Origin: Escherichia coli | GTDB lineage: Bacteria; Pseudomonadota; Gammaproteobacteria; Enterobacterales; Enterobacteriaceae | Reading direction: 5' to 3' (one strand) | Length of the DNA: 64,000 nt | NCBI RefSeq assembly: GCF_016903815.1 | Contig: NZ_CP069973.1 | Shown: in pieces, positions 1 through 64,000 of the stretch | How positions within the stretch are numbered: position 1 is the stretch's first letter | Layout of the letters: every line of letters begins with the position of its first letter | Position numbers and translations under genes: made by a program | Notes under the pieces: model-generated | Database searches by the model: none | Told to the model about the DNA's origin: nothing | What the model saw: the letters and a program-made list of their open reading frames with translations, nothing else

Positions 1-810
1 GGTTTTTACTGCGGGCTGGCGCTGTTTCTCATCATCACGCTGTTTCCATTTTTTGTGATGCTGATGACCTCGTTCAAGGGCGCGAAAGAGGCGATCTCAC
101 TGCATCCTACGCTGCTGCCGCAGCAGTGGACGCTGGAGCATTACGTCGACATTTTTAACCCGATGATTTTCCCGTTTGTCGACTACTTCCGTAACAGTCT
201 GGTGGTGTCGGTGGTTTCATCCGTGGTGGCGGTATTCCTCGGCATTCTTGGGGCTTACGCGCTTTCCCGCCTGCGCTTTAAAGGTCGGATGACCATCAAT
301 GCCAGCTTTTACACGGTGTATATGTTCTCTGGCATTTTGCTGGTGGTGCCGCTGTTCAAAATCATCACCGCGCTGGGCATTTACGACACCGAGATGGCGC
401 TGATCATCACCATGGTGACGCAAACTCTGCCCACCGCCGTGTTTATGCTGAAAAGCTACTTCGACACCATCCCCGATGAGATCGAAGAAGCGGCGATGAT
501 GGATGGCCTCAACCGTCTGCAAATTATCTTCCGCATCACCGTGCCGTTGGCGATGTCCGGGCTGATATCCGTGTTCGTCTACTGCTTTATGGTGGCGTGG
601 AACGACTATCTGTTTGCGTCGATTTTCCTCTCCAGCGCCAGCAATTTCACCTTACCGGTGGGCCTGAACGCGCTGTTCAGTACGCCAGATTACATCTGGG
701 GACGGATGATGGCGGCCTCACTGGTGACCGCATTGCCGGTGGTGATTATGTATGCGCTTTCGGAACGTTTTATTAAGAGTGGTTTGACCGCCGGTGGCGT
801 GAAGGGCTAA
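1..810 (+). CDS. ycjP: Sugar ABC transporter permease, C-terminal part; gene begins upstream of the window
   Basis: ORF open to window start, stop at 810; polytopic membrane protein with the permease EAA-loop region; followed by ycjQ as in K-12. Confidence 0.8.
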   Translation, partial: GFYCGLALFLIITLFPFFVMLMTSFKGAKEAISLHPTLLPQQWTLEHYVDIFNPMIFPFVDYFRNSLVVSVVSSVVAVFLGILGAYALSRLRFKGRMTINASFYTVYMFSGILLVVPLFKIITALGIYDTEMALIITMVTQTLPTAVFMLKSYFDTIPDEIEEAAMMDGLNRLQIIFRITVPLAMSGLISVFVYCFMVAWNDYLFASIFLSSASNFTLPVGLNALFSTPDYIWGRMMAASLVTALPVVIMYALSERFIKSGLTAGGVKG

Positions 811-840
811 AGCGGCCAGTTTCTTTACAAGGAGTTTTAA

Positions 841-1893
841 ATGAAAAAGTTAGTAGCCACAGCACCGCGTGTTGCTGCGCTGGTTGAGTATGAAGATCGG
901 GCGATTTTAGCCAATGAAGTGAAAATCCGCGTGCGTTTCGGCGCACCGAAACACGGAACGGAAGTGGTCGACTTCCGCGCCGCCAGCCCGTTTATCGATG
1001 AAGACTTTAACGGCGAATGGCAGATGTTCACTCCGCGTCCGGCAGATGCGCCGCGCGGCATTGAGTTTGGCAAATTCCAGCTTGGCAACATGGTGGTTGG
1101 CGACATTATCGAGTGCGGCAGCGACGTTACCGACTACGCGGTGGGCGACAGCGTATGCGGCTACGGCCCGCTCTCCGAGACGGTCATCATTAACGCGGTG
1201 AATAACTACAAGCTGCGCAAAATGCCGGAAGGCAGCTCGTGGAAAAACGCCGTTTGTTACGACCCGGCGCAGTTTGCCATGAGCGGCGTGCGCGATGCCA
1301 ACGTGCGCGTGGGTGATTTTGTGGTGGTGGTAGGGCTTGGCGCGATTGGTCAAATAGCCATCCAACTGGCGAAACGCGCTGGCGCGTCGGTGGTGATTGG
1401 CGTCGATCCTATCGCCTATCGCTGTGATATTGCCCGTCGCCACGGCGCGGATTTCTGCCTTAACCCCATTGGCACTGACGTAGGCAAAGAGATCAAAACG
1501 CTAACCGGCAAGCAGGGTGCCGATGTGATTATCGAAACCAGCGGCTATGCCGACGCGCTGCAATCGGCGCTACGAGGTCTGGCTTATGGCGGCACCATCT
1601 CCTATGTCGCGTTTGCCAAACCGTTTGCCGAAGGTTTTAACCTCGGACGCGAAGCGCATTTCAATAACGCAAAAATTGTCTTCTCCCGCGCGTGCAGCGA
1701 ACCGAACCCGGATTATCCGCGCTGGAGCCGCAAGCGTATCGAAGAAACCTGCTGGGAACTGCTGATGAACGGTTATCTCAATTGCGAAGATTTAATCGAC
1801 CCGGTGGTGACCTTTGCCAATAGCCCGGAAAGCTACATGCAGTATGTCGACCAGCATCCGGAACTGAGCATCAAAATGGGCGTCACGTTTTAA
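841..1893 (+). CDS. ycjQ: Zn-dependent (MDR-family) sugar dehydrogenase, D-guloside 3-dehydrogenase type
   Basis: 350 aa ORF; GLGAIG Rossmann motif; position in ycj cluster. Confidence 0.85.
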   Translation: MKKLVATAPRVAALVEYEDRAILANEVKIRVRFGAPKHGTEVVDFRAASPFIDEDFNGEWQMFTPRPADAPRGIEFGKFQLGNMVVGDIIECGSDVTDYAVGDSVCGYGPLSETVIINAVNNYKLRKMPEGSSWKNAVCYDPAQFAMSGVRDANVRVGDFVVVVGLGAIGQIAIQLAKRAGASVVIGVDPIAYRCDIARRHGADFCLNPIGTDVGKEIKTLTGKQGADVIIETSGYADALQSALRGLAYGGTISYVAFAKPFAEGFNLGREAHFNNAKIVFSRACSEPNPDYPRWSRKRIEETCWELLMNGYLNCEDLIDPVVTFANSPESYMQYVDQHPELSIKMGVTF

Positions 1894-1911
1894 TTCAAAG
1901 GAATGAAAAAA

Positions 1912-2700
1912 ATGAAAATCGGCACACAGAATCAGGCGTTCTTTCCGGAAAATATTCTGGAGAAATTTCGTTATATCAAAGAGATGGGCTTCGATGGTTT
2001 TGAGATTGACGGCAAACTTCTGGTCAACAACATCGAAGAAGTCAAAGCGGCGATCAAAGAAACCGGTTTACCGGTGACCACCGCCTGCGGCGGCTATGAC
2101 GGCTGGATTGGCGACTTTATCGAAGAGCGTCGTCTTAATGGCTTAAAGCAGATCGAACGCATTCTTGAAGCGCTGGCCGAAGTGGGCGGTAAAGGTATCG
2201 TCGTTCCGGCAGCGTGGGGCATGTTTACCTTCCGTTTACCGCCGATGGCCTCGCCGCGCAGCCTGGATGGCGACCGCAAAATGGTGAGTGATTCCCTGCG
2301 CGTACTGGAACAGGTGGCAGCGCGTACCGGAACCGTGGTGTACCTCGAACCGTTAAACCGCTATCAGGATCACATGATCAACACCCTCGCCGATGCTCGT
2401 CGTTACATCGTCGAAAACGATCTTAAACATGTACAGATTATCGGCGATTTCTATCACATGAATATCGAAGAAGATAACCTGGCGCAGGCGCTGCATGACA
2501 ACCGCGACCTGCTCGGTCATGTGCATATTGCAGATAACCATCGCTACCAGCCGGGCAGCGGCACCCTGGATTTCCACGCGCTGTTTGAACAGCTGCGCGC
2601 GGATAACTATCAGGGCTATGTGGTGTACGAAGGGCGTATCCGGGCAGAAGATCCTGCCCAGGCGTACCGTGATTCTTTGGCCTGGTTGCGTACCTGCTAA
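1912..2700 (+). CDS. ycjR: Sugar-phosphate isomerase/epimerase (TIM barrel), 3-keto-guloside epimerase type
   Basis: ORF 1903-2700; second ATG at 1912 has AAGGAA 8 nt upstream, giving 262 aa. Confidence 0.8.
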   Translation: MKIGTQNQAFFPENILEKFRYIKEMGFDGFEIDGKLLVNNIEEVKAAIKETGLPVTTACGGYDGWIGDFIEERRLNGLKQIERILEALAEVGGKGIVVPAAWGMFTFRLPPMASPRSLDGDRKMVSDSLRVLEQVAARTGTVVYLEPLNRYQDHMINTLADARRYIVENDLKHVQIIGDFYHMNIEEDNLAQALHDNRDLLGHVHIADNHRYQPGSGTLDFHALFEQLRADNYQGYVVYEGRIRAEDPAQAYRDSLAWLRTC

Positions 2701-2709
2701 GAGGTCTTT

Positions 2710-3765
2710 GTGAAAAGTGCAATGACAAGCTCTCCGCTGCGGGTCGCGATCATAGGCGCGGGCCAGGTGGCGGATAAGGTTCATGCTTCGTACTACTGCA
2801 CCCGCAACGATCTGGAACTGGTGGCTGTCTGTGACAGCCGCCTTTCCCAGGCGCAGGCGCTGGCAGAAAAATACGGGAATGCATCCGTGTGGGACGATCC
2901 GCAGGCCATGCTGCTGGCGGTGAAACCTGATGTGGTTAGCGTCTGCTCACCTAACCGTTTTCATTACGAACATACCCTGATGGCGCTGGAAGCGGGCTGC
3001 CATGTGATGTGCGAAAAACCGCCCGCCATGACGCCAGAACAGGCGCGGGAAATGTGCGATACCGCGCGCAAACAGGGCAAGGTGCTGGCCTACGACTTTC
3101 ACCATCGTTTTGCGCTCGATACGCAACAGCTGCGTGAACAGGTGACCAACGGCGTTTTGGGAGAGATTTACGTTACCACCGCCCGCGCCCTGCGTCGTTG
3201 CGGTGTTCCCGGCTGGGGTGTCTTTACCAATAAAGAATTGCAGGGCGGTGGCCCGCTGATCGACATCGGCATTCATATGCTGGATGCGGCGATGTATGTG
3301 CTGGGTTTTCCAGCGGTGAAAAGCGTGACTGCGCATAGCTTTCAAAAGATCGGCACGCAAAAGAGCTGCGGTCAATTTGGCGAGTGGGACCCGGCAACTT
3401 ACAGCGTCGAAGATTCGCTGTTTGGCACCATTGAATTTCATAACGGCGGCATTCTGTGGCTGGAAACGTCATTTGCACTCAACATCCGCGAACAGTCGAT
3501 TATGAACGTCAGCTTTTGTGGCGATAAAGCAGGGGCGACGCTGTTTCCGGCGCATATCTATACCGATAACAACGGTGAGTTAATGACGCTGATGCAACGG
3601 GAAATGGCAGACGACAACCGCCATTTGCGCAGTATGGAAGCCTTTATCAATCACGTACAGGGCAAGCCCGTGATGATAGCCGACGCCGAGCAGGGGTACA
3701 TCATCCAGCAACTGGTGGCGGCGTTGTATCAATCCGCAGAAACAGGGACGCGTGTGGAATTATGA
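2710..3765 (+). CDS. ycjS: Gfo/Idh/MocA-family oxidoreductase, D-glucoside 3-dehydrogenase type
   Basis: 351 aa ORF; N-terminal IIGAG Rossmann motif; GTG start; 4 nt overlap with ycjT. Confidence 0.85.
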   Translation: MKSAMTSSPLRVAIIGAGQVADKVHASYYCTRNDLELVAVCDSRLSQAQALAEKYGNASVWDDPQAMLLAVKPDVVSVCSPNRFHYEHTLMALEAGCHVMCEKPPAMTPEQAREMCDTARKQGKVLAYDFHHRFALDTQQLREQVTNGVLGEIYVTTARALRRCGVPGWGVFTNKELQGGGPLIDIGIHMLDAAMYVLGFPAVKSVTAHSFQKIGTQKSCGQFGEWDPATYSVEDSLFGTIEFHNGGILWLETSFALNIREQSIMNVSFCGDKAGATLFPAHIYTDNNGELMTLMQREMADDNRHLRSMEAFINHVQGKPVMIADAEQGYIIQQLVAALYQSAETGTRVEL

Positions 3766-6029
3766 CCAGGCCAGTAACGTTATCAGAACCCCATTTCAGC
3801 CAGCATACACTGAACAAATATGCTTCACTGATGGCGCAGGGGAACGGCTATCTTGGGCTTCGCGCCAGCCATGAAGAAGATTACACGCGCCAGACCCGTG
3901 GGATGTATCTGGCGGGGCTGTATCATCGGGCGGGTAAGGGTGAAATCAACGAACTGGTGAACCTGCCTGATGTCGTGGGGATGGAGATTGCCATAAATGG
4001 TGAGGTTTTTGCGTTATCCCGCGAAACATGGCAGCGTGAGCTTGACTTTGCCAGTGGCGAATTACGCCGCAACGTTGTCTGGTGTACCAGTAACGGCGCG
4101 CGTTACACAATCGTCAGCCGTCGCTTTGTTTCGGCAGACCAACTGCCGCTGATTGCGCTGGAAATCACTATTACTCCGCTGGACGCTGACGCGTCAGTGC
4201 TGATTTCAACAGGCATTGACGCCACGCAAACCAACCACGGACGACAACATCTCGACGAAACCCAGGTGCGGGTGTTTGGTCAGCATTTGATGCAGGGGAT
4301 CTATACCACTCAGGATGGACGCAGTGATGTGGCCATCAGCTGTTGCTGTAAGGTGAGCGGTGATGTGCAGCAATGCTATACCGCCAAAGAGCGCCGCTTG
4401 CTGCAACATACCAGTGCGCAACTTCACGCAGGCGAAACGCTGACGCTGCAAAAACTGGTGTGGTTCGACTGGCGGGACGACAGACACGTCGCTTTAGACG
4501 AGTGGGGCAGTGCATCGCTTCGTCAGCTTGAAATGTGTGTACAGCAGAGTTACGACCAACTTCTTGCAGCATCCACAGAAAACTGGCGTCAATGGTGGCA
4601 GAAACGTCGTATCACGGTAAAGAGTAACGATGAGCACAATCAGCAGGCGTTAGATTATGCGCTTTATCATCTGCGCATCATGACGCCTGCTCACGACGAG
4701 CGCAGCAGTATTGCGGCAAAAGGTTTGACCGGGGAAGGCTACAAAGGCCACGTTTTCTGGGATACAGAAGTATTTTTGCTACCGTTTCATCTGTTTAGCG
4801 ATCCGACGGTTGCCCGAAGTTTACTGCGTTATCGCTGGCACAACTTGCCAGGCGCGCAGGAGAAAGCGCGACGCAACGGCTGGCAGGGCGCGCTATTTCC
4901 GTGGGAAAGCGCGCGCAGCGGCGAAGAAGAGACGCCGGAATTTGCCGCCATTAACATTCGCACCGGGCTGCGGCAAAAAGTGGCCTCGGCGCAGGCGGAA
5001 CATCATCTGGTCGCCGATATCGCCTGGGCGGTTGTTCAATACTGGCAGACCACGGGGGATGAAAGTTTCATTGCTCATGAAGGCATGGCGCTACTTCTGG
5101 AAACTGCAAAGTTCTGGATTAGCCGCACGGTGAGGGTTAACGACCGTCTGGAAATTCATGATGTTATTGGGCCAGACGAATATACCGAACATGTCAATAA
5201 TAACGCCTTCACCAGCTATATGGCGTATTACAACGTCCAGCAGGCGCTGAACATCGCTCGTCAATTTGGCTGTAGCGACGATGCGTTTATCCATCGCGCC
5301 GAAATGTTCCTTAAAGAACTGCGGCTGCCAGAAATTCAGCCCGACGGCGTTTTGCCGCAGGATGATTCGTTTATGGCGAAACCAGCGATTAATCTGGCGA
5401 AATACAAAGCGGCGGCGGGGAAGCAAACCATTCTGCTGGATTATTCACGCGCAGAAGTGAACGAGATGCAGATCCTCAAACAAGCTGATGTGGTGATGCT
5501 CAATTACATGCTGCCGGAGCAGTACTCAGCGGCATCGTGTCTTGCCAATCTGCAATTTTATGAACCGCGCACCATTTACGACTCTTCACTGAGTAAAGCG
5601 ATCCACGACATTGTTGCCGCACGCTGTGGCCTGTTGGCGCAAAGTTATCAGTTCTGGCGGGAGGGGACTGAAATCGATCTCGGTGCTGACCCGCATAGCT
5701 GCGACGACGGTATCCATGCTGCCGCAACTGGCGCTATCTGGCTGGGGGCGATTCAGGGTTTTGCCGGGGTGAGCGTGCGTGACGGTGAATTAAATTTGAA
5801 TCCGGCGTTACCTGTGCAGTGGCAACAGTTGTCTTTCCCTCTGTTCTGGCAGGGCTGCGAATTACAGGTCACTCTCGACGCGCAGCGTATTGCGATTCGA
5901 ACTTCTGCGCCCGTTTCACTGCGTTTGAACGGGCAGCTTATATCTGTGGCTGAAGAATCTGTTTTCTGTTTGGGTGATTTTATTTTGCCCTTCAATGGGA
6001 CCGCTACCACGCATCAGGAGGATGAATGA
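3762..6029 (+). CDS. ycjT: GH65 disaccharide (kojibiose) phosphorylase
   Basis: 755 aa ORF; size and context of K-12 YcjT; overlaps ycjU start. Confidence 0.85.
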
Positions 6030-6685
6030 AACTGCAAGGGGTAATTTTCGATCTGGATGGTGTAATCACCGATACCGCGCATCTGCATTTCAAGGCGTGG
6101 CAGCAGATTGCCGCTGAAATTGGCATCAGCATTGATGCGCAGTTTAACGAATCCCTAAAAGGGATCAGCCGCGATGAGTCTCTGCGACGCATTCTGCAAC
6201 ACGGGGGCAAAGAGGGCGACTTTAACCCGCAGGAAAGGGCGCAACTGGCGTATCGCAAAAATCTGCTCTACGTCCACTCACTGCGCGAACTGACGGTTAA
6301 TGCTGTGCTGCCCGGCATTCGCTCTTTGCTGACAGATCTCTGCGCACAGCAGATCCCTATAGGGCTGGCTTCTGTCTCCCTGAATGCGCCGACGATTTTA
6401 GCAGCGCTGGAGCTGCGCGAGTTTTTCACCTTCTGCGCGGACGCTTCCCAACTTAAAAACTCGAAACCGGACCCGGAAATCTTTCTCGCCGCCTGTGCCG
6501 GACTGGGCGTGCCGCCGCAGGCATGTATCGGTATTGAAGATGCGCAGGCGGGCATTGACGCCATTAACGCCAGCGGTATGCGCTCGGTGGGGATCGGCGC
6601 GGGCTTAACCGGGGCGCAATTATTGTTGCCCTCAACGGACTCCCTGACCTGGCCGCGGTTATCGGCCTTCTGGCAAAACGTATAG
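6026..6685 (+). CDS. ycjU: Beta-phosphoglucomutase (HAD superfamily)
   Basis: 219 aa; N-terminal [12 protein letters not shown] motif. Confidence 0.9.
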
Positions 6686-6698
6686 CAAAGGAATCAAC

Positions 6699-7781
6699 AT
6701 GGCTCAGCTTTCGTTACAACATATTCAAAAAATCTACGATAACCAGGTGCATGTGGTGAAGGACTTCAACCTGGAAATTGCCGATAAAGAGTTCATTGTC
6801 TTTGTCGGTCCGTCAGGCTGCGGTAAATCGACCACCCTGCGCATGATTGCCGGGCTTGAGGAGATCAGCGGCGGCGATCTGTTGATCGACGGCAAACGAA
6901 TGAATGACGTTCCAGCCAAAGCGCGCAATATTGCGATGGTGTTCCAGAACTACGCGCTGTATCCGCATATGACGGTCTACGACAACATGGCGTTTGGCCT
7001 GAAGATGCAAAAAATCGCCAAAGAGGTGATTGATGAGCGGGTGAACTGGGCGGCGCAAATTCTCGGCCTGCGTGAGTACCTGAAACGCAAGCCGGGGGCT
7101 CTTTCTGGCGGGCAACGCCAGCGTGTGGCGCTCGGGCGGGCGATTGTGCGTGAAGCGGGCGTGTTTTTAATGGATGAACCGCTCTCTAACCTTGATGCCA
7201 AGCTGCGCGTACAAATGCGCGCAGAGATCAGCAAGCTGCATCAGAAACTGAACACCACCATGATCTACGTGACCCACGATCAGACCGAAGCGATGACCAT
7301 GGCGACGCGGATTGTGATTATGAAGGATGGGATTGTTCAGCAAGTAGGTGCGCCGAAAACGGTTTATAACCAACCCGCGAATATGTTTGTTGCCGGATTT
7401 ATTGGATCACCGGCGATGAATTTTATTCGCGGCACGATCGATGGCGATAAATTCGTTACTGAAACGCTTAAATTAACCATTCCCGAAGAGAAATTAGCGG
7501 TTCTGAAAACACAGGAAAGTTTGCATAAGCCCATCGTGATGGGAATACGCCCGGAAGATATTCATCCGGACGCGCAAGAGGAAAATAACATTTCCGCCAA
7601 AATTAGCGTGGCAGAATTAACCGGTGCGGAATTTATGCTCTACACCACGGTTGGGGGGCACGAGTTAGTGGTCCGTGCTGGTGCGTTAAATGATTATCAT
7701 GCAGGAGAAAATATCACTATTCATTTTGATATGACTAAATGTCATTTCTTTGATGCAGAAACGGAAATAGCAATTCGCTAA
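6699..7781 (+). CDS. ycjV: MalK-like sugar ABC transporter ATP-binding protein, apparently intact here
   Basis: 360 aa; Walker A GPSGCGKST, LSGGQRQR signature, Walker B; full MalK-like C-terminal domain. Confidence 0.85.
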   Translation: MAQLSLQHIQKIYDNQVHVVKDFNLEIADKEFIVFVGPSGCGKSTTLRMIAGLEEISGGDLLIDGKRMNDVPAKARNIAMVFQNYALYPHMTVYDNMAFGLKMQKIAKEVIDERVNWAAQILGLREYLKRKPGALSGGQRQRVALGRAIVREAGVFLMDEPLSNLDAKLRVQMRAEISKLHQKLNTTMIYVTHDQTEAMTMATRIVIMKDGIVQQVGAPKTVYNQPANMFVAGFIGSPAMNFIRGTIDGDKFVTETLKLTIPEEKLAVLKTQESLHKPIVMGIRPEDIHPDAQEENNISAKISVAELTGAEFMLYTTVGGHELVVRAGALNDYHAGENITIHFDMTKCHFFDAETEIAIR

Positions 7782-7825
7782 ATACAGGGGGAAGGCATTC
7801 CCCCAGGATAATACAAGGAACAATA

Positions 7826-8731
7826 ATGAAAAAGTTATTACCCTGTACCGCACTGGTGATGTGTGCGGGAATGGCCTGCGCACAGGCCGAGGAAAAGAAC
7901 GACTGGCACTTTAATATCGGCGCGATGTACGAAATAGAAAACGTCGAGGGTTATGGCGAAGATATGGATGGGCTCGCGGAGCCTTCTGTCTATTTTAATG
8001 CCGCCAACGGGCCGTGGAGAATTTCTCTGGCTTATTATCAGGAAGGGCCGGTAGATTATAGCGCGGGTAAACGTGGAACATGGTTTGATCGCCCGGAGCT
8101 GGAGGTGCATTATCAGTTCCTCGAAAGCGATGATTTCAGTTTCGGCCTGACCGGCGGTTTTCGTAATTATGGTTATCACTACGTTGATGAACCGGGTAAA
8201 GACACGGCGAATATGCAGCGCTGGAAAATCGCGCCAGACTGGGATGTGAAACTGACTGACGATTTACGTTTCAACGGTTGGTTATCGATGTATAAATTTG
8301 CCAACGATCTGAACACGACCGGTTACGCTGATACCCGAGTCGAAACGGAAACAGGTCTGCAATATACCTTCAACGAAACGGTTGCTTTGCGAGTGAACTA
8401 TTATCTCGAGCGCGGCTTCAATATGGACGACAGCCGCAATAACGGTGAGTTTTCCACGCAAGAAATTCGTGCCTATTTGCCGCTGACGCTCGGCAACCAC
8501 TCGGTGACGCCGTATACGCGCATTGGGCTGGATCGCTGGAGTAACTGGGACTGGCAGGATGATATTGAACGTGAAGGCCATGATTTTAACCGTGTGGGGT
8601 TATTTTACGGTTATGATTTCCAGAATGGTCTTTCCGTTTCGCTGGAATACGCGTTTGAGTGGCAGGATCACGACGAAGGCGACAGCGATAAATTCCATTA
8701 TGCAGGTGTCGGCGTAAATTACTCGTTCTGA
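7826..8731 (+). CDS. ompG: Outer membrane porin G
   Basis: 301 aa; signal peptide; beta-barrel alternating pattern; C-terminal aromatic residue. Confidence 0.9.
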   Translation: MKKLLPCTALVMCAGMACAQAEEKNDWHFNIGAMYEIENVEGYGEDMDGLAEPSVYFNAANGPWRISLAYYQEGPVDYSAGKRGTWFDRPELEVHYQFLESDDFSFGLTGGFRNYGYHYVDEPGKDTANMQRWKIAPDWDVKLTDDLRFNGWLSMYKFANDLNTTGYADTRVETETGLQYTFNETVALRVNYYLERGFNMDDSRNNGEFSTQEIRAYLPLTLGNHSVTPYTRIGLDRWSNWDWQDDIEREGHDFNRVGLFYGYDFQNGLSVSLEYAFEWQDHDEGDSDKFHYAGVGVNYSF

Positions 8732-8744
8732 TAATGGGTTAAAT

Positions 8745-8820
8745 TGCCGGATGCGGCGCGAGTACTTTATCCGATCTATAAATGTAGGCCGGATAAGATG
8801 CGCTAGCATCGCATCCGGCA
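8745..8820. repeat. REP/BIME-type extragenic palindromes between convergent ompG and ycjW
   Basis: GCCGGATGCG ... CGCATCCGGC inverted motifs. Confidence 0.6.
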
Positions 8821-8841
8821 TTCAGGCAAGGTAGCTGGTAT

Positions 8842-9840
8842 TTATTTCAGCGTCATATGCGTGGCAACGGTAATATTCTGTGGTGACGGTTTTCCAGAAA
8901 TTAAGCGGAATAATAACTCGCAGCTTTGTTGCCCTAACTCCTGCGTCGGAACATCGATGCCGCCCGGTGCAGGCGTTAAAATAAATGACAGCGTTTCATT
9001 GCTATAACCCACCACCGCTAACTGCTGCGGAATAGCAATATTTTTCTCTGCTGCCGCACGATAAATGCTCATTAATTTCAGGCTGTCAGTGGCAAATACG
9101 GCTTCTGGCAACGGCGACTGGCTTAATAATTGCCGTGCGGCTTGCAAGGCTGTTTCATGGGTATAACCGCCGTCAACAATCCATTCATCACGCACTGCAA
9201 TATTATGCGCAGCCAGACTTTGCTTATAGCCATTAACGCGGTCAACCGAAACATGGACATCAAGCGGAGCATGCAGGCAGGCAATATTTTGATGCCCACT
9301 TTCAATTAACGCATCGGTCAACGCAATGCTGTCGCCAAAATTATCGGTATCGACAGAATAAACATGGGCATATTGACCTTCAACTTTGCCAATTACCACC
9401 ACCGGAATATCATATTTATCGAGTTGGGCAAAAAATGACTCATCCGCTGGCGAACTTAGCATAATAATGCCTTTAATCATTTTCTGCTTAATTTTGCTTT
9501 CGCATTTTTGTAAGTCTTCTGCCAGGTTGTGCGACGTCTGCAATATCACGTCGAAACCTTCTTCTTCAGCTTTGGCGGTGATGGCATGTAAAACTTCCGA
9601 GAAAAACGGATTACCCGCCGTAGTTTTGGTCGAACGGGTAGAAATCACCATAATGGCATCAAAACCCGAAGAGGTCAGCGCGCGTGCCAGCTTGTTTGGT
9701 TGATACTGTAATTCTTCAATGGCCCGTAACACTTTTTCGCGCGCTTCCGGGGAGATATTGGTTTGCTTATTCAGCACGCGTGATACGGTGGATTTTGATA
9801 CGCCTGCAACCCTGGCAATATCATAAATAGTAGGGGACAT
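8842..9840 (-). CDS. ycjW: LacI-family transcriptional repressor
   Basis: 332 aa; N-terminal HTH ([21 protein letters not shown]) plus periplasmic-binding-like fold. Confidence 0.9.
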
Positions 9841-9994
9841 AGGTCAGGAACTCCGTCCGAACGTGAATGTTGCACATCTTATGGAGTTCGCCCGTCGATG
9901 ACAACACGGGCAGTTGATAATCAATGGCCTGGCCCCCACATTCATATCCTTACGAATGATTTTTTTCTGGTCTTCAGAGCAGCACAGGACAGCA

Positions 9995-11392
9995 ATGAAG
10001 CGACTTAAAAATGAACTTAATGCGCTGGTGAATCGGGGTGTCGACAGACATCTGCGCCTCGCTGTAACCGGACTTAGCCGCAGCGGCAAAACAGCGTTTA
10101 TCACCGCGATGGTTAATCAGTTGCTCAATATTCATGCCGGAGCACGTTTGCCGCTTTTAAGTGCGGTGCGTGAAGAGCGCCTGCTGGGCGTAAAACGCAT
10201 TCCCCAGCGTGACTTTGGCATTCCGCGCTTCACCTATGATGAAGGGTTGGCGCAGTTATATGGCGATCCTCCCGCCTGGCCGACGCCTACGCGCGGCGTC
10301 AGTGAAATTCGCCTGGCGTTACGTTTTAAATCGAACGATTCGCTGCTACGCCACTTTAAGGACACCTCCACGCTGTATCTGGAAATTGTGGATTACCCCG
10401 GCGAATGGTTGCTCGACCTGCCGATGCTGGCGCAGGACTATTTAAGCTGGTCGCGCCAGATGACGGGCTTACTCAATGGTCAGCGCGGCGAATGGTCGGC
10501 GAAATGGCGAATGATGTGCGAAGGGCTGGACCCGCTAGCGCCTGCCGACGAAAACCGGCTGGCAGACATTGCCGCCGCCTGGACCGAGTATCTCCACCAC
10601 TGCAAACAGCAGGGGTTGCACTTTATTCAGCCTGGGCGCTTTGTCTTGCCGGGAGATATGGCAGGAGCACCCGCGCTGCAATTCTTCCCGTGGCCGGATG
10701 TCGATGCCTGGGGCGAGTCCAAACTGGCGCAGGCCGATAAGCATACCAATGCCGGAATGCTGCGCGAGCGGTTTAATTATTACTGCGAGAAAGTGGTGAA
10801 GGGGTTCTATAAGAATCATTTTCTGCGCTTTGACCGCCAGATTGTGCTGGTGGATTGCCTGCAGCCTCTCAACAGTGGGCCACAGGCATTTAATGATATG
10901 CGTCTGGCGCTGACGCAGCTGATGCAAAGTTTCCACTACGGGCAGCGAACCCTGTTCCGGCGTTTGTTTTCGCCGGTTATCGATAAGCTATTGTTTGCTG
11001 CTACTAAAGCAGACCATGTGACCATCGATCAGCACGCCAATATGGTTTCATTACTGCAACAACTAATTCAGGATGCCTGGCAAAATGCGGCGTTCGAAGG
11101 GATCAGCATGGATTGCCTGGGGCTGGCGTCAGTTCAGGCGACCACCAGCGGCATTATTGATGTTAACGGTGAGAAAATCCCGGCGCTGCGCGGTAATCGA
11201 CTCAGCGATGGCGCACCGCTCACTGTTTATCCTGGCGAAGTTCCCGCACGTTTGCCTGGTCAGGCGTTCTGGGATAAGCAAGGCTTCCAGTTTGAGGCGT
11301 TTCGTCCGCAGGTGATGGATGTCGACAAACCGCTGCCGCATATTCGTCTTGATGCTGCGCTGGAATTTTTAATAGGAGATAAATTGCGATGA
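9995..11392 (+). CDS. ycjX: YcjX-family P-loop NTPase (DUF463)
   Basis: ORF 9914-11392; start at MKRLKNEL gives 465 aa; Walker A GLSRSGKT; 4 nt overlap with ycjF. Confidence 0.8.
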
Positions 11393-12450
11393 CCGAACCG
11401 TTAAAACCACGTATTGATTTCGACGGTCCACTGGAGGTCGATCAGAATCCAAAATTCAGGGCGCAGCAGACCTTTGACGAAAATCAGGCGCAAAATTTTG
11501 CCCCGGCCACGCTCGACGAAGCGCAGGAAGAAGAGGGGCAAGTTGAAGCGGTGATGGACGCAGCGTTACGTCCGAAACGCAGCCTGTGGCGCAAAATGGT
11601 GATGGGCGGGTTGGCTCTGTTTGGCGCAAGCGTTGTCGGGCAGGGCGTGCAGTGGACAATGAACGCCTGGCAAACTCAGGATTGGGTAGCGCTGGGTGGA
11701 TGTGCCGCTGGGGCATTGATTATCGGCGCTGGCGTAGGTTCTGTGGTAACAGAGTGGCGGCGCTTATGGCGCTTGCGACAGCGCGCCCATGAACGCGACG
11801 AAGCGCGCGATTTGTTGCACAGTCACGGTACGGGTAAAGGCCGCGCATTTTGCGAAAAACTGGCGCAGCAGGCGGGCATCGACCAGTCGCATCCGGCACT
11901 GCAACGCTGGTATGCCTCAATCCATGAAACGCAAAACGATCGTGAAGTGGTCAGCCTGTATGCTCATCTGGTCCAGCCGGTTTTAGATGCCCAGGCGCGG
12001 CGCGAAATCAGCCGTTCGGCGGCGGAATCAACGTTGATGATTGCGGTCAGCCCGCTGGCGCTGGTGGATATGGCATTTATCGCCTGGCGCAATCTGCGTT
12101 TGATCAATCGCATCGCCACGCTGTATGGCATTGAACTGGGATATTACAGCCGTTTGCGCCTGTTTAAGCTGGTATTGCTGAATATCGCTTTCGCCGGAGC
12201 CAGCGAACTGGTGCGCGAAGTGGGGATGGACTGGATGTCGCAAGATCTCGCTGCGCGTTTGTCTACCCGGGCAGCTCAGGGGATTGGTGCAGGACTTCTG
12301 ACGGCACGACTGGGGATTAAAGCTATGGAGCTTTGCCGCCCTCTGCCGTGGATTGACGATGACAAACCTCGCCTCGGGGATTTCCGTCGTCAGCTTATCG
12401 GTCAGGTGAAAGAGACGCTGCAAAAAGGCAAAACGCCCAGCGAAAAATAA
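11389..12450 (+). CDS. ycjF: UPF0283 inner membrane protein
   Basis: 353 aa; hydrophobic segments; coupled to ycjX. Confidence 0.85.
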
Positions 12451-12509
12451 TGCAATATCGGGTGCTGATCGGATATCTTTACGCCGAAGTGCCCGTTTTT
12501 CCGTCTTTG

Positions 12510-12527
12510 TGTCAATGATTGTTGACA
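12510..12527. promoter_or_regulatory. TyrR box-like palindrome in the tyrR promoter region (autoregulation)
   Basis: TGTCAATGATTGTTGACA matches TGTAAA-N6-TTTACA architecture, about 70 bp upstream of tyrR start. Confidence 0.6.
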
Positions 12528-12597
12528 GAAACCTTCCTGCTATCCAAATAGTGTCATATCATCATATTAATTGTTCTTTTTTCAGGTGAAGGTTCCC

Positions 12598-14139
12598 ATG
12601 CGTCTGGAAGTCTTTTGTGAAGACCGACTCGGTCTGACCCGCGAATTACTCGATCTACTCGTGCTAAGAGGCATTGATTTACGCGGTATTGAGATTGACC
12701 CCATTGGGCGAATCTACCTCAATTTTGCTGAACTGGAGTTTGAGAGTTTCAGCAGTCTGATGGCCGAAATACGCCGTATTGCAGGTGTTACCGATGTCCG
12801 TACTGTCCCGTGGATGCCTTCTGAACGTGAGCATCTGGCGTTGAGCGCGTTACTGGAAGCGTTGCCTGAACCTGTGCTCTCTGTCGATATGAAAAGCAAA
12901 GTGGATATGGCGAACCCGGCGAGCTGTCAGCTTTTTGGGCAAAAATTGGATCGCCTGCGCAACCATACCGCCGCGCAATTGATTAACGGCTTTAATTTTT
13001 TGCGTTGGCTGGAAAGCGAACCGCAGGATTCGCATAACGAGCATGTCGTTATTAATGGGCAGAATTTCCTGATGGAGATTACGCCTGTTTATCTTCAGGA
13101 TGAAAATGATCAACACGTCCTGACCGGTGCGGTGGTGATGTTGCGATCAACGATTCGTATGGGTCGTCAGTTGCAAAATGTCGCCGCCCAGGACGTCAGC
13201 GCCTTTAGTCAAATTGTCGCCGTCAGCCCGAAAATGAAGCATGTTGTCGAACAGGCGCAGAAACTGGCGATGCTAAGCGCGCCATTGCTGATAACCGGTG
13301 ATACCGGCACCGGAAAAGATCTCTTTGCGTATGCCTGTCATCAGGCAAGCCCACGCGCGGGCAAACCCTATCTGGCGCTGAACTGTGCTTCTATCCCGGA
13401 AGATGCGGTCGAGAGTGAACTGTTTGGTCATGCTCCGGAAGGGAAGAAAGGGTTCTTTGAGCAGGCGAACGGTGGTTCGGTACTGCTGGATGAAATAGGT
13501 GAGATGTCACCACGGATGCAGGCGAAATTACTGCGTTTCCTTAATGATGGCACTTTCCGTCGGGTTGGCGAAGACCATGAGGTGCATGTCGATGTGCGGG
13601 TGATTTGCGCTACGCAGAAGAATCTGGTCGAACTGGTGCAAAAAGGCGTGTTCCGTGAAGATCTCTATTATCGTCTGAACGTGTTGACGCTCAATCTGCC
13701 GCCGCTACGTGACTGTCCGCAGGACATCATGCCTTTAACCGAGCTGTTCGTCGCCCGCTTTGCCGACGAGCAGGGCGTGCCGCGTCCGAAACTGGCCGCT
13801 GACCTGAATACTGTACTTACGCGTTATGCGTGGCCGGGAAATGTGCGGCAGTTAAAGAACGCTATTTATCGCGCACTAACACAACTGGACGGTTATGAGC
13901 TGCGTCCTCAGGATATTTTGTTGCCGGATTATGACGCCGCAACGGTAGCCGTGGGCGAAGATGCGATGGAAGGTTCGCTGGACGAAATCACCAGCCGTTT
14001 TGAACGCTCGGTATTAACCCAGCTTTATCGCAATTATCCCAGCACGCGCAAACTGGCAAAACGTCTCGGCGTTTCGCATACCGCGATTGCCAATAAGTTG
14101 CGGGAATATGGTCTGAGTCAGAAGAAGAACGAAGAGTAA
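12598..14139 (+). CDS. tyrR: Aromatic amino acid regulator TyrR (sigma54-type AAA+ activator fold)
   Basis: 513 aa from MRLEVFCEDRLGLTREL; GDTGTGKD Walker A; C-terminal HTH. Confidence 0.95.
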   Translation: MRLEVFCEDRLGLTRELLDLLVLRGIDLRGIEIDPIGRIYLNFAELEFESFSSLMAEIRRIAGVTDVRTVPWMPSEREHLALSALLEALPEPVLSVDMKSKVDMANPASCQLFGQKLDRLRNHTAAQLINGFNFLRWLESEPQDSHNEHVVINGQNFLMEITPVYLQDENDQHVLTGAVVMLRSTIRMGRQLQNVAAQDVSAFSQIVAVSPKMKHVVEQAQKLAMLSAPLLITGDTGTGKDLFAYACHQASPRAGKPYLALNCASIPEDAVESELFGHAPEGKKGFFEQANGGSVLLDEIGEMSPRMQAKLLRFLNDGTFRRVGEDHEVHVDVRVICATQKNLVELVQKGVFREDLYYRLNVLTLNLPPLRDCPQDIMPLTELFVARFADEQGVPRPKLAADLNTVLTRYAWPGNVRQLKNAIYRALTQLDGYELRPQDILLPDYDAATVAVGEDAMEGSLDEITSRFERSVLTQLYRNYPSTRKLAKRLGVSHTAIANKLREYGLSQKKNEE

Positions 14140-14145
14140 GCGCGA

Positions 14146-14178
14146 ATATGCCTGATGGTGCAACACCATCAGGCATAT
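14146..14178. terminator. Bidirectional rho-independent terminator between convergent tyrR and tpx
   Basis: Perfect 14-15 bp stem ATATGCCTGATGGTG/CACCATCAGGCATAT with a 4 nt loop. Confidence 0.7.
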
Positions 14179-14182
14179 TAAC

Positions 14183-14689
14183 TTATGCTTTCAGTACAGC
14201 CAGAGCTGCTTCGTAATCCGGCTCGGTGGTGATTTCATCCACCAGTTGGCTGAAAATCACATTGTCATTTTCATCAATAACCACAACGGCACGCGCTGCC
14301 AGACCTTTCAGTGGGCCATCAGCAATTGCCACACCGTAGGCTTGCAGGAATTCAGCGTTACGGAAAGTGGAGAGGGTGATAACGTTGTTCAGACCTTCTG
14401 CGCCGCAGAAACGAGACTGGGCGAACGGCAGATCGGCAGAAATACACAGCACAACGGTGTTGTCGATCTCGGTTGCCAGTTGGTTAAACTTACGTACTGA
14501 TGCGGCGCAAACACCGGTATCAATACTCGGGAAAATGTTCAGCACTTTGCGTTTACCCGCAAACTGACCGAGGGTGACGTCAGACAGATCTTTTGCCACG
14601 AGAGTAAAAGTCTGCGCTTTGCTACCCGCCTGCGGGATGGAATTGGCGACTGTAACCGGGTTGCCCTGGAAATGAACGGTTTGTGACAT
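14183..14689 (-). CDS. tpx: Thiol peroxidase (atypical 2-Cys peroxiredoxin)
   Basis: 168 aa; matches Tpx. Confidence 0.95.
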
Positions 14690-14797
14690 GATTATCTTTC
14701 CTGTTTACATATAGTTAACGTCACACCTAGTTTATGCTAACTGTCAATAACACAGCAAACGCTATTTGCGCTTAATCCGCAGACCACCGCGACAACA

Positions 14798-15747
<950 letters not shown>

Positions 15748-15773
<26 letters not shown>

Positions 15774-16476
15774 GATGCCAGCGCAGCAAGTTTGCCATCG
15801 CAAAGAGATATTTTTCGCTGGCTTCGTCGGAGGAGATGGGTGGAAACTCTGCGGTGATGCAATGCAGGTTGAGATCCGCACACCAACTGCCGAAAGAGCC
15901 AGGCGTTTCATAACCGACGCTGGTTACCAGAGGCAATTCAAACGCCTGGGCCAGCCATTCACCTAATTCGCTGTGTCTGGGATCTTCAATACAGGCCAGC
16001 GGATCGTGGAATGAGACCACCCAGGCGGGTTGAATGCGGTGTATAAGCTGGCACAGCGCCTGGGTTTCAGGTTCAGAGCCAGGTTTGTCACCTGTCAGCA
16101 ATACGACATCACGTTCTTCAGCGGCGCTGTTCCAGCGATAAACGGTTTCACCTTCCTTCCAATTCGCCGCCGGAAAGTTTCTGTTTAAATCCACACCATT
16201 AGCATTGGCCCGTAACCCCAACTGGCAGCCGTCAGGATTCACACACAGCACCACATGATGACGGCGCAAAGAAGGTGTCAACGTCCGCAGAGCACAGGAG
16301 AGCGTGACGACCGAAGAGTTTTCATCACCGTGAGTGCCAGCCAGAATCAAACCACTTTCGCGGCTGGCTGCAGGGGCAGGAAACCAGATTAACGGCGCGC
16401 CCAATAATGAACGTCCGTAATGTTCTGTTCCGGGCGGAAATGCGCCGCGTTCGGCGCGTGGGCGGGTTACGGTCAT
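15748..16476 (-). CDS. mpaA: Murein peptide amidase A (gamma-D-Glu-Dap amidase, M14 family)
   Basis: 242 aa from MTVTRPRAERG within ORF 15748-16536. Confidence 0.85.
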
Positions 16477-16766
16477 GATCGTCTCTGGTTCAGGAAGTAT
16501 TACAGGCAGTGTTGTGCAAATTTTGCGGATTATCAAATCCTTTTCTTCAACGCTATGTCATCGATCTTGTATCACTTTTTTGCCGGAAGTTGTTTGCATT
16601 TTCATTGATGTGCAGATATTAGAATTGTCGTAATGTTATATACATGGCGTATTTTATTCTTACTGGTTCTACACATGTTAATCGCATCTGATTGATCAGT
16701 TCACCTTAATAAGTTTAATAAATCGTACTGCACATAGTACAGTACGAAGGTAGCTATATAATTGAT

Positions 16767-17405
16767 TTACATGAAGAATGGCTTATCGCCATCAGTCCCG
16801 GGCTGATTGATGCCTATATTCTCACCAATGTGTTTCTCAGGTTTATCGATGATATCTGTAATTAATGCTGCGACACTCTTACGTGATACGATCGTACCTT
16901 TGAATGGTTCATTGCGTGAGGTAAGCTCATAATCAATAATATCTTCATCGGTCAGCCAGGCAGGGCGAAGAATTGTATATTCCAGTCCAGAAGCCTCAAT
17001 TGCATCCGCAGCCCTGCGGAATGGTTTTAGGGGCTCACAAATAACTGCATTATTCCATTCGCCAAATTTTCCTGGAACTTCATCATAAATACCGAGGGAA
17101 AGAACAAAGATCAGACGTTTAACATCACAGGCTTTCATCGCAGCGATCACTGAATTTGCCTGAATATCTAAATCTTCCCCCGTAAGGTTGGCATACACAA
17201 CATCCTGTCCCTGCATGGCCTGCTTCAGTGCTGCATGATTCAGTACATCCCCCATAATAATCTTGCTATTAGTTGGATAGGGTTTGTGGATTTTTGCTGG
17301 CTGACGGGCAAATAAAGTTTGTTTAATGGTTTGTTTATCTGCCAGTTGATTAATCACATGGCGGGCTATCTGACCGCCAGCACCAAGAATCAGTACATTT
17401 TTCAT
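16767..17405 (-). CDS. ymjC: NAD(P)-binding NmrA/SDR-like protein, full length here
   Basis: 212 aa; N-terminal ILGAGGQIARH Rossmann motif. Confidence 0.7.
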   Translation of the reverse strand: MKNVLILGAGGQIARHVINQLADKQTIKQTLFARQPAKIHKPYPTNSKIIMGDVLNHAALKQAMQGQDVVYANLTGEDLDIQANSVIAAMKACDVKRLIFVLSLGIYDEVPGKFGEWNNAVICEPLKPFRRAADAIEASGLEYTILRPAWLTDEDIIDYELTSRNEPFKGTIVSRKSVAALITDIIDKPEKHIGENIGINQPGTDGDKPFFM

Positions 17406-17476
17406 GAAACTTTTCCCAGATTATTGGCAGCAATATGCCAGGCCATATCACTATTACGGATTTGAATATGTTTCAT
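17402..17476 (-). CDS. Small ORF (24 aa) bridging ycjY and ymjC; possibly the ymjD small protein
   Basis: ATG overlaps ycjY stop, stop overlaps ymjC ATG; MKHIQIRNSDMAWHIAANNLGKVS. Confidence 0.35.
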   Translation of the reverse strand: MKHIQIRNSDMAWHIAANNLGKVS

Positions 17477-18396
17477 TACAGAGTTTCCTCAAAGAACGGC
17501 GCTAATACTGAAATTGCTTCAGCCACATAGACTTTGCCGTCATAAAGATCCATATGGTTTGCGCCTTCAACAATGTGATAGCGTTTATCCTGGCTTGATG
17601 CTCGATCGTACAGGTCGTCACTCATCCATTTGCTCCCTGCCTGGCTGCCCGCCACAATCTGTATCGGCTGAGTCAGGTACACTTCCGCCATATGGTAAGC
17701 ATCATAGGTAATAATCTGGTTAAGGCTGCGCAAAGTAGCGTAACCCGGTGCTGTTGGATACTGCGCGCGAGGGGTGTGGTAATACTCCCAGGCCTGACGC
17801 AGTTCTTCGTTCGGCGCATCGGACTCCTTCATTGGTGCCAGTGGCATGGTGGCGTATTCTCCGCTGCTAATATCGCTGGTTCGGGCGTTTGAACCCGCGT
17901 CAACGTATGGTAGGGCATCAATAGATTTCACATTGTTTTCCCAACCATTACGGAACATCGAACCAATATTGACCGCACTAACAGTACCGATGGCCTTGAT
18001 GCGGCGATCCTGAATTGCAGCATTGGCTGTATATCCTGCACCGGCACAAATTCCCATCGCACCAATTCGGCTATTGTCGACATAAGAAAGCGTTGTCAGA
18101 TAATCAATCACGGCACTGACGTCTTCAGTACGAATGTATGGGTTTTCTAACTGACGCGGCTCGCCGCCGCTTTCACCTTGATAAGATGCGTCATAAGCAA
18201 TAGTGACAAATCCCTTTTCCGCCAGTTTTTCGGCATAGGTTCCAGCCGTTTGCTCTTTAACGCCCCCACCTGGGTGAGATACCACAATTGCCGGATACTG
18301 ACGGGTTTCATCAAATTTTGGAGGGAAATAGATCACTGCAGACAAAGAGATGGTTGGATTATTGCTGTTAGTGAAGCTGACTTTATTATTCATCAT
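17476..18396 (-). CDS. ycjY: Alpha/beta hydrolase (dienelactone hydrolase-like)
   Basis: ORF 17476-18408; start at MNNKVSF with AGGAA SD gives 306 aa; GxCxG nucleophile elbow. Confidence 0.8.
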   Translation of the reverse strand: MMNNKVSFTNSNNPTISLSAVIYFPPKFDETRQYPAIVVSHPGGGVKEQTAGTYAEKLAEKGFVTIAYDASYQGESGGEPRQLENPYIRTEDVSAVIDYLTTLSYVDNSRIGAMGICAGAGYTANAAIQDRRIKAIGTVSAVNIGSMFRNGWENNVKSIDALPYVDAGSNARTSDISSGEYATMPLAPMKESDAPNEELRQAWEYYHTPRAQYPTAPGYATLRSLNQIITYDAYHMAEVYLTQPIQIVAGSQAGSKWMSDDLYDRASSQDKRYHIVEGANHMDLYDGKVYVAEAISVLAPFFEETL

Positions 18397-18533
18397 TCCG
18401 TTCCTCATGGAGTTGTCGGTTCGTTTTAACGGTTGGTGATATCACTATAGATATTGATCATTAAGTTGATTAGACCCAAAATCATGATTAGACCTATCAT
18501 TTAAATGATTAATAGATTGTATGGAGATACTGA

Positions 18534-19433
18534 ATGAAGCGTGAAGAAATCGCTGATCTGATGGCGTTTGTCGTCGTTGCAGAGGAGCGTAGCTTCACTC
18601 GCGCAGCAGCCCGCCTGAGCATGGCGCAGTCAGCTTTAAGCCAGATAGTGCGCCGTATAGAAGAACGATTGGGATTGCGGCTTCTGACACGAACCACGCG
18701 CAGCGTTGTACCCACTGAAGCGGGCGAGCATCTTTTGTCTGTTCTTGGCCCTATGTTGCATGACATAGATTCTGCCCTGACATCCCTGAGCGATCTGCAG
18801 AACCGCCCATCCGGGACAATACGTATTACTACTGTAGAACATGCAGCAAAAACGATATTGTTACCAGCTATGCGCACATTCCTGAAATCGCATCCTGAAA
18901 TTGATATCCAGCTTACCATTGATTATGGTTTGACCGATGTCGTTTCTGAACGTTTTGATGCAGGCGTCCGTCTGGGTGGGGAGATGGATAAAGATATGAT
19001 CGCCATTCGAATCGGGCCAGATATACCAATGGCTATTGTTGGCTCACCGGATTATTTTTCTCGTCGAAGTGCTCCAACGTCAGTGTCACAATTAATAGAT
19101 CATCAGGCAATTAATTTGTATCTTCCCACATCGGGTACAGCAAATCGCTGGAGATTAATACGCGGTGGACGTGAAGTTCGTGTTCGCATGGAAGGTCAGC
19201 TTTTACTGAATACGATAGACCTGATCATTGATGCTGCAATTGATGGGCATGGATTGGCGTATCTACCTTATGATCAGGTTGAGCGGGCTATTAAAGAAAA
19301 AAAACTGATACGTGTTTTGGATAAATTCACACCAGATTTACCCGGTTATCACCTGTACTATCCACACCGTCGACATGCTGGCTCGGCATTCTCATTATTT
19401 ATAGATAGGCTGAAGTATAAAGGTGCTGTTTAG
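18534..19433 (+). CDS. ycjZ: LysR-family transcriptional regulator
   Basis: 299 aa; N-terminal LysR HTH; divergent from ycjY. Confidence 0.85.
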   Translation: MKREEIADLMAFVVVAEERSFTRAAARLSMAQSALSQIVRRIEERLGLRLLTRTTRSVVPTEAGEHLLSVLGPMLHDIDSALTSLSDLQNRPSGTIRITTVEHAAKTILLPAMRTFLKSHPEIDIQLTIDYGLTDVVSERFDAGVRLGGEMDKDMIAIRIGPDIPMAIVGSPDYFSRRSAPTSVSQLIDHQAINLYLPTSGTANRWRLIRGGREVRVRMEGQLLLNTIDLIIDAAIDGHGLAYLPYDQVERAIKEKKLIRVLDKFTPDLPGYHLYYPHRRHAGSAFSLFIDRLKYKGAV

Positions 19434-19769
19434 CACTACTTGCTGATACATTAATTTAATTCTTCTCTTAACGTATTCTCAGTTCCTTTCAACGTTTTGG
19501 TCATTTTTTATTCTTCGTACAATGGCGACAGATGCTGATTATGATACCGAAAACGGGTTTGAACGTGCGAAGCCCGAACGTAGTGTTCGGAGTTCTATGT
19601 GCTTTACCGCATTTTGGAGACTATTATTTACACTAAATCTGATTTGATATATTGATACTTAAAACATTTGATGCTTCCTTTGTCACTTTTTTGATGGAAG
19701 TTGTTTGCATTTCTTTAAGGCGAAACAAATAATTACGCATCAATTTTAATGTCGGTTAGAGGGAAACTT

Positions 19770-21383
19770 ATGAAGCACTCTGTTTCAGTCACGTGTTGTG
19801 CGCTGTTGGTCAGCAGCATTTCTCTTTCGTATGCTGCTGAAGTTCCGAGCGGCACAGTACTGGCAGAGAAGCAGGAGCTGGTGCGCCACATTAAAGATGA
19901 GCCAGCGTCTCTGGATCCCGCTAAAGCCGTGGGCCTGCCGGAGATTCAGGTCATTCGCGATCTGTTTGAAGGACTGGTGAATCAGAACGAGAAAGGGGAG
20001 ATTGTCCCCGGCGTTGCGACTCAGTGGAAAAGTAATGACAACCGTATTTGGACTTTTACCCTGCGCGATAACGCAAAATGGGCGGATGGCACACCGGTAA
20101 CGGCGCAAGATTTTGTCTACAGCTGGCAACGTCTGGTGGACCCAAAAACATTGTCGCCATTTGCATGGTTTGCCGCGCTGGCGGGAATCAACAACGCACA
20201 GGCGATTATTGATGGTAAAGCCACGCCTGACCAGCTTGGCGTCACCGCAGTTGATGCCCATACTTTGAAAATCCAGCTTGATAAACCGTTGCCGTGGTTT
20301 GTGAATTTAACCGCTAACTTTGCCTTCTTCCCGGTGCAAAAAGCCAACGTAGAAAGTAGTAAAGAGTGGACGAAACCCGGAAAACTGATCGGTAATGGCG
20401 CTTATGTTCTTAAAGAGCGCGTAGTCAATGAAAAACTGGTCGTGGTACCGAATACCCATTATTGGGATAACGCCAAAACGGTGCTGCAAAAAGTGACCTT
20501 CCTGCCAATTAATCAGGAATCCGCAGCCACTAAGCGTTATCTCGCGGGGGATATTGATATCACCGAATCCTTCCCGAAAAATATGTATCAGAAGCTGTTG
20601 AAGGATATTCCGGGGCAGGTTTATACGCCGCCGCAGCTCGGGACCTATTATTATGCGTTTAACACGCAAAAAGGGCCGACGGCCGATCAGCGTGTTCGCC
20701 TGGCATTAAGTATGACGATAGATCGCCGCCTGATGACCGAAAAAGTGTTGGGGACGGGGGAAAAGCCAGCGTGGCATTTTACACCAGATGTTACTGCCGG
20801 TTTTACGCCGGAGCCTTCGCCGTTTGAACAAATGAGTCAGGAAGAACTGAATGCGCAGGCAAAAACTTTGTTGAGCGCAGCTGGTTATGGTCCGCAAAAA
20901 CCGCTGAAGCTGACGCTTTTGTATAACACTTCAGAAAACCATCAAAAAATTGCGATTGCTGTAGCATCGATGTGGAAAAAGAACCTTGGCGTAGATGTTA
21001 AATTGCAGAATCAGGAATGGAAAACCTATATCGATAGCCGTAACACCGGCAATTTTGATGTTATCCGCGCCTCATGGGTAGGGGATTATAATGAACCCTC
21101 CACTTTCCTTACGTTGTTAACGTCAACGCATTCAGGGAATATTTCACGCTTTAACAATCCGGCATACGACAAAGTACTGGCCCAGGCATCAACGGAAAAT
21201 ACCGTTAAAGCGCGTAATGCCGATTACAATGCGGCAGAAAAAATCCTCATGGAGCAAGCACCGATTGCACCAATTTATCAATATACCAATGGACGATTAA
21301 TCAAGCCGTGGCTGAAAGGTTATCCCATTAATAACCCGGAAGATGTGGCGTACAGTCGGACTATGTATATTGTGAAGCATTGA
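19770..21383 (+). CDS. mppA: Periplasmic murein tripeptide-binding protein (OppA paralog)
   Basis: 537 aa from MKHSVSV; signal peptide; SBP family 5. Confidence 0.9.
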   Translation: MKHSVSVTCCALLVSSISLSYAAEVPSGTVLAEKQELVRHIKDEPASLDPAKAVGLPEIQVIRDLFEGLVNQNEKGEIVPGVATQWKSNDNRIWTFTLRDNAKWADGTPVTAQDFVYSWQRLVDPKTLSPFAWFAALAGINNAQAIIDGKATPDQLGVTAVDAHTLKIQLDKPLPWFVNLTANFAFFPVQKANVESSKEWTKPGKLIGNGAYVLKERVVNEKLVVVPNTHYWDNAKTVLQKVTFLPINQESAATKRYLAGDIDITESFPKNMYQKLLKDIPGQVYTPPQLGTYYYAFNTQKGPTADQRVRLALSMTIDRRLMTEKVLGTGEKPAWHFTPDVTAGFTPEPSPFEQMSQEELNAQAKTLLSAAGYGPQKPLKLTLLYNTSENHQKIAIAVASMWKKNLGVDVKLQNQEWKTYIDSRNTGNFDVIRASWVGDYNEPSTFLTLLTSTHSGNISRFNNPAYDKVLAQASTENTVKARNADYNAAEKILMEQAPIAPIYQYTNGRLIKPWLKGYPINNPEDVAYSRTMYIVKH

Positions 21384-21433
21384 TGTGATGGGAATTGGCG
21401 TTACCCTTGTGGATAACGCCAGTGATGTCTGAT

Positions 21434-22465
21434 TTAGCGACCCTGGTCCGGCGGTGTAATGTTATCCATATACAGCGTCTGGCTGGGGAAGGCAAAGTCC
21501 GCGCCGTGTGACTGTACAATATCGATAATCTTCAAATAAACGTCTTGCTGTGCAGCAAGCCATTCAGCCCATACCGTGGTTTTGGTAAAGCAATAAACCA
21601 TAATATTCAATGAGGAGTCAGCAAACTGGTTGAAATAAACCAGTAAGGTTTGTCGCTGGTCAATGGCCGGGTGATTTTTCAGCATCTCACGTACGGCTTC
21701 GACAATAACGCCCACTTTTGCCGCATCCTCATAACGTAAACCAATGGTCGTGGTAATGCGCCGGTTGGTCATTCGTCCTGGGTTTTCTACGCTGATTGAC
21801 GAAAACAGCGAGTTCGGTACGTACAACGGACGATTATCAAAAGTCGTAATCTTGGTAATTCGCCAGCCAATTTCCGATACTGTACCTTCGATATTTCTGT
21901 CCGGTGAACGGATCCAGTCGCCAATACTAAAAGGACGGTCGAAATAGAGCATAATCCCGGAAAAGAAGTTACTCAGAATATCTTTACCGGCCATACCGAC
22001 AGCCAGACCACCAATACCACCAAAGGTCAACAAGCCAGAAAGGCTCATGCCGAAATGTTCGCCATAAAGCAGAACAAGCACCACAATAATGGTGATTTTG
22101 ATGATACGCGACATAATCCGCGCACTGGTGATATCGCGACCTTTTTTAATCTGCTGTTTTTCAAACTGATTTATCAGCAGAAATAGTTTAATCGTCAGAA
22201 TAACCGCAATCAGGGACGTACAGATAAAATCGATAACGCCTGGGGTGATAAATTTGAGTTTATAGTTTTCTATAACATAATTAATGATGCTACCAACAGC
22301 ACTGATAATTATGGTGTAGATTAAAAATTGCACCGCATGGAATAAAAATCCTTTTCTTTTACGATTTCCGCGGCGAAACCAAAAGCTCATCAGAATCAAT
22401 GCTGCGCAGCTACCGAAAATAATGACCAGATTAAGCGCATTATTTGTAAACAGTTCAGCGATCAT
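21434..22465 (-). CDS. ynaI: MscS-family mechanosensitive channel
   Basis: 343 aa; N-terminal TM helices plus MscS beta domain. Confidence 0.9.
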
Positions 22466-22708
22466 TGTTTTATCAGGCTCCTCCAGATAATTGTCGTCAT
22501 GCCGGAAACCCCTGGCGGGGCTATTTTACCGCGACAATTCATTCAGATCATCAATAGTCAGGGAAGGAAGTAGCAACATTAGCTAACTAATCAATGCGTT
22601 GATTGTAAATCCAGCTAAGAGGTGAGGTTTTCAGAGCAGACAACGGTAAAATGTCATGGTATTGTTATGTTTAGGTAACAAGAAATTTGTCTGCACAAGG
22701 ATTACATC

Positions 22709-22966
22709 ATGATTATGGCGAAACTGAAGTCAGCGAAAGGGAAGAAATTTCTCTTTGGTTTGTTGGCGGTTTTCATTATTGCGGCGTCGGTTGTGACTCG
22801 CGCGACCATCGGCGGCGTGATAGAACAGTACAATATTCCGCTGTCTGAGTGGACGACATCAATGTATGTGATTCAGTCATCGATGATTTTTGTTTATAGC
22901 CTGGTCTTTACTGTGTTACTGGCAATCCCGTTGGGAATTTATTTCCTTGGCGGCGAAGAGCAGTAA
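22709..22966 (+). CDS. ynaJ: Small inner membrane protein (DUF2534)
   Basis: 85 aa; two hydrophobic helices; between ynaI and uspE. Confidence 0.8.
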   Translation: MIMAKLKSAKGKKFLFGLLAVFIIAASVVTRATIGGVIEQYNIPLSEWTTSMYVIQSSMIFVYSLVFTVLLAIPLGIYFLGGEEQ

Positions 22967-22976
22967 GTAAAAAATA

Positions 22977-22994
22977 GGCCCGTTAACTCGGGCC
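22977..22994. terminator. Bidirectional hairpin terminator between ynaJ and uspE
   Basis: GGCCCG-TTAACT-CGGGCC hairpin flanked by A/T runs. Confidence 0.6.
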
Positions 22995-23015
22995 TTGTCA
23001 GTTATTGAAGAGTCG

Positions 23016-23966
23016 TTAATCGTCTTCTTCGTCATCCAGTTCAACGGGTGTCTGATATTGGTCAGGTTTAATGACCAGCAGGTCGCAGCGAAGATGATCA
23101 ATCACCTGTTCCGCCGTGTTGCCGAGGAATGCTGCTGAAATACCGGTGCGTCCGACCGTGCCCAGAACCACAATCCCCGCCTGTAAATGCTCCGCCAAAT
23201 CAGGAATCACCTCTTCTGGCAGACCTTTTTCTACGTGCGTCATGTTTTCATTAATGCCGAATTTCTGCCGCAGGGCTTTCATTGCCAGCAAATGTTGCCC
23301 ACGAATGGCATCGTTATAAACGCTCGGATCAAATTCCGGCAGTTCAATCGCGATATTAATTGGCGTTACCGGATAAGCGCCAACCAGATGAACTTCGGTA
23401 TGGTTGACTTGTTCCGCCAGTTCGATCGTCTCTTTGACCAGTTTTTCATTGAGCGCATTATGGTACGGCTCTTCACTGGCGAGATTCACCGCCACCAGCG
23501 CCTTACCCCCTTCCGGCCACGGCTGGTCTTTCACCATCCACACCGGGCTTGGGCATTTGCGTAACAGATGCCAGTCCGTTGGCGTAAAAATCACCGCTTC
23601 CAGACGGTCATGTTGGTGCGCCATTTTTAGCACCAAATCGTGCCCGCCGCTGATCACTTCCTGAATGATGGCTTCGAAAGGACGGTTATGCCAGACCACT
23701 TTAATTTCAATGGGAACGCCAGCATTGAGATAATATTTTGCCTGCTCGTGGATCCAGGCTGTACGCTGGCTGATGACGCCCTGACGCATAGCGGTACGTT
23801 CGTCCGGGGAGAGCAGGGTAGTCATTTCGTATGAGAAGTCATAGATCGGCAAAAAGGCTTTAATTTTGCCACCAATCCGTTGATGTAAATAAACAGCTCG
23901 CCGCAATGCTGGTTGGTCGTCCTGGTTAGGATCGATAACAACGAGCATGTTCTGATACATAGCCAT
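23016..23966 (-). CDS. uspE: Universal stress protein E (tandem Usp domains)
   Basis: 316 aa from [12 protein letters not shown] within ORF 23016-23993. Confidence 0.9.
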
Positions 23967-24117
23967 ACAGGGTCTCCTTACAACAACTGTCAACGCAGTT
24001 TGTAATTAAAAGATTAACCCATATCTGGTGAATGAAACAGTGATGAACCTTCTGCCAGATCAATAAATCAGAAAAATTTAATGATATGACAGAAGGATAG
24101 TGAGTTATGCGGAAAAA

Positions 24118-24870
24118 TCAGGCAACGTTACGCGTATGACCAGCAAGCTGGGCCAGCGCGTCGTTATTTTCGATGGTGATGTATTTACCTTTGACTGCCA
24201 GCATACCGCTTTTCTGGAAGCGACCCAGCAGACGGCTGATGGTTTCTACCGTCAGGCCCAGATAGTTACCGATATCGCCACGAGTCATCGTCAGGCGGAA
24301 TTCACGAGGGGAGAAGCCGCGTTGGGCAAAACGACGGGACAGGTTGTAGATGAATGCTGCCAGACGTTCCTCGGCATTTTTCTTCGACAACAGCAGGATC
24401 ATGTCCTGATCGCCTTTGATTTCACCGCTCATCAGACGCATCATCTGCTGACGCAGATTCGGCATTTTACCAGACAAATCGTCCAGCGTTTCGAACGGGA
24501 TTTCACATACCATCGAGGTTTCCAGCGCCTGCGCGAAGCTCGGGTGATGACCGCTGCCGATAGCGTCAAATCCCACCAGGTCGCCTGCTAAATGGAAACC
24601 AGTGATTTGCTCGTCGCCTTGCTCAGTGATGGTATAACTTTTAATCGTACCGGAGCGGATGGCATAAAGCGATTTAAGTTCATCTCCAGCCTTAAACAGC
24701 GTCTGGCCTTTCTGAATAGGCTTCTTCCGCTCAATGATATTATCAAGCTGATCAAGCTCATGTTCGTTGAGTGTGAACGGGATGCAAAGCTGGCTGATGC
24801 TGCAATCCTGGCAATGGATAGCACAACCGCCAGACTGAATGCGCCGTATAATTCGCTTTTCCGGGATCAT
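24118..24870 (-). CDS. fnr: Anaerobic global regulator FNR (Crp/Fnr family, Fe-S)
   Basis: 250 aa from [30 protein letters not shown]-terminal Cys cluster. Confidence 0.95.
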
Positions 24871-24889
24871 AGGTCTGCTCAAGCCGTAA

Positions 24890-24903
24890 TTGATATTTGT
24901 CAA
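24890..24903. promoter_or_regulatory. FNR box in the fnr promoter/leader (autoregulation)
   Basis: TTGATATTTGTCAA matches TTGAT-N4-ATCAA. Confidence 0.5.
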
Positions 24904-25064
24904 TTTTAACATCTTTTTAGGGAGCAAGTAAGTCTAAGCAAACCTTAACAGCAGAGAATTCCGATATTAGATGTAAATATATGTCTATCTATTTGAAAAC
25001 CCTTAAGTTGTTAAGGGTAACTTTACATAAAAGTGTGAACAAGCTGGCACAAATTGTTTAATGT

Positions 25065-25580
25065 TTACAGCAAAAGATAACCTTCGTGGCGTAATAACCA
25101 CTCTTTTCGCTGAACTCCGCCTGCATATCCGGTCATGGTACCGTTTCTGCCAATGACCCGATGACAAGGCACAACAATGCTGATGGGATTCGATCCGTTA
25201 GCCGCACCAACGGCACGCGCCGCGCCAGGGCGACCCAATTGTTCGGCCAGTTGACCGTAATGCATTACCTGCCCGCAGGGGATAGTACGTAGTGTTTTCC
25301 AGACTTCGCGCTGAAATGGCGTCCCCCCCGTGGCAGTGGGAAGCGTATCAATAATGCTAAGATTACCGGCAAAATATTCACGAAGCTTGTCGCTTAAACC
25401 ACCTGGGTTGGTGGCAGAAATGCGTTCATAGCCTTCTTTGCGGTAATGGATGTCCAGCAGCTGCACCATGCGTTCGCTGTACTCTTCCCATTCAACCGCC
25501 CGCAGGCGAAATTGCTCATCGCAAATCACCCACAGTGGACCCAGTGGCGTGACAATTTTTTCTTCAAGTAATCTCAGCAT
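25065..25580 (-). CDS. ogt: O6-methylguanine-DNA methyltransferase
   Basis: 171 aa; active-site PCHRV motif. Confidence 0.95.
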
Positions 25581-25590
25581 CCGTTCTCTC

Positions 25591-27117
25591 TTAAGACAAA
25601 CGTGGGTAAATCCCCGGACCTATCGGCAGACCGACAAGATACCACGCCAGCAACATCAGCAGCCATACCACCAAAAAGATAAGTGGATAGGGCAAAACTA
25701 ACGAATAGTAAGTACCCAGTTTCGCGTCTGGTTTGTAGCGTTGCAGGAATCCAAGAAACAGTGGAACAAAAGGAGATACCGGCGCTAAAGGCAATACGGA
25801 TGAGTCGGCAATACGAAAGAGGATTTGCGCAAATGCCGGGTGAAAGCCAAGTAGCATAAACATCGGTACGAAAATGGGGGCCAGAATCGACCAGATTGCG
25901 GAACCGCTGGCGATAAACATGCATAAGAAAGAGGAAAGCAACGCCAGACCGACAAACGCCGGGATGCCGCTAAGCCCTGAACTTTCCAGTATATCGGTCA
26001 GCCCCACGGCGATGAATTTCCCCATGTTGCTCCAGTTAAACATGGCGACAAACTGGGCGAGGGGAAAAACCATCACGATAAATCCCGCCATCTCTTTCAT
26101 CGGTTCAATCATTAATTGCGGTAAATCCGCCTGACGTCGAATTGTGCGGGTAGCGATGCCATAAGCCAGCGAGACCACAAAGAAAAAAAGAATGATCAGT
26201 GGCACGATACCTTTAATAAAGGGTGATGGCATCACGGTGTGATTAATCGGATCGCGCAATATCCCGTTTTCCGGGATCACCATCAGCGCAATCGCAGCAA
26301 TAAAAAGTAGCGATACGACACCTGCTATGCGTAAACCAAAACGCTGACTTTCGGTCAATGTCTGCAGTTTCTCATCGCTGTTTCCCTGCCATTGACCTAA
26401 CCGTGGCTCGATGATTTTGTCGGTTATCAGGCCGCCAACAATCGTCAGTACGACTACGGAGCTGGCCATAAAATACCAGTTATCAATTACACTGACGTGC
26501 ATTTGCGGATTGAACGCAGCCGCCGCTTCCGTGCTGATCCCCGACAGCAACACGTCGGTTGTGACAATCAGTAAATTAGCCGTAAAGCCGCAACCTACGC
26601 CTGCAATGGCAGCCAGTAAACCTGCAACTGGATGCCTGCCCACCGCCAGAAAAATCAGTGCACCCATCGGTGGCATGATCACTAACGCCGCATCGGAAGA
26701 AATGTGGCTGAAAAAAGCAATAAACAGCACCATATAACTGGCGTAGCGGGCATTAACATGCGATGCCATTTTAACCATCAACGCTGGCAGTAAGCCGACG
26801 CGCTCCGCCAGACCGGCACCTAAAACCAGCGCCAGGATCGCGCCAAGTGGAGCAAAACCGCTAAAGTTTTTAATAACATTGGGTAAAAACCAGTGTAATC
26901 CTTCCACACTGAGCAGGTTTTTCACGACCACCGGCGTACCATCGGTCGGGTTTTTCGCACTGACGCCAAAGGCCGACAAAATTGCCGTCGTAACCATGAG
27001 TACGATAATCAAATAGATAAAGAGCAAAAAAGGATGGGGAACCTTGTTACCAATTCTTTCGACCCAGCCATAGAGCTTCCCGGATTGGGAGGACGACGGT
27101 ATGGATGACATACTCAT
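25591..27117 (-). CDS. abgT: p-Aminobenzoyl-glutamate transporter (AbgT family)
   Basis: 508 aa; polytopic membrane protein; abg operon. Confidence 0.9.
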
Positions 27118-27153
27118 GGGCATTCCTCGTTTGTTGTGTTTGCGTTGTTGTTG

Positions 27154-28599
27154 TTATTTTAAAGGTGACGGTGTCACGTTTTTCGGGATAGGGCAGTGAT
27201 ACGGTTGCGTGTCCGTAACTTGCTGATGCTCTTGTTGGCATTCTTGCAATAGCCCTGAATCAATGAAGAGATTAAGTGTGGTTGCTGCCATAGTTTTCGC
27301 CGCCAGCAGCATTCCTTTATGAGCAATAGATGTTCGCCCCTGGCTAACCAGTTGCCACGTATGTAGCGGGGTACCGACGGCAAAGCAGGGGCTGAAACAC
27401 TGGGCAACAGGCAGTTTCCAACTGACGTCGCCGACATCAGTCGATGCCGCAAGCACGTTATCGGTGGCGGCATATGGAGCGACTTCATTCGCCAGTACCG
27501 TTTCACGATGACGTAGTGCAAAAGCCTTGCCGTTTTCGCCACCGGTTGCAGCGATATTATTCAGACTGTTTTGCCGATCGTTGGGGGTGAGCGTAGCCTG
27601 AATTTGTTTCGCAAAAGCCAGTTCTTCGCAGTTCCATTCCGGGGTACCAAAATGGGATAGGGCTCGGTACATGGCATTTTCTAAGGTGCGATTCGGGAGA
27701 TAACTGGAACAGGCTTTGTCGAAGCGGCATTCAACCGTGGTTTCGGTCATCAATGCCGCACCTTCGGCGATTTTGGCGACCCGATCATAAATATGCTGCA
27801 CATCGGTCATTTCGGGGGCGCGGATAAGATAAAGCACTTCTGCCTGCGCCTGGACCACGTTGGGCGAGATCCCGCCGCTATCTGTGATGGCATAGTGTAC
27901 GCGCGCTTTTTCAATAATATGTTCGTTGAGGAAGTTGGTGCCAGTGGTCATCAACGTTACGGCATCAAGGGCGCTGCGTCCCAAATGAGGGGAATTCGCG
28001 GCATGTGCTGCGATCCCTTTAAAGCGCCATGATGCCTGAATGTTTGCCAGCGTGCGGGTATTGAACATACCGGCAAAGGCTTCCGGGTGCCAGGTGAGTG
28101 CCGCATCCACATCATCAAATACCCCCTCGCGGACCATGAACGTTTTACCCGAGCCGCCTTCTTCGCCAGGACAACCATAAAAGCGCACCGTGCCGCATTG
28201 CCCATATTGTTCCAGCCATTTCTTGACGGCTATTGCTGCGGCAAAGGCGGCGGTTCCCAGCAAATTGTGTCCGCAACCGTGACCATTTTCACCGGGCGTC
28301 GCGGATGTAGGTTGCGCGCAACCTGCTTGCTGACTTAAACCTGCCAGGGCGTCATATTCCCCCAGCAGGGCGATAACCGGTTTGCCTTGACCAAACGAAG
28401 CAATAAAGGCATTTGGGATATTGCCTACGTTGCGGGTAACGGTGAAGCCTGCAGACTCCAGCGCCGAAGCCAGATGCTCCGCTGACCAGAACTCTTCAAA
28501 ACGTGTTTCTGGATGATCCCAGATTTGATCGGCAATATCGGTATAACGTTGGCGATCGGCTTCAATCGCATCGTCGATAAAACGATAGATTTCCTGCAT
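27154..28599 (-). CDS. abgB: p-Aminobenzoyl-glutamate hydrolase subunit B (M20 peptidase)
   Basis: 481 aa; M20 metal-binding motifs. Confidence 0.9.
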   Translation of the reverse strand: MQEIYRFIDDAIEADRQRYTDIADQIWDHPETRFEEFWSAEHLASALESAGFTVTRNVGNIPNAFIASFGQGKPVIALLGEYDALAGLSQQAGCAQPTSATPGENGHGCGHNLLGTAAFAAAIAVKKWLEQYGQCGTVRFYGCPGEEGGSGKTFMVREGVFDDVDAALTWHPEAFAGMFNTRTLANIQASWRFKGIAAHAANSPHLGRSALDAVTLMTTGTNFLNEHIIEKARVHYAITDSGGISPNVVQAQAEVLYLIRAPEMTDVQHIYDRVAKIAEGAALMTETTVECRFDKACSSYLPNRTLENAMYRALSHFGTPEWNCEELAFAKQIQATLTPNDRQNSLNNIAATGGENGKAFALRHRETVLANEVAPYAATDNVLAASTDVGDVSWKLPVAQCFSPCFAVGTPLHTWQLVSQGRTSIAHKGMLLAAKTMAATTLNLFIDSGLLQECQQEHQQVTDTQPYHCPIPKNVTPSPLK

Positions 28600-29909
28600 C
28601 AGATACCTCGCGTCCAGGGAAAATTGAGCGCGGTGCGCGCCAGCGTTTCGACGGCAATAGCGAGAACCTGCTCGTCAAAATCGAATTTTTCGTTGTGATG
28701 ACCTGCCGCCAGCTGTGTGCCAAACACCATATAGGAGGCTTGCCCTTGATGTTGCTGCACGCGGGCCATCATTAATGTGGCATCTTCGGAACCCGCAGGC
28801 GCTTCAACACGTTCAATGGCTTGATTGACCCCCGGGACCTGAGCTGCCTGACTTTGCAACCATGCGACCCATTGCGGCGAAGGAGAACTGGCGGTAGCTG
28901 CACCCATCAGACGAGTTTCAACGCCGACACCATACATGGTTGCTGCGCCCTGAATCGCTTGTTGTGCACGTTCAAAAACATATTGATTAATGACGTCGCT
29001 GGCCCCGCGTGTTTCCACTTTCAGCAACGCTGAGGCGGGAACAACATTACGACCGCTTCCTGCCTGCATAACGCCCACGTTTACTCTGGAAGCGCCTTCG
29101 CTGTGCGGGGCGATTGCATGCAGTGCAAGAGTTGCTTGTGCTGCCGCCAACAAGGCATTGTGACCGTCTTCTGGTTTTGCGCCTGCGTGAGCGGCGGTCC
29201 CGGTGAAGTGCGCGTCAAATTTGGTGGTTGCCATAAAATTATCACTGCCGCACACCACGGTGCCCGCAGGTACGCCAGTGCCAATGTGCACGGCAGTAAA
29301 ATAATCAACATCATCCACTACACCTGCATCGACCATCGCCCGCGCGCCACGCGTACCTTCTTCTGCAGGTTGAAAAATCAGTTTGATGACGCCATGTAGT
29401 CCGGACTCGAACTGTTTAAGGGTATGCGCCAGCCCAAGTCCAATGGCGGTATGTCCATCATGACCACAGGCATGCATCATTCCGGCGTTACATGACGCAA
29501 AACCGTCGCGGTAGGGGCGATGGCTGACATCCCGTTCTTCACTGAGATCCAGCGCGTCCATATCGACACGGAAAGCCATCACCGGACCGGGGCGACCGGT
29601 ATCCAGGGTAGCGACGATGCCAGTGAAACCGCCTTCAAAAGCCGCAATCCATTGTTCTAGCGCACCCTGTTGACGAGCGCGCTCGAATTCGCGTTGTAGA
29701 GTGAATTCATCAGGTAATCCCATCCGGCTACTTTCATTAACTACTTCGCGGCCCAGCGCCAGTGAATAACCGAGCTGGTGCAATTCTTCCGCAACAAGGG
29801 TGGCAGTGCGGAATTCCACCCAGCCAGACTCTGCATAGTGGTGAAAATCACGTCGCCAGTGCGATAATTTTGGGGCAAACGAATTAACAAATTGATTCAA
29901 AGACTCCAT
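28599..29909 (-). CDS. abgA: p-Aminobenzoyl-glutamate hydrolase subunit A (M20 peptidase)
   Basis: 436 aa from MESLNQFVNSF; 1 nt overlap with abgB. Confidence 0.9.
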   Translation of the reverse strand: MESLNQFVNSFAPKLSHWRRDFHHYAESGWVEFRTATLVAEELHQLGYSLALGREVVNESSRMGLPDEFTLQREFERARQQGALEQWIAAFEGGFTGIVATLDTGRPGPVMAFRVDMDALDLSEERDVSHRPYRDGFASCNAGMMHACGHDGHTAIGLGLAHTLKQFESGLHGVIKLIFQPAEEGTRGARAMVDAGVVDDVDYFTAVHIGTGVPAGTVVCGSDNFMATTKFDAHFTGTAAHAGAKPEDGHNALLAAAQATLALHAIAPHSEGASRVNVGVMQAGSGRNVVPASALLKVETRGASDVINQYVFERAQQAIQGAATMYGVGVETRLMGAATASSPSPQWVAWLQSQAAQVPGVNQAIERVEAPAGSEDATLMMARVQQHQGQASYMVFGTQLAAGHHNEKFDFDEQVLAIAVETLARTALNFPWTRGI

Positions 29910-30084
29910 AACCTTTCCCGTCATCAGTAAAAAGTGTGACCCGGTTCACGTAGCGATAGTTTTTACTTATCACTAACTGATTTTTCACAGTTTTAACCGT
30001 TCATAAATTACCCTGACACAATCATCTGCATTAAAGTAGATGCCAGTTTCTTTGGTCTGATAAATAACGGTTATCGGTGGCGTC

Positions 30085-30993
30085 ATGGCTTTTCAGGTAA
30101 AAATTCATCAAATTCGGGCTTTTGTTGAAGTGGCTCGTCAGGGCAGCATTCGCGGAGCGAGCCGAATGTTGAATATGTCGCAACCGGCACTGAGTAAATC
30201 TATTCAGGAGCTGGAAGAAGGGTTGGCGGCACAACTCTTTTTTCGCCGTAGTAAAGGCGTGACGTTAACTGATGCCGGTGAAAGTTTTTATCAGCACGCC
30301 AGTCTTATTCTTGAAGAGCTGCGCGCAGCGCAAGAGGATATTCGCCAACGACAAGGGCAACTGGCAGGGCAAATTAATATCGGCATGGGGGCCAGTATTT
30401 CCCGCAGTCTGATGCCAGCTGTCATATCTCGTTTTCATCAGCAGCATCCGCAGGTAAAAGTACGCATTATGGAAGGGCAACTGGTGTCGATGATTAATGA
30501 ATTGCGCCAGGGAGAACTGGATTTCACCATCAATACCTATTATCAGGGACCCTACGACCACGAATTTACTTTTGAGAAATTACTGGAAAAGCAATTCGCG
30601 ATCTTTTGCCGCCCGGGACATCCCGCCATTGGTGCCCGTTCGATCAAACAGTTACTGGACTACAGCTGGACAATGCCGACGCCACACGGCAGCTACTACA
30701 AACAGTTGAGTGAATTGCTTGACGATCAGGCGCAAACGCCACAGGTCGGTGTAGTCTGCGAGACGTTCTCAGCCTGTATCAGTCTGGTGGCAAAAAGCGA
30801 TTTTCTCAGCATACTACCTGAAGAAATGGGCTGCGATCCCTTGCACGGACAGGGGCTGGTGATGTTGCCGGTTAGCGAAATTTTACCGAAAGCGACCTAT
30901 TATTTGATTCAGCGGCGTGATAGTCGCCAGACACCACTGACCGCGTCATTAATCACGCAATTTCGGCGAGAATGCGGCTATCTGCAAAGTTAA
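30085..30993 (+). CDS. abgR: LysR-family regulator of the abg operon
   Basis: 302 aa; LysR HTH; divergent from abgA. Confidence 0.9.
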   Translation: MAFQVKIHQIRAFVEVARQGSIRGASRMLNMSQPALSKSIQELEEGLAAQLFFRRSKGVTLTDAGESFYQHASLILEELRAAQEDIRQRQGQLAGQINIGMGASISRSLMPAVISRFHQQHPQVKVRIMEGQLVSMINELRQGELDFTINTYYQGPYDHEFTFEKLLEKQFAIFCRPGHPAIGARSIKQLLDYSWTMPTPHGSYYKQLSELLDDQAQTPQVGVVCETFSACISLVAKSDFLSILPEEMGCDPLHGQGLVMLPVSEILPKATYYLIQRRDSRQTPLTASLITQFRRECGYLQS

Positions 30994-31001
30994 AACTGCA
31001 T

Positions 31002-31095
31002 AAAAAAATAGAGCCTGTCGACATCCGCCAGACTCTACAGTACACACAGCAGTGCATCCTCGTCTTAAATCCGGCCTGGGGTCCTGGTGGCCGGT
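31002..31095 (-). ncRNA. mcaS: McaS (IsrA) small regulatory RNA
   Basis: Minus-strand sequence matches remembered McaS; terminal hairpin followed by U7. Confidence 0.7.
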
Positions 31096-31165
31096 GACAG
31101 TGTTATAACGGTTTTACCCATCCGTTGCCAATTTTCTTCAGTGACAGATTTCACGAAAATATAAG

Positions 31166-31981
31166 TTAAATCATTTGTCTTGTGATTGCATAATCATGCA
31201 TCGTTAATCGACGAGTAAATTTACCGGGCGAGTAGCCCGTTCGACGCTTAAACATATTGCCGAACGATTCAGCTGAGGCATAGCCCAGACGATGGGCAAT
31301 TTTGGTCAACGAATATCCATCATCAAGAAGCGTCACTGCAGAAATAACGTGCATTTGCTGAACCCAGTGGCGAAATGTTAATCCCGTCTCTTTAACAAAT
31401 AAGCGCATGAGTGTACGGCTACTGACGTTAATTTTATCCGCTAGATTATCCAGTGTTGGCAGATACCCTTGGTTGTTTAGCAAATTCTCACAAAGCTGCT
31501 GTAGCCGCTCATCATTTGGCCAAGGGAGTTCAAGTGACATTTTCACCCCCATTTTTATTTCCTGAAGTATCAGTGTCTCGAGGGCTGAAAAACGTAACTG
31601 TTGTTTATCTGTGGTACTTTGCGACGGTGGAAGTTGGTTAATTGCAATTAGTAATTCCCTTAACAGGGGTGAAATACCCGTCATGAAGCAAACTTTTCCC
31701 AGCGTTTCACTTTCCGCTTCTGAAACCAGTACGGTTTTTAAAAGTACGTTGCCTGTCGCAACAAACTTATGCGGCATTTGTGGGGGCAGCCAAAGCGCGC
31801 TGCTGGCATGCACTAACCAGACGCTTTCTCCAGCCCATACACGAACGACTCCTTCAGCCGGGTAAAGCAACTGGGCATAGAGATGTTTATGCCAGGGAAC
31901 TGTGCCTCCATTCAGATGTTCCGAATCCAGTCCGATAATGTGATGCCCTGGTGATGCTTTGGGTTGCAGTGTGATTGTCAT
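31166..31981 (-). CDS. AraC/XylS-family regulator with cupin-like N-domain
   Basis: 271 aa; C-terminal double HTH; divergent from the efflux genes. Confidence 0.8.
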   Translation of the reverse strand: MTITLQPKASPGHHIIGLDSEHLNGGTVPWHKHLYAQLLYPAEGVVRVWAGESVWLVHASSALWLPPQMPHKFVATGNVLLKTVLVSEAESETLGKVCFMTGISPLLRELLIAINQLPPSQSTTDKQQLRFSALETLILQEIKMGVKMSLELPWPNDERLQQLCENLLNNQGYLPTLDNLADKINVSSRTLMRLFVKETGLTFRHWVQQMHVISAVTLLDDGYSLTKIAHRLGYASAESFGNMFKRRTGYSPGKFTRRLTMHDYAITRQMI

Positions 31982-32077
31982 TTACAGTAGGTATTTTGTC
32001 AGAAATCATCAAATAAGCCATGTTAAATTTTAAATATGACGAATGCAAGTTTCCGGATATATACGGTGTAAAGAGTG

Positions 32078-33106
32078 ATGATAATTTCTAAAAAACAGCT
32101 TATTGGGGTGGTAGCGATCGGTATTATTTTGGCTGGCGTTGCCTTTTTTATCTGGTGGGTAAGCAAAGGAAGATTTATACAGACGACGGATGATGCTTAC
32201 ATTGGTGGTAATATCACCACGGTGGCAAGTAAAGTTTCTGGTTATATTTCTGCTATAGAGGTGCGCGATAATCAGAGCGTAAAAAAAGGCGATATTATCC
32301 TGCGTCTCGATGATCGGGATTATCGTGCAAATGTCGCCAGGCTTGAGGCAAAAATAAAAAGTAGCAAAGCCAATCTCGAAAGCATTCAAGCCACTATTAC
32401 GATGCAGCAGTCGATAATTCAAAGTGCCAGTGAAACATGGCAGGCAGTAAAACATGAGGAGCAAAAGCGCCTGCGAGATACTGAACGTTATGAAAAACTC
32501 GCACAATCAGCGGCAATATCGCAACAAGTTATTGATAACGCAAGGTTTGACTACCAGCAGGTCACAGCAAAGGAGCGCAAAGCCGCGAACGATTTCATGG
32601 TGGAGAAGCAACGGCTGGCAGTTTTATCTGCTCAGGAAGAAAACGTACGTGCAAGTATCGAAGAAGTTCAGGCCGCTTTGACTCAGGCACTACTGGATCT
32701 GGAATATACCCTTGTTCGTGCGCCGATTGATGGCATTGTCGCAAACCGCAGCGCCCATACAGGCAGTTGGGTGGAAGGCGGCACATCGTTAGTTTCACTA
32801 GTACCAGTCAGTGAGTTGTGGGTTGATGCAAATTATAAAGAAAACCAAATAGCGGGAATGAAGCCAGGAATGAAGGCTGAGATCCGTGCTGATATTCTCA
32901 AAGGGGAAGTGTTTCACGGTCACATTGAAAGCCTTTCCCCAGCGACAGGAGCCAGTTTCAGCTTGATTCCGATAGAAAATGCCACTGGCAATTTCACCAA
33001 AATTGTTCAGCGTGTCCCGGTACGGATTGCATTTGACGACGCAAAGGAATTAAAGCAACTTCTTCGCCCGGGGCTGTCCGTCACCGTCAGTGTTGATGAG
33101 AGATGA
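32078..33106 (+). CDS. HlyD/EmrA-family membrane fusion protein of a multidrug efflux pump
   Basis: about 342 aa; N-terminal TM anchor, coiled coil, beta-barrel region like EmrA/EmrK. Confidence 0.8.
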   Translation: MIISKKQLIGVVAIGIILAGVAFFIWWVSKGRFIQTTDDAYIGGNITTVASKVSGYISAIEVRDNQSVKKGDIILRLDDRDYRANVARLEAKIKSSKANLESIQATITMQQSIIQSASETWQAVKHEEQKRLRDTERYEKLAQSAAISQQVIDNARFDYQQVTAKERKAANDFMVEKQRLAVLSAQEENVRASIEEVQAALTQALLDLEYTLVRAPIDGIVANRSAHTGSWVEGGTSLVSLVPVSELWVDANYKENQIAGMKPGMKAEIRADILKGEVFHGHIESLSPATGASFSLIPIENATGNFTKIVQRVPVRIAFDDAKELKQLLRPGLSVTVSVDER

Positions 33107-34617
33107 TGTCTATGCGTAAACATATTGCTTTCGCCAGTATGTGTATGGGATTATTTATTGCTCAGCTTGATATTCAAATTGTATCGTCATCCCTAAATGA
33201 AATAGGTGGTGGTCTGTCCGCAGGTAAAGACGAAATGGCCTGGCTTCAGACCAGCTATTTAATTGCTGAGATTATTGTTATTCCGCTCTCTGGGTGGCTG
33301 TCACGGGTATTTTCCACTCGTTGGCTTTTTACTCTATCCGCGGGAATATTTACTTTAATGAGTATCGCGTGTGGACTTGCATGGAATATTCAGATCATGA
33401 TTTTGTTTCGTGCTTTACAGGGAGCGGCTGGCGCATCCATGATCCCTTTAGTTTTCACGACGGCGTTTATTTATTACCAGGGTAAAGAGTTGGGGTTGGC
33501 TGCTGCGGTAGTCAGTGCGCTGGCCTCACTGTCACCGACGCTAGGGCCAACTCTGGGGGGCTGGATCACTGATAACCTCGACTGGCGATGGCTATTTTAT
33601 ATCAATATATTACCTGGCATATATTTAGTTTTGAGTATTCCTTTTCTGGTTAATTTTGATAAACCTGATCTCTCTTTACTGAAAGTTGCTGATTATCCGA
33701 GTATTATCCTGTTGGCCATGACACTGGGATGTCTGGAATATACCCTTGAAGAAGGAGCGCGCTGGGGATGGCTGGATGATAATACTATTTTGCTGACATC
33801 AGTTCTGGCATTGGTGAGTTTTATTTTATTTGCTGCGCGTACACTTACAATATCCAATCCGATAATGGATCTTCATGCTTTTAAGGATAAAAATTTCACG
33901 CTGGGATGTTTTTTTTCTTTTTCTGGAGGGGTTGGGATATTCTCTACTGTATATTTAATACCTATGTTTTTGGGGCAGGTTCGCGGATTAAATGCCGAAG
34001 AGATAGGTTTTGCCGTTTGCACAACAGGTATTTTCCAGTTATTTTCTGTTCCCTTTTACTTCTGGTTAAGTAAAAAAATAAATCTGCGATGGCTGTTGAT
34101 GGCGGGGCTGGGTGGGTTTGTGTTTTCAATGTATCTTTTTACCCCTATAACCCACGAATGGGGATGGCAGGAGTTACTGTTTCCACAGGCAATTAGAGGG
34201 ATTTCGCAGCAGTTTGCGATGGCCCCCATCGTAACATTAACGCTGGGGGGAACTCCAAAAGAACGGCTGAAGTTAGCCTCTGGTGTATTTAATTTAACAC
34301 GTAATCTTGGGGGCGCGATTGGTATTGCCCTGTGTGGCTCTATTCTCAATAATCGAACTAATTTTCATTTTTCGAGAATGGGTGAAAAAATGGTTTCTGT
34401 TCCCCATACGGTGAATGACTTCATTTCCAGAAGTGCTTTGTTTTTTAATCGCAGTGGAAGTGACCAGACATCGGAAATACTAGCTTCAACCAAATTATTG
34501 AGTCAATTGATGCTGAGGGAGGCGCAAACTATGGCATTTTCGGATACCTTTCTGCTAATCAGTGGTCTGTTATTTATCGCATTTTTGTTGGTTCCTGCTA
34601 TGAATAAATCATCCTGA
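33103..34617 (+). CDS. MFS DHA2-family (EmrB/EmrY-like, 14-TMS) efflux transporter
   Basis: 504 aa; LDIQIVSSSL / GLFIAQLD motifs; 4 nt overlap with the fusion-protein gene; low GC. Confidence 0.8.
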   Translation: MMSMRKHIAFASMCMGLFIAQLDIQIVSSSLNEIGGGLSAGKDEMAWLQTSYLIAEIIVIPLSGWLSRVFSTRWLFTLSAGIFTLMSIACGLAWNIQIMILFRALQGAAGASMIPLVFTTAFIYYQGKELGLAAAVVSALASLSPTLGPTLGGWITDNLDWRWLFYINILPGIYLVLSIPFLVNFDKPDLSLLKVADYPSIILLAMTLGCLEYTLEEGARWGWLDDNTILLTSVLALVSFILFAARTLTISNPIMDLHAFKDKNFTLGCFFSFSGGVGIFSTVYLIPMFLGQVRGLNAEEIGFAVCTTGIFQLFSVPFYFWLSKKINLRWLLMAGLGGFVFSMYLFTPITHEWGWQELLFPQAIRGISQQFAMAPIVTLTLGGTPKERLKLASGVFNLTRNLGGAIGIALCGSILNNRTNFHFSRMGEKMVSVPHTVNDFISRSALFFNRSGSDQTSEILASTKLLSQLMLREAQTMAFSDTFLLISGLLFIAFLLVPAMNKSS

Positions 34618-34811
34618 TCGGAGCCTGTGCTGAATTAAACTCGGGCTAAACTGTTCGATACTGCTAACAGGCTAGTATAAAATGCCCCGCCTGCGCAGAT
34701 ACTCACAGGTATGAAGTAGAGTATTGTTTCAATCTGTGAAGGGAACGATGCAGTAAGTATGAACAATTAACCCGTCTGAATCACGACGTGTGAAGCTGCA
34801 TAGGAGGTTAC

Positions 34812-47096: not shown

Positions 47097-47372
47097 TCAG
47101 ATTTCACCTTTTAATTTCATTGCAATTAGAGTTGCCAGAAATTCGGCTTTTTTTTCTGTGGGCAGATTCTTTCCGATATGCACCAGGCACATTTTTTTGA
47201 CACCTTCATCAAGTGTTTTTACGTTGCCTGATGGACCATCGATATCAACCACAGTGAATGGGGTTTCTTTATTTTCTGTTTTAATTACGTAGCCAATGCG
47301 CTTTCCTTCCAGATTCACCTCGTGAACAATGTCATCGGTAGTTACAACAGTGGCTTCATAATTGGTAATCAT
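47097..47372 (-). CDS. racC: Rac prophage protein RacC
   Basis: 91 aa from MITNYEATVV within ORF 47097-47420. Confidence 0.7.
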   Translation of the reverse strand: MITNYEATVVTTDDIVHEVNLEGKRIGYVIKTENKETPFTVVDIDGPSGNVKTLDEGVKKMCLVHIGKNLPTEKKAEFLATLIAMKLKGEI

Positions 47373-47446
47373 GTTTTTCTCCTTAATTAAGGTTGAGCGA
47401 ATACCTGCCATTTCTGGCATAAATTCAGTTTCGAATAGTCAATTAA

Positions 47447-47617
47447 TTAAAGTTCATGTGCCATCTGGTCTTTTTCGGCACAAGCTTCACTGCAATATTT
47501 TCTCGGTTCGTCTTTTGATAAAATCCCGTGCATGAAGTGAAGCATTCTTTCAATAGCTTTGCTTTCTTCAACGTCTTTTTTGCAAAGGTGGTAAGCACAT
47601 TTTATTTTCTTAGTCAT
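47447..47617 (-). CDS. ydaE: Small Cys-rich protein YdaE (56 aa)
   Basis: [56 protein letters not shown]; start overlaps kilR stop. Confidence 0.7.
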   Translation of the reverse strand: MTKKIKCAYHLCKKDVEESKAIERMLHFMHGILSKDEPRKYCSEACAEKDQMAHEL

Positions 47618-47838
47618 CACCATGACTCCGCCTTTACAGGTAAACCATCACGACCGAGGAAGACTTTAATCATGCGGTCAGTAATGCATGTTTTTGTGGT
47701 CAGGTTACGAATATATAGTTTTCGCTTTTTAATATTGTTTGCCGAGGCAATATATGTCCGGCCTTCATGAAGAACATAATCGCCAGGAGTCACACACTGA
47801 CGTGGTATTTCATCAGTTCCGAAGTGATGTGCAATCAT
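47617..47838 (-). CDS. kilR: Cell-division inhibitor KilR
   Basis: 73 aa from [14 protein letters not shown] within ORF 47617-47850. Confidence 0.85.
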
Positions 47839-48279
47839 AATTATCTCCATTTTTACAAATGAACTTTGTTGATGCGGTGCCTGGTGCCTCCAGGTGACTG
47901 CAACCAGTTAACAATTACAGTCGGCTTTCCCACCCAAACCAATAAGGACTAACATGACTTTTAACTGTGCCACGTGCGCTTAGCCGCATTCACCGCATCA
48001 CAAAATTCACTTTAAAAAGGGCGGACATCAGCCGAACTTCAAGAAAAAAACTGATGCCGCCAGGACTACACACAGCAATGTCGTTATTTACAACCGGAGG
48101 CGCACTCCCACCATTTAAATTTAACAGACAAGACCGACTCTTTATGGATATCGGAAATGCGCCTTCGTGTTGTGCCCGGTTTTATTTCACCACCTCCGGG
48201 CTTCGGTGGTCTCGGCTATACCCCTACAGCGAGAGCTTGTGTTAACATTTCAATACCCTTACAGTTGAGAGTTATTGAT

Positions 48280-48768
48280 ATGTTGGATGTATTTACTCCA
48301 TTGTTGAAACTTTTTGCTAACGAGCCACTCGAAAGACTTATGTATACGATTATCATTTTTGGTCTCACTCTCTGGCTGATACCGAAAGAGTTTACTGTCG
48401 CATTCAATGCTTATACTGAAATACCTTGGCTCTTTCAGATTATCGTTTTTGCCTTTTCTTTCGTGGTCGCCATTTCCTTCTCAAGATTGCGAGCACATAT
48501 TCAAAAGCATTATTCATTACTACCAGAGCAACGAGTATTGCTTCGTTTATCTGAGAAAGAAATCGCTGTATTTAAAGATTTCCTTAAAACAGGAAATCTT
48601 ATTATCACTTCTCCTTGCCGTAACCCGGTTATGAAAAAATTAGAACGGAAGGGCATCATTCAACATCAGAGTGATAGCGCAAACTGTTCTTATTATCTCG
48701 TCACCGAAAAATACTCCCATTTTATGAAGTTATTCTGGAACAGCAGGAGTAGACGTTTTAATCGTTAG
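48280..48768 (+). CDS. sieB: Superinfection exclusion protein B
   Basis: 162 aa from MLDVFTPLLKLF; N-terminal TM helices. Confidence 0.85.
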   Translation: MLDVFTPLLKLFANEPLERLMYTIIIFGLTLWLIPKEFTVAFNAYTEIPWLFQIIVFAFSFVVAISFSRLRAHIQKHYSLLPEQRVLLRLSEKEIAVFKDFLKTGNLIITSPCRNPVMKKLERKGIIQHQSDSANCSYYLVTEKYSHFMKLFWNSRSRRFNR

Positions 48769-48920
48769 CTTACTGTGTGCTTCTCCAACCATCGGCGCGC
48801 ACCAGTTTCGGTTTTAAATGTTTTGCTTTTGGTATACGTCATGGCAGTGAACGTTCCATCCTGGTTGGGGAACACGCCGCACACCAGGGATTCGTTGTTG
48901 CCGAGGTCGATTTTTTGCAT
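48765..48920 (-). CDS. ydaF: Small Rac protein YdaF (51 aa)
   Basis: MQKIDLGNNESLVCGVFPNQDGTFTAMTYTKSKTFKTETGARRWLEKHTVS; overlaps sieB stop. Confidence 0.65.
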   Translation of the reverse strand: MQKIDLGNNESLVCGVFPNQDGTFTAMTYTKSKTFKTETGARRWLEKHTVS

Positions 48921-48930
48921 TTTGCGAATC

Positions 48931-49065
48931 TCACATCTTGTTGCTACGTATAGCGACTTCTGCCTGCCAGAGATCCCAGTCGTTGCTGCGTAAAGCCTGC
49001 ACAGCCTGGTTGTAAGTGATACCGCAACAATCCATCAAATACTGAACTACTTCGTAATGCACCAT
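48931..49065 (-). CDS. ydaG: Small Rac protein YdaG (44 aa)
   Basis: MVHYEVVQYLMDCCGITYNQAVQALRSNDWDLWQAEVAIRSNKM. Confidence 0.65.
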   Translation of the reverse strand: MVHYEVVQYLMDCCGITYNQAVQALRSNDWDLWQAEVAIRSNKM

Positions 49066-49352
49066 CTTATCTATCCCCTTAACGCCGGGTGGCGGAACTA
49101 ACTGCTGCACTGCAAAATTTGAATCCCGCCGTCATGTTCATACGCCTCGGGCTGGCTACTTAACCCCTGACCACTGCCTGGTAACTCGAAGTATTGCCCG
49201 GCGTTCTGTGGGGCGGGGTGGGTTGGTAGGTATATAATGTACTTTGTGTTCATCATTGTAAAGTACTTTAAGTACATTTTATGTATAAAAAAATGAGACG
49301 GGATAAAGTGAAGCACAAACCCGGAGGGGGACGCTACCGGATTTATGCTGGT

Positions 49353-49772
49353 TTAAGAGGCTTTTTGTTTTTTCTTTCGTGCTAACTCTTCGTAAATTGC
49401 ATTGTACTTCTGTTTTTTCTCCTCAAGAGTTTTTAAAAGTTCATCTGTCTCACTGTCAGGGAGCTCGTCCAGAAGGTCAATGATGATTTTTTGTCTTGGA
49501 TTTAACTCCTGATAGAAACGTATCTGTCCACTTTCTTCTGTATCCTCTCCCAAAAGATAGGTTGGTGTTGTTCCAATGAGTGTTGCTAATTCCCTTAATT
49601 TCTCTCGGCGAGGAATTGTTTCACCATTAAACCATTTGCTAACCGCTTTTGGTGTTAATTTCATTCGACGGGCAATTTCTGCCTGCCTTCCATGTTGTTC
49701 ATAACCAGCGTTTTCACAGGCTAGCGCAAGCCTACTGGCGAACTCTTTACGCGCTTTATCTTCATGAACCAT
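49353..49772 (-). CDS. racR: Prophage repressor RacR (cI-like, XRE HTH)
   Basis: 139 aa; HTH region; divergent from ydaS. Confidence 0.85.
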   Translation of the reverse strand: MVHEDKARKEFASRLALACENAGYEQHGRQAEIARRMKLTPKAVSKWFNGETIPRREKLRELATLIGTTPTYLLGEDTEESGQIRFYQELNPRQKIIIDLLDELPDSETDELLKTLEEKKQKYNAIYEELARKKKQKAS

Positions 49773-49851
49773 AAGTTCAATGATATTCGCTCTTGAATGT
49801 ACTGTCAGTTCTGTTATAGCATGTACTCAAAGTTCACATTGTGAGGGTGAT

Positions 49852-50106
49852 ATGAACCAGAAAACACTTGAAGATGTAATCAAAACTGTTCGCGTTTCTG
49901 TTGTGGCCGACGTTTGTGGTGTCAGCCAAAGAGCAATCTACAAATGGATGGATAACGGAAAATTGCCTCGCACAGAATATACCGGCGAAACAAATTACGC
50001 TGAAAAAATCGCTCATGCATCAAACGGATTATTTTCTGCCGATGCAATTTTAACTATTGGCAGAAATAAAACTACTACGAAAAAGCTGATGGGAGTTGAT
50101 TCATGA
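49852..50106 (+). CDS. ydaS: Cro-like HTH protein YdaS; start uncertain (ORF opens at 49780)
   Basis: GAGGG SD before ATG 49852; 4 nt overlap with ydaT. Confidence 0.7.
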   Translation: MNQKTLEDVIKTVRVSVVADVCGVSQRAIYKWMDNGKLPRTEYTGETNYAEKIAHASNGLFSADAILTIGRNKTTTKKLMGVDS

Positions 50107-50525
50107 AAATCAAGCATGAGCACATCGAATCAGTGTTGTTAGCCCTGGCAGCCGAAAAAGGGCAGGCGTGGGTCGCTAACGCAATTACTGAAGAATATCT
50201 GCGCCAGGGGGGCGGCGAATTGCCCCTGGTACCAGGCAAGGACTGGAACAATCAGCAGAATATCTATCATCGTTGGTTGAAAGGTGAAACGAATGCGCAA
50301 AGGGAAAAAATTCAGAAACTGATCCCTGCGGTTCTGGCAATTCTTCCTCGCGAGCTGCGTCACCGACTCTGCATCTTCGATACCCTGGAACGCCGTGCAT
50401 TACTGGCGGCACAGGATGCACTGAGTACGGCAATTGATGCGCATGATGATGCAGTCCAGGCCGTTTACCGTAAAGCACATTTCAGCGGCGGCGGTTCTCC
50501 TAGCGATTCTGTCGTAGTGCATTGA
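50103..50525 (+). CDS. ydaT: Rac prophage protein YdaT
   Basis: 140 aa; coupled to ydaS. Confidence 0.85.
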   Translation: MKIKHEHIESVLLALAAEKGQAWVANAITEEYLRQGGGELPLVPGKDWNNQQNIYHRWLKGETNAQREKIQKLIPAVLAILPRELRHRLCIFDTLERRALLAAQDALSTAIDAHDDAVQAVYRKAHFSGGGSPSDSVVVH

Positions 50526-50602
50526 TTGAAATTAATCGTACCGAACTGTTTTGTTCGGTATCAGTTAAATGTAACGCTGCGAGCGTTACAAGGTGAAAAC
50601 AA

Positions 50603-51391
50603 ATGGCTTCAAACTGGATAAAGCTCGAAGTTATTACGCCGGATAAGCCGGAAATATTCAGGCTTGCTGAGATTCTGAATATTGATCCAGATGCCGCATT
50701 AGGGAAAGTCATTCGCTTCTGGGCATGGGCGGATCAACAAATGATAGACGGTAACGCAGAGTGTAACGCTCGCGGCGTTACAAAAAGTGCAATAGATCGC
50801 ATCACTTTTATGGCTGGTTTTGCTGATGCGTTAATTCAGGTTGGATGGCTGGTCGAAACTAATGGTGTGTTGTCGCTTCCTAACTTTGAGCGCCATAACG
50901 GGAAAAGCTCTAAAAAACGGGCGGTTACAAACGAGAGAGTAACAAAAATACGAGAACTGAAACGAAAAGGTAACGCTGCCAGCGTTACAAAAACGGATCA
51001 AAAAGCGTTACCAGAGGAAGAGAAAGAGGAAGATATAAATACTTATCTCCCCCTAAATCCCCCTCGCCAAAAACGAGCGTCTAAAAAATTCGAACCGGAG
51101 GCTATCGAGCTGCCTGACTGGTTGCCGGAAACACTCTGGCATGAGTGGGTTCAGTTCAGGCAGGCATTGCGAAAACCGATTCGAACGGAGCAGGGCGCTA
51201 ACGGGGCGATACGGGAGCTGGAAAAATTCCGCCAGCAGGGTTTTTCACCTGAGCAGGTGATTCGACACAGCATCGCCAACGAATACCAGGGCTTGTTCGC
51301 GCCGAAAGGTGTTCGACCTGAGACGTTACTCCGACAGGTTAACACCGTCTCGTTACCGGATAGTGCGATCCCGCCAGGCTTCAGGGGGTAA
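50603..51391 (+). CDS. ydaU: Replication initiator (lambda O-like) YdaU
   Basis: 262 aa; palindromic repeats in the 5' third; followed by DnaC-like ydaV. Confidence 0.8.
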   Translation: MASNWIKLEVITPDKPEIFRLAEILNIDPDAALGKVIRFWAWADQQMIDGNAECNARGVTKSAIDRITFMAGFADALIQVGWLVETNGVLSLPNFERHNGKSSKKRAVTNERVTKIRELKRKGNAASVTKTDQKALPEEEKEEDINTYLPLNPPRQKRASKKFEPEAIELPDWLPETLWHEWVQFRQALRKPIRTEQGANGAIRELEKFRQQGFSPEQVIRHSIANEYQGLFAPKGVRPETLLRQVNTVSLPDSAIPPGFRG

Positions 51392-51397
51392 CTGACC

Positions 51398-52144
51398 ATG
51401 AAAAATATTGCGACAGGCGACGTTCTTGAACGTATCCGCAGACTGGCCCCGTCACATGTAACCGCGCCATTCAAGACGGTAGCGGAGTGGCGCGAGTGGC
51501 AACTTTCCGAAGGCCAGAAACGTTGTGAGGAGATCAACCGTCAGAATCGTCAGTTGCGGGTGGAAAAAATTCTGAATCACTCTGGCATCCAGCCATTGCA
51601 CCGCAAATGCTCGTTTTCGAATTACCAGGTGCAGAACGAAGGGCAGCGATACGCGTTGAGTCAGGCGAAATCCATCGCTGATGAACTGATGACCGGGTGT
51701 ACAAATTTTGCGTTCAGCGGAAAACCTGGTACCGGGAAGAACCACTTAGCGGCAGCTATCGGGAATCGCCTGCTGAAAGACGGTCAGACAGTGATTGTGG
51801 TTACCGTGGCTGATGTTATGAGTGCCCTGCACGCCAGCTATGACGACGGGCAGTCAGGCGAAAAATTTTTGCGGGAACTGTGCGAAGTGGATCTGCTGGT
51901 TCTTGATGAAATTGGCATTCAGCGCGAGACGAAAAACGAGCAGGTGGTACTGCACCAGATTGTTGATCGCCGGACAGCGTCGATGCGCAGCGTGGGGATG
52001 CTGACAAACCTGAACTATGAGGCCATGAAAACATTGCTTGGCGAGCGGATTATGGATCGCATGACCATGAACGGCGGGCGATGGGTGAATTTCAACTGGG
52101 AGAGCTGGCGTCCGAATGTCGTCCAGCCAGGAATTGCGAAGTAA
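51398..52144 (+). CDS. ydaV: DnaC-like helicase loader (lambda P equivalent)
   Basis: 248 aa; Walker [11 protein letters not shown]; Walker B LLVLDEIG. Confidence 0.9.
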
Positions 52145-52166
52145 TTTTTACCGGGAGAAAAATTTA

Positions 52167-52928
52167 ATGGAGACTGTTTTTGACGTACTGAAAGCAATGG
52201 GAAAAGCCACATCCATAGAACTTGCTGCGCGACTTGATATCAGTCGTGAAGAAGTGCTGAACGAACTATGGGAACTGAAAAAGGCTGGTTTCGTTGATAA
52301 AAGCGCGTACACCTGGCGTGTGGCTGATAACAACGTTCAGCAGGAACAGCCAGCGCCGGCAGAACTGCCGGAAGAAACTACCACGGCAACAGTCGCGAAA
52401 ATTTCAGAGAGCGATTTAACTGCGACGATTGAACAACGTGGACCACAAACGGCGGATGAGCTGGCTACATTGTTTGGTACCACATCACGCAAAGTGGCTT
52501 CAACGCTGGCAATGGCAATCAGCAAAGGTCGTCTGCTTCGCGTAAATCAGGGCGGTAAATTTCGTTACTGCATACCGGGCGATAATTTACCAGCAGAGCC
52601 GAAAGCAGCATCGGTAGCGGAAACTGCTGGTAAGGCCTTTCCTCAGCCCGCAGGTGTTGCGTTACCAGTACAGGAGGCTGCAACACAGGAAGATATTAAA
52701 ACAGAAACTGTGGCGGACATTGTGCAGTCGCTGCCATCGTTTACTGAAACGCGAGCGGATGACCTGGTTTTACCATCACTGCATATGGCAAACCGCGAAC
52801 TGCGTCGGGCGAAAAATCATGTCCAGAAGTGGGAGCGTGTCTGCGCCGCGCTGCGGGAGCTGAACAAGCACAGGGATATTGTACGACAGATTACTGATTC
52901 TTCCCGCCATGTTGCATCGGAAAAGTGA
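52167..52928 (+). CDS. ydaW: Tandem winged-helix protein, apparent full-length form of the K-12 ydaW remnant
   Basis: ORF 52116-52928; start at [12 protein letters not shown]; two wHTH-like segments. Confidence 0.55.
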
Positions 52929-53366
52929 TTGCCGGAGGCACCTATGGCAAAAGTATTTACACCAGAAGAGCGGGAAAAAATTAAAGGGCAGGTTGTTGAA
53001 CTTGTACGTCTGAGCGGTCGCGAGACGTTACGGGCTCTGGAGGCTAAAACCGGTGCATCAAGGTATTACATAAGCACTCTCGCCAGAGAACTGGTCGCCA
53101 GTGGTGATGTTTACAATTCAGGCTACGGATTATTCCCGTCTGAGCAGGCGCGTAAAGACTGGCAAAACGCCCGCAAAAAACTATCGAGGGCAAAGGTGAA
53201 GAAACCTGCTGTAGTTGATCCGGACCTTATCTGGTCATTACCAGACGGAGAAATACGCCGCTATGACAGGCGTCTGAATATAATCTGTCGCGAGTGCCGG
53301 AAGAGCGAAGTCATGCAGCGTGTACTGGCGTTCTATCAGGGTAATTTTCAGGATGTGCTGTTGTGA
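52929..53366 (+). CDS. Hypothetical prophage protein (145 aa) with HTH-like segment
   Basis: ORF abutting the previous stop; prophage-typical codon usage. Confidence 0.55.
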   Translation: MPEAPMAKVFTPEEREKIKGQVVELVRLSGRETLRALEAKTGASRYYISTLARELVASGDVYNSGYGLFPSEQARKDWQNARKKLSRAKVKKPAVVDPDLIWSLPDGEIRRYDRRLNIICRECRKSEVMQRVLAFYQGNFQDVLL

Positions 53367-53527
53367 GCCAAATTAACAATCAGGGAACTGCGTGAACTGA
53401 AAGAGAAATCATAATCCAAATCTGAATAATTAAATTTAGCACTGTAAATAAAATTTAATCCTTAACCGGAGGGGGGGGCTGCACCCTCAAAATATTAGGA
53501 GGCGGCCCGAAAGGGCGGTAATGAAAA

Positions 53528-54031
53528 ATGACTGAATTAACCAAAAAGCAATTAATCGAAGAAGCTAAATTAAAAATAGCGATTGAGAAATGCCACCCCA
53601 ATTCAGGGATGGCACGGGTAGAGGGCGAATTATTCAAAATTGCTCTGGCATCGCTGGAAGCAGAGCCAGTTGGTGATTTTTATGAATACAAACCGGATGA
53701 CTGGTATCAGCGTTCGGCTGGAGATAAAGCGCCAAAATGGACGCCACCCTATGCCGTTTTTCCAGCGCCCGTAGTGCCGGAAGAAATGGATTTGCTTACA
53801 TGCCATCTCGATGGTGTAACTGAAACATATGCTGAGGGATGGAACGCTTGCCGCGCTGCCCTGCTTCAGGGCAAAGGGGAGCCCGGGAAACAAGTTCGCG
53901 AATTGACAATGCTGGTTAAACAATTGGTTAGTCAACTGAAGAAACCGAAACCGGGCTGCAAATTGCCGGATAAAGTGATGGACTACCTGGAGCGAAGCGG
54001 ACTTATAAGCGTGGAGGATGTTTTACGATGA
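53528..54031 (+). CDS. Hypothetical prophage protein (167 aa)
   Basis: ORF with AGGAGG SD upstream; no family recognised. Confidence 0.55.
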   Translation: MTELTKKQLIEEAKLKIAIEKCHPNSGMARVEGELFKIALASLEAEPVGDFYEYKPDDWYQRSAGDKAPKWTPPYAVFPAPVVPEEMDLLTCHLDGVTETYAEGWNACRAALLQGKGEPGKQVRELTMLVKQLVSQLKKPKPGCKLPDKVMDYLERSGLISVEDVLR

Positions 54032-54111
54032 CCTGGCCTGAAGCATTCACAACGGTAGGAATTGCGATGGCGGTGGCGCTGGTGGTGTATTCGATTTGCC
54101 GCTGGGGTTGA
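54028..54111 (+). CDS. Small hydrophobic peptide (27 aa) coupled to the upstream gene
   Basis: ATGA start/stop overlap; MTWPEAFTTVGIAMAVALVVYSICRWG; one predicted TM helix. Confidence 0.4.
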   Translation: MTWPEAFTTVGIAMAVALVVYSICRWG

Positions 54112-54124
54112 TAATACTAAATAA

Positions 54125-54143
54125 CCAGCCCTTATGGGGCTGG
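54125..54143. terminator. Bidirectional hairpin terminator
   Basis: CCAGCCC-TTAT-GGGGCTGG between convergent genes. Confidence 0.6.
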
Positions 54144-54151
54144 CTAATCAT

Positions 54152-54925
54152 TTAGAACTGTTCATTGCCATCGAGGTTAGGTAGCATAATTTTTTCAATC
54201 AAGGCGAGAGCCTTTTTGTCCCGGTCAGCGAAGTATTTCGGGGCATATTGCGGCAACCAAATATTGTTAAAATGTTCTTTGAAATCTGCTAAATATTCAT
54301 TTGGGTACAGCCTTGCAGGGTATACGCGACCATCGGGATATTCATGGTCATAGGTAGGGAATGTTTTGGGTTCTACGTTTCTATTATCTCTTAACCATTG
54401 TGAAAATACTCTTCCTTGTGAAATGTCAGGAACCATTTTTTCTGGGAGTGTGTACCCTGCTTGTTCAAGAGGTGCAACCAAGTTGAATGTCAGTTCATTA
54501 AGAATAGAAAAGTGCGTGTGAGGAATTCTACTACGATTAACCATGTACCGTTTTAAATGTACAGGCATTTCTGCTGTAGTTCTTTCCCCTGACATCCATT
54601 CACGAACCCATCTTGAAACCTGGACTGCAAATTTGGGCGATAGCCACTGCGCTAGATTAATAGCGATGTCAGGATGCACCCATGTCCCTTGGTTTTCAGG
54701 TCTTCCACCTTTAAATGATTGAATTAACTCCGATATGGGAATTCCCATATCGCGTGATAATTCGTCAAAAAACTCTTGAGTAGTTTTGAGTCTAGTGTAA
54801 TCAGAGAGCAGTTTGCCCGCAGTTCTACACATTGATGTGGCGTTTATGTAACCATCTTTGGCACGTAAATGTATTATTTCGCCGTCAATTTCACGAGAAA
54901 TCAAAGATAATTGAAAGGATGTCAT
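54152..54925 (-). CDS. KilA-N domain protein (antirepressor-like) with uncharacterised C-terminal domain
   Basis: 257 aa; N-terminal KilA-N/APSES-like region. Confidence 0.7.
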   Translation of the reverse strand: MTSFQLSLISREIDGEIIHLRAKDGYINATSMCRTAGKLLSDYTRLKTTQEFFDELSRDMGIPISELIQSFKGGRPENQGTWVHPDIAINLAQWLSPKFAVQVSRWVREWMSGERTTAEMPVHLKRYMVNRSRIPHTHFSILNELTFNLVAPLEQAGYTLPEKMVPDISQGRVFSQWLRDNRNVEPKTFPTYDHEYPDGRVYPARLYPNEYLADFKEHFNNIWLPQYAPKYFADRDKKALALIEKIMLPNLDGNEQF

Positions 54926-55447
54926 TGAAAATTCCTCAAGTTGGAGAGTTCTGGAACATTAAGGCGAGGTGGCAGTAATGCACCATCTGTAATCTTTTGA
55001 TACTGACGTAATCGGGCCTGATGTGCAACGCCTTGCAAGTATGTAACTCATTGAAAACGATCATTTTTATCTATTGACATCAAATGGCAAACTGTCATTG
55101 TGCGGCTATGGCAAGTGGCAAATGCTTATAAATCATATGGATATAAATAGTACAGAAAGAGTTGTTTTCTCTAGGATATGAGTATACGCCCAATGCTGAT
55201 TGGTTGAATTTTGTTCTTGTTTTAAAGGGTAAGAGTTTAAAGTGTTGGCAGTGATGTATTGGATAGTTAGAATTGCTGTGGGTGCTTGAGGCTATCTGCC
55301 TCGGGCATGAACACCAAAGGTAGATAGAGAAAAGCCCCAGTTAACATTACGCGTCCTGCAAGACGTTTAACATTAATCTGAGGCCATATCTATGCGACAC
55401 ATAGAGATTAGCCTCTTACGGACCGAAAGGTCAAGGAGAAGCAGGCT

Positions 55448-55573
55448 ATGAAGCAGCAAAAGGCGATGTTAATCGCCCTGATCGTCATCTGTTTAACCGT
55501 CATAGTGACGGCACTGGTAACGAGGAAAGACCTCTGCGAGGTACGAATCCGAACTGGCAGACGGAGGCTCTGA
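55448..55573 (+). CDS. Hok/Gef-family type I toxin homolog (HokD-like) with divergent C-terminus
   Basis: MKQQKAMLIALIVICLTVIVTALVTRKDLCEVRIRTG matches HokD N-terminus; frame then ends early (41 aa vs about 51); short upstream ORF ends on the hok ATG. Confidence 0.65.
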   Translation: MKQQKAMLIALIVICLTVIVTALVTRKDLCEVRIRTGRRRL

Positions 55574-55655
55574 TTCGTAGACTACTAATCTGAGTAAAAG
55601 ACCCAGCGGGGAAAGAACCACGCCGGGACTAGTTAATAAGATATTTATAGCGTGG

Positions 55656-55997
55656 CTATTCTTTTTTTGCGGTATAGACTTTTTCGCCTGAGAAGTCTGG
55701 AGCTACCCAAAAGTTAATATTAAACTGAGCATCATCGCTTAGTTCAACACGGTGCCAGTATTGTGGTGGGCTTGTTGCAAAAGCGCCAGCATTAATGACT
55801 ACTTTTATCTCCGGTTCAGTAGCATTCTCATCAGCAAAACCATAATATGTTACAGTACCTTCCATCACGCATAACTGTCCAAAAACACCTGCTGCTGTAT
55901 TATGATGTGTTAATAACGCTGAAGGTACGTTCTCTTTTGTGAAGAACGGAGTTGAGCGTTTGATTACCCAGTCTTTAGGAATTCTCTTGTGTGTCAT
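55656..55997 (-). CDS. YeaR-like DUF1971 protein
   Basis: 113 aa from MTHKRIPKDW; GGGAGGTGG SD; resembles E. coli YeaR pattern. Confidence 0.55.
   Translation of the reverse strand: MTHKRIPKDWVIKRSTPFFTKENVPSALLTHHNTAAGVFGQLCVMEGTVTYYGFADENATEPEIKVVINAGAFATSPPQYWHRVELSDDAQFNINFWVAPDFSGEKVYTAKKE

Positions 55998-64000: not shown

Follow-up and report, generated by a model that had tools for sequence, protein, structure and literature searches.

The closest described counterparts of the gene considered here are the ATP-binding subunits of CUT1-class sugar importers (MsmX, MalK and UgpC) and the ycj cluster of Escherichia coli K-12 itself. The ycjMNOPQRSTUV-ompG operon is under repression by YcjW, which kojibiose releases in vitro, and MG1655 does not grow with kojibiose as the only carbon source (PMC6599011). 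For the transporter served by YcjN, the accessible text of PMC11543891 predicts that YcjO, YcjP and YcjV form the two transmembrane domains (TMDs) and the nucleotide-binding domain (NBD), and reports that a screen of sugars, kojibiose and maltose among them, found none that YcjN binds. An intact E. coli YcjV allele (WP_000057985.1, a different allele from the one described below) has ATPase activity when purified; MsmX of Bacillus subtilis and YcjV are 64% identical, and E. coli YcjV does not complement a B. subtilis msmX null (PMC7658222). The K-12 'pseudogene ycjV locus' is routinely used by metabolic engineers as a neutral integration site (PMC10380740). K-12 is also the strain that supplied the sequences for recent studies of YcjN and of the ycj cluster (PMC11543891, PMC13053599), the accessible text of which calls YcjV 'the NBD' and carries no remark on a K-12 frameshift.

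The ycjV gene examined here lies in a stretch of E. coli DNA of 64,000 nucleotides (hereafter the window), every base of which matches E. coli strain 7/2, isolated in Sweden from human faeces, without a mismatch (NZ_CP023820.1, 1500823-1564822). In the ORF list the region has one long plus-strand frame, opening with ATG and encoding 360 aa before its stop, at exactly the position and length given by the initial annotation (Table 1). That annotation had read the frame as unbroken through the ATPase motifs and a MalK-like C-terminus, a reading on which the ORF list, the Pfam search and the motif scan agree. All six ABC-ATPase motifs were found by the motif scan in the expected order, and the C-terminal domain is made up of OB_MalK (PF17912, aa 236-288, 54.9 bits against a cut-off of 27) and TOBE_2 (PF08402, aa 282-351, 39.8 bits against a cut-off of 21). 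RefSeq calls the same coding sequence in the identical strain 7/2 sequence, and its protein, WP_000057972.1 ('MULTISPECIES: ABC transporter ATP-binding protein [Enterobacteriaceae]'), is identical to the YcjV of the window and occurs without a change on 1,000 or more public contigs.

Table 1. Positions in the window of ycjV, its motifs and domains, the neighbouring operon genes and three small RNAs.
Feature	Position	Strand	Basis or remark
ycjP, permease, cut at window start	1-810	+	RefSeq annotation of identical sequence
ycjQ	841-1893	+	RefSeq annotation of identical sequence
ycjR	1912-2700	+	RefSeq annotation of identical sequence
ycjS	2710-3765	+	RefSeq annotation of identical sequence
ycjT	3762-6029	+	RefSeq annotation of identical sequence
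pgmB/ycjU, beta-phosphoglucomutase	6026-6685	+	RefSeq annotation of identical sequence
AAGGA ribosome-binding site (Shine-Dalgarno)	6688-6692	+	6 nt before ycjV ATG; read from sequence
ycjV CDS, CUT1-type ABC transporter ATP-binding subunit	6699-7781	+	ORF list, Pfam, NCBIfam, RefSeq WP_000057972.1
ABC_tran (nucleotide-binding) domain, aa 21-162	6759-7184	+	Pfam PF00005, 110.5 bits, cut-off 25
Walker A / P-loop GPSGCGKS, aa 37-44	6807-6830	+	Motif scan
Q-loop VFQ, Q83	6939-6947	+	Motif scan
ABC signature LSGGQ, aa 135-139	7101-7115	+	Motif scan
Walker B VFLMDE, aa 155-160 (catalytic E160), then D-loop SNLD, aa 163-166	7161-7196	+	Motif scan
H-loop / switch histidine THD, H193	7272-7280	+	Motif scan
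C-terminal MalK-type regulatory domain, OB_MalK and TOBE_2	7404-7751	+	Pfam PF17912, PF08402
G6 homopolymer, codons 319-320 (GGG GGG); K-12 frameshift site	7653-7658	+	Alignment with W3110-P
Codons 321-360 (HELVVRAG...ETEIAIR), in frame here, gone from K-12 product	7659-7778	+	Translations
7-bp GC-rich hairpin GGGGGAA-ggca-TTCCCCC in the 44-nt ycjV-ompG spacer	7787-7804	+	Scan; RNA fold -13.6 kcal/mol, z -2.6
ompG, monomeric outer-membrane porin, last operon gene	7826-8731	+	ORF list, RefSeq annotation
ycjW, LacI-family repressor, divergent	8842-9840	-	ORF list, RefSeq annotation; repressor role, PMC6599011
McaS sRNA	31000-31095	-	Rfam gathering score, expected K-12 position
FnrS sRNA	38739-38856	+	Rfam gathering score, expected K-12 position
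RalA sRNA	43166-43344	+	Rfam gathering score, expected K-12 position

On the opposite strand beneath ycjV the ORF list holds only short frames of 64-100 aa. The ycjV region matches no Rfam family, and promoter and terminator scans of it returned matches at or below shuffle expectation. The ycjV frame is a genuine conserved gene and not a chance ORF. The stop codon of pgmB/ycjU leaves 13 nt to the ycjV ATG, so close to the start codon and its ribosome-binding site that ycjV is tightly packed in the operon. The 44-nt spacer on the other side, towards ompG, contains a GC-rich hairpin that we rejected as a typical intrinsic terminator, as no T-run follows it on the plus strand; it might be an element of mRNA stability or processing, or a weak attenuator ahead of ompG.

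All genes of the cluster (ycjM, N, O, P, Q, R, S, T, pgmB, ycjV, ompG and ycjW) are annotated as intact in strain 7/2, with ycjM, ycjN and ycjO lying just upstream of the window. Among them, ycjN encodes a substrate-binding lipoprotein, ycjO and ycjP carbohydrate ABC transporter permeases, ycjM and ycjT phosphorylases, and ycjQ, R and S dehydrogenases and an isomerase. The sole NBD/ATPase gene annotated in the cluster is ycjV, which sits about 5 kb downstream of ycjNOP with six enzyme genes in between. The setting is that of a CUT1 importer, the genes for the substrate-binding protein (SBP; ycjN) and for both permeases (ycjO and ycjP) sharing the operon of ycjV. Homology and context together make the ycjV product most likely the nucleotide-binding subunit of the YcjNOP importer. 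The initial annotation had spoken of a functional ATPase for YcjNOP, and this is what the sequence, the selection acting on it (see below) and the operon context would predict.

If so, YcjV would take part in a standard type I importer cycle, a dimer of it lying beneath the membrane permeases YcjO and YcjP and energising them. ATP would be bound across the interface of Walker A and LSGGQ, and its hydrolysis would power the import of a glucoside-type sugar that had crossed the OmpG porin and then been delivered by the lipoprotein binding protein YcjN. The C-terminal OB/TOBE domain would keep the dimer joined and may take regulatory input, as in MalK, and ycjV would be co-transcribed with the rest of the YcjW-repressed ycjMNOPQRSTUV-ompG operon. 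The partnership with YcjNOP, the kind of substrate and the role of TOBE suggested here draw on knowledge of the family and on context; the loss of function in K-12 considered below is likewise inferred.

The window gene is the orthologue of K-12 ycjV plus ymjB, with which it shares its place between pgmB/ycjU and ompG (the neighbours are the same in MG1655 and W3110-P) and 97.4% nucleotide identity over its full length. The initial annotation suggested that ycjV is a pseudogene in K-12, and the MG1655 annotation bears this out, dividing the locus into the pseudogene pieces ycjV (b1318, 1380821-1381789) and ymjB (b4524, 1381789-1381902); RefSeq flags the W3110-P gene as 'frameshifted', and the MG1655 and W3110-P sequences are identical. 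The alignment that it proposed places the lesion precisely. Besides 27 substitutions there is a single gap, one G missing from the run of six (GGGGG for GGGGGG at gene nt 955-960), which gives K-12 a gene of 1082 nt against 1083 and not one of the same intact length. The window does not carry the pseudogene allele of K-12, since its run is G6 and its frame stays open to codon 360.

After codon 320 the K-12 frame shifts, reads ...TTVGGTS and stops, yielding a product of 322 aa that lacks the final 40 residues of intact YcjV; 37 of these persist out of frame as ymjB. The ABC_tran and OB_MalK segments of this product score the same in Pfam as those of the intact protein, and its NBD is whole. TOBE_2 is reduced to 20.6 bits (cut-off 21) with profile positions 2-40 of 76 left, and the PF03459 TOBE match vanishes. 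The ycjV/ymjB pseudogene annotation thus goes back to the loss of one G, which halves the TOBE domain and leaves a product of 322 aa. Of the 40 residues lost, 18 are identical in B. subtilis MsmX, among them the terminal FDM.K.HFFD.ETE..IR block, and this conservation indicates that the intact length of 360 aa is ancestral. The sequence at 6699-7781 is therefore very probably the intact ancestral E. coli allele of ycjV, encoding the 360-aa ATP-binding subunit of an importer of the CUT1 (MalK/UgpC/MsmX-like) class.

The consequence of the frameshift for K-12 can be read in more than one way. A speculative and rather unlikely reading is that the loss of one G disables the YcjNOP-YcjV importer, which could explain both the failure of MG1655 to grow on kojibiose and the elusiveness of the ycj substrate in work on K-12. 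The literature searched, a scope outside which Mukherjee et al. 2018 fell, contained no link between this non-growth and the ycjV frameshift. It might instead be argued that the 322-aa product still works, so that the difference is harmless and the label 'pseudogene' a convention of annotation: the complete NBD and the OB_MalK segment are retained, and a 2025 paper describes, in its accessible text, vanadate-sensitive, YcjN-dependent uptake in what it calls a K-12 wild type and in BL21 derivatives (PMC13053599). However, that text does not clearly separate K-12 from BL21 hosts for the transport assays, BL21-lineage strains have an intact 1083-nt ycjV (Nico21(DE3)), and the readout in the accessible text was ethidium accumulation and no defined sugar flux. 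The truncation, moreover, removes the block conserved in MsmX and leaves TOBE_2 below its cut-off as half of a beta-barrel that is unlikely to fold, and the non-growth of MG1655 on kojibiose (PMC6599011) also counts against a working product. We consider it quite unlikely that the truncated protein is functional. Should the importer indeed be disabled in K-12, the true ycj substrate would come to light in intact-allele strains such as this one, or in K-12 after repair of the missing G. As a caution, studies of the ycj substrate and of growth on kojibiose or glucosylglycerate would do better to use a strain with the intact allele or a repaired K-12.

The substitutions separating the two alleles bear on the age of the lesion. 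When the window gene was compared with the frame-restored K-12 gene, 26 of the 27 substitutions were synonymous (pN/pS 0.011), the sole amino-acid difference being A232S (S232 in K-12). Past the frameshift the alleles differ by a single substitution, a synonymous one when read in the original frame. As for the K-12 protein with its frame restored (S232, 360 aa), at least 1,000 public contigs encode it in intact form, under the name 'Maltose import ATP-binding protein YcjV'. From the 26:1 synonymous excess, the single substitution past the lesion and the existence of the S232 protein in intact form elsewhere, we conclude that the K-12 lesion is recent, having arisen on a background that was until then under strong purifying selection.

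To place both alleles in the species, we surveyed 5,426 complete E. coli genomes, of which 4,980 hold at least 80% of ycjV; about 8% are without the gene and gave only matches to the ugpC-like paralogue. Exact matches were counted to a probe of 77 nt that has the G6 run at its centre, and to its 76-nt K-12 version with G5. The G6 probe was found in 4,378 of 4,995 complete genomes with the locus (about 88%), the G5 probe in 369, and a G7 version of the probe in one. Among the G5 matches listed, 57 of 60 were K-12 or probable K-12 laboratory strains (MG1655, W3110, DH5alpha, DH1, C600, J53 and similar), and at least 14 of the 369 carriers are not K-12. Intact ycjV is the norm in E. coli, with K-12 among the exceptions, and the G5 lesion of K-12 is mostly limited to its laboratory derivatives. 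These allele counts, like the full-length alignment to MsmX, speak against G5 as the ancestral and G6 as the derived state. The initial annotation was thus right that this strain keeps ycjV intact, though this is the usual state of the species and it is K-12 that is exceptional. A strain with intact ycjV is not special; the difference is an ordinary, documented one, and both the intact gene and the K-12 pseudogene are already recorded in public annotation.

Homopolymer length errors are frequent in long-read assemblies, and singletons such as the lone G7 genome could be errors of this kind. That the G6 of the window or the G5 of K-12 is itself such an artefact has next to no chance of being true, as G6 is common to 4,378 independent complete genomes and hundreds of K-12 derivatives, each sequenced independently, show G5, as does the curated MG1655 reference. 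Outside K-12, G5 was found on two further haplotypes, each of which is common in an otherwise identical G6 version. The first, that of 2014C-3051, differs from K-12 by 21 substitutions and occurs with G5 in three genomes (2014C-3051, O22:H8 RM10809-3 and EC6622) unrelated in size and source, which could represent independent events or assembly errors. The second, that of 08-00022, differs by 5 substitutions and occurs with G5 in 11 genomes, ten of them bovine OkiPb isolates; its G5 is probably real and no homopolymer error, because it is common to 11 genomes including a clone of ten bovine isolates. In the extracted loci of both 2014C-3051 and 08-00022, ycjV lies at 582-1663. A contraction from G6 to G5 on at least three haplotypes suggests that the run is a minor hotspot for slippage and that lineages lose the transporter repeatedly by this route; on the non-K-12 haplotypes the contraction could be recurrent slippage, with homopolymer assembly error possible for singletons. 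We also considered the run as a phase-variable tract and rejected this, since with G7 in one genome against G6 in 4,378 and G5 in 369 it is not hypervariable.

Other lesions are of different kinds. In BH100 the gene is 1084 nt long (501-1584 of the extracted locus), an A6 tract at gene nt 311-316 having become A7; the extra A brings the frame to a stop at codon 111, and this ycjV is marked as frameshifted in RefSeq. IS1 lies inside ycjV in four genomes (EC20-4B-2, CUWW10, ER1821R and ER2683). In STS63-2-E an IS1-bounded deletion runs from pspE into ycjV (3147-4412 of the extracted locus) so that ompG now follows the psp operon directly, an arrangement that we take to resemble the laboratory 'cog' deletions, which switch on OmpG in K-12. 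Loss of ycjV in nature is occasional, and the intact allele is the rule.

These losses are what would be expected if the state of ycjV were nearly neutral, either because another CUT1 ATPase (MalK or UgpC) energises YcjOP or because the operon is naturally silent. MalK and UgpC have been reported to be exchangeable in E. coli, which speaks for a replaceable ATPase, as do the independent lesions in natural isolates (G5 on two non-K-12 haplotypes, A7 in BH100, IS1 insertions and deletions) and the genomes that lack ycjV altogether for near-neutrality. Against this, the pN/pS of 0.011 and the exact conservation of the G6 region in about 88% of genomes point to sustained purifying selection on full-length YcjV, the inability of E. 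coli YcjV and MalK to replace MsmX with foreign permeases indicates that the pairing of NBD and TMD is specific (PMC7658222), and a secondary source (PMC8009128) cites ycjV among genes implicated in the colonisation of the bovine intestine by EHEC. We think it very unlikely that ycjV is dispensable in this way, and we favour an intact ancestral allele whose full length has been maintained by selection.

Several other features of the window differ from K-12. Besides ycjV, a second gene that has decayed in K-12 is intact here: an SDR-family oxidoreductase of 212 aa (16767-17405, minus strand) in the mpaA-ycjY interval, of which K-12 retains only the small remnants ymjC and ymjD. Between ynaI and ynaJ (22466-22708) there is no IS5, whereas MG1655 has IS5F at this place. 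Between McaS/abgR and smrA (31166-34558), where K-12 has no genes, the window carries an AraC-family regulator, an HlyD-family protein and a DHA2 MFS efflux permease, the MFS gene (33103-34558) being annotated as frameshifted in this strain. A copy of IS1 (transposase CDS 36393-37090) splits dgcM at 35396-37405, a gene that is intact in K-12 and encodes DgcM/YdaM, a diguanylate cyclase in the cascade that controls curli. RefSeq annotates 35396-36334 as a partial dgcM without its N-terminus and 37106-37405 as a partial 'hypothetical protein' without its C-terminus, the latter probably being the remainder of dgcM. Beside ttcA, a Rac-like prophage occupies 41610-64000, with intR, xisR, ralR/RalA, recET, kilR and sieB as in K-12. 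It is fuller than the Rac of K-12: among its extra items are a lysis cassette that looks complete (holin, GH24 lysozyme and lysis protein, about 60254-61536), of which K-12 has only the rzpR/rzoR remnants, and a hok/sok module (sok at 55280-55450).

With respect to the described ATPases of its class, YcjV passes the NCBIfam model of the UgpC subfamily (NF008653, 485.1 bits, cut-off 432) and falls short of the MalK equivalog (NF008233, 431.2 bits, cut-off 568), which makes it a paralogue of both and neither of the two itself. The name ugpC does not carry over to ycjV because NF008653 is a subfamily model and not an equivalog; the true E. coli ugpC, which encodes the ATPase of the sn-glycerol-3-phosphate importer, is a separate locus with about 72-73% nucleotide identity over 38% of ycjV. 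Among solved structures, YcjV has end-to-end matches to MsmX (6YIR), AlgS, archaeal MalK and E. coli MalK. The MalK of the E. coli maltose importer (PDB 1Q12, 2R6G and others) has the same NBD and OB/TOBE architecture (1Q12, E 5e-100, residues 1-353), although its regulatory contacts with MalT and EIIA-Glc are not to be assumed for YcjV. The best match is B. subtilis MsmX (PDB 6YIR, E 1e-148), which aligns from the first residue to the last and has the same set of motifs and the same C-terminal domain. In view of its level of identity to this shared 'multitask' ATPase, YcjV could energise more than a single pair of permeases. The two differ in their genetic setting, msmX being an orphan gene whose product serves several CUT1 permease pairs, whereas the operon of ycjV encodes a single SBP and a single pair of permeases.

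Follow-up and report, generated by a model that had tools for sequence, protein, structure and literature searches.

The window, a 64-kb stretch of Escherichia coli DNA, contains two divergently transcribed murein tripeptide genes, mpaA and mppA, which are held apart by a cassette with one copy of a 30-bp direct repeat at each of its ends. The features of the locus are the following.

15748..16476, minus strand: mpaA, murein tripeptide amidase gene
16508..16536, minus strand: predicted mpaA sigma-70 promoter, with −35 TTGATA (16531–16536), a 17-nt spacer and −10 AACACT (16508–16513)
16572..16601, plus strand: left direct-repeat copy, TCACTTTTTTGCCGGAAGTTGTTTGCATTT, on the mpaA side; it has the ancestral 'GCC' form and is identical to the single copy of the empty-site relative L001
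16602..19682, no strand: inserted cassette of 3,081 bp (SDR/NmrA-family gene, ycjY, pgrR), absent from 76/80 related loci and from 173 E. coli genomes
16723..16747, minus strand: terminator-like hairpin past the end of the SDR gene, with the cassette genes on one side and mpaA on the other (−15.3 kcal/mol, z = −4.1)
16767..17405, minus strand: SDR/NmrA-family oxidoreductase gene, 212 aa, intact in the window and truncated to ymjC/ymjD in K-12
17476..18408, minus strand: ycjY, alpha/beta hydrolase gene, with 82–88% identical proteins in Pluralibacter, Rhizobium, Sphingobium and Burkholderia
18534..19433, plus strand: pgrR (= ycjZ), LysR-type regulator gene, divergent from ycjY and 79% identical to a Pluralibacter LysR gene adjoining a YcjY homologue
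19574..19590, plus strand: weak terminator-like hairpin downstream of pgrR, within the right end of the cassette (z = −1.8)
19683..19712, plus strand: right direct-repeat copy, TCACTTTTTTGATGGAAGTTGTTTGCATTT, which supplies the upstream half of the promoter predicted for mppA; from 19683 onward the sequence is homologous to the ancestral spacer
19705..19733, plus strand: predicted mppA sigma-70 promoter, with −35 TTGCAT (19705–19710, in the right repeat copy), a 17-nt spacer and −10 AATAAT (19728–19733)
19770..21383, plus strand: mppA, murein tripeptide binding protein gene; the ATG at 19770 yields a signal peptide (MKHSVSV...)

Composition and origin of the cassette

The cassette has a GC content of 44%, as compared to 55% in mpaA and 48% in mppA. 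Its genes have homologues of 79–88% identity elsewhere, in the same LysR|hydrolase arrangement, and the stretch 16690–19432 is ~79% identical to a LysR-hydrolase-hydrolase-SDR module that other Enterobacteriaceae carry in unrelated contexts. The LysR-hydrolase module was likewise seen in unrelated contexts in Pluralibacter, in Klebsiella aerogenes/Salmonella and in Citrobacter koseri. For the two ends of the cassette, 16602–16689 (88 bp) and 19433–19682 (250 bp), the donor-type loci examined offered no homologue. The DNA between the repeat copies thus combines a deviant base composition and modules found elsewhere with absence from 76 of the 80 related loci, and on this comparative evidence the cassette is horizontally acquired.

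Among the E. coli genomes the cassette takes three forms, including that of the window, that of K-12 and a long form. In the K-12-type strains a deletion spans 16602–17266, and the hairpin at 16723–16747 is lost. An RNA element at the locus was considered and rejected, since an Rfam search of 16300–19900 returned no family at threshold (only a sub-threshold RAGATH-10 match inside pgrR) and the 30-bp motif has no secondary structure on either strand.

The 30-bp repeat and the ancestral mpaA–mppA spacer

The 30-bp motif, TCACTTTTTTG(CC/AT)GGAAGTTGTTTGCATTT, is found at 16572–16601 and at 19683–19712, and the two copies are identical at 28/30 positions, with their sole mismatches at motif positions 12–13 (CC versus AT). 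The earlier note had reported this pair in otherwise unrelated surroundings, and the plus strand bears it out in full: beyond the 30-mer, an alignment of ±70 nt around the copies shows no more than chance similarity, and the extension of the motif to 37 nt given by the repeat search adds only 4/7 matches. Both copies lie on the plus strand and are thus in opposite orientation relative to the divergent mpaA and mppA. The left copy is located 96–125 nt upstream of the mpaA ATG (16476, minus strand) and the right copy 58–87 nt upstream of the mppA ATG; the positions given relative to the two genes are right once the mppA start is revised to 19770.

At up to 3 mismatches, the 64-kb window contains no 30-mer match beyond the two copies, and 0/100 dinucleotide-preserving shuffles gave one. 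The genome-wide search for which the note had asked revealed the motif in 5,418 of the 5,426 complete E. coli genomes, at 2 places in the median genome and never at more than 4, so that the motif is specific and not a dispersed repeat. The reading of the two motifs as a chance similarity or a common dispersed repeat, in favour of which there is nothing but the AT-rich composition, thus has practically no probability left: the shuffles and the two places per genome speak against it, and it is already refuted by the exact tiling of the junctions onto a single-copy spacer.

In E. albertii, E. whittamii and other Escherichia species mpaA and mppA are direct neighbours with divergent transcription, and the same holds for 71 spacers of other enterobacterial genera; adjacency without the cassette was found at 76/80 loci, each from a different GTDB species. 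The Escherichia relatives have a 182-bp mpaA–mppA spacer with one motif copy, and Citrobacter, Enterobacter, Klebsiella and other genera have spacers of similar length, again with one copy. The conservation check across the Enterobacteriaceae accordingly turned out positive, the motif being conserved in 71 spacers from genera without pgrR at the locus. In the window, the segments 16477–16601 (125 bp) and 19683–19769 (87 bp) overlap by exactly 30 bp and together rebuild a 182-bp spacer, which fits the spacers of L001, L002, L004, L005 and L009 without an indel and is identical to that of L001 at 172/182 positions. As far as either boundary, 9–10 of every 10 nt are identical to L001; past it the identity is at chance level, the homology of the left segment stopping at 16601.

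The segment is therefore single-copy at the uninterrupted site in the relatives, and present once per junction, in direct orientation, where the spacer is interrupted. Given that the junctions tile a single-copy 182-bp spacer with a 30-bp overlap, the repeat is a target duplication flanking the cassette. We conclude that the two 30-bp motifs very probably go back to a single ancestral segment of the mpaA–mppA promoter region, of which they are paralogous copies made on insertion of the cassette, and that they are not an independently evolved shared operator. A regulon motif is expected upstream of at least two functionally related genes, and the copies do lie upstream of mpaA and mppA; it is also expected to owe its similarity to selection for binding and not to recent common descent, whereas these copies tile onto one ancestral stretch. 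Knowing its origin by duplication guards against mistaking this conspicuous repeat, in an E. coli locus that is well studied, for a regulon motif.

In the history that we propose, mpaA and mppA would have been divergent in the ancestor, with a 182-bp spacer and a single copy of the segment. A foreign fragment of a LysR-regulated hydrolase/oxidoreductase operon (pgrR | ycjY, second hydrolase, SDR) would then have entered this spacer in an ancestor of most E. coli, and its insertion duplicated 30 bp of the target at both junctions, as the tiling shows. The event is of an ordinary kind; this instance is apparently undescribed, and the searchable literature makes no mention of the repeat or of the cassette's insertion origin.

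Predicted promoters and candidate regulators of mpaA and mppA

AATAAT, the −10 hexamer of the predicted mppA promoter, does not vary in any of the 77 spacers (77/77); at a distance of exactly 17 nt on its upstream side stands TTGCAT (55), TTGCAA (16) or TTGCTT (6). Between the two hexamers the majority-base frequency is 0.58; the sequence varies there, while the hexamers and their spacing are conserved. A sigma-70 consensus scan also lists TTGCAT-17-AATAAT, a hexamer pair that is close to TTGACA and TATAAT and within the 16–18 nt spacing. For mpaA, the −10 AACACT is present in 74/77 spacers, and TTGATT, TTGATA or TTGATC stands at 17-nt spacing in 69 of those 74; the predicted −35 is 36 nt away from the left repeat copy, towards mpaA. 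The searchable literature yielded no experimental transcription start for either gene, and both assignments are therefore predictions, conserved across the Enterobacteriaceae; they would place the starts at about 19740 (plus strand) for mppA and about 16501 (minus strand) for mpaA. The ancestral 182-bp spacer, with its two conserved outward −35/−10 pairs and its −35s 57 bp apart, resembles back-to-back divergent sigma-70 promoters, from which the E. coli region differs in being split by an insertion and in having one −35 segment twice.

Since the ancestral piece holds the conserved mppA −35, the right copy is part of the predicted mppA promoter. The duplicated segment carries this −35 hexamer together with the T-rich region upstream of it, and the right copy, joined to its −10, probably still works as the mppA promoter, judging by the conservation and the fixed spacing. 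The left copy contains an orphaned copy of the mppA −35 hexamer at 16593–16598; lacking its −10, it lies ~70–100 nt upstream of the point where mpaA transcription is predicted to begin, does not belong to the conserved core promoter of this gene, and is most likely a non-essential relic. The suggestion of a shared operator or promoter element thus survives in part: the mppA copy is a promoter element in so far as it holds the predicted −35, but a shared operator is not indicated, the copies being duplicates by descent.

On the other hand, in the upstream half of the motif (TCA.TTT...AAG), TCA, TTT and AAG are 80–90% conserved in the 71 non-Escherichia spacers, as compared to an average of 53–60% in neutral spacer stretches. 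This exceeds the ordinary need upstream of a −35; there may therefore be a transcription-factor site, perhaps one serving both genes, and the left copy may not be inert. The same conservation would fit a reading in which both copies are functional sites of another regulator, acting on both divergent ancestral promoters, with the duplication retained or favoured since each gene kept its site. In line with it, the mppA promoter would have been spared without any duplication had the cassette gone in at the motif's left edge, and the copies are still 28–30/30 identical in the sampled strains. The duplication is young, however, so that their identity needs no selection, and a UP-like or activator site for mppA alone would explain the upstream conservation equally well. 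Furthermore, the left copy of SMS-3-5 has gained a substitution (GTATTT), cassette-free and cassette-bearing strains coexist, and no known transcription-factor consensus was recognised by eye. We therefore regard sites of another regulator as unlikely. The comparison with CRP, MarA-box, Lrp, PhoP and OmpR-like patterns, made by eye only, gave no convincing match to the motif. Also by eye, a sigma-54 reading of GGCAGTGTTGTGCA near mpaA was rejected, as its GG–GC spacing is 1 nt short and its first G is not conserved in Citrobacter.

The regulator encoded between the copies, ycjZ, which the earlier note had treated as uncharacterised, is PgrR and has already been characterised (Shimada, Yamazaki and Ishihama 2013, which PMC5934670 and PMC4797297 cite). 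The PgrR regulon of E. coli K-12 (Genes Cells 18:123) coincides with the present locus in pgrR itself and in the ycjY-ymjD-ymjC-mpaA operon, and also includes ycjG; mpaA is listed as part of this operon, that is, as controlled from the ycjY promoter (PMC5934670), and PgrR is reported to lower mpaA expression (PMC9928106). The regulon departs from the locus in that the genomic-SELEX peak of PgrR listed for this region in PMC5934670 is at the ycjY/ycjZ spacer only and not at the 30-bp motif, and that mppA is not among the listed targets.

Could the motifs nevertheless form a shared operator, at which PgrR binds both copies and co-regulates mpaA and mppA? Its gene sits between the copies, the reported effect on mpaA would be in agreement with such a role, and in the E. 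coli motif a loose dyad, ACTT-N9-AAGT, agrees with the generic 'T-N11-A' pattern of LysR sites. However, duplication accounts for the identity of the copies, and the motif is conserved in genera without pgrR at the locus, where the dyad spacing is off by one nucleotide. The published peak and the control of mpaA from the ycjY promoter point away from the motif as well. In addition, the similarity of the motif to the ycjY–pgrR spacer is no higher than that of shuffles, and the TGATTAGACC ×2 repeat of this spacer is absent near the motif and elsewhere in the locus. On these two grounds the operator idea was rejected; taken together, the evidence makes it very improbable. The claim that ycjZ lies between two murein-tripeptide genes is correct as to position, but loses its value as a functional clue, since the position results from the insertion. 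PgrR and the hydrolase operon are a foreign module placed in the promoter region common to the two genes, and their adjacency to mpaA and mppA is therefore no evidence of an ancient functional link.

Insertion and loss of the cassette

Neither the window form, the K-12 form nor the long form of the cassette contains a recombinase, integrase or transposase gene, and no terminal inverted repeats were found at the cassette ends by repeat search and inspection. The locus thus offers neither a transposase with terminal inverted repeats nor an integrase with att sites. A target duplication of 30 bp exceeds the lengths of transposase-type duplications and is within the size range of att cores. The length of 30 bp, too long for a transposase, and the absence of a recombinase or transposase gene from the cassette are points against the duplication model.

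The size of the repeat fits an alternative in which it serves a site-specific recombination system as its att-like core, the cassette being a present or former small mobile element that integrates and excises here. Precise excision in two lineages and the receipt of other insertions by the same spacer would agree with this alternative. Against it, none of the three cassette forms has an integrase or recombinase gene, what was inserted is a truncated part of an ordinary chromosomal operon, E. coli genomes have the motif at no other place, the breakpoints of the other insertions in the spacer differ and show no duplication, and recombination or slippage between 30-bp direct repeats suffices for precise loss. 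We consider an att-like core highly unlikely.

Target duplication on insertion, the preferred reading, places the locus close to genomic islets and islands with direct repeats, which likewise have GC-deviant foreign DNA between direct copies of a sequence which relatives with an empty site have only once, are polymorphic in presence within a species and are lost precisely. It differs from them in having no integrase, transposase or tRNA target, in a repeat too long for known transposase-type duplications, and in its cargo, a truncated piece of a chromosomal operon and not a recognisable mobile element.

The same spacer has taken up other DNA as well: Salmonella arizonae and diarizonae have a cdtB islet in it, and L057 has an insertion of 9.2 kb. 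A duplication at these insertions was looked for and rejected; their breakpoints are different and none is duplicated.

A contiguous empty site is present in 173 of the 5,426 complete E. coli genomes (~3%). The empty-site L081 and the cassette-bearing K-12 have 0 differences over 1,672 bp on the left and are 100% identical over 1,887 bp on the right, and the single copy of L081 bears the right-copy dinucleotide 'AT'. The empty-site L083 and the cassette-bearing SMS-3-5 likewise have 0/1,672 differences in the left flank, L083 bearing the right-copy form GCATTT. By these comparisons of flanking sequence, the cassette is precisely excised in two independent E. coli lineages. The direct repeats would serve as recombination substrates, precise deletion of the cassette restoring the 182-bp single-copy spacer. 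As in direct-repeat-mediated precise deletion, the empty-site strains keep exactly one copy and have flanks identical to those of cassette-bearing relatives; the difference is that the process is here deduced from comparative genomics alone.

A further, rather doubtful extension is that the repeats make the pgrR cassette a module removable without a recombinase, which in E. coli populations would repeatedly leave the mpaA–mppA promoter region and possibly re-enter it, by a single crossover of the excised circle, and thereby switch mpaA between ancestral stand-alone control and PgrR-dependent read-through control. If this were true, the role of PgrR as 'peptidoglycan recycling regulator' would be a strain-dependent by-product of the insertion and of the K-12-type deletion that removes the hairpin. 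The locus is a natural presence/absence polymorphism, and isogenic-like pairs, such as K-12 and CP131_Sichuan, are suited to expression tests of mpaA and mppA.

The secondary loss was established by flank identity in place of the CC/AT dinucleotide, which was rejected as a clean marker of the right copy. Which copy has which dinucleotide varies between strains, with AT twice in some and CC twice in L003, and the two diagnostic 30-mers are matched in 99 and 147 genomes. Strains with AT or CC in both copies point to gene conversion or allele shuffling, which makes the dinucleotide a weaker lineage marker.

A direct repeat around a cassette between mpaA and mppA

The mpaA-mppA locus of the window, which is 100% identical in E. 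coli strain 7/2, contains two near-identical 30-bp motifs.

15748-16476, minus strand: mpaA
16572-16601, plus strand: motif, left copy
16767-17405, minus strand: intact SDR/NmrA-family gene (212 aa)
17476-18408, minus strand: ycjY
18534-19433, plus strand: pgrR (formerly ycjZ)
19683-19712, plus strand: motif, right copy
19770-21383, plus strand: mppA, true start at the ATG at 19770

The positions, the 28/30 identity and the unrelated surroundings described in the earlier note were all borne out. With up to three mismatches allowed, the whole 64-kb window yielded these two copies and no others, and no match arose in 100 dinucleotide-preserving shuffles. The copies differ only at positions 12-13 (CC versus AT), and the regions beyond their edges are unrelated. 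The repeat is direct but mpaA and mppA diverge, so that relative to its nearest gene one copy is oriented opposite to the other. The motif is not a dispersed element: among 5,426 complete E. coli genomes it was present in 5,418, where the median number of sites was two. The locus of mpaA, cassette and mppA also appears in six E. coli records labelled as plasmids, with 12 motif sites in all; they may be large plasmids bearing a piece of chromosome, or the label may come from the assembly.

Of 80 loci with an mpaA homologue, drawn from different species, 76 have mpaA next to mppA in divergent orientation. Five Escherichia species, E. albertii and E. whittamii among them, have an intergenic spacer of exactly 182 bp with one motif copy. 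The motif is also the exact 30-bp overlap between the two window junctions, 16477-16601 (125 bp) on the mpaA side and 19683-19769 (87 bp) on the mppA side; when joined, these rebuild the 182-bp spacer with zero indels, 172 of 182 positions being identical to one of these relatives (L001). Agreement with L001 runs at 9-10 per 10 nt as far as 16601 and resumes at 19683; past both boundaries it drops to chance level. Since the junctions tile a single-copy spacer with a 30-bp overlap, the repeat represents 30 bp of target sequence, duplicated on either side of a 3,081-bp insertion (16602-19682), the cassette. The single-copy arrangement is also present in Citrobacter, Enterobacter, Klebsiella, Kluyvera, Leclercia and further genera, and is therefore ancestral. 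The earlier proposal of a shared operator for mpaA and mppA gives way here, as the tiling makes the copies duplicates of one ancestral target stretch. Thirty base pairs exceeds the length of transposase-type duplications, and neither a recombinase gene nor terminal inverted repeats are present in the cassette. The feature is a further instance of a known event, a direct-repeat-flanked foreign insertion into a divergent promoter region; its general interest is modest, and it is useful for reading the regulation of PgrR, mpaA and mppA.

Other genera carry further, independent insertions here, so the intergenic region appears to be hit recurrently. In Salmonella enterica subsp. arizonae and diarizonae, a cdtB-containing islet of 3.1-3.4 kb occupies this spacer (L022:7449-9677 in arizonae, similar in L023). 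Two lipoprotein-like ORFs in the islet flank the gene for a protein of the cytolethal distending toxin subunit B family (NF011787, 379 bits), and the mppA-proximal promoter blocks are replaced. Another locus (L057) has 9.2 kb inserted between mppA and mpaA, and L078 has ~130 bp extra. The Salmonella islet and the L057 insertion have other breakpoints than the cassette and no duplication.

Origin and forms of the cassette

The GC content of the cassette is 44%, against 55% for mpaA and 48% for mppA. YcjY homologues with 82-88% identity occur in Pluralibacter and also in Rhizobium, Sphingobium and Burkholderia. Pluralibacter has its YcjY homologue (84% identical) beside a divergent PgrR homologue (79%), in a context unrelated to mpaA/mppA. 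Klebsiella aerogenes/Salmonella and Citrobacter koseri contigs bear a full module, in the order LysR / hydrolase, hydrolase, NmrA-type SDR, SDR and OYE oxidoreductase, with ~79% DNA identity to window 16690-19432. By its GC shift and these homologous modules in unrelated contexts, the E. coli cassette is a truncated, horizontally acquired part of a LysR-regulated operon. The place of the regulator between two murein-tripeptide genes is an outcome of the insertion. The donor-type loci examined contain no homologue of the terminal 88 bp and 250 bp of the cassette.

The identity of YcjY to proteins of Rhizobium, Mesorhizobium, Agrobacterium, Sphingobium and Burkholderia (82-86% of amino acids) is unusually high between classes, indicating a recent, wide horizontal spread of the hydrolase. 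Defence-like variable genes lie ~2.5-5 kb downstream of the donor-type module in three Klebsiella aerogenes/Salmonella contigs (cyclase and PycTM, Pycsar-like, in L093 and L094; SMODS and SLATT in L095), suggesting that the module adjoins a variable genomic region.

The cassette exists in three forms: that of the window, a long form and a K-12 form. In the long form, which is nearer to the donor-type module, ycjY and the SDR gene are separated by a second alpha/beta-hydrolase gene, as in E. coli O145 RM12275-C1 (L089) and Z1323HEC0399 (L091); in these two loci it is pseudogenised, and in L089 ISEc20 (IS110-like) splits it. The K-12 form lacks window 16602-17266 (665 bp), which is also absent from Escherichia sp. 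E1V33 (L003). This deletion, which begins at most 1 nt from the right edge of the left copy, cuts the 3' two-thirds of the SDR gene, leaving ymjC/ymjD, and removes a stable terminator-like hairpin (16723-16747, -15.3 kcal/mol, z = -4.1). In K-12-type strains, transcription from the PgrR-controlled ycjY promoter may continue into mpaA more readily than it does in the window strain. Compared with E. coli, L003 is ~14% diverged in the ycjG-mpaA flank and ~6% in the cassette and mppA. This unequal divergence, with the K-12-type junction common to both, suggests that the cassette region passed between Escherichia species by recombination.

Promoter content and relation to PgrR

When 71 single-copy spacers from outside Escherichia were aligned, four islands rose above the background majority-base frequency of 0.53-0.60.

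Conserved spacer islands and majority-base frequency
GCAGTGTTGTGCAAA: 0.92
TTATCAAAT: 0.90
Motif: 0.79 overall, 0.84 in its 3' part TTGTTTGCATTT
GAAACAAATAATTA: 0.92

AATAAT is invariant in all 77 spacers, and exactly 17 nt upstream stands TTGCAT (55), TTGCAA (16) or TTGCTT (6), with variable sequence between. This pattern has the signature of a sigma-70 promoter, predicted for mppA, and a sigma-70 consensus scan lists the same TTGCAT/AATAAT site. A second conserved pair, TTGAT(T/A)-17-AACACT, is likely the mpaA promoter.

19705-19710 (-35, within the right copy) and 19728-19733 (-10), plus strand: predicted mppA promoter
16531-16536 (-35) and 16508-16513 (-10), minus strand: putative mpaA promoter

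Both the -35 hexamer of the predicted mppA promoter and the T-rich stretch upstream of it accordingly come from the right copy. Thus, the motif as a promoter element stands for mppA, but not as an operator shared with mpaA. The left copy begins 36 nt past the predicted mpaA -35 and retains an orphaned mppA -35 without a usable -10 behind it; we infer that it is a relic, although a factor might bind in its upstream half, which is conserved (TCA.TTT...AAG). The 16-nt block GCAGTGTTGTGCAAAT (16507-16522), near-invariant in the 71 spacers (0.92), overlaps the predicted mpaA -10. Its conservation exceeds the needs of a -10 hexamer, and it may therefore be an operator or 5'-leader element.

The regulator, called uncharacterised in the earlier note, had already been renamed PgrR and characterised by genomic SELEX (PMC5934670; PMC4797297). 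The peaks given there for the locus fall at ycjY/ycjZ, with mpaA placed at the end of a ycjY-ymjDC-mpaA operon (PMC5934670; PMC4797297). In rich medium PgrR is reported to lower mpaA expression (PMC9928106). The motif is not tied to PgrR: besides the peak positions, its similarity to the ycjY-pgrR spacer is no higher than in shuffled controls, and the tandem TGATTAGACC of that spacer is absent anywhere near it. The two units of this exact tandem decamer (18467-18476 and 18485-18494) start 18 bp apart and make a candidate operator for PgrR; the LysR-ycjY spacer of Pluralibacter (L086) contains a related TGATTAGAC/TGATTAA pattern.

Cassette loss and copy variation

Genomes with the empty site, recognised by a contiguous match to a 782-bp composite query, number 173 among the 5,426 complete ones of E. 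coli; IAI39 and CE10 belong to them. The empty CP131_Sichuan (L081) shows 0 differences from cassette-bearing K-12 in 1,672 bp of left flank, where ordinary E. coli pairs have 20-54 differing sites, and 100% identity on the right, in 1,887 bp; the dinucleotide in its one motif copy is that of the K-12 right copy. Likewise, the left flank of the empty SCU-172 (L083) is identical to that of cassette-bearing SMS-3-5, and its motif has the right-copy form. Both strains, from independent lineages, show what would be expected if the repeat copies had recombined and so deleted the cassette precisely, which argues that the copies serve as recombination substrates. Otherwise CC/AT is not copy-specific, with AT in both copies of some strains and CC in both copies of L003, implying gene conversion or allele shuffling at this dinucleotide.

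Follow-up and report, generated by a model that had tools for sequence, protein, structure and literature searches.

The stretch of DNA analyzed here, hereafter the window, comprises 64,000 nt of Escherichia coli (contig NZ_CP069973.1). On its minus strand, ycjY, which encodes an alpha/beta hydrolase, is followed by a small ORF, by the gene of an SDR/NAD(P)H-binding protein (hereafter the SDR) and by mpaA; the regulator gene pgrR lies on the plus strand and diverges from this unit (Table 1). The operon has been described as ycjY-ymjDC(-mpaA), transcribed from a constitutive promoter between ycjY and pgrR and controlled by PgrR (PMC3946193, PMC5934670). The 212-aa SDR matched the NAD(P)H-binding family PF13460 over positions 1–184 of the 184 model positions (E = 2.5e-53), and PGAP gives it the name "SDR family oxidoreductase" in strain 7/2 of E. 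coli, the chromosome of which agrees with the first 50 kb of the window at every base. An earlier note, made from the sequence alone, had described ymjC as a complete 212-aa Rossmann-fold protein in this DNA, and the match over the whole model bears this out.

Table 1. Features of the ycjY–SDR region, in window positions.
Feature	Position	Strand	Remarks
pgrR	18534..19433	+	Divergent LysR-type regulator of the ycjY-ymjD-ymjC-mpaA unit (annotation; PMC5934670)
ycjY	17476..18396	-	Hydrolase of the alpha/beta type (306 aa in the annotation) that opens the PgrR-controlled operon; longest ORF extends to 18408
Shine-Dalgarno GAGGAA of the small ORF	17485..17490	-	Within the last ycjY codons; formerly that of hyd2
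TAATG junction	17474..17478	-	ycjY TAA (17476..17478) and small-ORF ATG (17474..17476), 1 base in common
Small ORF (ymjD allele)	17402..17476	-	hyd2 codons 1–18, hybrid codon 19 (AAT), hyd2 codons 309–310 (CTG GGA), read-through AAA GTT TCA, then TGA
Deletion junction	17421..17422	-	867 nt in frame (hyd2 nt 56–922 gone); breakpoints without microhomology
Codon 22, AAA	17411..17413	-	Native stop TAA in hyd2-bearing and K-12-like genomes; stop lost here
ATGA junction	17402..17405	-	Small-ORF TGA (17402..17404) over SDR ATG (17403..17405); ttc ATGA aaa; also the site of the 12-nt deletion
SDR/NAD(P)H-binding protein	16767..17405	-	Full length, 212 aa; intact form of the K-12 pseudogene ymjC
660-nt segment	16607..17266	-	Kept here, deleted from genomes of the K-12 type, where ymjC is consequently cut short after codon 46
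mpaA	15748..16476	-	Last listed gene of the operon (annotation; PMC5934670)

Several features of the surrounding DNA were observed along the way. The beginning of ycjY contains three in-frame ATGs (18393–18408, minus strand), at 18408, 18396 and 18393. A Shine-Dalgarno site GAGGAA suits the starts at 18396 and 18393 (-6.3 and -6.9 kcal/mol, respectively), and the start of the longest ORF at 18408 is without one (+0.1 kcal/mol); tetracycline ribosome profiling has moved the K-12 ycjY start from both of its earlier annotations (PMC4909307). Between the SDR stop and mpaA, we found a terminator-like hairpin (16723–16747, minus strand) with an 11-bp stem (TCGTACTGTAC...GTACAGTACGA) followed by TTTATT. 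This hairpin lies within the 660-nt segment absent from K-12, and given its loss there, the strain types may differ in their read-through from ycjY into mpaA. Farther away, the annotation of strain 7/2 places a frameshifted DHA2 MFS efflux gene at 33103–34558, an IS1 insertion (36393–37090) that splits dgcM into 35396–36334 and a fragment at 37106–37405, and a Rac-like prophage (intR, xisR, ralR, recT, recE, kilR, sieB) from about 41610. Finally, the mppA-pgrR spacer of B1-type strains holds a short internal fragment of QueH (epoxyqueuosine reductase), a pseudogene according to PGAP (L004, 279–371; L005, 297–371); going by the annotation only, this remnant carries no label in the window strain.

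The ORF listing of the window gives, between ycjY and the SDR gene, an ATG..TGA frame of 24 codons on the minus strand whose product is MKHIQIRNSDMAWHIAANNLGKVS. Its first base (17476) is the final base of the ycjY stop (ctg TAATG aaa) and its stop lies over the SDR start codon; both overlaps, to which the earlier note had drawn attention, are present (Table 1). Taken on its own, a 24-codon open frame is not remarkable: the 4 kb surrounding it contain 68 ORFs of at least 20 aa. The overlaps are likewise routine operon junctions. Indeed, the annotated overlaps within 50 kb of the window measure 4 nt in four gene pairs and 1 nt in two pairs, so that six other gene pairs display the same geometry (e.g., ycjS/ycjT, ycjT/pgmB and abgB/abgA). 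Overlaps of 4 nt (ATGA) and of 1 nt (TAATG or TGATG) are associated with termination-reinitiation, as for gene pairs of the trp operon. With this stop/start geometry at both of its ends, the small ORF resembles coupled overlapping cistrons. PGAP leaves it unannotated in strain 7/2.

We then compared the locus to the annotation of K-12. In MG1655, ymjD (b4673, YP_009518774.1; 21 aa) occupies the same place and ymjC (b4525, 60 aa) starts 5 nt downstream of it. The earlier note had named ymjD/ymjC as the annotation to compare with, and the link is right: K-12 ymjD and the ORF of the window share their position between ycjY and ymjC, the TAATG start, the 867-nt deletion junction and the 12-nt deletion described below, and 20 of the 21 YmjD residues (A12 in the window and D12 in K-12). 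They differ at their 3' ends, where K-12 ymjD stops at the TAA that follows CTG GGA and the frame of the window reads CTG GGA AAA GTT TCA TGA. Because the TAA became AAA, the frame runs on until it meets its next stop, the TGA contained in the ATGA of the SDR start. With three additional codons and another stop, the ORF differs from ymjD as one allele from another and not as a second gene; its alignment to K-12 identifies it as an allele of this already catalogued small gene of E. coli. The downstream gene also differs: it is intact here (212 aa), whereas K-12 carries a truncated 60-aa fragment because a further deletion of 660 nt removed the SDR from codon 47 on. Public protein collections already contain both forms of the peptide: the K-12 product as YMJD_ECOLI in UniProt, and the 24-aa form as a "hypothetical protein" on at least 1000 contigs. 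In EcoGene, YmjD is reportedly described as a deletion-fusion remnant that is expressed.

Megablast comparison of the junction with 5426 complete E. coli genomes revealed three forms of the locus, all of them flanked by ycjY and the SDR: one resembles the window, one is K-12-like, with homology ending within ymjC, and the third contains about 880 extra bases and two genes annotated as "alpha/beta hydrolase". We refer to the second of these hydrolase genes, located between ycjY and the SDR, as hyd2. It is intact in strain CUVET18-1475, where it encodes 310 aa (WP_000680595.1) and starts at the ycjY TAATG. In O157:H7, the ycjY TAATG is again the exact starting point of the extra gene, which carries a frameshift according to its annotation. 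The Hyd2 protein shares 42% identity with YcjY over 299 residues (E = 2e-79), and the two have in common an alpha/beta-hydrolase Pfam signature of the S15/DLH type. Both proteins also carry a cysteine at the nucleophile-elbow position, as dienelactone hydrolases do (GICAGAG in YcjY, around position 18040 of the window; GVCGGGG in Hyd2, around position 1990 of the O157:H7 sequence L001).

The small ORF proved to be what is left of hyd2, an identity that the earlier note had missed. Its first 55 nt and the upstream GAGGAA are the 5' end of hyd2, as matched in L001, L004 and L005. When nucleotides 56–922 are removed from the hyd2 of L005 (867 nt; 289 codons, in frame), the resulting sequence is the 21-aa ymjD allele of strain 13P484A at 66 of 66 nt. 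The YmjD peptide is therefore composed of hyd2 residues 1–18, a hybrid Asn codon and hyd2 residues 309–310 (Leu-Gly). In addition, all scar alleles lack 12 nt located between two ATGA repeats on the 3' side of the hyd2 stop, the ancestral arrangement reading TTTCATGAGAAATATTATGAAAAATG and the scar TTTCATGAAAAATG. The two arrangements differ in spacing by 879 nt, the sum of the deletions of 867 nt and 12 nt. We searched the breakpoints of the 867-nt deletion for microhomology and found none. Compared with the intact hyd2 of CUVET18-1475 (WP_000680595.1), the ORF retains the same DNA in the first 18 codons, the Shine-Dalgarno site, the start overlapping ycjY and the last two codons (L, G), but the 289 codons with the catalytic core, including the GVCGGGG motif, are gone and no enzyme is possible. 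The middle ORF is here a gene remnant and not a functional cistron, unlike in ordinary coupled cistrons. Its exact fit at both ends is not a product of chance, because it descends from a real gene.

Outside E. coli, the ycjY-hyd2 tandem is also found beside pgrR, both in the Enterobacterales Serratia, Citrobacter, Pseudocitrobacter and Shimwellia, where the module reads pgrR/ycjY/hyd2(/SDR), and in many Alphaproteobacteria. The abutting ycjY/hyd2 junction, CTGTAATGAAA, is conserved in Serratia, Citrobacter and Pseudocitrobacter; it is present in L005, L004, L001, L006–L008 and L010. Shimwellia presents the same pgrR/ycjY/hyd2 gene order, and in many Alphaproteobacteria the spacer between ycjY and hyd2 is about 100 nt long. 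This distribution shows that the two-hydrolase module next to pgrR is the ancestral state, and that the TAATG junction and the Shine-Dalgarno site of the small ORF are inherited from the ancestral ycjY-hyd2 junction. The ATGA junction is recent and specific to one allele, the product of the TAA to AAA stop loss and of the 12-nt deletion. The AAA found at codon 22 of the window is the derived state, since the hyd2-bearing genomes examined all have T at the first position of this codon. A history in which the short ORF is older and received hyd2 by insertion would require other genera to lack the hyd2 module, and this is contradicted by its occurrence there.

The alphaproteobacterial modules deserve separate mention. 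Genera that carry pgrR/ycjY/hyd2 include, among others, Agrobacterium, Rhizobium, Microvirga and Camelimonas (L011–L019, L023–L028, L035), and the encoded proteins share 73–84% amino acid identity with those of E. coli, relative to 85–92% for Serratia and Citrobacter. These near-equal identities point to the entire cassette having moved horizontally from one class to another.

The scar is the prevailing form of the locus in E. coli. It was found in 3947 of the 5426 genomes (73%), and hyd2 is kept in 1283 (24%). When two genome searches are combined, the scar is followed by an intact SDR in about 1600 genomes and by a truncated SDR in about 2350. Over the 99-nt junction probe, 1326 E. coli genomes are identical to the window. 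Some of the remaining copies of hyd2 are damaged. In the O157 lineage, the gene contains a +G frameshift in a poly-G run within the GVCGGGG motif (412 genomes are at least 99% identical to the O157 copy), and about 20 genomes carry an amber codon at W13. These lesions exist beside the deletion, which indicates that hyd2 is being lost by several independent ways. The O157 frameshift falls exactly on the poly-G run that encodes the nucleophile-elbow motif. What is mildly new in this distribution is that the stop loss turned the 5-nt gap of the K-12 type into a 4-nt overlap in approximately one quarter of E. coli genomes.

We further analyzed the variation of the small ORF across the sampled genomes and in metagenomes, where a pattern scan yielded 25 matches; seven were discarded as unrelated chance matches and 18 scars on independent contigs were kept. 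Both the 21-aa and the 24-aa forms occur with either A or D at residue 12, and the 21-aa allele with A12 is also present in E. coli. The small ORF of E2348/69 carries W13R, and synonymous changes (CGT/CGC and CTG/CTA) are found elsewhere. The Shine-Dalgarno site and the ATG are intact and the frame is open in 18 of the 18 metagenome scars and in all sampled genomes. Neither start-loss nor frameshift alleles were seen in this set, an absence that carries no statistical power for a target of 75 nt; a uniformly open ORF is expected for such a target at the diversity of E. coli, and is also compatible with selection. In total, the 75 nt present two synonymous substitutions, two nonsynonymous substitutions and one stop change, which are too few for a test of constraint on the peptide. 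The variation of the peptide itself—A12D, W13R and 21 or 24 aa, in all combinations—argues against such a constraint.

These data bear on the possibility that YmjD, in its 21-aa or 24-aa form, has gained a cellular role of its own, such as binding to a larger protein. The K-12 product is an annotated protein and the peptide is encoded in about 73% of E. coli genomes, with no disrupted allele among the sampled sequences. However, its sequence is merely the N-terminal strand of a hydrolase, it matches no Pfam family, it is not hydrophobic (GRAVY -0.35) and it has no homolog outside the scar haplotype. The substitutions A12D and W13R are non-conservative, the C-terminus is variable, and about 24% of strains have a full or broken hyd2 in its place. 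A functional small protein is, in our judgment, highly improbable.

The allele of the small ORF is associated with the state of the SDR. In 60 sampled rows from complete genomes, the 24-aa form accompanies an intact SDR in 19 of 19 rows and the 21-aa form a truncated SDR in 26 of 26 rows. We do not take the association of the 24-aa form with an intact SDR as evidence of selection, in view of recombinant haplotypes: Escherichia sp. E1V33 (L039) and two metagenome contigs (L053 and L070) combine the 24-aa form with a truncated SDR. All four combinations of allele and SDR state occur, a sign of recombination rather than of a functional tie.

Two of the unusual sequences presented additional particularities. 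When E1V33 (L039, 2770–5002) is aligned to positions 15702–18600 of the window, the segment from ycjY through the scar to the truncated ymjC is 97.5% identical and the mpaA/ycjG side 87% identical, and the break in identity falls at the K-12-type 660-nt SDR deletion. This pattern suggests that the scar haplotype was imported from E. coli into the cryptic-clade Escherichia E1V33 by recombination. In a human gut metagenome contig with a coverage of 1.9x (L068), the scar allele has ATGAAATG in place of ATGAAAAATG at the start of ymjC. This 2-nt deletion is probably an assembly error due to low coverage, or a further step in the decay of an already truncated ymjC.

We next examined whether the remnant carries the signals needed for its translation. 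The pairing of its Shine-Dalgarno site (UGAGGAA) with the 3' tail of 16S rRNA has a predicted energy of -6.2 kcal/mol, which ranks it in the top 6.6% of all ATGs of the window and makes it equal to the site of ycjY. A consensus scan found neither an internal promoter nor a terminator at the small ORF. For K-12, one published study counted ymjD among the sORFs known before, obtained ribosome-footprint counts that were usable for it, and found no response to acid (PMC10746267, Table S8). The gene is absent from the TetRP supplements, where ycjY alone appears, and the RiboReport supplement contains nothing on it. The signals at its start and the K-12 footprints make it likely that the small ORF is translated in this strain, by reinitiation at UAAUG after ycjY or by direct binding of ribosomes to the Shine-Dalgarno site. 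Hemm and colleagues reportedly detected SPA-tagged K-12 YmjD in 2008.

Alternatively, the ORF could be an untranslated chance frame from which nothing is made, in which case the stretch would be a 70-nt intergenic spacer. The silence of PGAP in the identical strain 7/2 and the abundance of ORFs of similar size in the neighborhood are what one would expect from such a frame, and the ymjD footprints are accompanied by no regulated change (PMC10746267). Against it, the entire initiation region of a real gene is kept, with a Shine-Dalgarno site as strong as that of ycjY and a start overlapping the upstream stop, and the K-12 allele counts as an expressed sORF for which footprint-based fold changes can be computed (PMC10746267, Table S8). 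A chance frame thus appears very unlikely, and we retain translation of the remnant as the preferred reading.

The Shine-Dalgarno site of the SDR start has a predicted energy of -4.2 kcal/mol in the window, relative to -2.7 kcal/mol in the ancestral arrangement. Folding of the minus strand from 17370 to 17510 gave a minimum free energy of -29.4 kcal/mol, against a mean of -28.98 kcal/mol for shuffled sequences (z = -0.12), and thus no sign of a stable RNA structure. An Rfam search of positions 16000–19000 returned no family at E ≤ 1 in the junction, the sub-threshold match to RAGATH-10 lying elsewhere. A leader peptide or attenuator uORF, which we had also considered, was rejected on the folding result together with the lack of an Rfam family. 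[quoted passage not shown] Like these, the remnant is a short ORF whose end falls on, or inside, the start region of a longer gene; in contrast, they are located in 5' leaders, and the ORF studied here is found in the middle of an operon, originates from a deletion and presents no detected regulatory RNA structure.

A chain of termination and reinitiation from ycjY through the small ORF to the SDR is mechanistically plausible, because a Shine-Dalgarno site as strong as that of ycjY precedes the small ORF; coupling to the SDR itself is what we infer from this arrangement. The earlier note had taken the TAATG/ATGA pattern as a sign of translational coupling of all three frames. The geometry of the overlaps is real and the chain plausible, but the same 24-aa form stands upstream of a dead, truncated SDR in L039, L053 and L070, and the pattern therefore constitutes no evidence of a designed three-gene coupling.

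A more demanding interpretation is that the scar was kept and the TAA to AAA change selected because translation of the stub is needed to start the SDR and to cover the mRNA as far as mpaA, the ATGA overlap restoring a coupling that had been lost together with hyd2. Several observations are in line with it: the Shine-Dalgarno site of the SDR is weak in the window and weaker still in the ancestral arrangement, among the scars of the 60-row sample an intact SDR always comes with the 24-aa form and the 21-aa form always with a truncated SDR, and overlapping small ORFs can change downstream translation (Weaver et al., 10.1101/511675). Yet the 24-aa allele before a truncated SDR in E1V33 and in the two metagenome contigs resembles a haplotype linkage that recombination has broken up. 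Folding gave no structure that would hide the SDR start and so render coupling obligatory (z = -0.12), and reinitiation would be feasible already with the K-12 spacing, in which the stop precedes the ATG by 5 nt. We regard this interpretation as unlikely. Its evolutionary core, that the scar was co-opted as a translational bridge and the stop loss favored for restoring the hand-over of ribosomes from ycjY to an intact SDR, is in our view quite unlikely.

Considered jointly, the evidence makes it very probable that the small ORF is the in-frame scar of the deleted hyd2, and that this stub is likely translated into what is most likely a functionless peptide. Under this explanation, the locus started from pgrR diverging from ycjY, hyd2 and the SDR, in this order, with hyd2 being a 310-aa paralog of ycjY whose ATG lay over the ycjY stop. 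The deletion of hyd2 nt 56–922 spared its ribosome-binding site, its start, its first 18 codons, its last two codons and its stop, giving rise to the 21-aa ymjD of K-12, and the linked 12-nt deletion brought the ATG of the SDR to 5 nt past the stop of the stub. In the lineage of the window, the change of TAA to AAA then added three codons to the frame, up to the TGA in the ATGA of the SDR. Located in a transcribed operon with a complete initiation region, the stub is most likely translated by ribosomes that finish ycjY or that bind GAGGAA. These ribosomes would end on the SDR start codon, and some of them would probably be handed over by termination-reinitiation to the SDR, with its weak Shine-Dalgarno site. 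For the 24-aa peptide as such, a function is improbable. The sequences show the ancestry, the breakpoints, the distribution of the alleles and the Shine-Dalgarno strengths, and from these we infer translation in this strain, any benefit of coupling and the lack of a role for the peptide.

These results explain the oddness of ymjD and ymjC in K-12 by two successive deletions, first of hyd2 and then of the 3' two-thirds of the SDR, of which the B2-type strain of the window carries only the first. Their biological weight is small, and the locus is chiefly a clear lesson for annotation: when a small ORF exactly fills the space between two genes, it can be what an in-frame deletion left of a former gene, and such a stub looks coupled because it inherited the ribosome-binding site and the start/stop geometry of its parent gene. 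If the stub proved to be needed for translation of the SDR, it would represent a modest case of a pseudogene remnant retained for coupling. Similarly, if the scar did serve as a bridge between ycjY and the SDR, it would illustrate how a gene remnant can be kept in nature solely for the act of its translation.

What the first reader, a model, noticed from the sequence alone, without database searches (positions are those of the whole stretch)
31096..34811. 3.7 kb low-GC island between mcaS and smrA: AraC regulator plus EmrA/EmrB-like efflux pair
In K-12 as I recall it, smrA follows mcaS within about 200 bp. Here a divergent AraC-family regulator (31166-31981) and a coupled membrane-fusion protein / 14-TMS MFS transporter pair (32078-34617) sit between them, with visibly lower GC than the flanking genes. 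It is a strain-variable third EmrAB/EmrKY-type efflux module with its own regulator; substrate unknown.
Basis: partly seen in the sequence, partly recalled or inferred. Interest (0 to 1): 0.4.

Follow-up and report, generated by a model that had tools for sequence, protein, structure and literature searches.

The report
Strain-variable EmrAB-like efflux module
Between the small RNA gene mcaS and smrA this E. coli strain carries three extra genes, a regulator plus a two-part drug-efflux pump distantly related to EmrAB, which about a quarter of E. coli genomes have and K-12 lacks; it is real and intact but an ordinary, uncharacterised member of a well-known pump class.

Summary
AraC-family regulator (31166-31981, -), membrane-fusion protein (32078-33106, +) and 14-helix DHA2 MFS transporter (33103-34617, +, ATGA overlap) lie between mcaS and smrA at 44% GC, against 51-52% in the flanks. 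K-12 has only a 227-bp spacer there.

Island DNA is in 1455 of 5426 complete E. coli genomes, including ST131, APEC and CFT073. The pump junction survives in only 1229; ST73-type strains lost about 1.85 kb.

The pump is not an emrAB or emrKY duplicate: 28-31% identity. It has the EmrAB architecture. The EmrB residues tested by mutagenesis are conserved, the periplasmic helix bundle is present, and EmrB in EmrAB-TolC is the best structural match (TM 0.89). There is no outer-membrane gene, so TolC is inferred. The substrate is unknown.

Three additions:
- RefSeq labels the transporter "frameshifted" in every sampled record, because its reference is a truncated Shigella allele. The 504-aa ORF is open here.
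- Island synonymous divergence is 4-8 times lower than in the flanks, and the left junction sits at the orthologs' AraC stop codon. Both favour gain and lateral spread over loss in K-12.
- A 71%-identical 3.56-kb cassette occurs at three unrelated sites in Kluyvera and another enterobacterium.

It is a new member of a known kind, of modest interest.

The parts
31000..31095 (-). mcaS (McaS/IsrA sRNA), the left flanking landmark. The allele differs from K-12 in the loop of the 5' hairpin.
   Evidence: Rfam RF00115, 114.5 bits, full length; alignment with K-12, ST131 and E69.
31096..31201 (-). mcaS promoter region shared with K-12 (87.7% identity). It includes a CRP-like palindrome at 31141-31154 and the last 12 codons plus stop of the AraC ORF (31166-31201). 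This is host spacer DNA, not island DNA.
   Evidence: K-12 homology begins within about 3 nt of where the Kluyvera/Citrobacter AraC orthologs stop.
31166..31981 (-). AraC/XylS-family regulator, 271 aa: N-terminal cupin/AraC_binding domain (residues about 25-88) and C-terminal HTH_18 (180-258). It is transcribed divergently from the pump and co-directionally with mcaS.
   Evidence: Pfam HTH_18 6.9e-22, AraC_binding 1.5e-8, Cupin_2 5.2e-7. No NCBIfam equivalog reached. dN/dS 0-0.15 within Escherichia. Kept in 1451 of 1457 carrier genomes.
31982..32077 (.). 96-bp divergent control region between the regulator and the pump operon. A block around 31996-32032 is conserved with the 71%-identical Kluyvera-type cassette.
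   Evidence: Alignment A3; weak sigma-70-like matches on both strands. The promoter and operator assignment is inferred.
32078..33106 (+). Membrane-fusion (periplasmic adaptor) protein, 342 aa (343 from GTG 32075): N-terminal TM anchor, lipoyl, alpha-hairpin and beta-barrel domains. No membrane-proximal domain and no EmrA-type C-terminal helix.
   Evidence: Pfam HlyD_D23, HlyD_3 and Biotin_lipoyl_2. TIGR00998 EmrA/EmrK scores 268 bits, below the 390.8 cut-off. Best PDB sequence match is EmrA 8zar at 4e-44. Alignment A4 and residue mapping. Single TM at 8-26.
33103..34617 (+). DHA2-family 14-helix MFS proton antiporter, 504 aa. The ORF is intact. Its start overlaps the MFP stop (ATGA).
   Evidence: TIGR00711 scores 403 bits against a cut-off of 230. 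The ORF aligns without gaps with 505-aa orthologs to the last residue. AlphaFold pLDDT 87.6; best structural match is EmrB 8zal_J with TM 0.89/0.91. D23, R103, Q106, N397 and R400 correspond to EmrB D29, R109, Q112, N403 and R406.
34618..34765 (.). Island-specific 3' non-coding DNA. Recognisable similarity to the K-12 smrA leader resumes only about 45 bp before the smrA ATG.
   Evidence: No plus-strand intrinsic terminator was predicted here.
34812..35375 (+). smrA, the right flanking landmark.
   Evidence: NCBIfam NF033154 SmrA, 253 bits.

Best explanation
This is an accessory three-gene efflux module. The MFS protein is a proton-driven DHA2 antiporter. Its partner, an EmrA-type adaptor anchored in the inner membrane, would form a hexameric periplasmic tube. 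Because the module has no outer-membrane gene, that tube would dock onto the chromosomal TolC, giving a one-step EmrAB-TolC-like export route for a small, probably hydrophobic or aromatic toxic compound. The divergently transcribed AraC/XylS regulator, through its cupin ligand-binding domain, would switch the operon on in response to that compound or a related one.

Shown here: the gene content and intact ORFs, the family assignments, conservation of the experimentally critical EmrB and EmrA residues and of the periplasmic helix bundle, purifying selection, strain distribution and lineage-specific decay.

Inferred: the TolC partnership, the 3:6:1 stoichiometry, activation rather than repression by the AraC protein, and the substrate class.

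Evolutionarily, the module is more likely a gain in Escherichia that then spread between lineages by recombination than an ancestral segment deleted from K-12.
For: Family and fold:
- MFS passes TIGR00711 (403 bits against 230).
- The AlphaFold model (pLDDT 87.6) superposes on EmrB of the EmrAB-TolC cryo-EM structure at TM 0.89/0.91 and rmsd 2.6 A.
- The model shows helices 386-432, 434-450 and 455-499, matching the periplasmic extended helix bundle that PMC13139468 shows is required for assembly.

Residues:
- EmrB D29 and R109 (loss of resistance when mutated) and Q112, N403 and R406 are invariant as D23, R103, Q106, N397 and R400 across 20 homologs.
- EmrA ring-1 L302/L303 corresponds to L296/I297, and the beta-barrel conserved loop NATGN..K.VQR.PVR is retained.

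Coupling and partner:
- The MFP and MFS genes overlap as ATGA.
- Paraburkholderia homologs (51-52% identical) sit in MarR-MFP-MFS-OEP operons, so the clade works as a tripartite pump. The enterobacterial cassettes lack an OMF gene.

Regulator:
- The AraC-MFP-MFS order is conserved in Kluyvera-type cassettes.
- The nearest AraC relatives outside the cassette (Acinetobacter, 40-44% identical) are also divergent to MFS exporters.

Selection:
- Against L008 orthologs, synonymous sites are saturated (pS 0.73-0.79) while dN is 0.10-0.22.
- Within E. coli, dN/dS is 0.15-0.31 for the MFS.

Gain and spread:
- Island dS is 0.011-0.018 against 0.075-0.109 in the flanks (window versus ST131).
- It is 0.08-0.18 against 0.34-1.0 (window versus E69).
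- GC is 44% against 51%.
- K-12 homology starts at the orthologs' AraC stop position.
Against: - No experiment or expression data exists for this locus, and no paper was found.
- The MFP lacks the EmrA C-terminal helix (residues 375-390) that packs on the hairpin, and its hairpin is about 10 residues longer. Docking geometry could therefore differ.
- EmrA ring-2 residue I313 is Thr here and throughout the clade.
- The MFP scores below the EmrA/EmrK subfamily cut-off.
- The pump genes are broken in many carriers: about 139 genomes have large deletions, about 87 have a 204-bp deletion, and there are IS1 insertions and frameshifts. MFP dN/dS reaches 0.7 on few substitutions. The pump is at best conditionally useful.
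- Relatives at 62% identity use a different regulator, HxlR. The AraC link is therefore specific to this sub-clade.
- The polarity argument is not decisive. The right junction shows no clean homology to K-12, and K-12 has about 75 bp of its own.
Confidence: 0.72

Rival explanations
1. The module is a decaying relic. The ORFs happen to be open in this strain, but the pump is no longer expressed or useful in E. coli and is on its way to loss.
For: At least 226 of 1455 carriers have structural deletions in the pump genes. Other lesions include an IS1 insertion (H47), true frameshifts in TUM13881 and E69, a 328-aa truncated allele cluster P0100 and an in-frame deletion allele P0095, and a truncated Shigella flexneri allele. 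Island dN/dS is higher than in the flanking core genes. RefSeq annotates the gene as a pseudogene.
Against: The RefSeq 'frameshift' is an artefact of a truncated reference allele. Eight of nine full-length loci sampled have the complete 504-aa ORF. The exact window protein is found on 789 contigs. MFS dN/dS of 0.15-0.31 and retention of all catalytic residues argue for continuing constraint. The deletions are few clonal events, not many independent ones.
Confidence: 0.15
2. The pair exports an endogenous metabolite or signal (for example a fatty acid, an aromatic acid or a siderophore-like product) rather than xenobiotics. The AraC protein would sense that metabolite.
For: The regulator has a cupin/AraC_binding sensor domain typical of metabolite-responsive AraC proteins. 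The 62%-identical Raoultella pair is followed by a ketoacyl-synthase gene. From general knowledge of the family, other EmrAB-type pumps export fatty acids (FarAB) or bile (VceAB).
Against: No biosynthetic gene lies in or beside the E. coli island or the Kluyvera-type cassette, and the neighbours differ at every insertion site. A free-standing regulator-plus-pump cassette is the usual layout of a detoxification module.
Confidence: 0.1
3. The segment is ancestral to E. coli, and K-12-type strains carry a deletion scar. On this reading it is not an acquired island.
For: K-12 retains, in register, 27 of 36 nt of the last 12 AraC codons and the same TAA. The module sits at the same mcaS-smrA site in E69, a genome about 92% identical to E. 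coli that the one-genome-per-species collection lists separately. The E. coli copy is saturated at synonymous sites relative to other genera, so it is not a recent import from them.
Against: Those 36 nt lie beyond the stop codon of the orthologous AraC genes. The E. coli ORF reaches them only through a 1-nt gap near its end, so they look like host spacer DNA rather than a gene remnant. Island dS is 4-8 times lower than in the flanking genes, both between phylogroups and against E69. GC3 is 10-15 points below the flanks.
Confidence: 0.25

Closest known systems
EmrAB-TolC of E. coli (DHA2 MFS tripartite pump; PDB 8zal/8zar; PMC13139468)
   Same: Gene order of MFP then 14-helix DHA2 transporter. 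Best sequence and structural match for both proteins. Conserved D29/R109/Q112/N403/R406 equivalents, the periplasmic helix bundle, the EmrA beta-barrel conserved loop and hydrophobic ring-1. An adaptor without a membrane-proximal domain. No OMF gene in the operon.
   Different: Only 28% (MFS) and 31% (MFP) identity. The adaptor lacks the C-terminal coil and helix, has a hairpin about 10 residues longer, and has Thr at the ring-2 I313 position. It is regulated by a divergent AraC-type protein instead of the MarR-type MprA upstream of emrAB. It is accessory rather than core.
EmrKY of E. coli
   Same: Same two-gene architecture and family. Comparable distance: 30% (MFS) and 31% (MFP) identity.
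   Different: EmrKY is a close paralog of EmrAB (62% and 49%), whereas this pair is an outgroup to both. EmrKY lies next to evgAS. This pair has its own AraC regulator.
Orthologous AraC-MFP-MFS cassette of Kluyvera cryocrescens, Citrobacter, Salmonella salamae, Pluralibacter and others
   Same: Identical gene order and sizes: 262, 343-344 and 505 aa. Identity is 80%, 68% and 82%.
   Different: About 71% nucleotide identity. The cassette is a 3563-bp unit, 99-99.6% identical at three unrelated sites, and bounded by REP-like hairpins that the E. coli copy lacks. Its AraC ends 9 residues earlier.
MarR-MFP-MFS-OMF operons of Paraburkholderia
   Same: MFS 51-52% identical, with the same adaptor type.
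   Different: They carry their own outer-membrane factor and a MarR regulator.

Membership tests
DHA2 (14-TMS drug:H+ antiporter-2) family of the MFS | Match to the curated family model above its cut-off | tested here: met
   TIGR00711 scores 403.2 bits against a cut-off of 230.2, covering residues 9-496.
DHA2 (14-TMS drug:H+ antiporter-2) family of the MFS | Fourteen transmembrane helices | tested here: met
   The AlphaFold model (pLDDT 87.6, pTM 0.83) superposes on 14-helix EmrB at TM 0.89/0.91, and on QacA at 0.84. The crude hydropathy scan alone was incomplete.
DHA2 (14-TMS drug:H+ antiporter-2) family of the MFS | Antiporter motifs and proton-coupling residues (motif D Asp in TM1, motif B Arg in TM4, motif C GP..GG in TM5) | tested here: met
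   LD23IQIV, LFR103ALQ106G and SPTLGPTLGG are present. They are invariant in 20 homologs.
EmrB itself (NCBIfam NF000391) | Score above the EmrB model cut-off | tested here: not met
   218 bits against a cut-off of 925; 28% identity.
EmrA/EmrK adaptor subfamily (TIGR00998) | Score above the subfamily cut-off | tested here: not met
   268.1 bits against a cut-off of 390.8, although the match is full length at 7-340. The protein lacks the EmrA C-terminal helix.
EmrAB-type MFS tripartite pump (functional class) | [quoted passage not shown] | tested here: met
   Single TM at 8-26. Pfam domains. The loop FSLIPIENATGNFTKIVQRVPVRI aligns to EmrA 294-317, and the protein ends directly after the barrel.
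EmrAB-type MFS tripartite pump (functional class) | Periplasmic extended helix bundle between the 13th and 14th helices of the transporter | tested here: met
   Model helices 386-432, 434-450 and 455-499. The aligned region is 73 residues against 65 in EmrB.
EmrAB-type MFS tripartite pump (functional class) | Assembly with an outer-membrane channel (TolC) and dependence of efflux on it | not testable with these tools
   There is no OMF gene in the island. Distant homologs have an adjacent OEP gene. The TolC partnership is inferred.
AraC/XylS transcription factors | C-terminal double helix-turn-helix domain plus an N-terminal ligand or dimerisation domain | tested here: met
   HTH_18 at 180-258 (6.9e-22); AraC_binding/Cupin_2 at 25-88.
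Classical genomic island | Variable presence and deviant composition | tested here: met
   Present in 27% of genomes. GC is 44% against 51%.
Classical genomic island | Integrase or transposase, tRNA attachment site, flanking direct repeats | tested here: not met
   None of the three ORFs is a mobility gene. There are no flanking repeats. A tRNA scan was not run, but the flanks are mcaS and smrA.

The most novel reading that the evidence does not exclude
The AraC regulator may have a role beyond the pump, and the island may rewire McaS expression in B2-type E. coli. The regulator is kept almost without exception (1451 of 1457 carriers) and under strong constraint, even where the pump is deleted (CFT073, ATCC 25922, NC101). 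Its ORF ends 70 nt upstream of the mcaS start, overlaps the mcaS promoter-upstream region, and has no predicted terminator in between. Island-positive strains also carry a different mcaS 5' hairpin loop. Read-through, promoter occlusion or direct regulation could therefore couple a chemical signal to the McaS-controlled choice between curli, motility and PGA.
Probability: 0.1. Interest if true: 0.55.

Novelty: new member of a known kind. Interest (0 to 1): 0.3.

Why it matters
About one in five complete E. coli genomes, including the pandemic ST131 lineage and avian-pathogenic strains, encodes a third, apparently intact EmrAB-type efflux pump with its own sensor-regulator. K-12-based efflux inventories miss it.

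RefSeq compounds this by labelling the transporter a pseudogene. It therefore has no RefSeq protein accession in these genomes and would drop out of analyses that skip annotated pseudogenes.

If the pump has a substrate of clinical or gut relevance, such as bile, fatty acids, quinolone-like compounds or nitroxoline, it would be a lineage-specific contributor to tolerance. Otherwise it is a tidy example of an accessory pump being gained, shared by recombination and lost again.

Tried and rejected
1. I first read the 36 nt that K-12 shares with the AraC 3' end as a deletion scar. Comparison with the orthologs showed those codons lie beyond the native stop, so I no longer treat them as evidence for loss.
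2. The PGAP 'frameshifted' flag first suggested a dead transporter. I rejected this after the gap-free alignment to orthologs, the ORF checks, and the identification of the truncated Shigella reference allele.
3. Five literature searches aimed at this locus used family terms, gene names, RefSeq accessions and 'EmrAB-like'. They found nothing on it.
4. The peptide-pattern scan of species-representative genomes returned only 7 loci. It could not say whether E. albertii or E. fergusonii carry the island.
5. A search for flanking direct or inverted repeats around the E. coli island found only chance-level matches.
6. A megablast of the Kluyvera-type cassette against 72,556 plasmids found no match. 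Plasmid carriage is therefore not the explanation for its mobility.
7. A simple hydropathy scan under-counted helices for both this protein and EmrB. I replaced it with the structure prediction.
8. H30, a candidate third haplotype, turned out to be the K-12 type with an IS1 insertion.
Full report
**What is there.** The window is E. coli; the finding's interval (31096-34811) is 100% identical to strain 7/2, NZ_CP023820. The local gene order is as follows.

| Feature | Coordinates | Strand | Evidence |
|---|---|---|---|
| abgA, abgR | 28599-29924; 30085-30993 | -, + | |
| mcaS | 31000-31095 | - | Rfam, 114.5 bits |
| AraC-family ORF, 271 aa | 31166-31981 | - | |
| Intergenic region, 96 bp | 31982-32077 |. 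| |
| HlyD/EmrA-type adaptor | 32078-33106 | + | |
| DHA2 MFS ORF, 504 aa | 33103-34617 | + | |
| smrA | 34812-35375 | + | |

The MFS ATG overlaps the adaptor's TGA as ATGA. The three genes have 42-46% GC and GC3 of 40-43%. The flanks have 51-52% GC.

**Strain variability.**
- K-12 has abgR-mcaS-227 bp-smrA and none of the three genes.
- Of 5426 complete E. coli genomes, 1455 carry adaptor and transporter DNA, and 1316 cover at least 80% of it.
- 1457 carry the AraC gene, 1451 of them essentially complete.
- Only 1229 retain the adaptor/transporter junction segment.
- Carriers include O25b:H4-ST131, APEC BEN2908, CFT073, ATCC 25922 and NC101. From general knowledge these are phylogroup B2.
- Many carriers have also lost the abg operon and read fnr-ogt-abgT'-abgR'-mcaS-AraC.... 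The window strain, and a few like it, keep abg.
- About 3888 genomes show the K-12-type spacer.

**Decay in some lineages.**
- CFT073-type strains retain AraC but have lost about 1.85 kb spanning most of both pump genes.
- About 87 genomes (1316 minus 1229) have a 204-bp deletion fusing the two genes.
- One sampled genome has an IS1 insertion in the transporter (H47).
- TUM13881 and E69 have true frameshifts.
- Truncated or internally deleted alleles exist as protein clusters.

In the window all three ORFs are intact.

**The RefSeq 'pseudogene' call is an artefact.**
- Every full-length RefSeq record I opened annotates the transporter as 'frameshifted'. The coordinates correspond to 33103-34558, so the annotated gene ends at a stop in the +1 frame.
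- Yet the 504-aa frame is open in the window and in 7 of 8 other full-length E. coli loci.
- It aligns without a single gap, to the last residue, with 505-aa orthologs from Citrobacter, Kluyvera and Salmonella at 82% identity.
- The cluster holding the window protein contains Shigella flexneri proteins of 484 and 488 aa; the 488-aa one is WP_162471458.1. They end ...AFSVPFC*, which is the result of a 1-nt deletion that moves into that +1 frame and removes helix 14.
- PGAP evidently aligns intact E. coli alleles to that truncated reference.
- The exact window protein occurs on 789 contigs.

**What the proteins are.**
- *Transporter.* It passes the DHA2 family model (TIGR00711, 403 bits against 230) but not the EmrB-specific model (218 against 925).
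- *Adaptor.* It matches the EmrA/EmrK model end to end but scores below its cut-off (268 against 390.8).
- *Identities.* 28% to EmrB, 30% to EmrY, and 31% to EmrA and EmrK. EmrB and EmrY share 62%, and EmrA and EmrK share 49%. The pair is an outgroup to both K-12 systems, not a duplicate of either.
- *Solved structures.* The closest are EmrB and EmrA from the EmrAB-TolC cryo-EM complex.
- *Model.* An AlphaFold model of the transporter (pLDDT 87.6) superposes on that EmrB at TM 0.89/0.91 and rmsd 2.6 A.

**Comparison with the EmrAB-TolC structure.** The paper describing that structure (PMC13139468) gives testable features.

| EmrAB feature (PMC13139468) | State in the window proteins |
|---|---|
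| EmrB D29 and R109, whose mutation abolishes resistance | D23 and R103, invariant in 20 homologs |
| EmrB Q112 | Q106, invariant |
| Cytoplasmic-gate residues I120, P121, N403, R406 | I114, P115, N397, R400, invariant |
| EmrB D221 | E216 |
| Periplasmic extended helix bundle between helices 13 and 14, which plugs into the EmrA ring | Present in the model (helices 386-432, 434-450, 455-499) |
| EmrA beta-barrel conserved loop | Retained |
| EmrA hydrophobic ring-1, L302/L303 | L296/I297 |
| EmrA ring-2, I313/V315/V316 | T307/I309/V310 |
| EmrA alpha-hairpin | About 10 residues longer |
| EmrA C-terminal coil and helix, 347-390 | Absent |

**Outer-membrane partner and regulator.**
- The island has no outer-membrane factor gene.
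- Paraburkholderia homologs (51-52% identical) lie in MarR-adaptor-MFS-OEP operons. This supports tripartite function, with TolC as the inferred partner in E. coli.
- The regulator has a cupin/AraC_binding sensor domain and a complete HTH_18 domain.
- The same divergent regulator-pump arrangement is conserved in the orthologous cassettes.
- Its nearest relatives outside the cassette (Acinetobacter, 40-44% identical) are also divergent to MFS exporters.
- A sequence block in the 96-bp control region is conserved between the E. coli and Kluyvera-type versions. Its role as promoter or operator is inferred.

**Origin.** Two facts first suggested an ancestral segment lost from K-12. K-12 shares, in register, 27 of 36 nt with the last 12 AraC codons. 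The module also sits at the same mcaS-smrA site in E69, a genome only about 92% identical to E. coli that the one-genome-per-species collection lists separately.

Two further tests point the other way.
1. The orthologous AraC genes stop 9 residues earlier. The E. coli gene has a 1-nt gap near its end and reads on into exactly the DNA that K-12 shares. K-12 homology therefore begins within about 3 nt of the native stop, as expected if a cassette was inserted into a pre-existing spacer.
2. Synonymous divergence of the island genes is 4-8 times lower than in the flanking smrA, dgcM and zntB.

| Comparison | Island dS | Flank dS |
|---|---|---|
| Window vs ST131 | 0.011-0.018 | 0.075-0.109 |
| Window vs E69 | 0.08-0.18 | 0.34-1.0 |

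Together with the low GC3, I favour gain followed by spread among Escherichia lineages through recombination in the flanks. I cannot exclude the alternative. The right junction is not clean, and K-12 has about 75 bp of its own there.

The source is not the sampled Kluyvera/Citrobacter cassette. That one is only 71% identical, with saturated synonymous sites.

**The cassette elsewhere.** In Kluyvera cryocrescens and at least one other enterobacterial species, the orthologous unit is 3563 bp long. It is 99.0-99.6% identical at three unrelated chromosomal sites. It has sharp ends lying in REP-like hairpins (GAGCGGACGT ... ACGTCCGCTC). It was not found on plasmids.

**Selection.**
- Against the Kluyvera-type orthologs, dN is 0.10-0.22 with saturated dS.
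- Within Escherichia, dN/dS is 0-0.15 for AraC, 0.15-0.31 for the transporter, and 0.2-0.7 for the adaptor, the last on very few substitutions.
- The genes have been maintained by selection, but less tightly than the neighbouring core genes.

**Verdict.** This is an accessory, regulator-equipped, EmrAB-like MFS tripartite efflux module of unknown substrate. It is intact in this strain and already named generically in databases, and I found no published characterisation of it. It is a new member of a known kind. The most useful by-products are the RefSeq mis-annotation and the evidence that the module is exchanged and eroded within Escherichia.

Noticed in passing
window 33103-34617 (RefSeq equivalent 33103-34558): RefSeq/PGAP marks this intact 504-aa transporter gene 'frameshifted' in every full-length E. 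coli record opened. The cause is a truncated Shigella flexneri reference allele (WP_162471458.1, ending ...AFSVPFC*).
   Followed up: yes
window 31166-31213: Relative to the 262-aa orthologs, the E. coli AraC gene has a 1-nt gap near its end. This replaces ...SASIK* with a 16-residue tail (TRRLTMHDYAITRQMI) that runs into the mcaS promoter-upstream DNA shared with K-12.
   Followed up: yes
window 31166-31981 and E. coli genomes generally: The regulator is retained in 1451 of 1457 carrier genomes, whereas the pump junction survives in only 1229. CFT073, ATCC 25922 and NC101 have an orphan AraC next to mcaS. No terminator is predicted between the AraC stop and the mcaS start.
   Followed up: partly
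window 31070-31095 (mcaS 5' end): The loop of the first McaS hairpin differs between island-positive strains (CACCGGCCACCAGGACCCCAGGCCGG) and K-12 (CACCGGCGCAGAGGAGACAATGCCGG). The stem is kept.
   Followed up: no
window 35396-37405: dgcM (diguanylate cyclase DgcM) is split by an IS1 element at about 36338-37105. The 310-aa C-terminal part and a short N-terminal remnant remain, so this strain probably lacks DgcM.
   Followed up: partly
L008 6018-9582; L011 6008-9598; L015 6018-9582: The orthologous AraC-MFP-MFS cassette is a 3.56-kb unit, 99-99.6% identical at three unrelated sites. Its ends lie in REP-like hairpins (GAGCGGACGT / ACGTCCGCTC). The means of movement is unknown.
   Followed up: partly
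proteins P0111, P0115, P0116, P0118: Some 61-62% identical homologs are single 866-867-aa proteins with the adaptor domains fused to the MFS transporter.
   Followed up: no
L004, L005, L023, L024 (B2-type strains), upstream of mcaS: In many island-positive strains the abgT-abgB-abgA-abgR operon is reduced to short abgT and abgR remnants between ogt and mcaS. E69 has no abg genes there at all.
   Followed up: no
L026 3420-7857 (Raoultella-type locus): The 62%-identical adaptor/MFS pair is preceded by an HxlR-family regulator and followed by a ketoacyl-synthase gene. This is a different regulatory and possibly metabolic context.
   Followed up: no
window 38739-38856, 43166-43344, 55280-55450: Rfam also finds FnrS, RalA (a Rac-prophage antitoxin sRNA) and a Sok antitoxin RNA elsewhere in the window.
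   Followed up: no
One to six of the island matches are on records labelled as plasmids. These were not inspected.
   Followed up: no

Follow-up and report, generated by a model that had tools for sequence, protein, structure and literature searches.

The window, a 64,000-nucleotide stretch of Escherichia coli DNA (assembly GCF_016903815.1, contig NZ_CP069973.1), includes the Rac prophage, as identified by the surrounding ORFs recE (866 aa), racC, ydaE, kilR, sieB, ydaF, and ydaG. Between the divergent genes kilR and sieB lies a gap of 442 bp (47839-48280) that holds no protein gene. The first-pass annotation had described a non-coding, divergent interval beginning at 47851. Both properties agreed with RefSeq and Pfam, and the start was 12 bp off because kilR had been read as a longer frame of 77 aa, where RefSeq gives 73 aa. 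The gap has a close counterpart in the Rac prophage of E. coli K-12 MG1655 (two mismatches in 801 aligned nt, no gaps, and a fixed coordinate offset), and 1364-1715 of 5426 complete E. coli genomes carry it with a coverage of at least 80%. In strain HCP17S3_I4 (NZ_CM149871.1 2502724-2504401), the match to window positions 47600-48500 was split in two by IS1A. The gap had also been called unusually long for a prophage early region, but its length is typical of the phage group: the corresponding non-coding stretch is shorter in Shigella phage 75/02 Stx (~330 bp) and longer in mEp460 (~575 bp) and in Qin, where it lies between ydfC and dicB (~570 bp). Features located in and around the gap are collected in Table 1.

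Table 1. Genes and sequence or RNA features of the kilR-sieB gap and its surroundings (window coordinates).
Feature	Position	Strand	Details
kilR	47617-47838	-	73 aa; RefSeq annotation of identical DNA
Structured kilR 5' leader, STnc100-type core	47839-48013	-	175 nt, from the KilS 3' end to kilR; no terminator of its own
Closing helix, 3' arm	47852-47879	-	Inner 9 nt CACCGCAUC, 47871-47879 = P1; end adjoins the kilR Shine-Dalgarno
Hairpin H2, CCUGG-AGGCA-CCAGG	47880-47894	-	Near-invariant signature of STnc100-type cores
Hairpin H1	47896-47922	-	8-bp stem of variable sequence, conserved loop UUGUUAACUGG
Predicted pseudoknot	47905-47911 (UUAACUG, H1 loop) with 47961-47967 (CAGUUAA)	-	7-nt complement in Rac
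Closing helix, 5' arm	47991-48018	-	Inner 9 nt GAUGCGGUG, 47991-47999 = P1
KilS sRNA (K-12 kilS, b4833)	48014-48111	-	98 nt; K-12 RefSeq ncRNA 1418405-1418502 (-)
DicF-type intrinsic terminator of KilS	48014-48061	-	Stem GGCGGCAUCAG / CUGAUG(U)CCGCC, 19-nt loop, then C + UUUUU
KilS 5' seed AUUGCUGUGUGUAGUC	48064-48079	-	KilS nt 33-48; made accessible by RNase E cleavage at 48080
Predicted extended -10 of the KilS promoter, TGT-TAAATT	48118-48126	-	Hexamer ends 7 nt before the start at 48111; read from sequence
Hairpin ACCACC-N10-GGUGGU	48189-48210		Between the KilS and sieB promoters; read from sequence
ACCCYTACAG copies	48220-48229 and 48255-48264	+	Flank the predicted sieB promoter
Predicted sieB promoter region	48220-48264	+	Extended -10 TGTTAACAT at 48240-48248; predicted start ~48254-48255
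sieB	48281-48768	+	RefSeq annotation of identical DNA
Promoter-like TTTACA-17-CATTAT	49262-49234	-	Promoter scan; homology break falls at the -10
Repressor gene	49353-49772	-	139-aa HTH protein

The right-hand ~90 bp of the gap probably contain the rightward sieB promoter and 5' UTR, the latter with a predicted length of ~26 nt. The annotated sieB promoter of P22 (29690-29720) and its mapped RNA start (29727) align with this part of the gap, and Rac and P22 share a 16-nt identical block TACCCCTACAGCGAGA, a duplicated ACCCYTACAG, and a hairpin. The position and pairing of the ACCACC hairpin are kept in P22, mEp460, Rac-SA53, AVS0790, and AF10. The hairpin is also present in prophages that carry another small rightward gene, or none, instead of sieB, and no U-run follows it on either strand. 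The ACCCYTACAG copies lie ~34-35 bp apart in Rac, P22, and other prophages and straddle the sieB -35/start (window 48189-48264; P22 29663-29737). The hairpin and the duplicated sequence may form a regulator-binding site, or they may be tied to the sas antisense RNA of P22, for which the P22 record has no annotation.

In Rac as in P22, sieB has a promoter of its own and runs opposite to the early-left operon, and the promoter block, the hairpin, and the ACCCYTACAG pair are conserved. The two differ on the other side of the gap, where P22 has ral instead of a DicF-type sRNA and leader, and an Rfam search of the P22 ral-sieB gap found neither DicF nor any other Rfam element. Similarity to P22 is confined to the sieB-promoter side. 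Codon 21 of Rac sieB is an in-frame Met (ERLMYTIII; 48281-48343) and a sigma-70-like site lies inside the gene (48329-48356, +), both of which recall the SieB/Esc dual products of P22.

KilS and its relation to DicF and RprA

The main element of the gap, the sRNA KilS, is already annotated and published. KilS occupies the same locus and strand in the window as in K-12, with all 98 nt identical, and both of the probes published by Bar et al. match the window exactly. In K-12, KilS was predicted by RIL-seq, verified by northern blot, and found to be Hfq-dependent and to accumulate in stationary phase, with yncL as its named target and RIL-seq partner (Bar et al. 2021, PMC8175672). The KilS start of Thomason et al. 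(1418502) corresponds to window position 48111 and the RNase E site (1418471) to 48080 (both listed in PMC8175672). The fold of KilS has a predicted energy of -34.9 kcal/mol (z -3.1). Sequence TGT-TAAATT would be the promoter element of KilS, without a good -35; this -10 is kept in Rac-SA53, AVS0790, and AF10, and reads TAGATT in phiSTEC1589. A simple promoter/terminator scan reported neither the promoter nor the terminator of KilS, a silence that is uninformative because the -35 is weak and the terminator loop is longer than 8 nt.

Homology over the 3' 56 nt, terminator included, identifies KilS as a diverged paralogue of DicF. The Rfam DicF model (RF00039) matched 48019-48074 (-) at 39.1 bits (E 6e-7), which is under the gathering score of 48, while DicF of Qin scored 76.7 bits with the same model. 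When the minus strand of Rac was compared with the ydfC-dicF-dicB region of Qin, near-identity extended from the terminator UGGCGG through the downstream start codon, with weaker similarity and many indels 5' of the terminator. Phage variants of the terminator stem showed compensatory changes from C-G to U-A and from U-A to C-G. KilS also shares with DicF the early-left position 5' of an FtsZ-directed division inhibitor, the homologous terminator (UGGCGGYAUCAG...CCGCCCUUUUU), and a ~175-nt spacer that is nearly identical and closed by the same long helix. The common gene order runs from the repressor through a DUF1391 gene, the sRNA stretch, and the ~175-nt spacer to the division inhibitor (dicB/kil), and this order was found in Qin, mEp460, 75/02 Stx, Rac-SA53, and AF10, as in Rac.

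Several properties set KilS apart from DicF, namely its own promoter and 5' extension, the sub-threshold Rfam score, and the lack of an anti-ftsZ loop, and the downstream gene in Rac is kilR, not dicB as in Qin. DicF pairs with ftsZ at -29 to -7 through ACUCCG. This anti-ftsZ sequence is absent from KilS, and the best duplex of KilS with the ftsZ start was matched or beaten by 22% of shuffles. Because it has neither ACUCCG nor better-than-chance complementarity to ftsZ, KilS is taken here as a relative of DicF and not as its functional duplicate. The Rac-like prophages of strains AVS0790 and AF10, which have no sieB, carry a chimeric sRNA whose 5' seed resembles KilS and RprA and whose anti-ftsZ loop CUACUCCGUGGCUGC resembles DicF. 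Faubladier and Bouche in 1994 reportedly described dicF-like terminator elements in other prophages, and the gist of this report is backed by a paper that cites it.

The 5' seed of KilS was identical in 16 of 16 nt to RprA nt 60-75, and the local alignment of the two RNAs extended over KilS nt 2-59 with similar flanks. By arithmetic, a chance 16-mer match between two RNAs of ~100 nt is expected ~2e-6 times. Processed RprA consists of its last 47 nt (PMC9262595) and therefore begins at the shared motif. The placement of the motif is alike in both RNAs, single-stranded, directly after the RNase E processing site, and just 5' of the terminator hairpin. Part of the motif, GUGUAGUC, is kept in several diverged phage sRNAs and relatives with differing loops. 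The identity suggests either seed mimicry of RprA or common descent with it. Outside the motif and its flanks the two RNAs differ in terminator, promoter, and regulation (the Rcs phosphorelay belonging to RprA), and the part of RprA that pairs with rpoS is not kept in KilS.

Duplex tests were performed using RNAduplex with seed-sized windows and shuffles; runs with whole RNAs gave meaningless long duplexes. The duplex of the KilS seed with the yncL 5' UTR, at -43 to -16, reached -20.8 kcal/mol, a value equalled by 3.8% of shuffled targets, which lends modest support to this pairing. KilS probably uses its RprA-like seed on yncL, and it could possibly act on RprA targets as well. The seed hints at sRNA cross-talk between prophage and host, which is a lead and not a result. 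Bar et al. 2021 (PMC8175672) made no mention of DicF and reported no link of KilS to RprA or STnc100; these links are additions of the present analysis and useful refinements.

The kilR leader and STnc100-type cores

The stretch between the 3' end of KilS and kilR was matched by the Rfam STnc100 model (RF02076) at 47831-48017 (-) with 35.5 bits (E 5e-6), under the gathering score of 47, and the dicF-dicB spacer of Qin scored 34.4 bits with the same model. Its fold (-69.1 kcal/mol, z -5.0) was more stable than expected, with 0 of 200 shuffles as stable. Copies ~80% identical to this leader lie 5' of dicB or kil in many phages. All of the core helices of STnc100 are present in the Rac leader, namely P1, Pa, H1, and H2, the last with the invariant CACCNGGAGGCACCNGGCAC.

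The closing helix is an inverted repeat with 28-nt arms that are 71% complementary, and it is extended to ~22-30 bp. The minimum-energy fold carries this helix as far as the kilR Shine-Dalgarno GGAG (47845-47848), whose first two G's pair with the final CC of the KilS terminator. An alignment of 40 homologues supported the predicted structure, as 7 of its 19 predicted pairs keep pairing with both sides changed in at least one sequence; in P1, five of the nine predicted pairs stay paired with both sides changed in at least one of the 40 homologues. At the third pair of H2, Rac and Qin have U-A where the others have G-C, again with both sides changed. Stems of H1 differ wholly between subtypes, yet are always paired.

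A possible interaction between the H1 loop and the junction, a segment that directly follows the first small hairpin, was tested without an alignment; the 5' strands are out of register between subtypes in MAFFT alignments. Perfect complements of at least 6 nt between loop and junction occurred in 74.6% of 59 representatives, compared with 4.3% of shuffled loops, and in 38 distinct sequence versions. This indicates a pseudoknot, which we did not notice in the structure line of Rfam STnc100.

Comparison with STnc100/PasD showed a shared core consisting of P1, a small hairpin, the junction-loop pseudoknot, H1, and the invariant H2 (CCNGG-AGGCA-CCNGG). What sets the copies in Rac and Qin apart is a sub-threshold score, the missing seed-plus-terminator tail, fusion to the ribosome-binding site of an ORF (kilR or dicB), and an extended closing helix. 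The terminal hairpin of STnc100 is deleted in the Rac alignment, leaving no 3' terminator of its own, and the core continues straight into the Shine-Dalgarno and AUG of kilR. Judging by the predicted fold and by analogy with Qin, we infer that the kilR leader acts in cis, on translation and as an RNase III substrate.

Cores of this type are widespread in phages. The CACCNGGAGGCACCNGGCAC pattern was found in at least 120 IMG/VR stretches, often several per contig, and among the IMG/VR matches listed STnc100 scores were strong, typically 52-165 bits. Leader-type cores sit 5' of several different ORFs. STnc100-type cores also occur in tandem arrays, with up to seven Rfam matches per contig among the matches listed, often beside tRNA genes. 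Each core of an array leads into a variable segment plus a terminator, or immediately into an sRNA of the DicF/KilS kind (four IMG/VR examples). In phage P7 (AF503408.1, ~72434-72592), a leader-type core lies in the ban operon between tRNA-Thr and terB, directly 5' of the terB ribosome-binding site, and a boxA-like GUGCUCUUAC precedes it.

The 175-nt segment could instead be a trans-acting or processed sRNA of the STnc100/PasD type, or a remnant of one. Rfam types STnc100 as an sRNA, related copies end in terminators of their own, and STnc100/PasD RNAs are considered base-pairing sRNAs in a 2026 preprint; since RNAs of this family are described in the literature as trans-acting, the leader could have another role. 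We regard this explanation as unlikely for the Rac element. The Rac and Qin copies have no 3' terminator of the family type and run straight into the ribosome-binding sites of kilR and dicB, leader-type copies precede several different ORFs, and it is specifically in copies of the Rac/Qin type that the closing helix is extended.

It is quite improbable that the STnc100-type core is an antitermination element, factor-independent or Nus-dependent and comparable in function to put of HK022 or to a nut site, that feeds transcription into kilR-recET. Such a role would agree with the position of the cores inside long phage operons, often just 5' of intrinsic terminators or in untranslated sRNA/tRNA arrays, with their complex, pseudoknotted, and highly conserved fold, and with the gene tables of phages carrying cores, in which no N homologue was noticed. 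One sub-clade additionally has a boxA-like GUGCUCUUAC just 5' of P1. In its strict form, however, this sequence was present in 8 of 120 cores among the matches listed, essentially from one clade, and it is therefore not general; it is degenerate in Rac and Qin. In addition, the Rac element lies after the KilS terminator and not before it, and it has no sequence match to HK022 put. Homology of the leader core to put was considered and rejected: the motif was absent from the HK022 genome even when four substitutions were allowed, and the published put residues (A3GACG7...) differ. A cis-acting leader of kilR is the reading retained below.

The early leftward promoter and the proposed control of kilR

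By analogy with lambda, the gap had been expected to contain the early leftward promoter and operator (pL/oL), and possibly antitermination sites. The expectation that it is a lambda-like pL/oL with nut sites, bound by the prophage repressor, was in keeping with the divergent flanking genes, the length and non-coding nature of the gap, and the leftward start site at 48111. It is very improbable given the comparison of Rac variants. Window and K-12 Rac are 99.4% identical over 44000-49228 and then diverge through the immunity region until ~50097. The window repressor shares 12 of 33 HTH residues with K-12 RacR (36% over 33 aa) and is otherwise unrelated, so its gene is not racR in the K-12 sense. 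Since heteroimmune Rac variants with unrelated repressors have an almost unchanged gap in common, repressor-specific operators cannot sit in it.

Sequence repeats likewise pointed away from the gap. ATGTACT/AAGTACAT repeats are located on both sides of the repressor gene, at 49237-49277 and 49797-49827, with none in the gap, and exact copies of ATGTACT in the region are restricted to 49237, 49271, 49797, and 49821. These repeats look like the operators of the window repressor. A search for repeats shared between the gap and the repressor-flank region (49100-49900) returned nothing beyond short chance matches. A 9-mer at 47858-47866 differs from the operator-like motif at one position, but it belongs to the leader helix and is also conserved in Qin, whose repressor is different again.

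On the leftward strand, the stretch from 49400 to 47600 yielded no nut site of the boxA/boxB type. The boxA matches on this strand were confined to 48325-48326, in antisense orientation within sieB and with no hairpin after them, and had three mismatches to the 13-nt rrn boxA or one to the 8-nt core. Taken together, the homology break, the repeats, and the lack of a nut site direct the lambda analogy to 49229-49352, ~1 kb from the gap, where the TTTACA-17-CATTAT sequence is likely the early leftward promoter. This arrangement is comparable to P22, in which pL, oL, and nutL adjoin c2; the Rac equivalents adjoin the repressor gene, outside the gap. The leftward promoter inside the gap drives KilS and not the early operon, and its mapped start yields a terminated 98-nt sRNA. 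The pL/oL reading of the gap is thus largely refuted. Of the elements that motif prediction was suggested to reveal, candidate promoter elements were read in the gap for KilS and sieB, and operator-like repeats were seen only beside the repressor gene. In place of a single simple promoter without structure, the gap holds divergent promoters and structured RNA elements.

The gap had further been said to hold only short or SD-less frames, and its non-coding nature was borne out. Although ORFs of 92, 41, 33, 29, and 28 aa are present, the notion that it encodes at least one unannotated small protein is scarcely credible and protein coding by these ORFs is unlikely: none matched a Pfam family at E≤1, no CDS is annotated in the gap in K-12, E2863, or the feature lists of the best 30 E. 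coli matches, and variation among gap homologues tracks RNA helices: some changes are compensatory or give G-U pairs, and indels occur without regard to the reading frames.

The gap probably serves as a regulatory spacer with three parts, belonging to an early-left module of the DicF/DicB type, and is not pL/oL. On the kilR strand, the 98-nt, Hfq-dependent KilS starts at 48111, from a promoter with a predicted extended -10, and is cut by RNase E at 48080; homology shows that it ends at the DicF-type intrinsic terminator. The terminator hairpin would double as a transcription stop 5' of kilR, and KilR would therefore be made only from read-through RNA. Such RNA would carry the 175-nt leader, with P1, the small hairpin, the pseudoknot, H1, and H2, in which the predicted helix joins the U-tract side of the terminator to the sequence just 5' of the kilR Shine-Dalgarno. 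The predicted structure suggests that this closing helix damps translation of kilR. By analogy with DicF-dicB of Qin, the helix may also be cleaved by RNase III, which would free the sRNA from the kilR mRNA. RNase III reportedly takes part in DicF 3'-end formation and in the separation of DicF from dicB in Qin (Faubladier et al. in 1990). Upon repression of NusG, kilR has been found to be expressed through read-through transcription into Rac (PMC5793797), which fits a gate made of a terminator and a leader.

On a wider scale, the STnc100-type core could be a widespread pseudoknotted cis device that gates a toxic ORF or an sRNA on its 3' side, with KilS-type sRNAs mimicking processed RprA and so tapping its regulon; we offer this as a tentative proposal and consider it rather doubtful. 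If it is true, the core might be a sensor, a handle for RNA polymerase or a nuclease, or a ribozyme-like fold, with kilR, dicB, or a DicF/KilS-type sRNA as outputs.

Linking the gap to DicF, RprA, and STnc100 and placing pL/oL elsewhere refines the picture usefully but is no discovery, and it corrects an assumption that was based on lambda. KilR is the Rac toxin that makes inhibition of Rho/NusG lethal. It also mediates the growth arrest that OxyS induces following oxidative stress (PMC5793797). Silencing of kilR and its later release would both pass through the gap, where a terminator-sRNA of the DicF family stands in front of kilR, followed by a leader whose predicted fold is the same as that preceding dicB and many other phage outputs.

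Follow-up and report, generated by a model that had tools for sequence, protein, structure and literature searches.

What is the role of a 19-bp palindrome that occurs three times in front of and within the replication initiator gene of a Rac-like prophage? The window analyzed, a 64-kb stretch of Escherichia coli DNA (contig NZ_CP069973.1), contains these repeats in a region that is 100% identical to the Rac-like prophage of E. coli strain 7/2. In that strain the gene order is recE, kilR, sieB, repressor, cro-like gene, ydaT, a gene annotated as 'hypothetical protein', and ydaV. The cassette in question is carried by about 680 of 5,426 complete E. coli genomes. A preliminary description took the repeats for the likely Rac origin of replication, embedded in its initiator gene. 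We consider it probable, from the sequence features presented below, that the GTAACGC heptamers forming the palindrome are iterons, the predicted binding sites of the N-terminal domain of the initiator in whose gene they lie, and that they belong to a lambda-style origin. A literature search found no published description of the GTAACGC motif, which is no proof of absence.

Repeats and the gene that encloses them

The palindrome GTAACGC-N5-GCGTTAC is present in exact form at 50571-50589, 50763-50781, and 50970-50988, as first reported, and no further copies were found in the 64 kb even with up to two mismatches. Shuffled sequence is expected to contain 0.17 copies, and none of 100 shuffles reached the observed three. 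Eight exact GTAACGC heptamers lie within 441 bp (50571-51011), versus 12 in the remaining 63.5 kb. All 12 of the latter (4100-52665) are on the minus strand, a bias that is probably an effect of codon usage and gene strand.

The heptamers form three clusters. Cluster 0, the inverted pair GTAACGC tgcga GCGTTAC (50571-50589), is intergenic, located between a ydaT-like ORF (50103-50525) and the initiator gene (50603-51391, plus strand), and touches the AAGGTGA ribosome-binding site of the initiator gene. The other two clusters are inside this gene. Cluster A comprises a solo plus-strand half-site (50751-50757) and, 12 bp further on, the pair GTAACGC tcgcg GCGTTAC (50763-50781). The solo copy falls within four codons that are inserted here in comparison with TL-2011b-type genes. 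Cluster B comprises the pair GTAACGC tgcca GCGTTAC (50970-50988), where the N-terminal domain ends and a disordered linker begins, and a terminal solo half-site on the minus strand (51005-51011; GCGTTACC on the top strand) that directly precedes a homopurine tract. The GCGTTACC-AGAG junction recurs in most family members. Both solo half-sites had been noticed before; the second lies where it was placed, and the first begins at 50751 rather than 50752. Counted from the ATG, the half-sites are arranged as +/- at -32, +/+/- at +148/+160/+172, and +/- then - at +367/+379/+402, so that the clusters are located at -32, +148 to +178, and +367 to +408. Two degenerate cores, GTTAC (50924-50928) and GTAAC (50939-50943), came from sequence reading and a core-5 scan and are weak candidates only.

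No DnaA boxes were found near the locus. Between ydaT and the initiator gene, at 50539-50560, there is an inverted repeat with an 8-bp stem, TACCGAAC-tgtttt-GTTCGGTA. It is terminator-like on the minus strand only and by its position could be the end of an oop-like antisense RNA.

The initiator gene encodes a 262-aa protein with an N-terminal domain (residues ~1-123), a disordered linker (~125-147), and a DnaT-like C-terminal three-helix domain. The gene had been identified as ydaU, an assignment that must be withdrawn. Only the C-terminal 124 aa match K-12 YdaU (BLASTP, 81% identity), and the N-terminal domain is unrelated to DUF1376, which forms the N terminus of K-12 YdaU. The ORF is a mosaic in the ydaU slot, with a DnaT-like C-terminal half that is YdaU-like and 135 unrelated N-terminal residues. 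A Pfam search found no DUF1376 in the window protein, which matched no Pfam-A family even at E <= 10, and hhalign detected no remote homology between its N-terminal domain and that of K-12 YdaU (probability 0.1%). The whole protein belongs to phrog_2509, 'replication initiation protein' (PHROGs, 4.7e-88). PHROG 678, 'O-like', matches residues 76-236 only, mainly the shared linker and C-terminal domain.

An AlphaFold model based on a 77-sequence alignment has residues ~10-100 of the N-terminal domain at pLDDT > 90, with helices and a beta-hairpin, and the predicted fold may be winged-helix-like. In the model the linker (125-147) is disordered and the C-terminal domain is a confident three-helix structure. 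A Foldseek search of the PDB gave no significant match, and comparison of the whole-family profile with PDB sequences returned nothing useful. The in-gene clusters coincide with the least constrained parts of the protein, the loop at residues 47-60 and the linker; the loop, encoded by cluster A, has lower pLDDT.

The C-terminal domain is homologous to that of E. coli DnaT (phmmer versus PDB: 2ru8, E 4.4e-5; 9zbt, E 2e-4). The homology spans DnaT residues ~90-179 and includes the C-terminal tail, in which VNTVSxPDSxIPPGFRG is common to both proteins. The initiator tail (51338-51388), VNTVSLPDSAIPPGFRG, is nearly identical to the DnaT C terminus. The earlier claim that a DnaC-like loader directly follows is correct: ydaV (51398-52144, plus strand) encodes a DnaC-like helicase-loader ATPase (NCBIfam PRK12377, 6e-152; DnaC model, 2e-91; PHROG 50). 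The initiator-ydaV pair mirrors chromosomal dnaT-dnaC. The shared tail and the parallel gene pair hint that DnaT is a phage initiator minus its origin-binding domain. DnaT shares the C-terminal three-helix domain and tail but has no origin-binding N-terminal domain, and it acts in PriA-dependent restart. A DnaT_C motif was noted earlier on a phage-derived O-like protein, DopC, which, unlike the initiator gene described here, was reported to be without iteron-like sequences (PMC5509034).

Conservation of the half-sites and co-variation with the N-terminal domain

An IMG/VR scan for the exact palindrome identified at least 120 contigs. Of the 120 listed, 81 encode a homologue of the N-terminal domain (32-71% identity), and in 79 of these 81 a site is found at +139 to +165 or +334 to +424 from the ATG of the homologue. 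Of the 39 listed contigs that lack a homologue, 33 have only one, isolated palindrome, the pattern that chance would produce. Within the IMG/VR matches listed, the palindrome is essentially confined to the gene family of the N-terminal domain.

For an analysis of conservation, relatives were picked by protein only, via tblastn of phage genomes and a protein-alignment search, and the best 80 of at least 536 found by the latter were kept, yielding 74 distinct regions at 31-100% amino acid identity. The upstream site (-32 to -44) is present in 48 of the 74 regions with 13 spacer forms, site 2 (+148/+160) in 68 with 18 spacer forms, and site 3 (+334 to +424) in 67 with 23 spacer forms. Site-anchored count matrices show that the 14 arm positions are almost invariant across all three sites and that the 5-nt spacers vary. 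These matrices were preferred to protein-alignment entropy, which performs well at site 2 but is blurred at site 3 by in-frame indels.

Could the repeats simply reflect a recurring peptide, xNAxxVT, or chance? Sites 2 and 3 of the window do encode similar peptides, CNARGVT (in the loop of the N-terminal domain) and GNAASVT. However, site 1 is non-coding, and site 3, which is translated as xNAxxVT in 70 genes, is read in another frame, as VTxxALxK, in 27. Third-codon positions in the site-2 arms are invariant versus a mean entropy of ~0.89 at other third positions. The invariance of the arms beyond codon need and the occurrence of site 3 in two frames indicate that coding constraint is insufficient as a cause. 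A peptide or chance origin, scarcely credible in our assessment, is effectively refuted by the shuffles (expectation 0.17), the arm matrices, and the two-frame reading of site 3.

The functional unit appears to be the half-site of 7 bp, repeated with a period of 11-12 bp. The 19-bp palindrome was correctly described as a sequence but not as the unit, given the arrays found in relatives. In one relative (L107), for example, a single plus copy is accompanied by six minus copies in cluster A and by three in cluster B, and cluster B of another (L050) contains four direct copies. Neighboring heptamers are most often 12 bp (151 cases) or 11 bp (33 cases) apart, with multiples at 23/24 and 33. Exact heptamers average 5.2 per gene region (-150 to +480) versus 0.07 per 630 bp of flank. 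Since half-sites occur in either orientation on this period, a plus/minus pair reads as a 19-bp palindrome.

These arrangements bear on whether the palindromes function as hairpins in RNA or single-stranded DNA, with possible roles such as mRNA processing, translation control, or primosome assembly. Transcription crosses all three, each could form a 7-bp stem with a 5-nt loop, and the minus strand at 50988-50970 scores as terminator-like. Hairpin formation would explain conserved pairing, but it is the arm sequence itself that is invariant and identical in every copy, and no Rfam match was found. The direct arrays and non-pairing solo half-sites that are common in relatives disfavor a hairpin function, which we judge highly improbable, and agree with a protein in which each subunit recognizes one heptamer.

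The identity of that protein is suggested by distant members of the family. Where the N-terminal domains are only ~32-47% identical, other half-sites occupy the same two clusters in the gene: GTCCGC in Salmonella epsilon15, Klebsiella BUCT711, Pseudomonas phiPSA1, and Ralstonia RPZH6, GTAGAC in Ralstonia phage Raharianne, and GTCAC in a Vibrio phage. The four half-site classes track clades of the N-terminal domain rather than the host; Raharianne and RPZH6, both phages of Ralstonia, differ in class. The genes around the initiator vary and include methylases, antirepressors, DnaB, DnaC, P-like genes, or none of these. The downstream partner may be DnaC-like, P-like, or DnaB-like, and in some relatives, such as epsilon15, there is none. 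Given these variable neighbors, the N-terminal domain is the sole constant partner of the sites. In epsilon15 (2555-2610 and 2834-2895) GTCCGC half-sites in plus-plus-minus-minus order are followed by AGAGAAGAGAAGAGAAGAGAAGA and then TATTAAA, the same architecture. No origin feature is annotated in the RefSeq stretch of epsilon15 that was examined.

Alternatively, the heptamers may be bound by another protein, either a host factor or a phage regulator such as the CII-like YdaT. Site 1 is only 46 bp past ydaT, and YdaT-type proteins bind inverted repeats (PMC9986795). However, the YdaT/CII-like consensus in that study is TTGATT-N6-AATCAA, which is present separately at 50096-50113. Furthermore, heptamers accompany the N-terminal domain in phages of Xanthomonas, Pseudomonas, Vibrio, and Ralstonia that have different neighboring genes, and the half-site class shifts with the clade of the domain within one host genus (Raharianne versus RPZH6). 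A binder other than the initiator is very unlikely. Regarding the YdaT-type motif itself, the copy at 50096-50113, TTGATTCATGAAAATCAA, is a perfect inverted repeat that overlaps the ydaT start codon, and a 10/12 copy at 50522-50539 overlaps the ydaT stop. Across the window such matches are no more numerous than expected by chance, yet the perfect copy is located exactly at ydaT.

The homopurine tract and a proposed mechanism of initiation

The A-rich stretch originally noted after the repeats is confirmed by composition, with GC content of 0.37-0.43 and AT skew of ~+0.6 over 50900-51060. Within it we propose as DNA unwinding element a plus-strand tract at 51013-51048, comprising a homopurine run (51013-51033) and then an AT-rich 17-mer (GATATAAATACTTATCT). 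No other homopurine run in the 64-kb window is as long, and 51018-51048 ranks within the least stable 0.9% of 30-bp segments. The tract is moderately AT-rich only (~28% GC over 32 bp), and part of its composition could be driven by the protein, since it encodes the charged linker.

The tract is a family feature. In nearly all members of all four half-site classes, the last half-site is followed by (GAAGAG)n-type homopurine sequence, a short AT-rich stretch, and a C-run motif. Among 77 representatives, the median length of the longest homopurine run is 23 nt, and in 74 of them this run starts at +330 to +470. Within 2 kb around the gene, AT excess is strongest at +400 to +440 (+0.10 to +0.12, SE 0.01; 67 representatives). 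In the 45 nt past the last half-site, 107 of 115 Arg codons (93%) are AGA or AGG, versus 26% elsewhere in the same genes. This interval was set by the last half-site alone, avoiding circularity with the homopurine run, and the excess of AGR codons indicates that the purine strand is under selection at the DNA level. The bordering C5-TAAAT-C5 motif (51049-51063, plus strand) is common to K-12 Rac and recurs across the family. In most loci it is found ~60-80 nt past the last half-site, in variants such as C5-TAA-C5 that are often followed by G5, and it encodes PLNPP-like residues.

The relationship between the clusters and this tract is relevant to the possibility that the initiator binds the sites solely as autoregulatory operators or transcription roadblocks, with the true origin elsewhere. 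Autorepression through inverted repeats is common among plasmid Rep proteins, and here cluster 0 abuts the ribosome-binding site and the clusters are small and far apart. However, the upstream cluster is the least conserved: TL-2011b-type relatives and most distant ones lack it, while the in-gene clusters are universal. No promoter-like site was found upstream of the gene, and the lack of a sigma-70 promoter there leads us to set aside a classical operator-at-promoter reading of site 1. Moreover, the last cluster is always joined to the DNA-level-selected homopurine, A-rich tract, which an operator would not need, and the replication module showed no further cluster of repeats or AT-rich candidate. 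A purely regulatory role, although less remote than the alternatives above, is unlikely.

We favor the lambda-type reading based on the confinement of the motif, its conservation beyond coding need, its co-variation with the N-terminal domain, and the selected tract. None of the sequence tests that might have contradicted this reading did so. From these features we infer binding, unwinding, helicase recruitment, and origin activity, possibly as follows. Initiator subunits would bind heptamers via the winged-helix-like N-terminal domain, a plus/minus pair taking a dimer. Occupancy of cluster B, perhaps aided by clusters A and 0 through looping, would strain the adjoining tract. The homopurine, A-rich sequence at 51013-51048, predicted to be the most easily melted DNA in the coding sequence of the operon, would then distort and open, and the DnaT-like C-terminal domain together with the DnaC-like YdaV would deliver host DnaB. 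Transcription of the early-right operon would cross the region, as at ori-lambda, and cluster 0, at the ribosome-binding site, may also damp expression of the initiator itself. With clusters ~200 bp apart and two or three half-sites in each, an O-some-like wrap is not obvious.

A more far-reaching interpretation can be offered tentatively, although we doubt it as a whole. The N-terminal domain would be a widespread, Pfam-unmatched origin-binding domain described here for the first time. It has at least 536 relatives in IMG/VR, in phages that infect Escherichia, Salmonella, Xanthomonas, Pseudomonas, Ralstonia, and Vibrio. The recognition code of the domain would be readable from genomes as GTAACGC, GTCCGC, GTAGAC, or GTCAC, always with a 12-bp period. 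The origin would be tripartite, with clusters ~200 bp apart joined by looping or wrapping of ~400 bp of the initiator gene. The upstream cluster would additionally brake translation or transcription, a universal (GAAGAG)n tract would be the opening site, and the geometry would be unlike that of the lambda O-some.

Relationship to K-12 Rac and to known origins

Comparison with K-12 Rac clarifies which part of the replication module is distinct. Homology detected by blastn is confined to 50097-50523 (ydaT) and 51018-52500, so the 494 bp at 50524-51017 are the sole stretch between ydaT and ydaV without K-12 Rac DNA homology. This stretch holds the coding sequence of the N-terminal domain and all eight half-sites. 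The K-12 cassette (6225-6722 of the K-12 Rac locus) instead encodes the unrelated DUF1376 domain and has its own repeats; GTAACGC heptamers are absent from it. The two prophages share the slot ydaT-initiator-ydaV and the C-terminal domain of the initiator, and ydaV and the A-rich tract with C5TAAATC5 are ~95% identical. Both cassettes join the same A-rich tract and C5-TAAAT-C5 motif. The content of the cassettes and their shared flanks suggest a joint exchange of DNA-binding domain and repeat set, with the A-rich tract, C-terminal domain, and loader remaining constant. The locus thus appears to hold, in the corresponding slot of a Rac-like prophage, a specificity cassette distinct from that of K-12.

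The repeats in K-12 ydaU are five or six copies of (A/G)TGTTCAA, one inverted, that are tightly clustered at 6591-6707 (codons 118-154), just ahead of the shared A-rich tract. It is plausible that they are the iterons of the known oriJ. Plasmids based on oriJ were reportedly described by Potrykus et al. in 2000. K-12 Rac has been reported to have an active, functional origin, oriJ (PMC3945230), in conflict with another report in which it is called replication-defective (PMC11014345). As its gene is other than K-12 ydaU, the locus in the window is other than K-12 Rac oriJ. The original proposal of a Rac origin in the initiator gene therefore survives in its lambda-type layout and loader, which the sequence tests support, but not in its identification with K-12 Rac oriJ.

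Gene O of lambda carries ori-lambda in its middle, as iterons and an AT-rich tract; for unwinding, this tract and two of the iterons are enough (PMC7466680). The window locus resembles ori-lambda of lambda and the Stx phages P27 and 933W in several respects (PMC7466680). Repeats are inside the initiator gene at the boundary between N- and C-terminal domains, an AT-rich tract with a purine-rich strand follows them, and a helicase-loading partner gene is immediately downstream in the early-right operon. Repeat number alters protein length, and the 19-bp sites have dyad symmetry. On the other hand, the N-terminal domain has no detectable sequence relation to lambda O or Phage_rep_O (Pfam), the C-terminal domain resembles DnaT, and the partner resembles DnaC instead of lambda P. 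The repeat is a 7-bp half-site on a 12-bp period in two or three clusters, versus four to six contiguous 19-bp iterons in the lambda group. The likeness to lambda drawn initially thus stands for repeats within the initiator gene ahead of an AT-rich tract but not for repeat arrangement, where three clusters ~200 bp apart replace four contiguous iterons.

Similarities also exist to iteron plasmids such as pSC101, F, P1, R6K, and pPS10, which have short repeats with a helical-turn period, an initiator of the winged-helix type that may be present here, and an easily melted tract (PMC4980987 for the class). Inverted copies could serve autoregulation. By membership the locus is neither lambda O nor K-12 YdaU/oriJ; functionally it would be a lambda-type origin. 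The layout is that of the textbook ori-lambda and overturns no principle, but its carrier is a large family of phage initiators outside Pfam. What appears unusual is the geometry, three clusters ~200 bp apart, along with a clear dual-coding signature in the gene.

If this interpretation is true, it would provide a sequence-level definition of origin and cognate initiator domain for many Rac-like prophages and for phages of plant and animal pathogens, the replication modules of which are now labeled 'hypothetical' or 'primosomal protein I'. Mosaicism of the ydaU slot would represent the swapping of ori-specificity cassettes, allowing predictions as to which co-resident prophages do or do not share replication specificity. 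The gene would also be an example of a dual code, in which DNA sites dictate loop and linker residues, a single site serves two reading frames, and the homopurine tract imposes rare AGR codons.

The replication cassette is not the only difference from K-12 Rac. The immunity region (49229-50096), with the repressor and cro-like genes, is also non-homologous, so at least two cassette swaps separate this prophage from K-12 Rac.

Follow-up and report, generated by a model that had tools for sequence, protein, structure and literature searches.

The stretch of DNA analysed here (the window, 64,000 nucleotides) contains a Rac/lambdoid-type prophage of Escherichia coli, and we consider it likely that the locus of interest is explained jointly by a neutral but slippery run of eight G (G8), a split ribosome-binding site (RBS) serving the gene ORF167 and a downstream microprotein gene, ORF27, that is coupled to it. 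The G-run had drawn attention to the locus in an earlier reading made from the sequence alone. The two modest by-products of following it up, namely the ORF27 microprotein and the portable split RBS, outweigh the G-run itself. The locus as a whole is an ordinary accessory cassette of the delayed-early kind, carried by a Rac/lambdoid E. coli prophage, and its gene pair ORF167-ORF27 is translationally coupled.

Escherichia phage vB_EcoS-666R9 and many E. coli chromosomes carry the region with 100% identity. The pair is set among the following features:

50603-51391: O-like gene
51398-52144: DnaC-like gene
52116-52928: DUF1627/YdaW gene
52929-53366: DUF977/'LygF'/Ren-like gene
Between the DUF977 gene and ORF167: AT-rich spacer of 160 bp, which holds the G-run
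54152-54925, minus strand: KilA-N/BstA-like gene, convergent to ORF167-ORF27
Behind the bstA-like gene, in this order: sok/hok, a DUF1971 gene (minus strand) and a DUF1367 gene

This gene order, with the replication genes upstream, places the locus in the delayed-early right operon. The sequence-only reading had assigned the pair to a nin region, which is acceptable as a statement of position, since the pair follows the O, DnaC-like, DUF1627 and DUF977 genes and precedes the DUF1367 gene and Q. As expected of mosaic module boundaries in lambdoid phages, the leader core, the SD-hairpin unit, the C-terminal module of ORF167 and ORF27 all recur elsewhere in various recombined orders. The mosaic joints coincide with SD sequences, stop codons and start codons, and nothing in this arrangement departs from the expected architecture of a lambdoid genome.

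Origin and length variation of the G-run

Two features of the spacer are needed here:

53420-53470, plus strand: AT-rich leader core, common to many lambdoid prophage cassettes and ending in AATCCTTAACCGGA
53471-53478, plus strand: uninterrupted G8 homopolymer, seen by direct reading, lineage-specific and polymorphic in length

Direct reading of the letters confirmed the G8 at this position, with the ATG at 53528 located 49 nt downstream. In dinucleotide-preserving shuffles, 64 kb contained a mean of 0.96 G8 or C8 runs and 51 of 100 shuffles contained at least one; the single G8 in the window is the chance expectation. A 96-nt leader query found matches in 1191 of 5426 complete E. coli genomes, and alignment with EDL933, 2015C-3107 and CE10 revealed an invariant leader block, TCTGAATAATTAA..CTGTAAATAAAATTTAATCCTTAAC.GGA. 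The core also includes an imperfect palindrome formed by CTGAAT (53422-53427) and ATTTAG (53434-53439). Among the 933 genomes with a full-length leader, the G-run is present in about 150, all belonging to one lineage, and about 780 have GGGATT(C/T) or a similar sequence in its place; the versions found at the tract position in relatives are GGGATTC, GGGATTT, GGGGTTT, GTGATTT and TGGATTT. In EDL933 the last bases of the leader core are GGAGG, and another gene uses this motif as its SD; the G-run therefore sits at a mosaic joint. We propose that G8 replaced an ancestral GGGATT(C/T) and would thus be a lineage-specific homopolymer in a transcribed, non-coding spacer.

The complete E. coli genomes were queried with sequences of 94-98 nt that differed in tract length alone and were required to match exactly over 88 nt of flanks. 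In the 106 genomes with exact flanks, G8 was the most frequent length (84 genomes), accompanied by G7 (10), G9 (10) and G6 (2) and by no G10, so that about 20-21% had a length other than G8. Fourteen IMG/VR loci, whose flanks are identical over 230 bp and match the window in the 110 bp upstream and the 80 bp downstream of the tract, comprised six G7, seven G8 and one G9, and five metagenome contigs comprised one G7, three G8 and one G9. G8 is therefore not invariant among the deposited copies, and the earlier suggestion that the tract is prone to slip is supported by complete genomes and IMG/VR loci alike, in which different tract lengths are recorded between flanks that match at 100%. G7, G8 and G9 were all found on one flanking-SNP haplotype, which indicates that length change is recurrent, and a second haplotype (L004, L008 and L009) carries G7 in 3/3 copies, which indicates that tract length is heritable.

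A less likely reading, to which we nevertheless leave some room, is that this polymorphism is mostly an artefact of sequencing or assembly and that the true tract is a stable G8. Other homopolymers served as an internal control and confirm that some assemblies contain errors of this type: locus L015 also has indels in T8, A7, A6 and CCC runs elsewhere, and the loci L004 and L006, both G7, differ as well at an A7 run at position 48044. Both G6 records, together with one of the G7 records, belong to the Z1323CEC series of chicken isolates and cluster in one study; L088 has a G11-like run in which CTG is replaced by GGG and which resembles a poly-G artefact; and the G9 metagenome contig has a coverage of about 1. 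Against an artefact stand the three separately deposited ST2747 records, each with G7, the G9 common to the paired isolates KN13-4 and KN12-1 and likewise to GN02461 and GN06156, the haplotype that is G7 throughout, and an additional G9 on a haplotype marked by a nearby SNP. We conclude that the tract is most probably unstable in reality, and that the share of about 20% with a length other than G8 is a maximum, inflated to some degree by sequencing error, from which the control does not separate true slippage. We estimate that ordinary homopolymer indel rates lie orders of magnitude above the per-base substitution rate, so changes of the tract without SNPs in its flanks need no selection. In the neutral account that we favor, single G residues would be gained and lost by replication slippage at the usual raised rate of homopolymers, with some of the recorded changes being sequencing errors.

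A probable portable initiation unit before ORF167

Between the G-run and the end of ORF167 lie the following features:

53497-53502, plus strand: AGGAGG SD element, 25 nt upstream of the ATG at 53528
53503-53518, plus strand: hairpin 2, CGGCCC-GAAA-GGGCGG, 16 nt, between the SD and the AUG
53528-54031, plus strand: ORF167, 167 aa, soluble mosaic prophage protein, phrog_660

ORF167 had been described as preceded by AGGAGG. This description needs correction: the motif is not at SD distance, as 25 nt separate it from the ATG, and a hairpin of 16 nt fills much of the interval. Hairpin 2 has a predicted energy of -11.2 kcal/mol, with the MFE structure making up 0.86 of the ensemble and a z-score of -2.09. 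Most relatives have a perfect CCGCCC/GGGCGG stem, and AGGAGG directly adjoins the hairpin in nearly every copy of the cassette. Among the fetched loci the whole unit, consisting of AGGAGG, CCGCCC-GAAA-GGGCGG and TAA or TAG, recurs either after the AT-rich leader or directly after another gene, and it precedes at least three unrelated gene families:

Family 1: proteins of the ORF167 type, beginning MTELT.. or MAELT..
Family 2: 72-aa proteins, beginning MTTLF.. or MKHYL..
Family 3: 60-aa proteins annotated as DUF7167, beginning MRKFK..

The spacing between the end of the hairpin and the start codon is tightly restricted, being 6 nt in 33 copies, 7 nt in 17 and 9 nt in 27, with no other value in the 77. 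The 6-9 nt before the ATG are an A/T-rich stretch (TAATGAAAA, TAAGAA or TAGTGAA) and hold no alternative SD. The start at 53528 is unchanged in variants that have no upstream ATG (TAATAAAAATG), and a variant with GTG as its start codon retains the same N-terminus. The unit thus has the two attributes expected of split initiation, i.e., an SD more than 15 nt from the start and a stable spacer hairpin that would reduce the effective distance to within 5-11 nt. Sequence variation in the stem took the form of single mismatches and wobbles, with no double compensations. As the stem is nearly invariant and shows almost no covariation, the split-RBS model draws on spacing and conservation.

From this evidence, ORF167 is probably translated from a hairpin-bridged SD. 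Initiation would proceed through a portable 'split' RBS, in which a hairpin capped by a GAAA tetraloop shortens the effective distance between the SD and the start to 9 nt. Split initiation regions have been described for genes 25 and 38 of phage T4 (Nivinskas 1999; Malys and Nivinskas 2009; reviewed in PMC3014915), where a hairpin between SD and AUG shortens a distance of 27 nt to 11 nt in one case and of 22 nt to 5 nt in the other (PMC3014915). The unit described here is similar in having a spacer hairpin and an SD at a comparable distance from the AUG (22-27 nt in T4; here 25 nt, predicted to be shortened to about 9 nt). It differs in its unrelated sequence, with a GAAA tetraloop on a 6-bp GC stem, and in being a mobile cassette, known from sequence, that stands before several unrelated genes in temperate lambdoid prophages. 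The portable SD-hairpin unit therefore suggests that the split RBS, hitherto a curiosity of T4, is reused as a cassette in temperate coliphages.

The protein encoded behind the unit matched PHROG 660 with an E value of 2.7e-50 and has 2026 homologues in the database, in which its N-terminal module is often fused to DUF551. Searches of Pfam and NCBIfam gave no family at threshold, and no match was obtained in PADLOC or in a PDB sequence search. In the family alignment both ends of the protein are conserved and the middle is variable; the N-terminal part is a helical hairpin that closes with IALASLEAEP, and the C-terminal part is a module, ...ELTMLVKQLVSQLKK..KLPDKAMDYLKRNGLISVEDVLR, which travels with ORF27. 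The AF2 model of ORF167 has a mean pLDDT of 56 and is confident for residues 1-45 only, and the maximum Kyte-Doolittle value of the protein is 0.82.

Regulatory readings of the leader

Contingency loci are poly-G or poly-C tracts in promoters, leaders or ORFs, as in Neisseria, Haemophilus and the fim genes of Bordetella. The tract in the window resembles them in its length of about 8 G and in the different lengths recorded for otherwise identical copies. A regulatory reading would take the G-run for such a tract: slippage would alter the geometry of the leader and thereby tune or switch translation of ORF167 and ORF27, perhaps through a helix that hides the SD. The recurrence of length change on a single haplotype and the proportion of exact-flank genomes that depart from G8 both speak in favor of this reading, and so does the predicted fold of the leader. 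One further element of that fold has to be named:

53469-53488, plus strand: weak hairpin 1, in which GAGGG (53469-53473, or any five bases of the G-run) pairs with CCCTC (53484-53488)

In hairpin 1 the G-run provides the 5' arm and part of the loop. The MFE structure of the window leader is a different one, in which GGGCUGC (53476-53482) pairs with GCGGCCC (53502-53508) in a 7-bp helix and CCU pairs in addition with the AGG of the SD, so that the SD is covered. The lineage of the window has two private changes, the G-run and the change of CCGCCC to CGGCCC, and both contribute to this helix, each to one arm. For relatives that lack the tract, one of two hairpins is predicted, with a stem of 7 bp (AAUCCUU/AGGGAUU) or of 5 bp (GAGGG/CCCUC), the latter appearing in the centroid fold of one of them.

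Several observations oppose the regulatory reading. The SD-covering helix needs just three G beside CUGC, and the predicted fold energies for G7, G8 and G9 are nearly equal (-24.0, -24.4 and -24.2 kcal/mol) with the same pairing; tract length would therefore have nothing to act on. The fold of the window leader is no better than that of shuffled sequences (z = -0.49). Unlike the tracts of contingency loci, the G-run lies neither within an ORF nor beside promoter elements: no start-bearing plus-strand ORF spans it, it is not placed between -35 and -10 elements, and a consensus scan found no sigma-70-like promoter on either strand of 53200-54300. It is also not retained in homologues, as most homologous leaders are without a G-run and only about 150 of the 933 full-length leaders have it. 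Finally, the narrow spread of lengths around a mode of 8 (+/-1) fits neutral slippage or sequencing error rather than the broad range of a contingency locus. The proposal of the sequence-only reading that tract length sets promoter or leader spacing is accordingly not upheld, since no promoter was found, homologous leaders do without the tract, and G7 to G9 fold alike. We judge a contingency tract improbable here, and retain a small probability for regulation because the SD-covering helix uses two lineage-private changes.

Other candidate elements around the tract were considered and rejected. A search by eye for a promoter gave a lone TAAAAT without a -35 element. An upstream ORF running through the tract has no ATG, GTG or TTG start available, and the mini-ORF ATGAAAAATGACTGA at 53521-53535 is not conserved, its start being lost in the TAATAAAAATG variants. 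A terminator at the G-run was dismissed, as the GAGGG/CCCTC stem is present but is followed by a T-run on neither strand. No Rfam family was detected in the leader (E <= 1), and the sole Rfam match was sok, at 55280-55450.

Altogether, the behavior of the G-run resembles the ordinary slippage of a homopolymer located in a spacer without promoter function. It would have no designed regulatory role, being upstream of the translation-initiation unit and leaving the predicted pairing unchanged whatever its length. The polymorphism of a homopolymer by itself is no proof of a switch, and we regard this G-run as being of little importance. In a more specific and still less probable version of the regulatory reading, the G-run and the CCGCCC-to-CGGCCC change would together make the leader bistable, with the SD either open or hidden by the 7-bp helix and with slippage or reiterative transcription shifting the balance between the two states. 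If true, this would mean a heritable, phase-variable output of ORF167 and of a 27-aa microprotein that is found in a quarter of E. coli genomes.

The coupled ORF27 gene and the prophage module junction

The 3' part of the gene pair comprises:

54013-54017, plus strand: GGAGG inside the 3' end of ORF167, 10 nt before the ATG of ORF27
54028-54111, plus strand: ORF27 (MTWPEAFTTVGIAMAVALVVYSICRWG), 27 aa, predicted single-pass membrane microprotein gene, in ATGA overlap with ORF167
54122-54146, minus strand: intrinsic terminator hairpin of 10 pairs, 6 of them GC, with the tail TTTAGTATTA on the minus strand only

Reading of the sequence together with the ORF list confirmed that the TGA of ORF167 overlaps the ATG of ORF27 as ATGA, and the single hydrophobic stretch ascribed to the 27-aa product was likewise found, with a Kyte-Doolittle mean of 2.11 over residues 6-24. 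We collected 129 copies of ORF27 by a degenerate search with its first eleven codons. The ORF is exactly 27 codons long in 125 of them, and the copies are embedded in 37 upstream and 40 downstream sequence variants. The ATGA overlap is present in every copy, and a GGAGG-like motif lies 7-10 nt upstream of ORF27 in most copies and in most of the 37 upstream variants. At least four different gene ends were found before ORF27, namely the module ending in ...VEDVLR*, a DUF551 end (...PQEVNQ*), an end of the form ...EQEVNR* and an EaA-type end. Homology is bounded sharply by the ATGA on one side and the stop codon on the other, the latter being TGA or TAA at a fixed position.

To count substitutions we used codons 12-27, i.e., those that the search pattern left unconstrained. 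Of the possible changes, 23 of 37 synonymous and 27 of 107 nonsynonymous ones were observed (odds ratio 4.9, Fisher P = 1e-4), and replacements were mostly of one hydrophobic residue for another. A divergent copy in phage 24-2-1 (MTWPEAFTTVGVVMAVAFAVYSVCRWG) differs mainly at third codon positions. ORF27 is present in 1341 of 5426 complete E. coli genomes (~25%), with up to 5 copies per genome. The exact peptide has been deposited on 79 contigs as 'bacteriophage protein' or 'hypothetical protein', and PGAP did not annotate the ORF in any of the four genomes inspected (4/4). From these comparisons we conclude that ORF27 is a genuine, widespread and mostly unannotated protein-coding gene, as indicated by the signature of purifying selection on its codons.

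It might be objected that ORF27 is no gene and that its conservation reflects a linker at the DNA or RNA level for the exchange of prophage modules, given that lambdoid homology blocks often stop at short conserved junctions, that PGAP leaves the ORF uncalled and that the peptide was looked for without success in supplements of the Sakai RIBOseq and Enterobacteriaceae microproteome studies and in literature full texts; the constant length and stop position, the homology that ends precisely at the ATGA and at the stop codon, the excess of synonymous change with its predominance of hydrophobic exchanges, and the third-position differences of the divergent copy make this very improbable.

We therefore return to ORF27 as a gene, and to its product. 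Membrane microproteins that have one helix and are coupled to a neighbor include KdpF, CydX, AcrZ and MgtS, and the type I toxins include Hok, TisB and ShoB. Annotation pipelines usually miss coupled single-helix microproteins. ORF27 is like these proteins in its length of 27 aa, its single hydrophobic helix, a start that overlaps the upstream stop and its omission from annotation. It differs from them in that no significant sequence similarity was found: there was no match in Pfam, PHROG or PADLOC, the best hit being KdpF at E = 0.024, below the cut-off. There is also no evident antisense RNA or toxin-type regulation. ORF27 thus differs from type I toxins both in its lack of homology to a toxin family and in its lack of an antisense RNA, as the sok of this region belongs to the separate hok. 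An apparent ORF27-DUF551 fusion, suggested by a cluster with 121-aa DUF551 proteins, was traced to incomplete gene calls in which the ORF27 frame was read on into upstream sequence, and was discarded as an artefact.

In the proposed mechanism, ribosomes that end at the TGA of ORF167 would re-initiate at the overlapping ATG, aided by the internal GGAGG, and the product would be a 27-aa single-pass microprotein of the inner membrane. Because several different proteins precede ORF27, we infer that it acts alone in the membrane and not as an anchor for ORF167. During lytic growth it may serve as a small membrane-embedded modulator of some membrane component of the host or the phage, whichever protein is encoded upstream. 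Of all parts of our explanation, this independent action of ORF27 is the least secure. ORF27 is nonetheless a concrete candidate for small-protein studies in prophages.

The 3' end of ORF27 also marks a junction, behind which lies defence and toxin-antitoxin cargo (hok/sok, parDE, bstA). The GC-rich hairpin that follows the gene pair had been read as its terminator. The hairpin is indeed present, but no T-run follows it on the plus strand, and it does not qualify as a terminator of the ORF167-ORF27 transcript. As the T-rich tail is on the minus strand only, the hairpin serves the convergent KilA-N/BstA-like gene, in agreement with a published description of bstA loci as having a Rho-independent terminator of their own (PMC8585504).

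Variable cargo behind the 27-aa microprotein gene

The 3′ end of ORF27, the gene for a 27-aa membrane microprotein, is a recurrent junction (54111/54112 in the window; 2175-2900, 2080-2450 and 2225-2600 in the comparison loci L019, L020 and L022, respectively). The cargo that follows it differs, being hok/sok, parDE (RelE/ParE-ParD) or, as in the window, bstA and then hok/sok, and in lambdoid prophages the junction may act as a hotspot for toxin-antitoxin and defence cargo. The two cargo elements of the window are as follows.

54152-54925, minus strand, convergent: bstA-like KilA-N gene (PHROG 6287, E = 2.7e-89; PADLOC BstA, E = 3e-21; Pfam KilA-N)
55280-55573: sok/hok module (Rfam sok plus hok ORF)

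The KilA-N gene matches the BstA abortive-infection family. In published bstA loci, the gene start is overlapped by the cognate anti-BstA DNA element, 'aba' (PMC8585504). Within the second element, sok was detected by Rfam at 55280-55450 with a score of 101.5 bits. A 1-nt deletion near 55557 shifts the frame of the hok ORF (55448-55573), leaving a product of 41 aa that ends in …RIRTGRRRL. At most related loci, Hok has its usual length of 51 aa.

Possible coupling at gene junctions

Where the SD-hairpin cassette (AGGAGG plus a GAAA-loop hairpin) lies directly behind another gene, as at about 2300-2345 in L033, about 2815-2860 in L016 and in similar loci, the sequence reads ...GATTAATGTCAGGAGGCCGCCCGAAAGGGCGGTAAG. 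It contains a 9-codon mini-ORF, MSGGRPKGR followed by a stop, whose start lies within a TAATG overlap and whose end is 3-6 nt upstream of the next ATG. Because its translation would melt the hairpin of the cassette, the mini-ORF may serve as a coupling relay.

In the protein alignment, one homologue of the 167-aa prophage protein ORF167, P0075, has the C-terminus ...VLRWPGLRHSQQ. Judged from this sequence, its frame appears to run beyond the usual stop and into the ORF27 region in a different frame, and P0075 is therefore probably a frameshifted copy in which the ATGA junction is broken.

Palindrome and homopolymers

The shared AT-rich core of the ORF167 leader contains one further element.

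53422-53439: imperfect palindrome, CTGAAT-N6-ATTTAG

In relatives the palindrome is perfect (CTGAAT-N6-ATTCAG), the window reading ATTTAG instead, and it is limited to one of the three leader-core types. Protein binding, or formation of a small hairpin in the RNA, is a possible role for it.

Homopolymers of A7, T8 and A6 (window 48044, 44062 and 53181) also differ by one base between the window and some IMG/VR assemblies (L004, L006, L015), and homopolymer miscalls are therefore present in the comparison data. One IMG/VR copy (L088, about 60-100) reads GGAGGGGGGGGGGGCACCCTC, an 11-G run with GGG in place of CTG; the explanation is a poly-G artefact of sequencing or else a larger expansion of the tract.

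Follow-up and report, generated by a model that had tools for sequence, protein, structure and literature searches.

The closest described relatives of the gene reported here are the BstA proteins, of which BstA-BTP1 from Salmonella phage BTP1, BstA-Ec from E. coli NCTC10963 and BstA-Kp from K. pneumoniae 52.145 confer abortive infection (Owen et al. 2021, PMC8585504). These three validated proteins share just ~40-48% identity with one another, yet all block phage DNA replication; sequence divergence of ~60% is thus tolerated among them without loss of function, and BstA colocalizes with replicating phage DNA (PMC8585504). BstA is built of two domains, and some homologues match its C-terminal region only; 21% of the homologues lie outside prophages, and a position downstream of the repressor is frequent but not obligatory (Owen et al. 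2021, PMC8585504). The prophage that carries bstA is itself spared via aba, a 63-bp DNA element spanning the bstA start codon, which in BTP1 extends from -29 to +34 and contains a terminal direct repeat; cognate aba at high copy number suppresses BstA defence (PMC8585504). Our literature search found no BstA mechanism or structure beyond that study, and no test of a member of the branch with a canonical KilA-N domain.

RexAB of lambda and SieB, the latter encoded in the same prophage as the gene described here, are likewise prophage abortive-infection or exclusion functions expressed in the lysogen. RexAB is a two-component system of sensor and membrane channel. The likeness of both to our gene is positional and ecological only: homologues of the gene occupy the same hotspot between cI and N as RexAB (discussion of Owen et al., PMC8585504), whereas proteins and mechanism are unrelated.

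Here, we describe a gene in a 64,000-nucleotide stretch of an E. coli genome (the window, meaning the whole stretch that was analysed), whose product combines a KilA-N domain with the C-terminal domain of BstA (BstA_C) and is labeled in RefSeq as 'KilA-N domain-containing protein' and nothing more. We conclude that it is probably a phage-defence gene and not an antirepressor.

A conserved gene antisense to the early operon of a Rac-like prophage

The prophage in the window is Rac-like and lambdoid, with recE, kilR, sieB, a repressor/Cro pair, ydaT, lysis genes and trkG, and also carries O-like and DnaC-like replication genes, DUF1627, DUF977, DUF1367, YbcO and a Q-like gene. The potassium transporter gene trkG adjoins the lysis genes, as in K-12 Rac, in the corresponding locus of E. 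coli 7/2 (L002, 1617-3074). The KilA-N/BstA_C gene and its signals are as follows.

54152 to 54925, minus strand: KilA-N/BstA_C coding sequence, 257 aa, ATG start (WP_000200358.1)
54933 to 54937, minus strand: Shine-Dalgarno sequence GAGGA, 7 nt before the ATG, from reading of the sequence
54122 to 54146, minus strand: Rho-independent terminator, a 10-bp stem with 6 GC pairs followed by UUUAGUAUUA, from a terminator scan
55063 to 55090, minus strand: weak promoter candidate, TTGCCA, 16 nt, AAAAAT, 9 of 12 matches in a consensus scan

The preliminary description of this DNA, made from the sequence alone, had placed an ORF on the opposite strand within the nin region, and its coordinates and setting proved exact. 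The gene occupies the interval from the replication genes to the Q region and runs antisense to both; on the plus strand, one side has the replication genes, DUF1627 and DUF977 plus an ORF at 53528-54031, and the other has DUF1367, YbcO and the Q-like gene. The prophage repressor is ~4.4 kb away in the same orientation as the gene; despite the prophage setting, the gene does not adjoin the repressor downstream.

We confirmed the ORF as a real, conserved gene. Of 5426 complete E. coli genomes, 115 hold a copy that is 100% identical, and ~2.5% have the gene or a related allele. Three deposited phage genomes of ~38 kb (ON470614, ON470616 and ON470590) also hold an identical copy, which in ON470614 is embedded in the same gene order as in the window. 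At E <= 0.001, 2652 proteins were recovered in a protein search, and the best 120 of them all matched over the full length at >=55% identity; proteins annotated from Vibrio, Rhizobium, Neisseria and Paraburkholderia reach ~56-60% identity to the window protein. The N-terminus is colinear with those of the homologues (MTSFQLSLISREIDGEIIHL vs MTQFQLALIAREVDGEVIHL). A further ORF of 38 codons on the minus strand (window 54922-55038), annotated in ON470614, starts with TTG and has no ATG, and is a probable over-annotation.

Codons 56-77 of the gene (window 54695-54760) stand out at the nucleotide level, with 75-91% of codons kept relative to homologues that are 78-86% identical in protein, compared to ~10-65% in most other stretches of the gene and the same homologues. 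Such high codon identity could reflect local recombination or constraint at the nucleotide level.

At its 3' end, the gene is followed by a terminator hairpin that begins 5 nt past the stop codon and has a U-rich tail behind it; the folded RNA (54122-54146) has a predicted energy of -19.1 kcal/mol (z -4.5), a stability that 0 of 200 shuffles reached. Since the gene is antisense to its neighbours, we infer that it needs a promoter of its own. The weak candidate in the consensus scan is located ~140 nt upstream of the ATG, in a region where the same scan found promoter-like sites in no excess over shuffled sequence.

The stretch between the gene and hok also contains the hexamer TGGCAA three times in 37 bp (55085-55121, plus strand), which reads TTGCCA on the strand of the gene and overlaps the weak promoter candidate. 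Paired TGGCAA sites are commoner in the window than in shuffled sequence (5 vs 0.65).

A small shared accessory block that includes hok/sok

The preliminary description had regarded the ORF as an accessory gene next to a hok-like locus, and this was borne out: a genuine, intact type I toxin-antitoxin locus of the hok/sok type is situated ~520 bp from the gene, and both fall within a block that is shared with other prophages.

55448 to 55573, plus strand: hok ORF (Pfam HOK_GEF, E 3e-16)
55280 to 55450: sok (RF01794, Rfam 101.5 bits); the hok/sok locus as a whole covers 55280-55573 on the plus strand
54028 to 55611, no strand assigned: shared accessory block of ~1.6 kb, comprising terminator, gene, 5' intergenic region and hok/sok

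The block emerged when the window region was compared by blastn with IMG/VR loci. Two of these (L018 and L080) match it throughout at 96% identity, and the remainder aligns in patches only, at 84-89%. A third locus (L016) shares a shorter segment, window 54028-55418, at 99%, and a fourth (L028) a shifted one, ~53900-55594, at 94%. Lambdoid prophages with poorly conserved or unrelated flanks thus contain most or all of the block, which in these alignments behaves like a moron-type accessory unit.

The left edge of the block is marked by an unannotated ORF of 27 codons (54028-54111, plus strand) that would encode a hydrophobic peptide (MTWPEAFTTVGIAMAVALVVYSICRWG). The ATG of this small ORF and the stop codon of the ORF at 53528-54031 overlap (ATGA), and the small ORF ends just before the terminator hairpin. 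Near the right edge, the nin-equivalent region holds another accessory gene in antisense orientation (55656-56021, minus strand), which encodes a DUF1971 protein (Pfam E 3.5e-26) that matched no defence family. A PADLOC search of seven neighbouring proteins found no further defence genes.

A canonical KilA-N domain joined to BstA_C

The protein consists of two domains, which map to the window as listed.

54590 to 54886, minus strand: KilA-N/APSES-type DNA-binding domain, aa 14-112 (Pfam PF04383)
54164 to 54571, minus strand: BstA_C domain, aa ~119-254 (PADLOC, BLASTP, hhalign and PF26567)

The KilA-N/APSES signature that the preliminary description had seen in the N-terminal 100 aa is a canonical KilA-N domain: PF04383 covers residues 14-112 (E 4.3e-27; 94.5 bits, cut-off 23.8), and Mbp1 was recovered both by sequence and by structure. 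A family profile searched against PDB sequences found the APSES domain of yeast Mbp1 (E 0.0017), and Foldseek of the AlphaFold2 (AF2) model returned Mbp1 (probability 1.00), PCG2 with DNA (0.99) and chains of the Bqt4 complex (0.99-1.00). In addition, PHROG 129, 'transcriptional regulator', matches the N-terminal domain at E 9e-25.

The C-terminal part, which had been thought to match nothing recognizable, is in its ~140 aa a BstA_C domain. PHROG 6287, 'BstA abortive infection system, replication inhibitor', covers aa 1-254 at E 2.7e-89, and it is also the only match for BstA-BTP1, the bstA-Ec-equivalent protein and the O103 homologue. Within the C-terminal half, aa 119-238 are matched by PADLOC's BstA model (E 3.2e-21), and the precomputed Pfam annotation of the 100%-identical protein P0001 and of all listed homologues comprises PF26567 (BstA_C) together with PF04383. 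Our own Pfam search used a model set that lacked PF26567, and KilA-N was its sole match for that reason; an NCBIfam search of the window protein gave no match. Of the domain search and structure prediction that the preliminary description had suggested for the C-terminal half, the former identified the domain, and the latter gave a fold for BstA_C that matched no solved structure.

The AF2 model of the full-length protein has a mean pLDDT of 90.8 and a pTM of 0.58, i.e., two domains predicted to be well folded in a loose mutual orientation, and the BstA_C domain modeled alone reaches a pLDDT of 89.3 and a pTM of 0.81. The predicted fold of BstA_C is alpha/beta, with four helices (122-133, 141-155, 170-182, 209-254) and one beta-hairpin (191-208). 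We presume that BstA_C is the effector half, joined to the KilA-N domain by a short linker.

A sister branch of the validated BstA proteins

For comparison with BstA we used the locus of BstA-BTP1 (L001), a bstA-Ec-equivalent locus from E. coli 2012C-4431 (L004), which holds an exact match to the cloning primer NW_761 of Owen et al., and two E. coli homologues from Table S1 of that study, a table that has no E. coli entry of 774 bp. Overall identity of the window protein to BstA-BTP1, the Ec-equivalent protein and the two E. coli homologues is 20-26%. BLASTP against BstA-BTP1, whose C-terminal domain comprises residues ~156-307, aligned aa 125-251 of the window protein at 32% identity (E 3e-16). 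PADLOC scored the window protein at 74 bits over positions 148-272 of the 292 in its BstA model (43% of the length), compared to 350-412 bits over the full length for BstA-BTP1, the Ec-equivalent protein and the O103 homologue.

Profile comparison was carried out with hhalign between an alignment of 30 sequences of the window family and one of 25 canonical BstA sequences. At full length the two families align colinearly from residue 1 (probability 98, E 2e-13), with the signal carried by the C-terminal domain: C-domains alone gave a probability of 98.6 (E 7e-16), whereas N-domains alone gave a non-significant 0.1. Twelve residues of the C-terminal domain are invariant in both branches (F139, E144, G157, D167, S169, G171, W177, H194, Y207, P208, F215 and Y231). 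The validated BstA proteins, in turn, were not matched by Pfam KilA-N at E <= 1 and found no APSES domain in the PDB. On these comparisons, the window protein falls in a branch that is sister to the tested BstA proteins; only the C-terminal domain is demonstrably shared, and a canonical KilA-N domain takes the place of the divergent 'KilA-N-like' domain of BstA.

The window protein therefore resembles BstA in its two-domain layout, with a DNA-binding-type N-terminal domain followed by a homologous BstA_C and a shared match to PHROG 6287, in being encoded by a single prophage-borne gene with its own ribosome binding site and terminator, and in having close homologues in the same slot between cI and N, some of them behind the cI allele that precedes bstA-Ec. 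It differs in its N-terminal domain, a canonical Pfam KilA-N domain (94 bits) that is not matched in the validated proteins; in its length of 257 aa compared to 298-307 aa (~50 aa shorter); in the location of its gene, which lies with hok/sok in the nin-equivalent region instead of downstream of the repressor; and in that no aba-like element was recognizable at the window gene. As judged from sequence, the window gene is an architectural branch distinct from the tested BstA, in a non-canonical location.

Homologues occupy the slot behind the repressor

Close homologues of the window gene do have the position typical of bstA. Among IMG/VR loci with homologues at 78-88% identity, 44 of ~53 carry the gene directly downstream of, and co-oriented with, one of diverse CI repressors, and so do 2 of the 13 loci at 53-61% identity; the homologues of 84-88% identity in phage PhiR5_2 and in metagenomic phage contigs encoding P0008 are also located downstream of cI on the same strand. 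These cI-linked homologues begin ~31-33 bp past the cI stop codon, and at least five different cI alleles precede genes of the KilA-N type. The repressor upstream of the gene in 13 loci is 98-99.6% identical in amino acids to that preceding bstA-Ec in E. coli 2012C-4431, and when this locus (L004, 3836-5541) is aligned with ~3256-4760 of L033-L038 and L072-L081, divergence starts right after the cI stop codon. Because the cI allele is the same and the sequences part at its stop codon, canonical bstA and the gene of the KilA-N type look like alternative cassettes for a single site. This alternative occupancy of one slot is the strongest indirect argument that the two genes do the same job.

Homologues are not confined to this position. 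A KilA-N/BstA_C homologue is also found as a moron in a P2-like prophage, and the gene for P0042, a 60%-identical homologue in Vibrio parahaemolyticus (JAQZUB010000027.1; L008, 496-1523), is a single-gene cassette of a chromosomal integron, in which it and the small ORFs next to it are bordered by attC-like repeats of ~126 nt.

When 1.84 billion cluster representatives were searched exhaustively, BstA_C was recovered in 415 clusters (50% identity), most of whose proteins are ~250-280 aa long with the domain in the C-terminal half, and the N-terminal partners sampled included KilA-N, Bro-N, Rha and ORF6N. BstA_C thus behaves as a portable module on interchangeable phage DNA-binding domains. In one protein of 1230 aa (P0145), PriCT_2, DUF3987, KilA-N and BstA_C are combined, with the domain at 982-1219; this fusion of KilA-N/BstA_C to a primase-helicase fits an activity at replicating DNA. 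BstA_C is also embedded in two very long proteins that have no further Pfam matches (P0193, 1770 aa, and P0217, 1656 aa).

Self-immunity

The aba element has no general sequence signature, so that a search for repeats or conservation has little power, and ours returned no candidate at the window gene. Among nine loci analysed for direct repeats flanking the ATG with shuffle controls, the best repeat of the window was 4 bp, a length reached in 500 of 500 shuffles; in the bstA-Ec-equivalent locus, a repeat of 6 bp, spaced by 57 bp just as in BTP1, was itself non-significant (171 of 500 shuffles). Synonymous conservation over codons 1-11 relative to two diverged homologues was nothing unusual. 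Across 20 loci, the region upstream of the window gene is unrelated to those of the cI-linked homologues, and the 31-33 bp conserved upstream of the latter are the spacer between cI and the ATG, hence uninformative.

Self-immunity could be provided by an aba-like DNA site or, as speculation, by silencing of the gene through convergent transcription of the early operon upon induction; as the gene opposes the early-right operon, it would be met by antiterminated lytic transcription.

Proposed function and alternative explanations

By analogy with BstA, we propose that the gene is a single-gene anti-phage defence of the prophage, belonging to the BstA family in the broad sense and acting through replication block and abortive infection, a reading that we hold to be reasonably probable. 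The protein would be made in the lysogen from the gene's own promoter, in the leftward orientation that the prophage repressor also has. Once a superinfecting phage begins lytic DNA replication, the protein would be drawn to the replicating DNA via its DNA-binding domain, where BstA_C may then block replication of the phage DNA. The infected cell would die without releasing progeny, and the lysogen population and its prophage would be protected. A defence role is supported by the way in which the gene stands alone, with its own ribosome binding site and terminator, in a small mobile block, and, in Vibrio parahaemolyticus, as an integron cassette.

It is also conceivable, though rather unlikely, that the protein shares BstA_C with BstA but has an activity unlike that of BstA, with another trigger or target, or that it is non-functional cargo left over after departure from the cI operon. 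The N-terminal domains of the two branches are not demonstrably homologous, the genomic position differs, and we found no aba signature. Against this, the gene is intact and 100% identical in 115 E. coli genomes, ~56-60% identity is retained in Vibrio, Rhizobium, Neisseria and Paraburkholderia, which argues for selection on function, and BstA function is known to survive ~60% divergence (PMC8585504).

Proteins that combine a canonical KilA-N domain with BstA_C may also form a functionally separate defence branch, an interpretation that we put forward tentatively and consider rather unlikely. Here, BstA_C would be a portable effector, and the N-terminal domain (KilA-N, Bro-N, Rha or ORF6N) would set what is sensed; the gene would have left the cI operon and become part of an autonomous block of ~1.6 kb with hok/sok; and self-immunity might operate by means other than a BTP1-style aba. 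Within this interpretation, self-immunity might stem from convergent antiterminated early transcription or from a KilA-N site in the 5' intergenic region.

The preliminary description had implied a third possibility, that of a phage antirepressor or a protein like P1 KilA. An antirepressor or transcriptional regulator would bind DNA or the repressor through KilA-N, and its C-terminal domain would modulate induction or expression. KilA-N, Bro-N, Rha and ORF6N, all of which are found fused to BstA_C, are reportedly N-terminal modules typical of phage antirepressors and regulators (Iyer et al. 2002, as cited in PMC8585504), and the match of the N-terminal domain to the 'transcriptional regulator' family PHROG 129 (E 9e-25) points the same way. 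With P1 KilA, antirepressor-like proteins and Mbp1 the window protein does share a bona fide KilA-N/APSES domain (Pfam E 4e-27; Mbp1 and PCG2 structures), but its C-terminal partner is BstA_C and not KilA-C, ANT or ankyrin repeats, and no ANT, KilA-C or other antirepressor C-terminal domain was found in it at Pfam E <= 1. Moreover, the close homologues (84-88% identity) lie downstream of the repressor on the same strand, ~31-33 bp past the cI stop codon, where an antirepressor would destabilize lysogeny; because such a position would be self-defeating for an antirepressor and is expected for a defence gene, it speaks against the antirepressor reading. Experimental data on BstA_C proteins comprise defence phenotypes only (PMC8585504). 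The searches did not assign the protein to a well-characterized antirepressor family; the family that was found is another one, characterized by phenotype. We therefore regard an antirepressor function as very unlikely.

A function in the lytic cycle or in host takeover, as a killer like P1 KilA or as an accessory to replication of the phage itself, could be read into the KilA-N name, which derives from the lethal KilA protein of P1, into the place of the gene among the delayed-early genes of the nin-equivalent region beside the hok toxin, and into the KilA-N/BstA_C fusion to a primase-helicase in P0145, but is equally hard to credit, as antisense orientation to the early operon, together with a terminator of its own, puts the gene outside the lytic transcript, and its homologues in the cI operon and in integron cassettes outside phages fit a role in uninfected or lysogenic cells. 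Nothing indicates an antirepressor or host-killing role.

Conclusions

The family, the domain model and a phage-orthologue annotation were known already, and nothing here will surprise a specialist; what is new is the membership of a widely carried E. coli gene. With the assignment of this gene to the BstA type, Rac-like prophages gain a probable defence gene, and attention is drawn to a large family branch in which the C-terminal domain is coupled to at least four kinds of phage DNA-binding N-terminal domains. The natural swaps of N-terminal domains on a constant C-terminal domain, together with alternative genes behind the same cI allele, would provide useful material for two questions in BstA biology, namely what BstA senses and by what means aba spares the phage that carries it.
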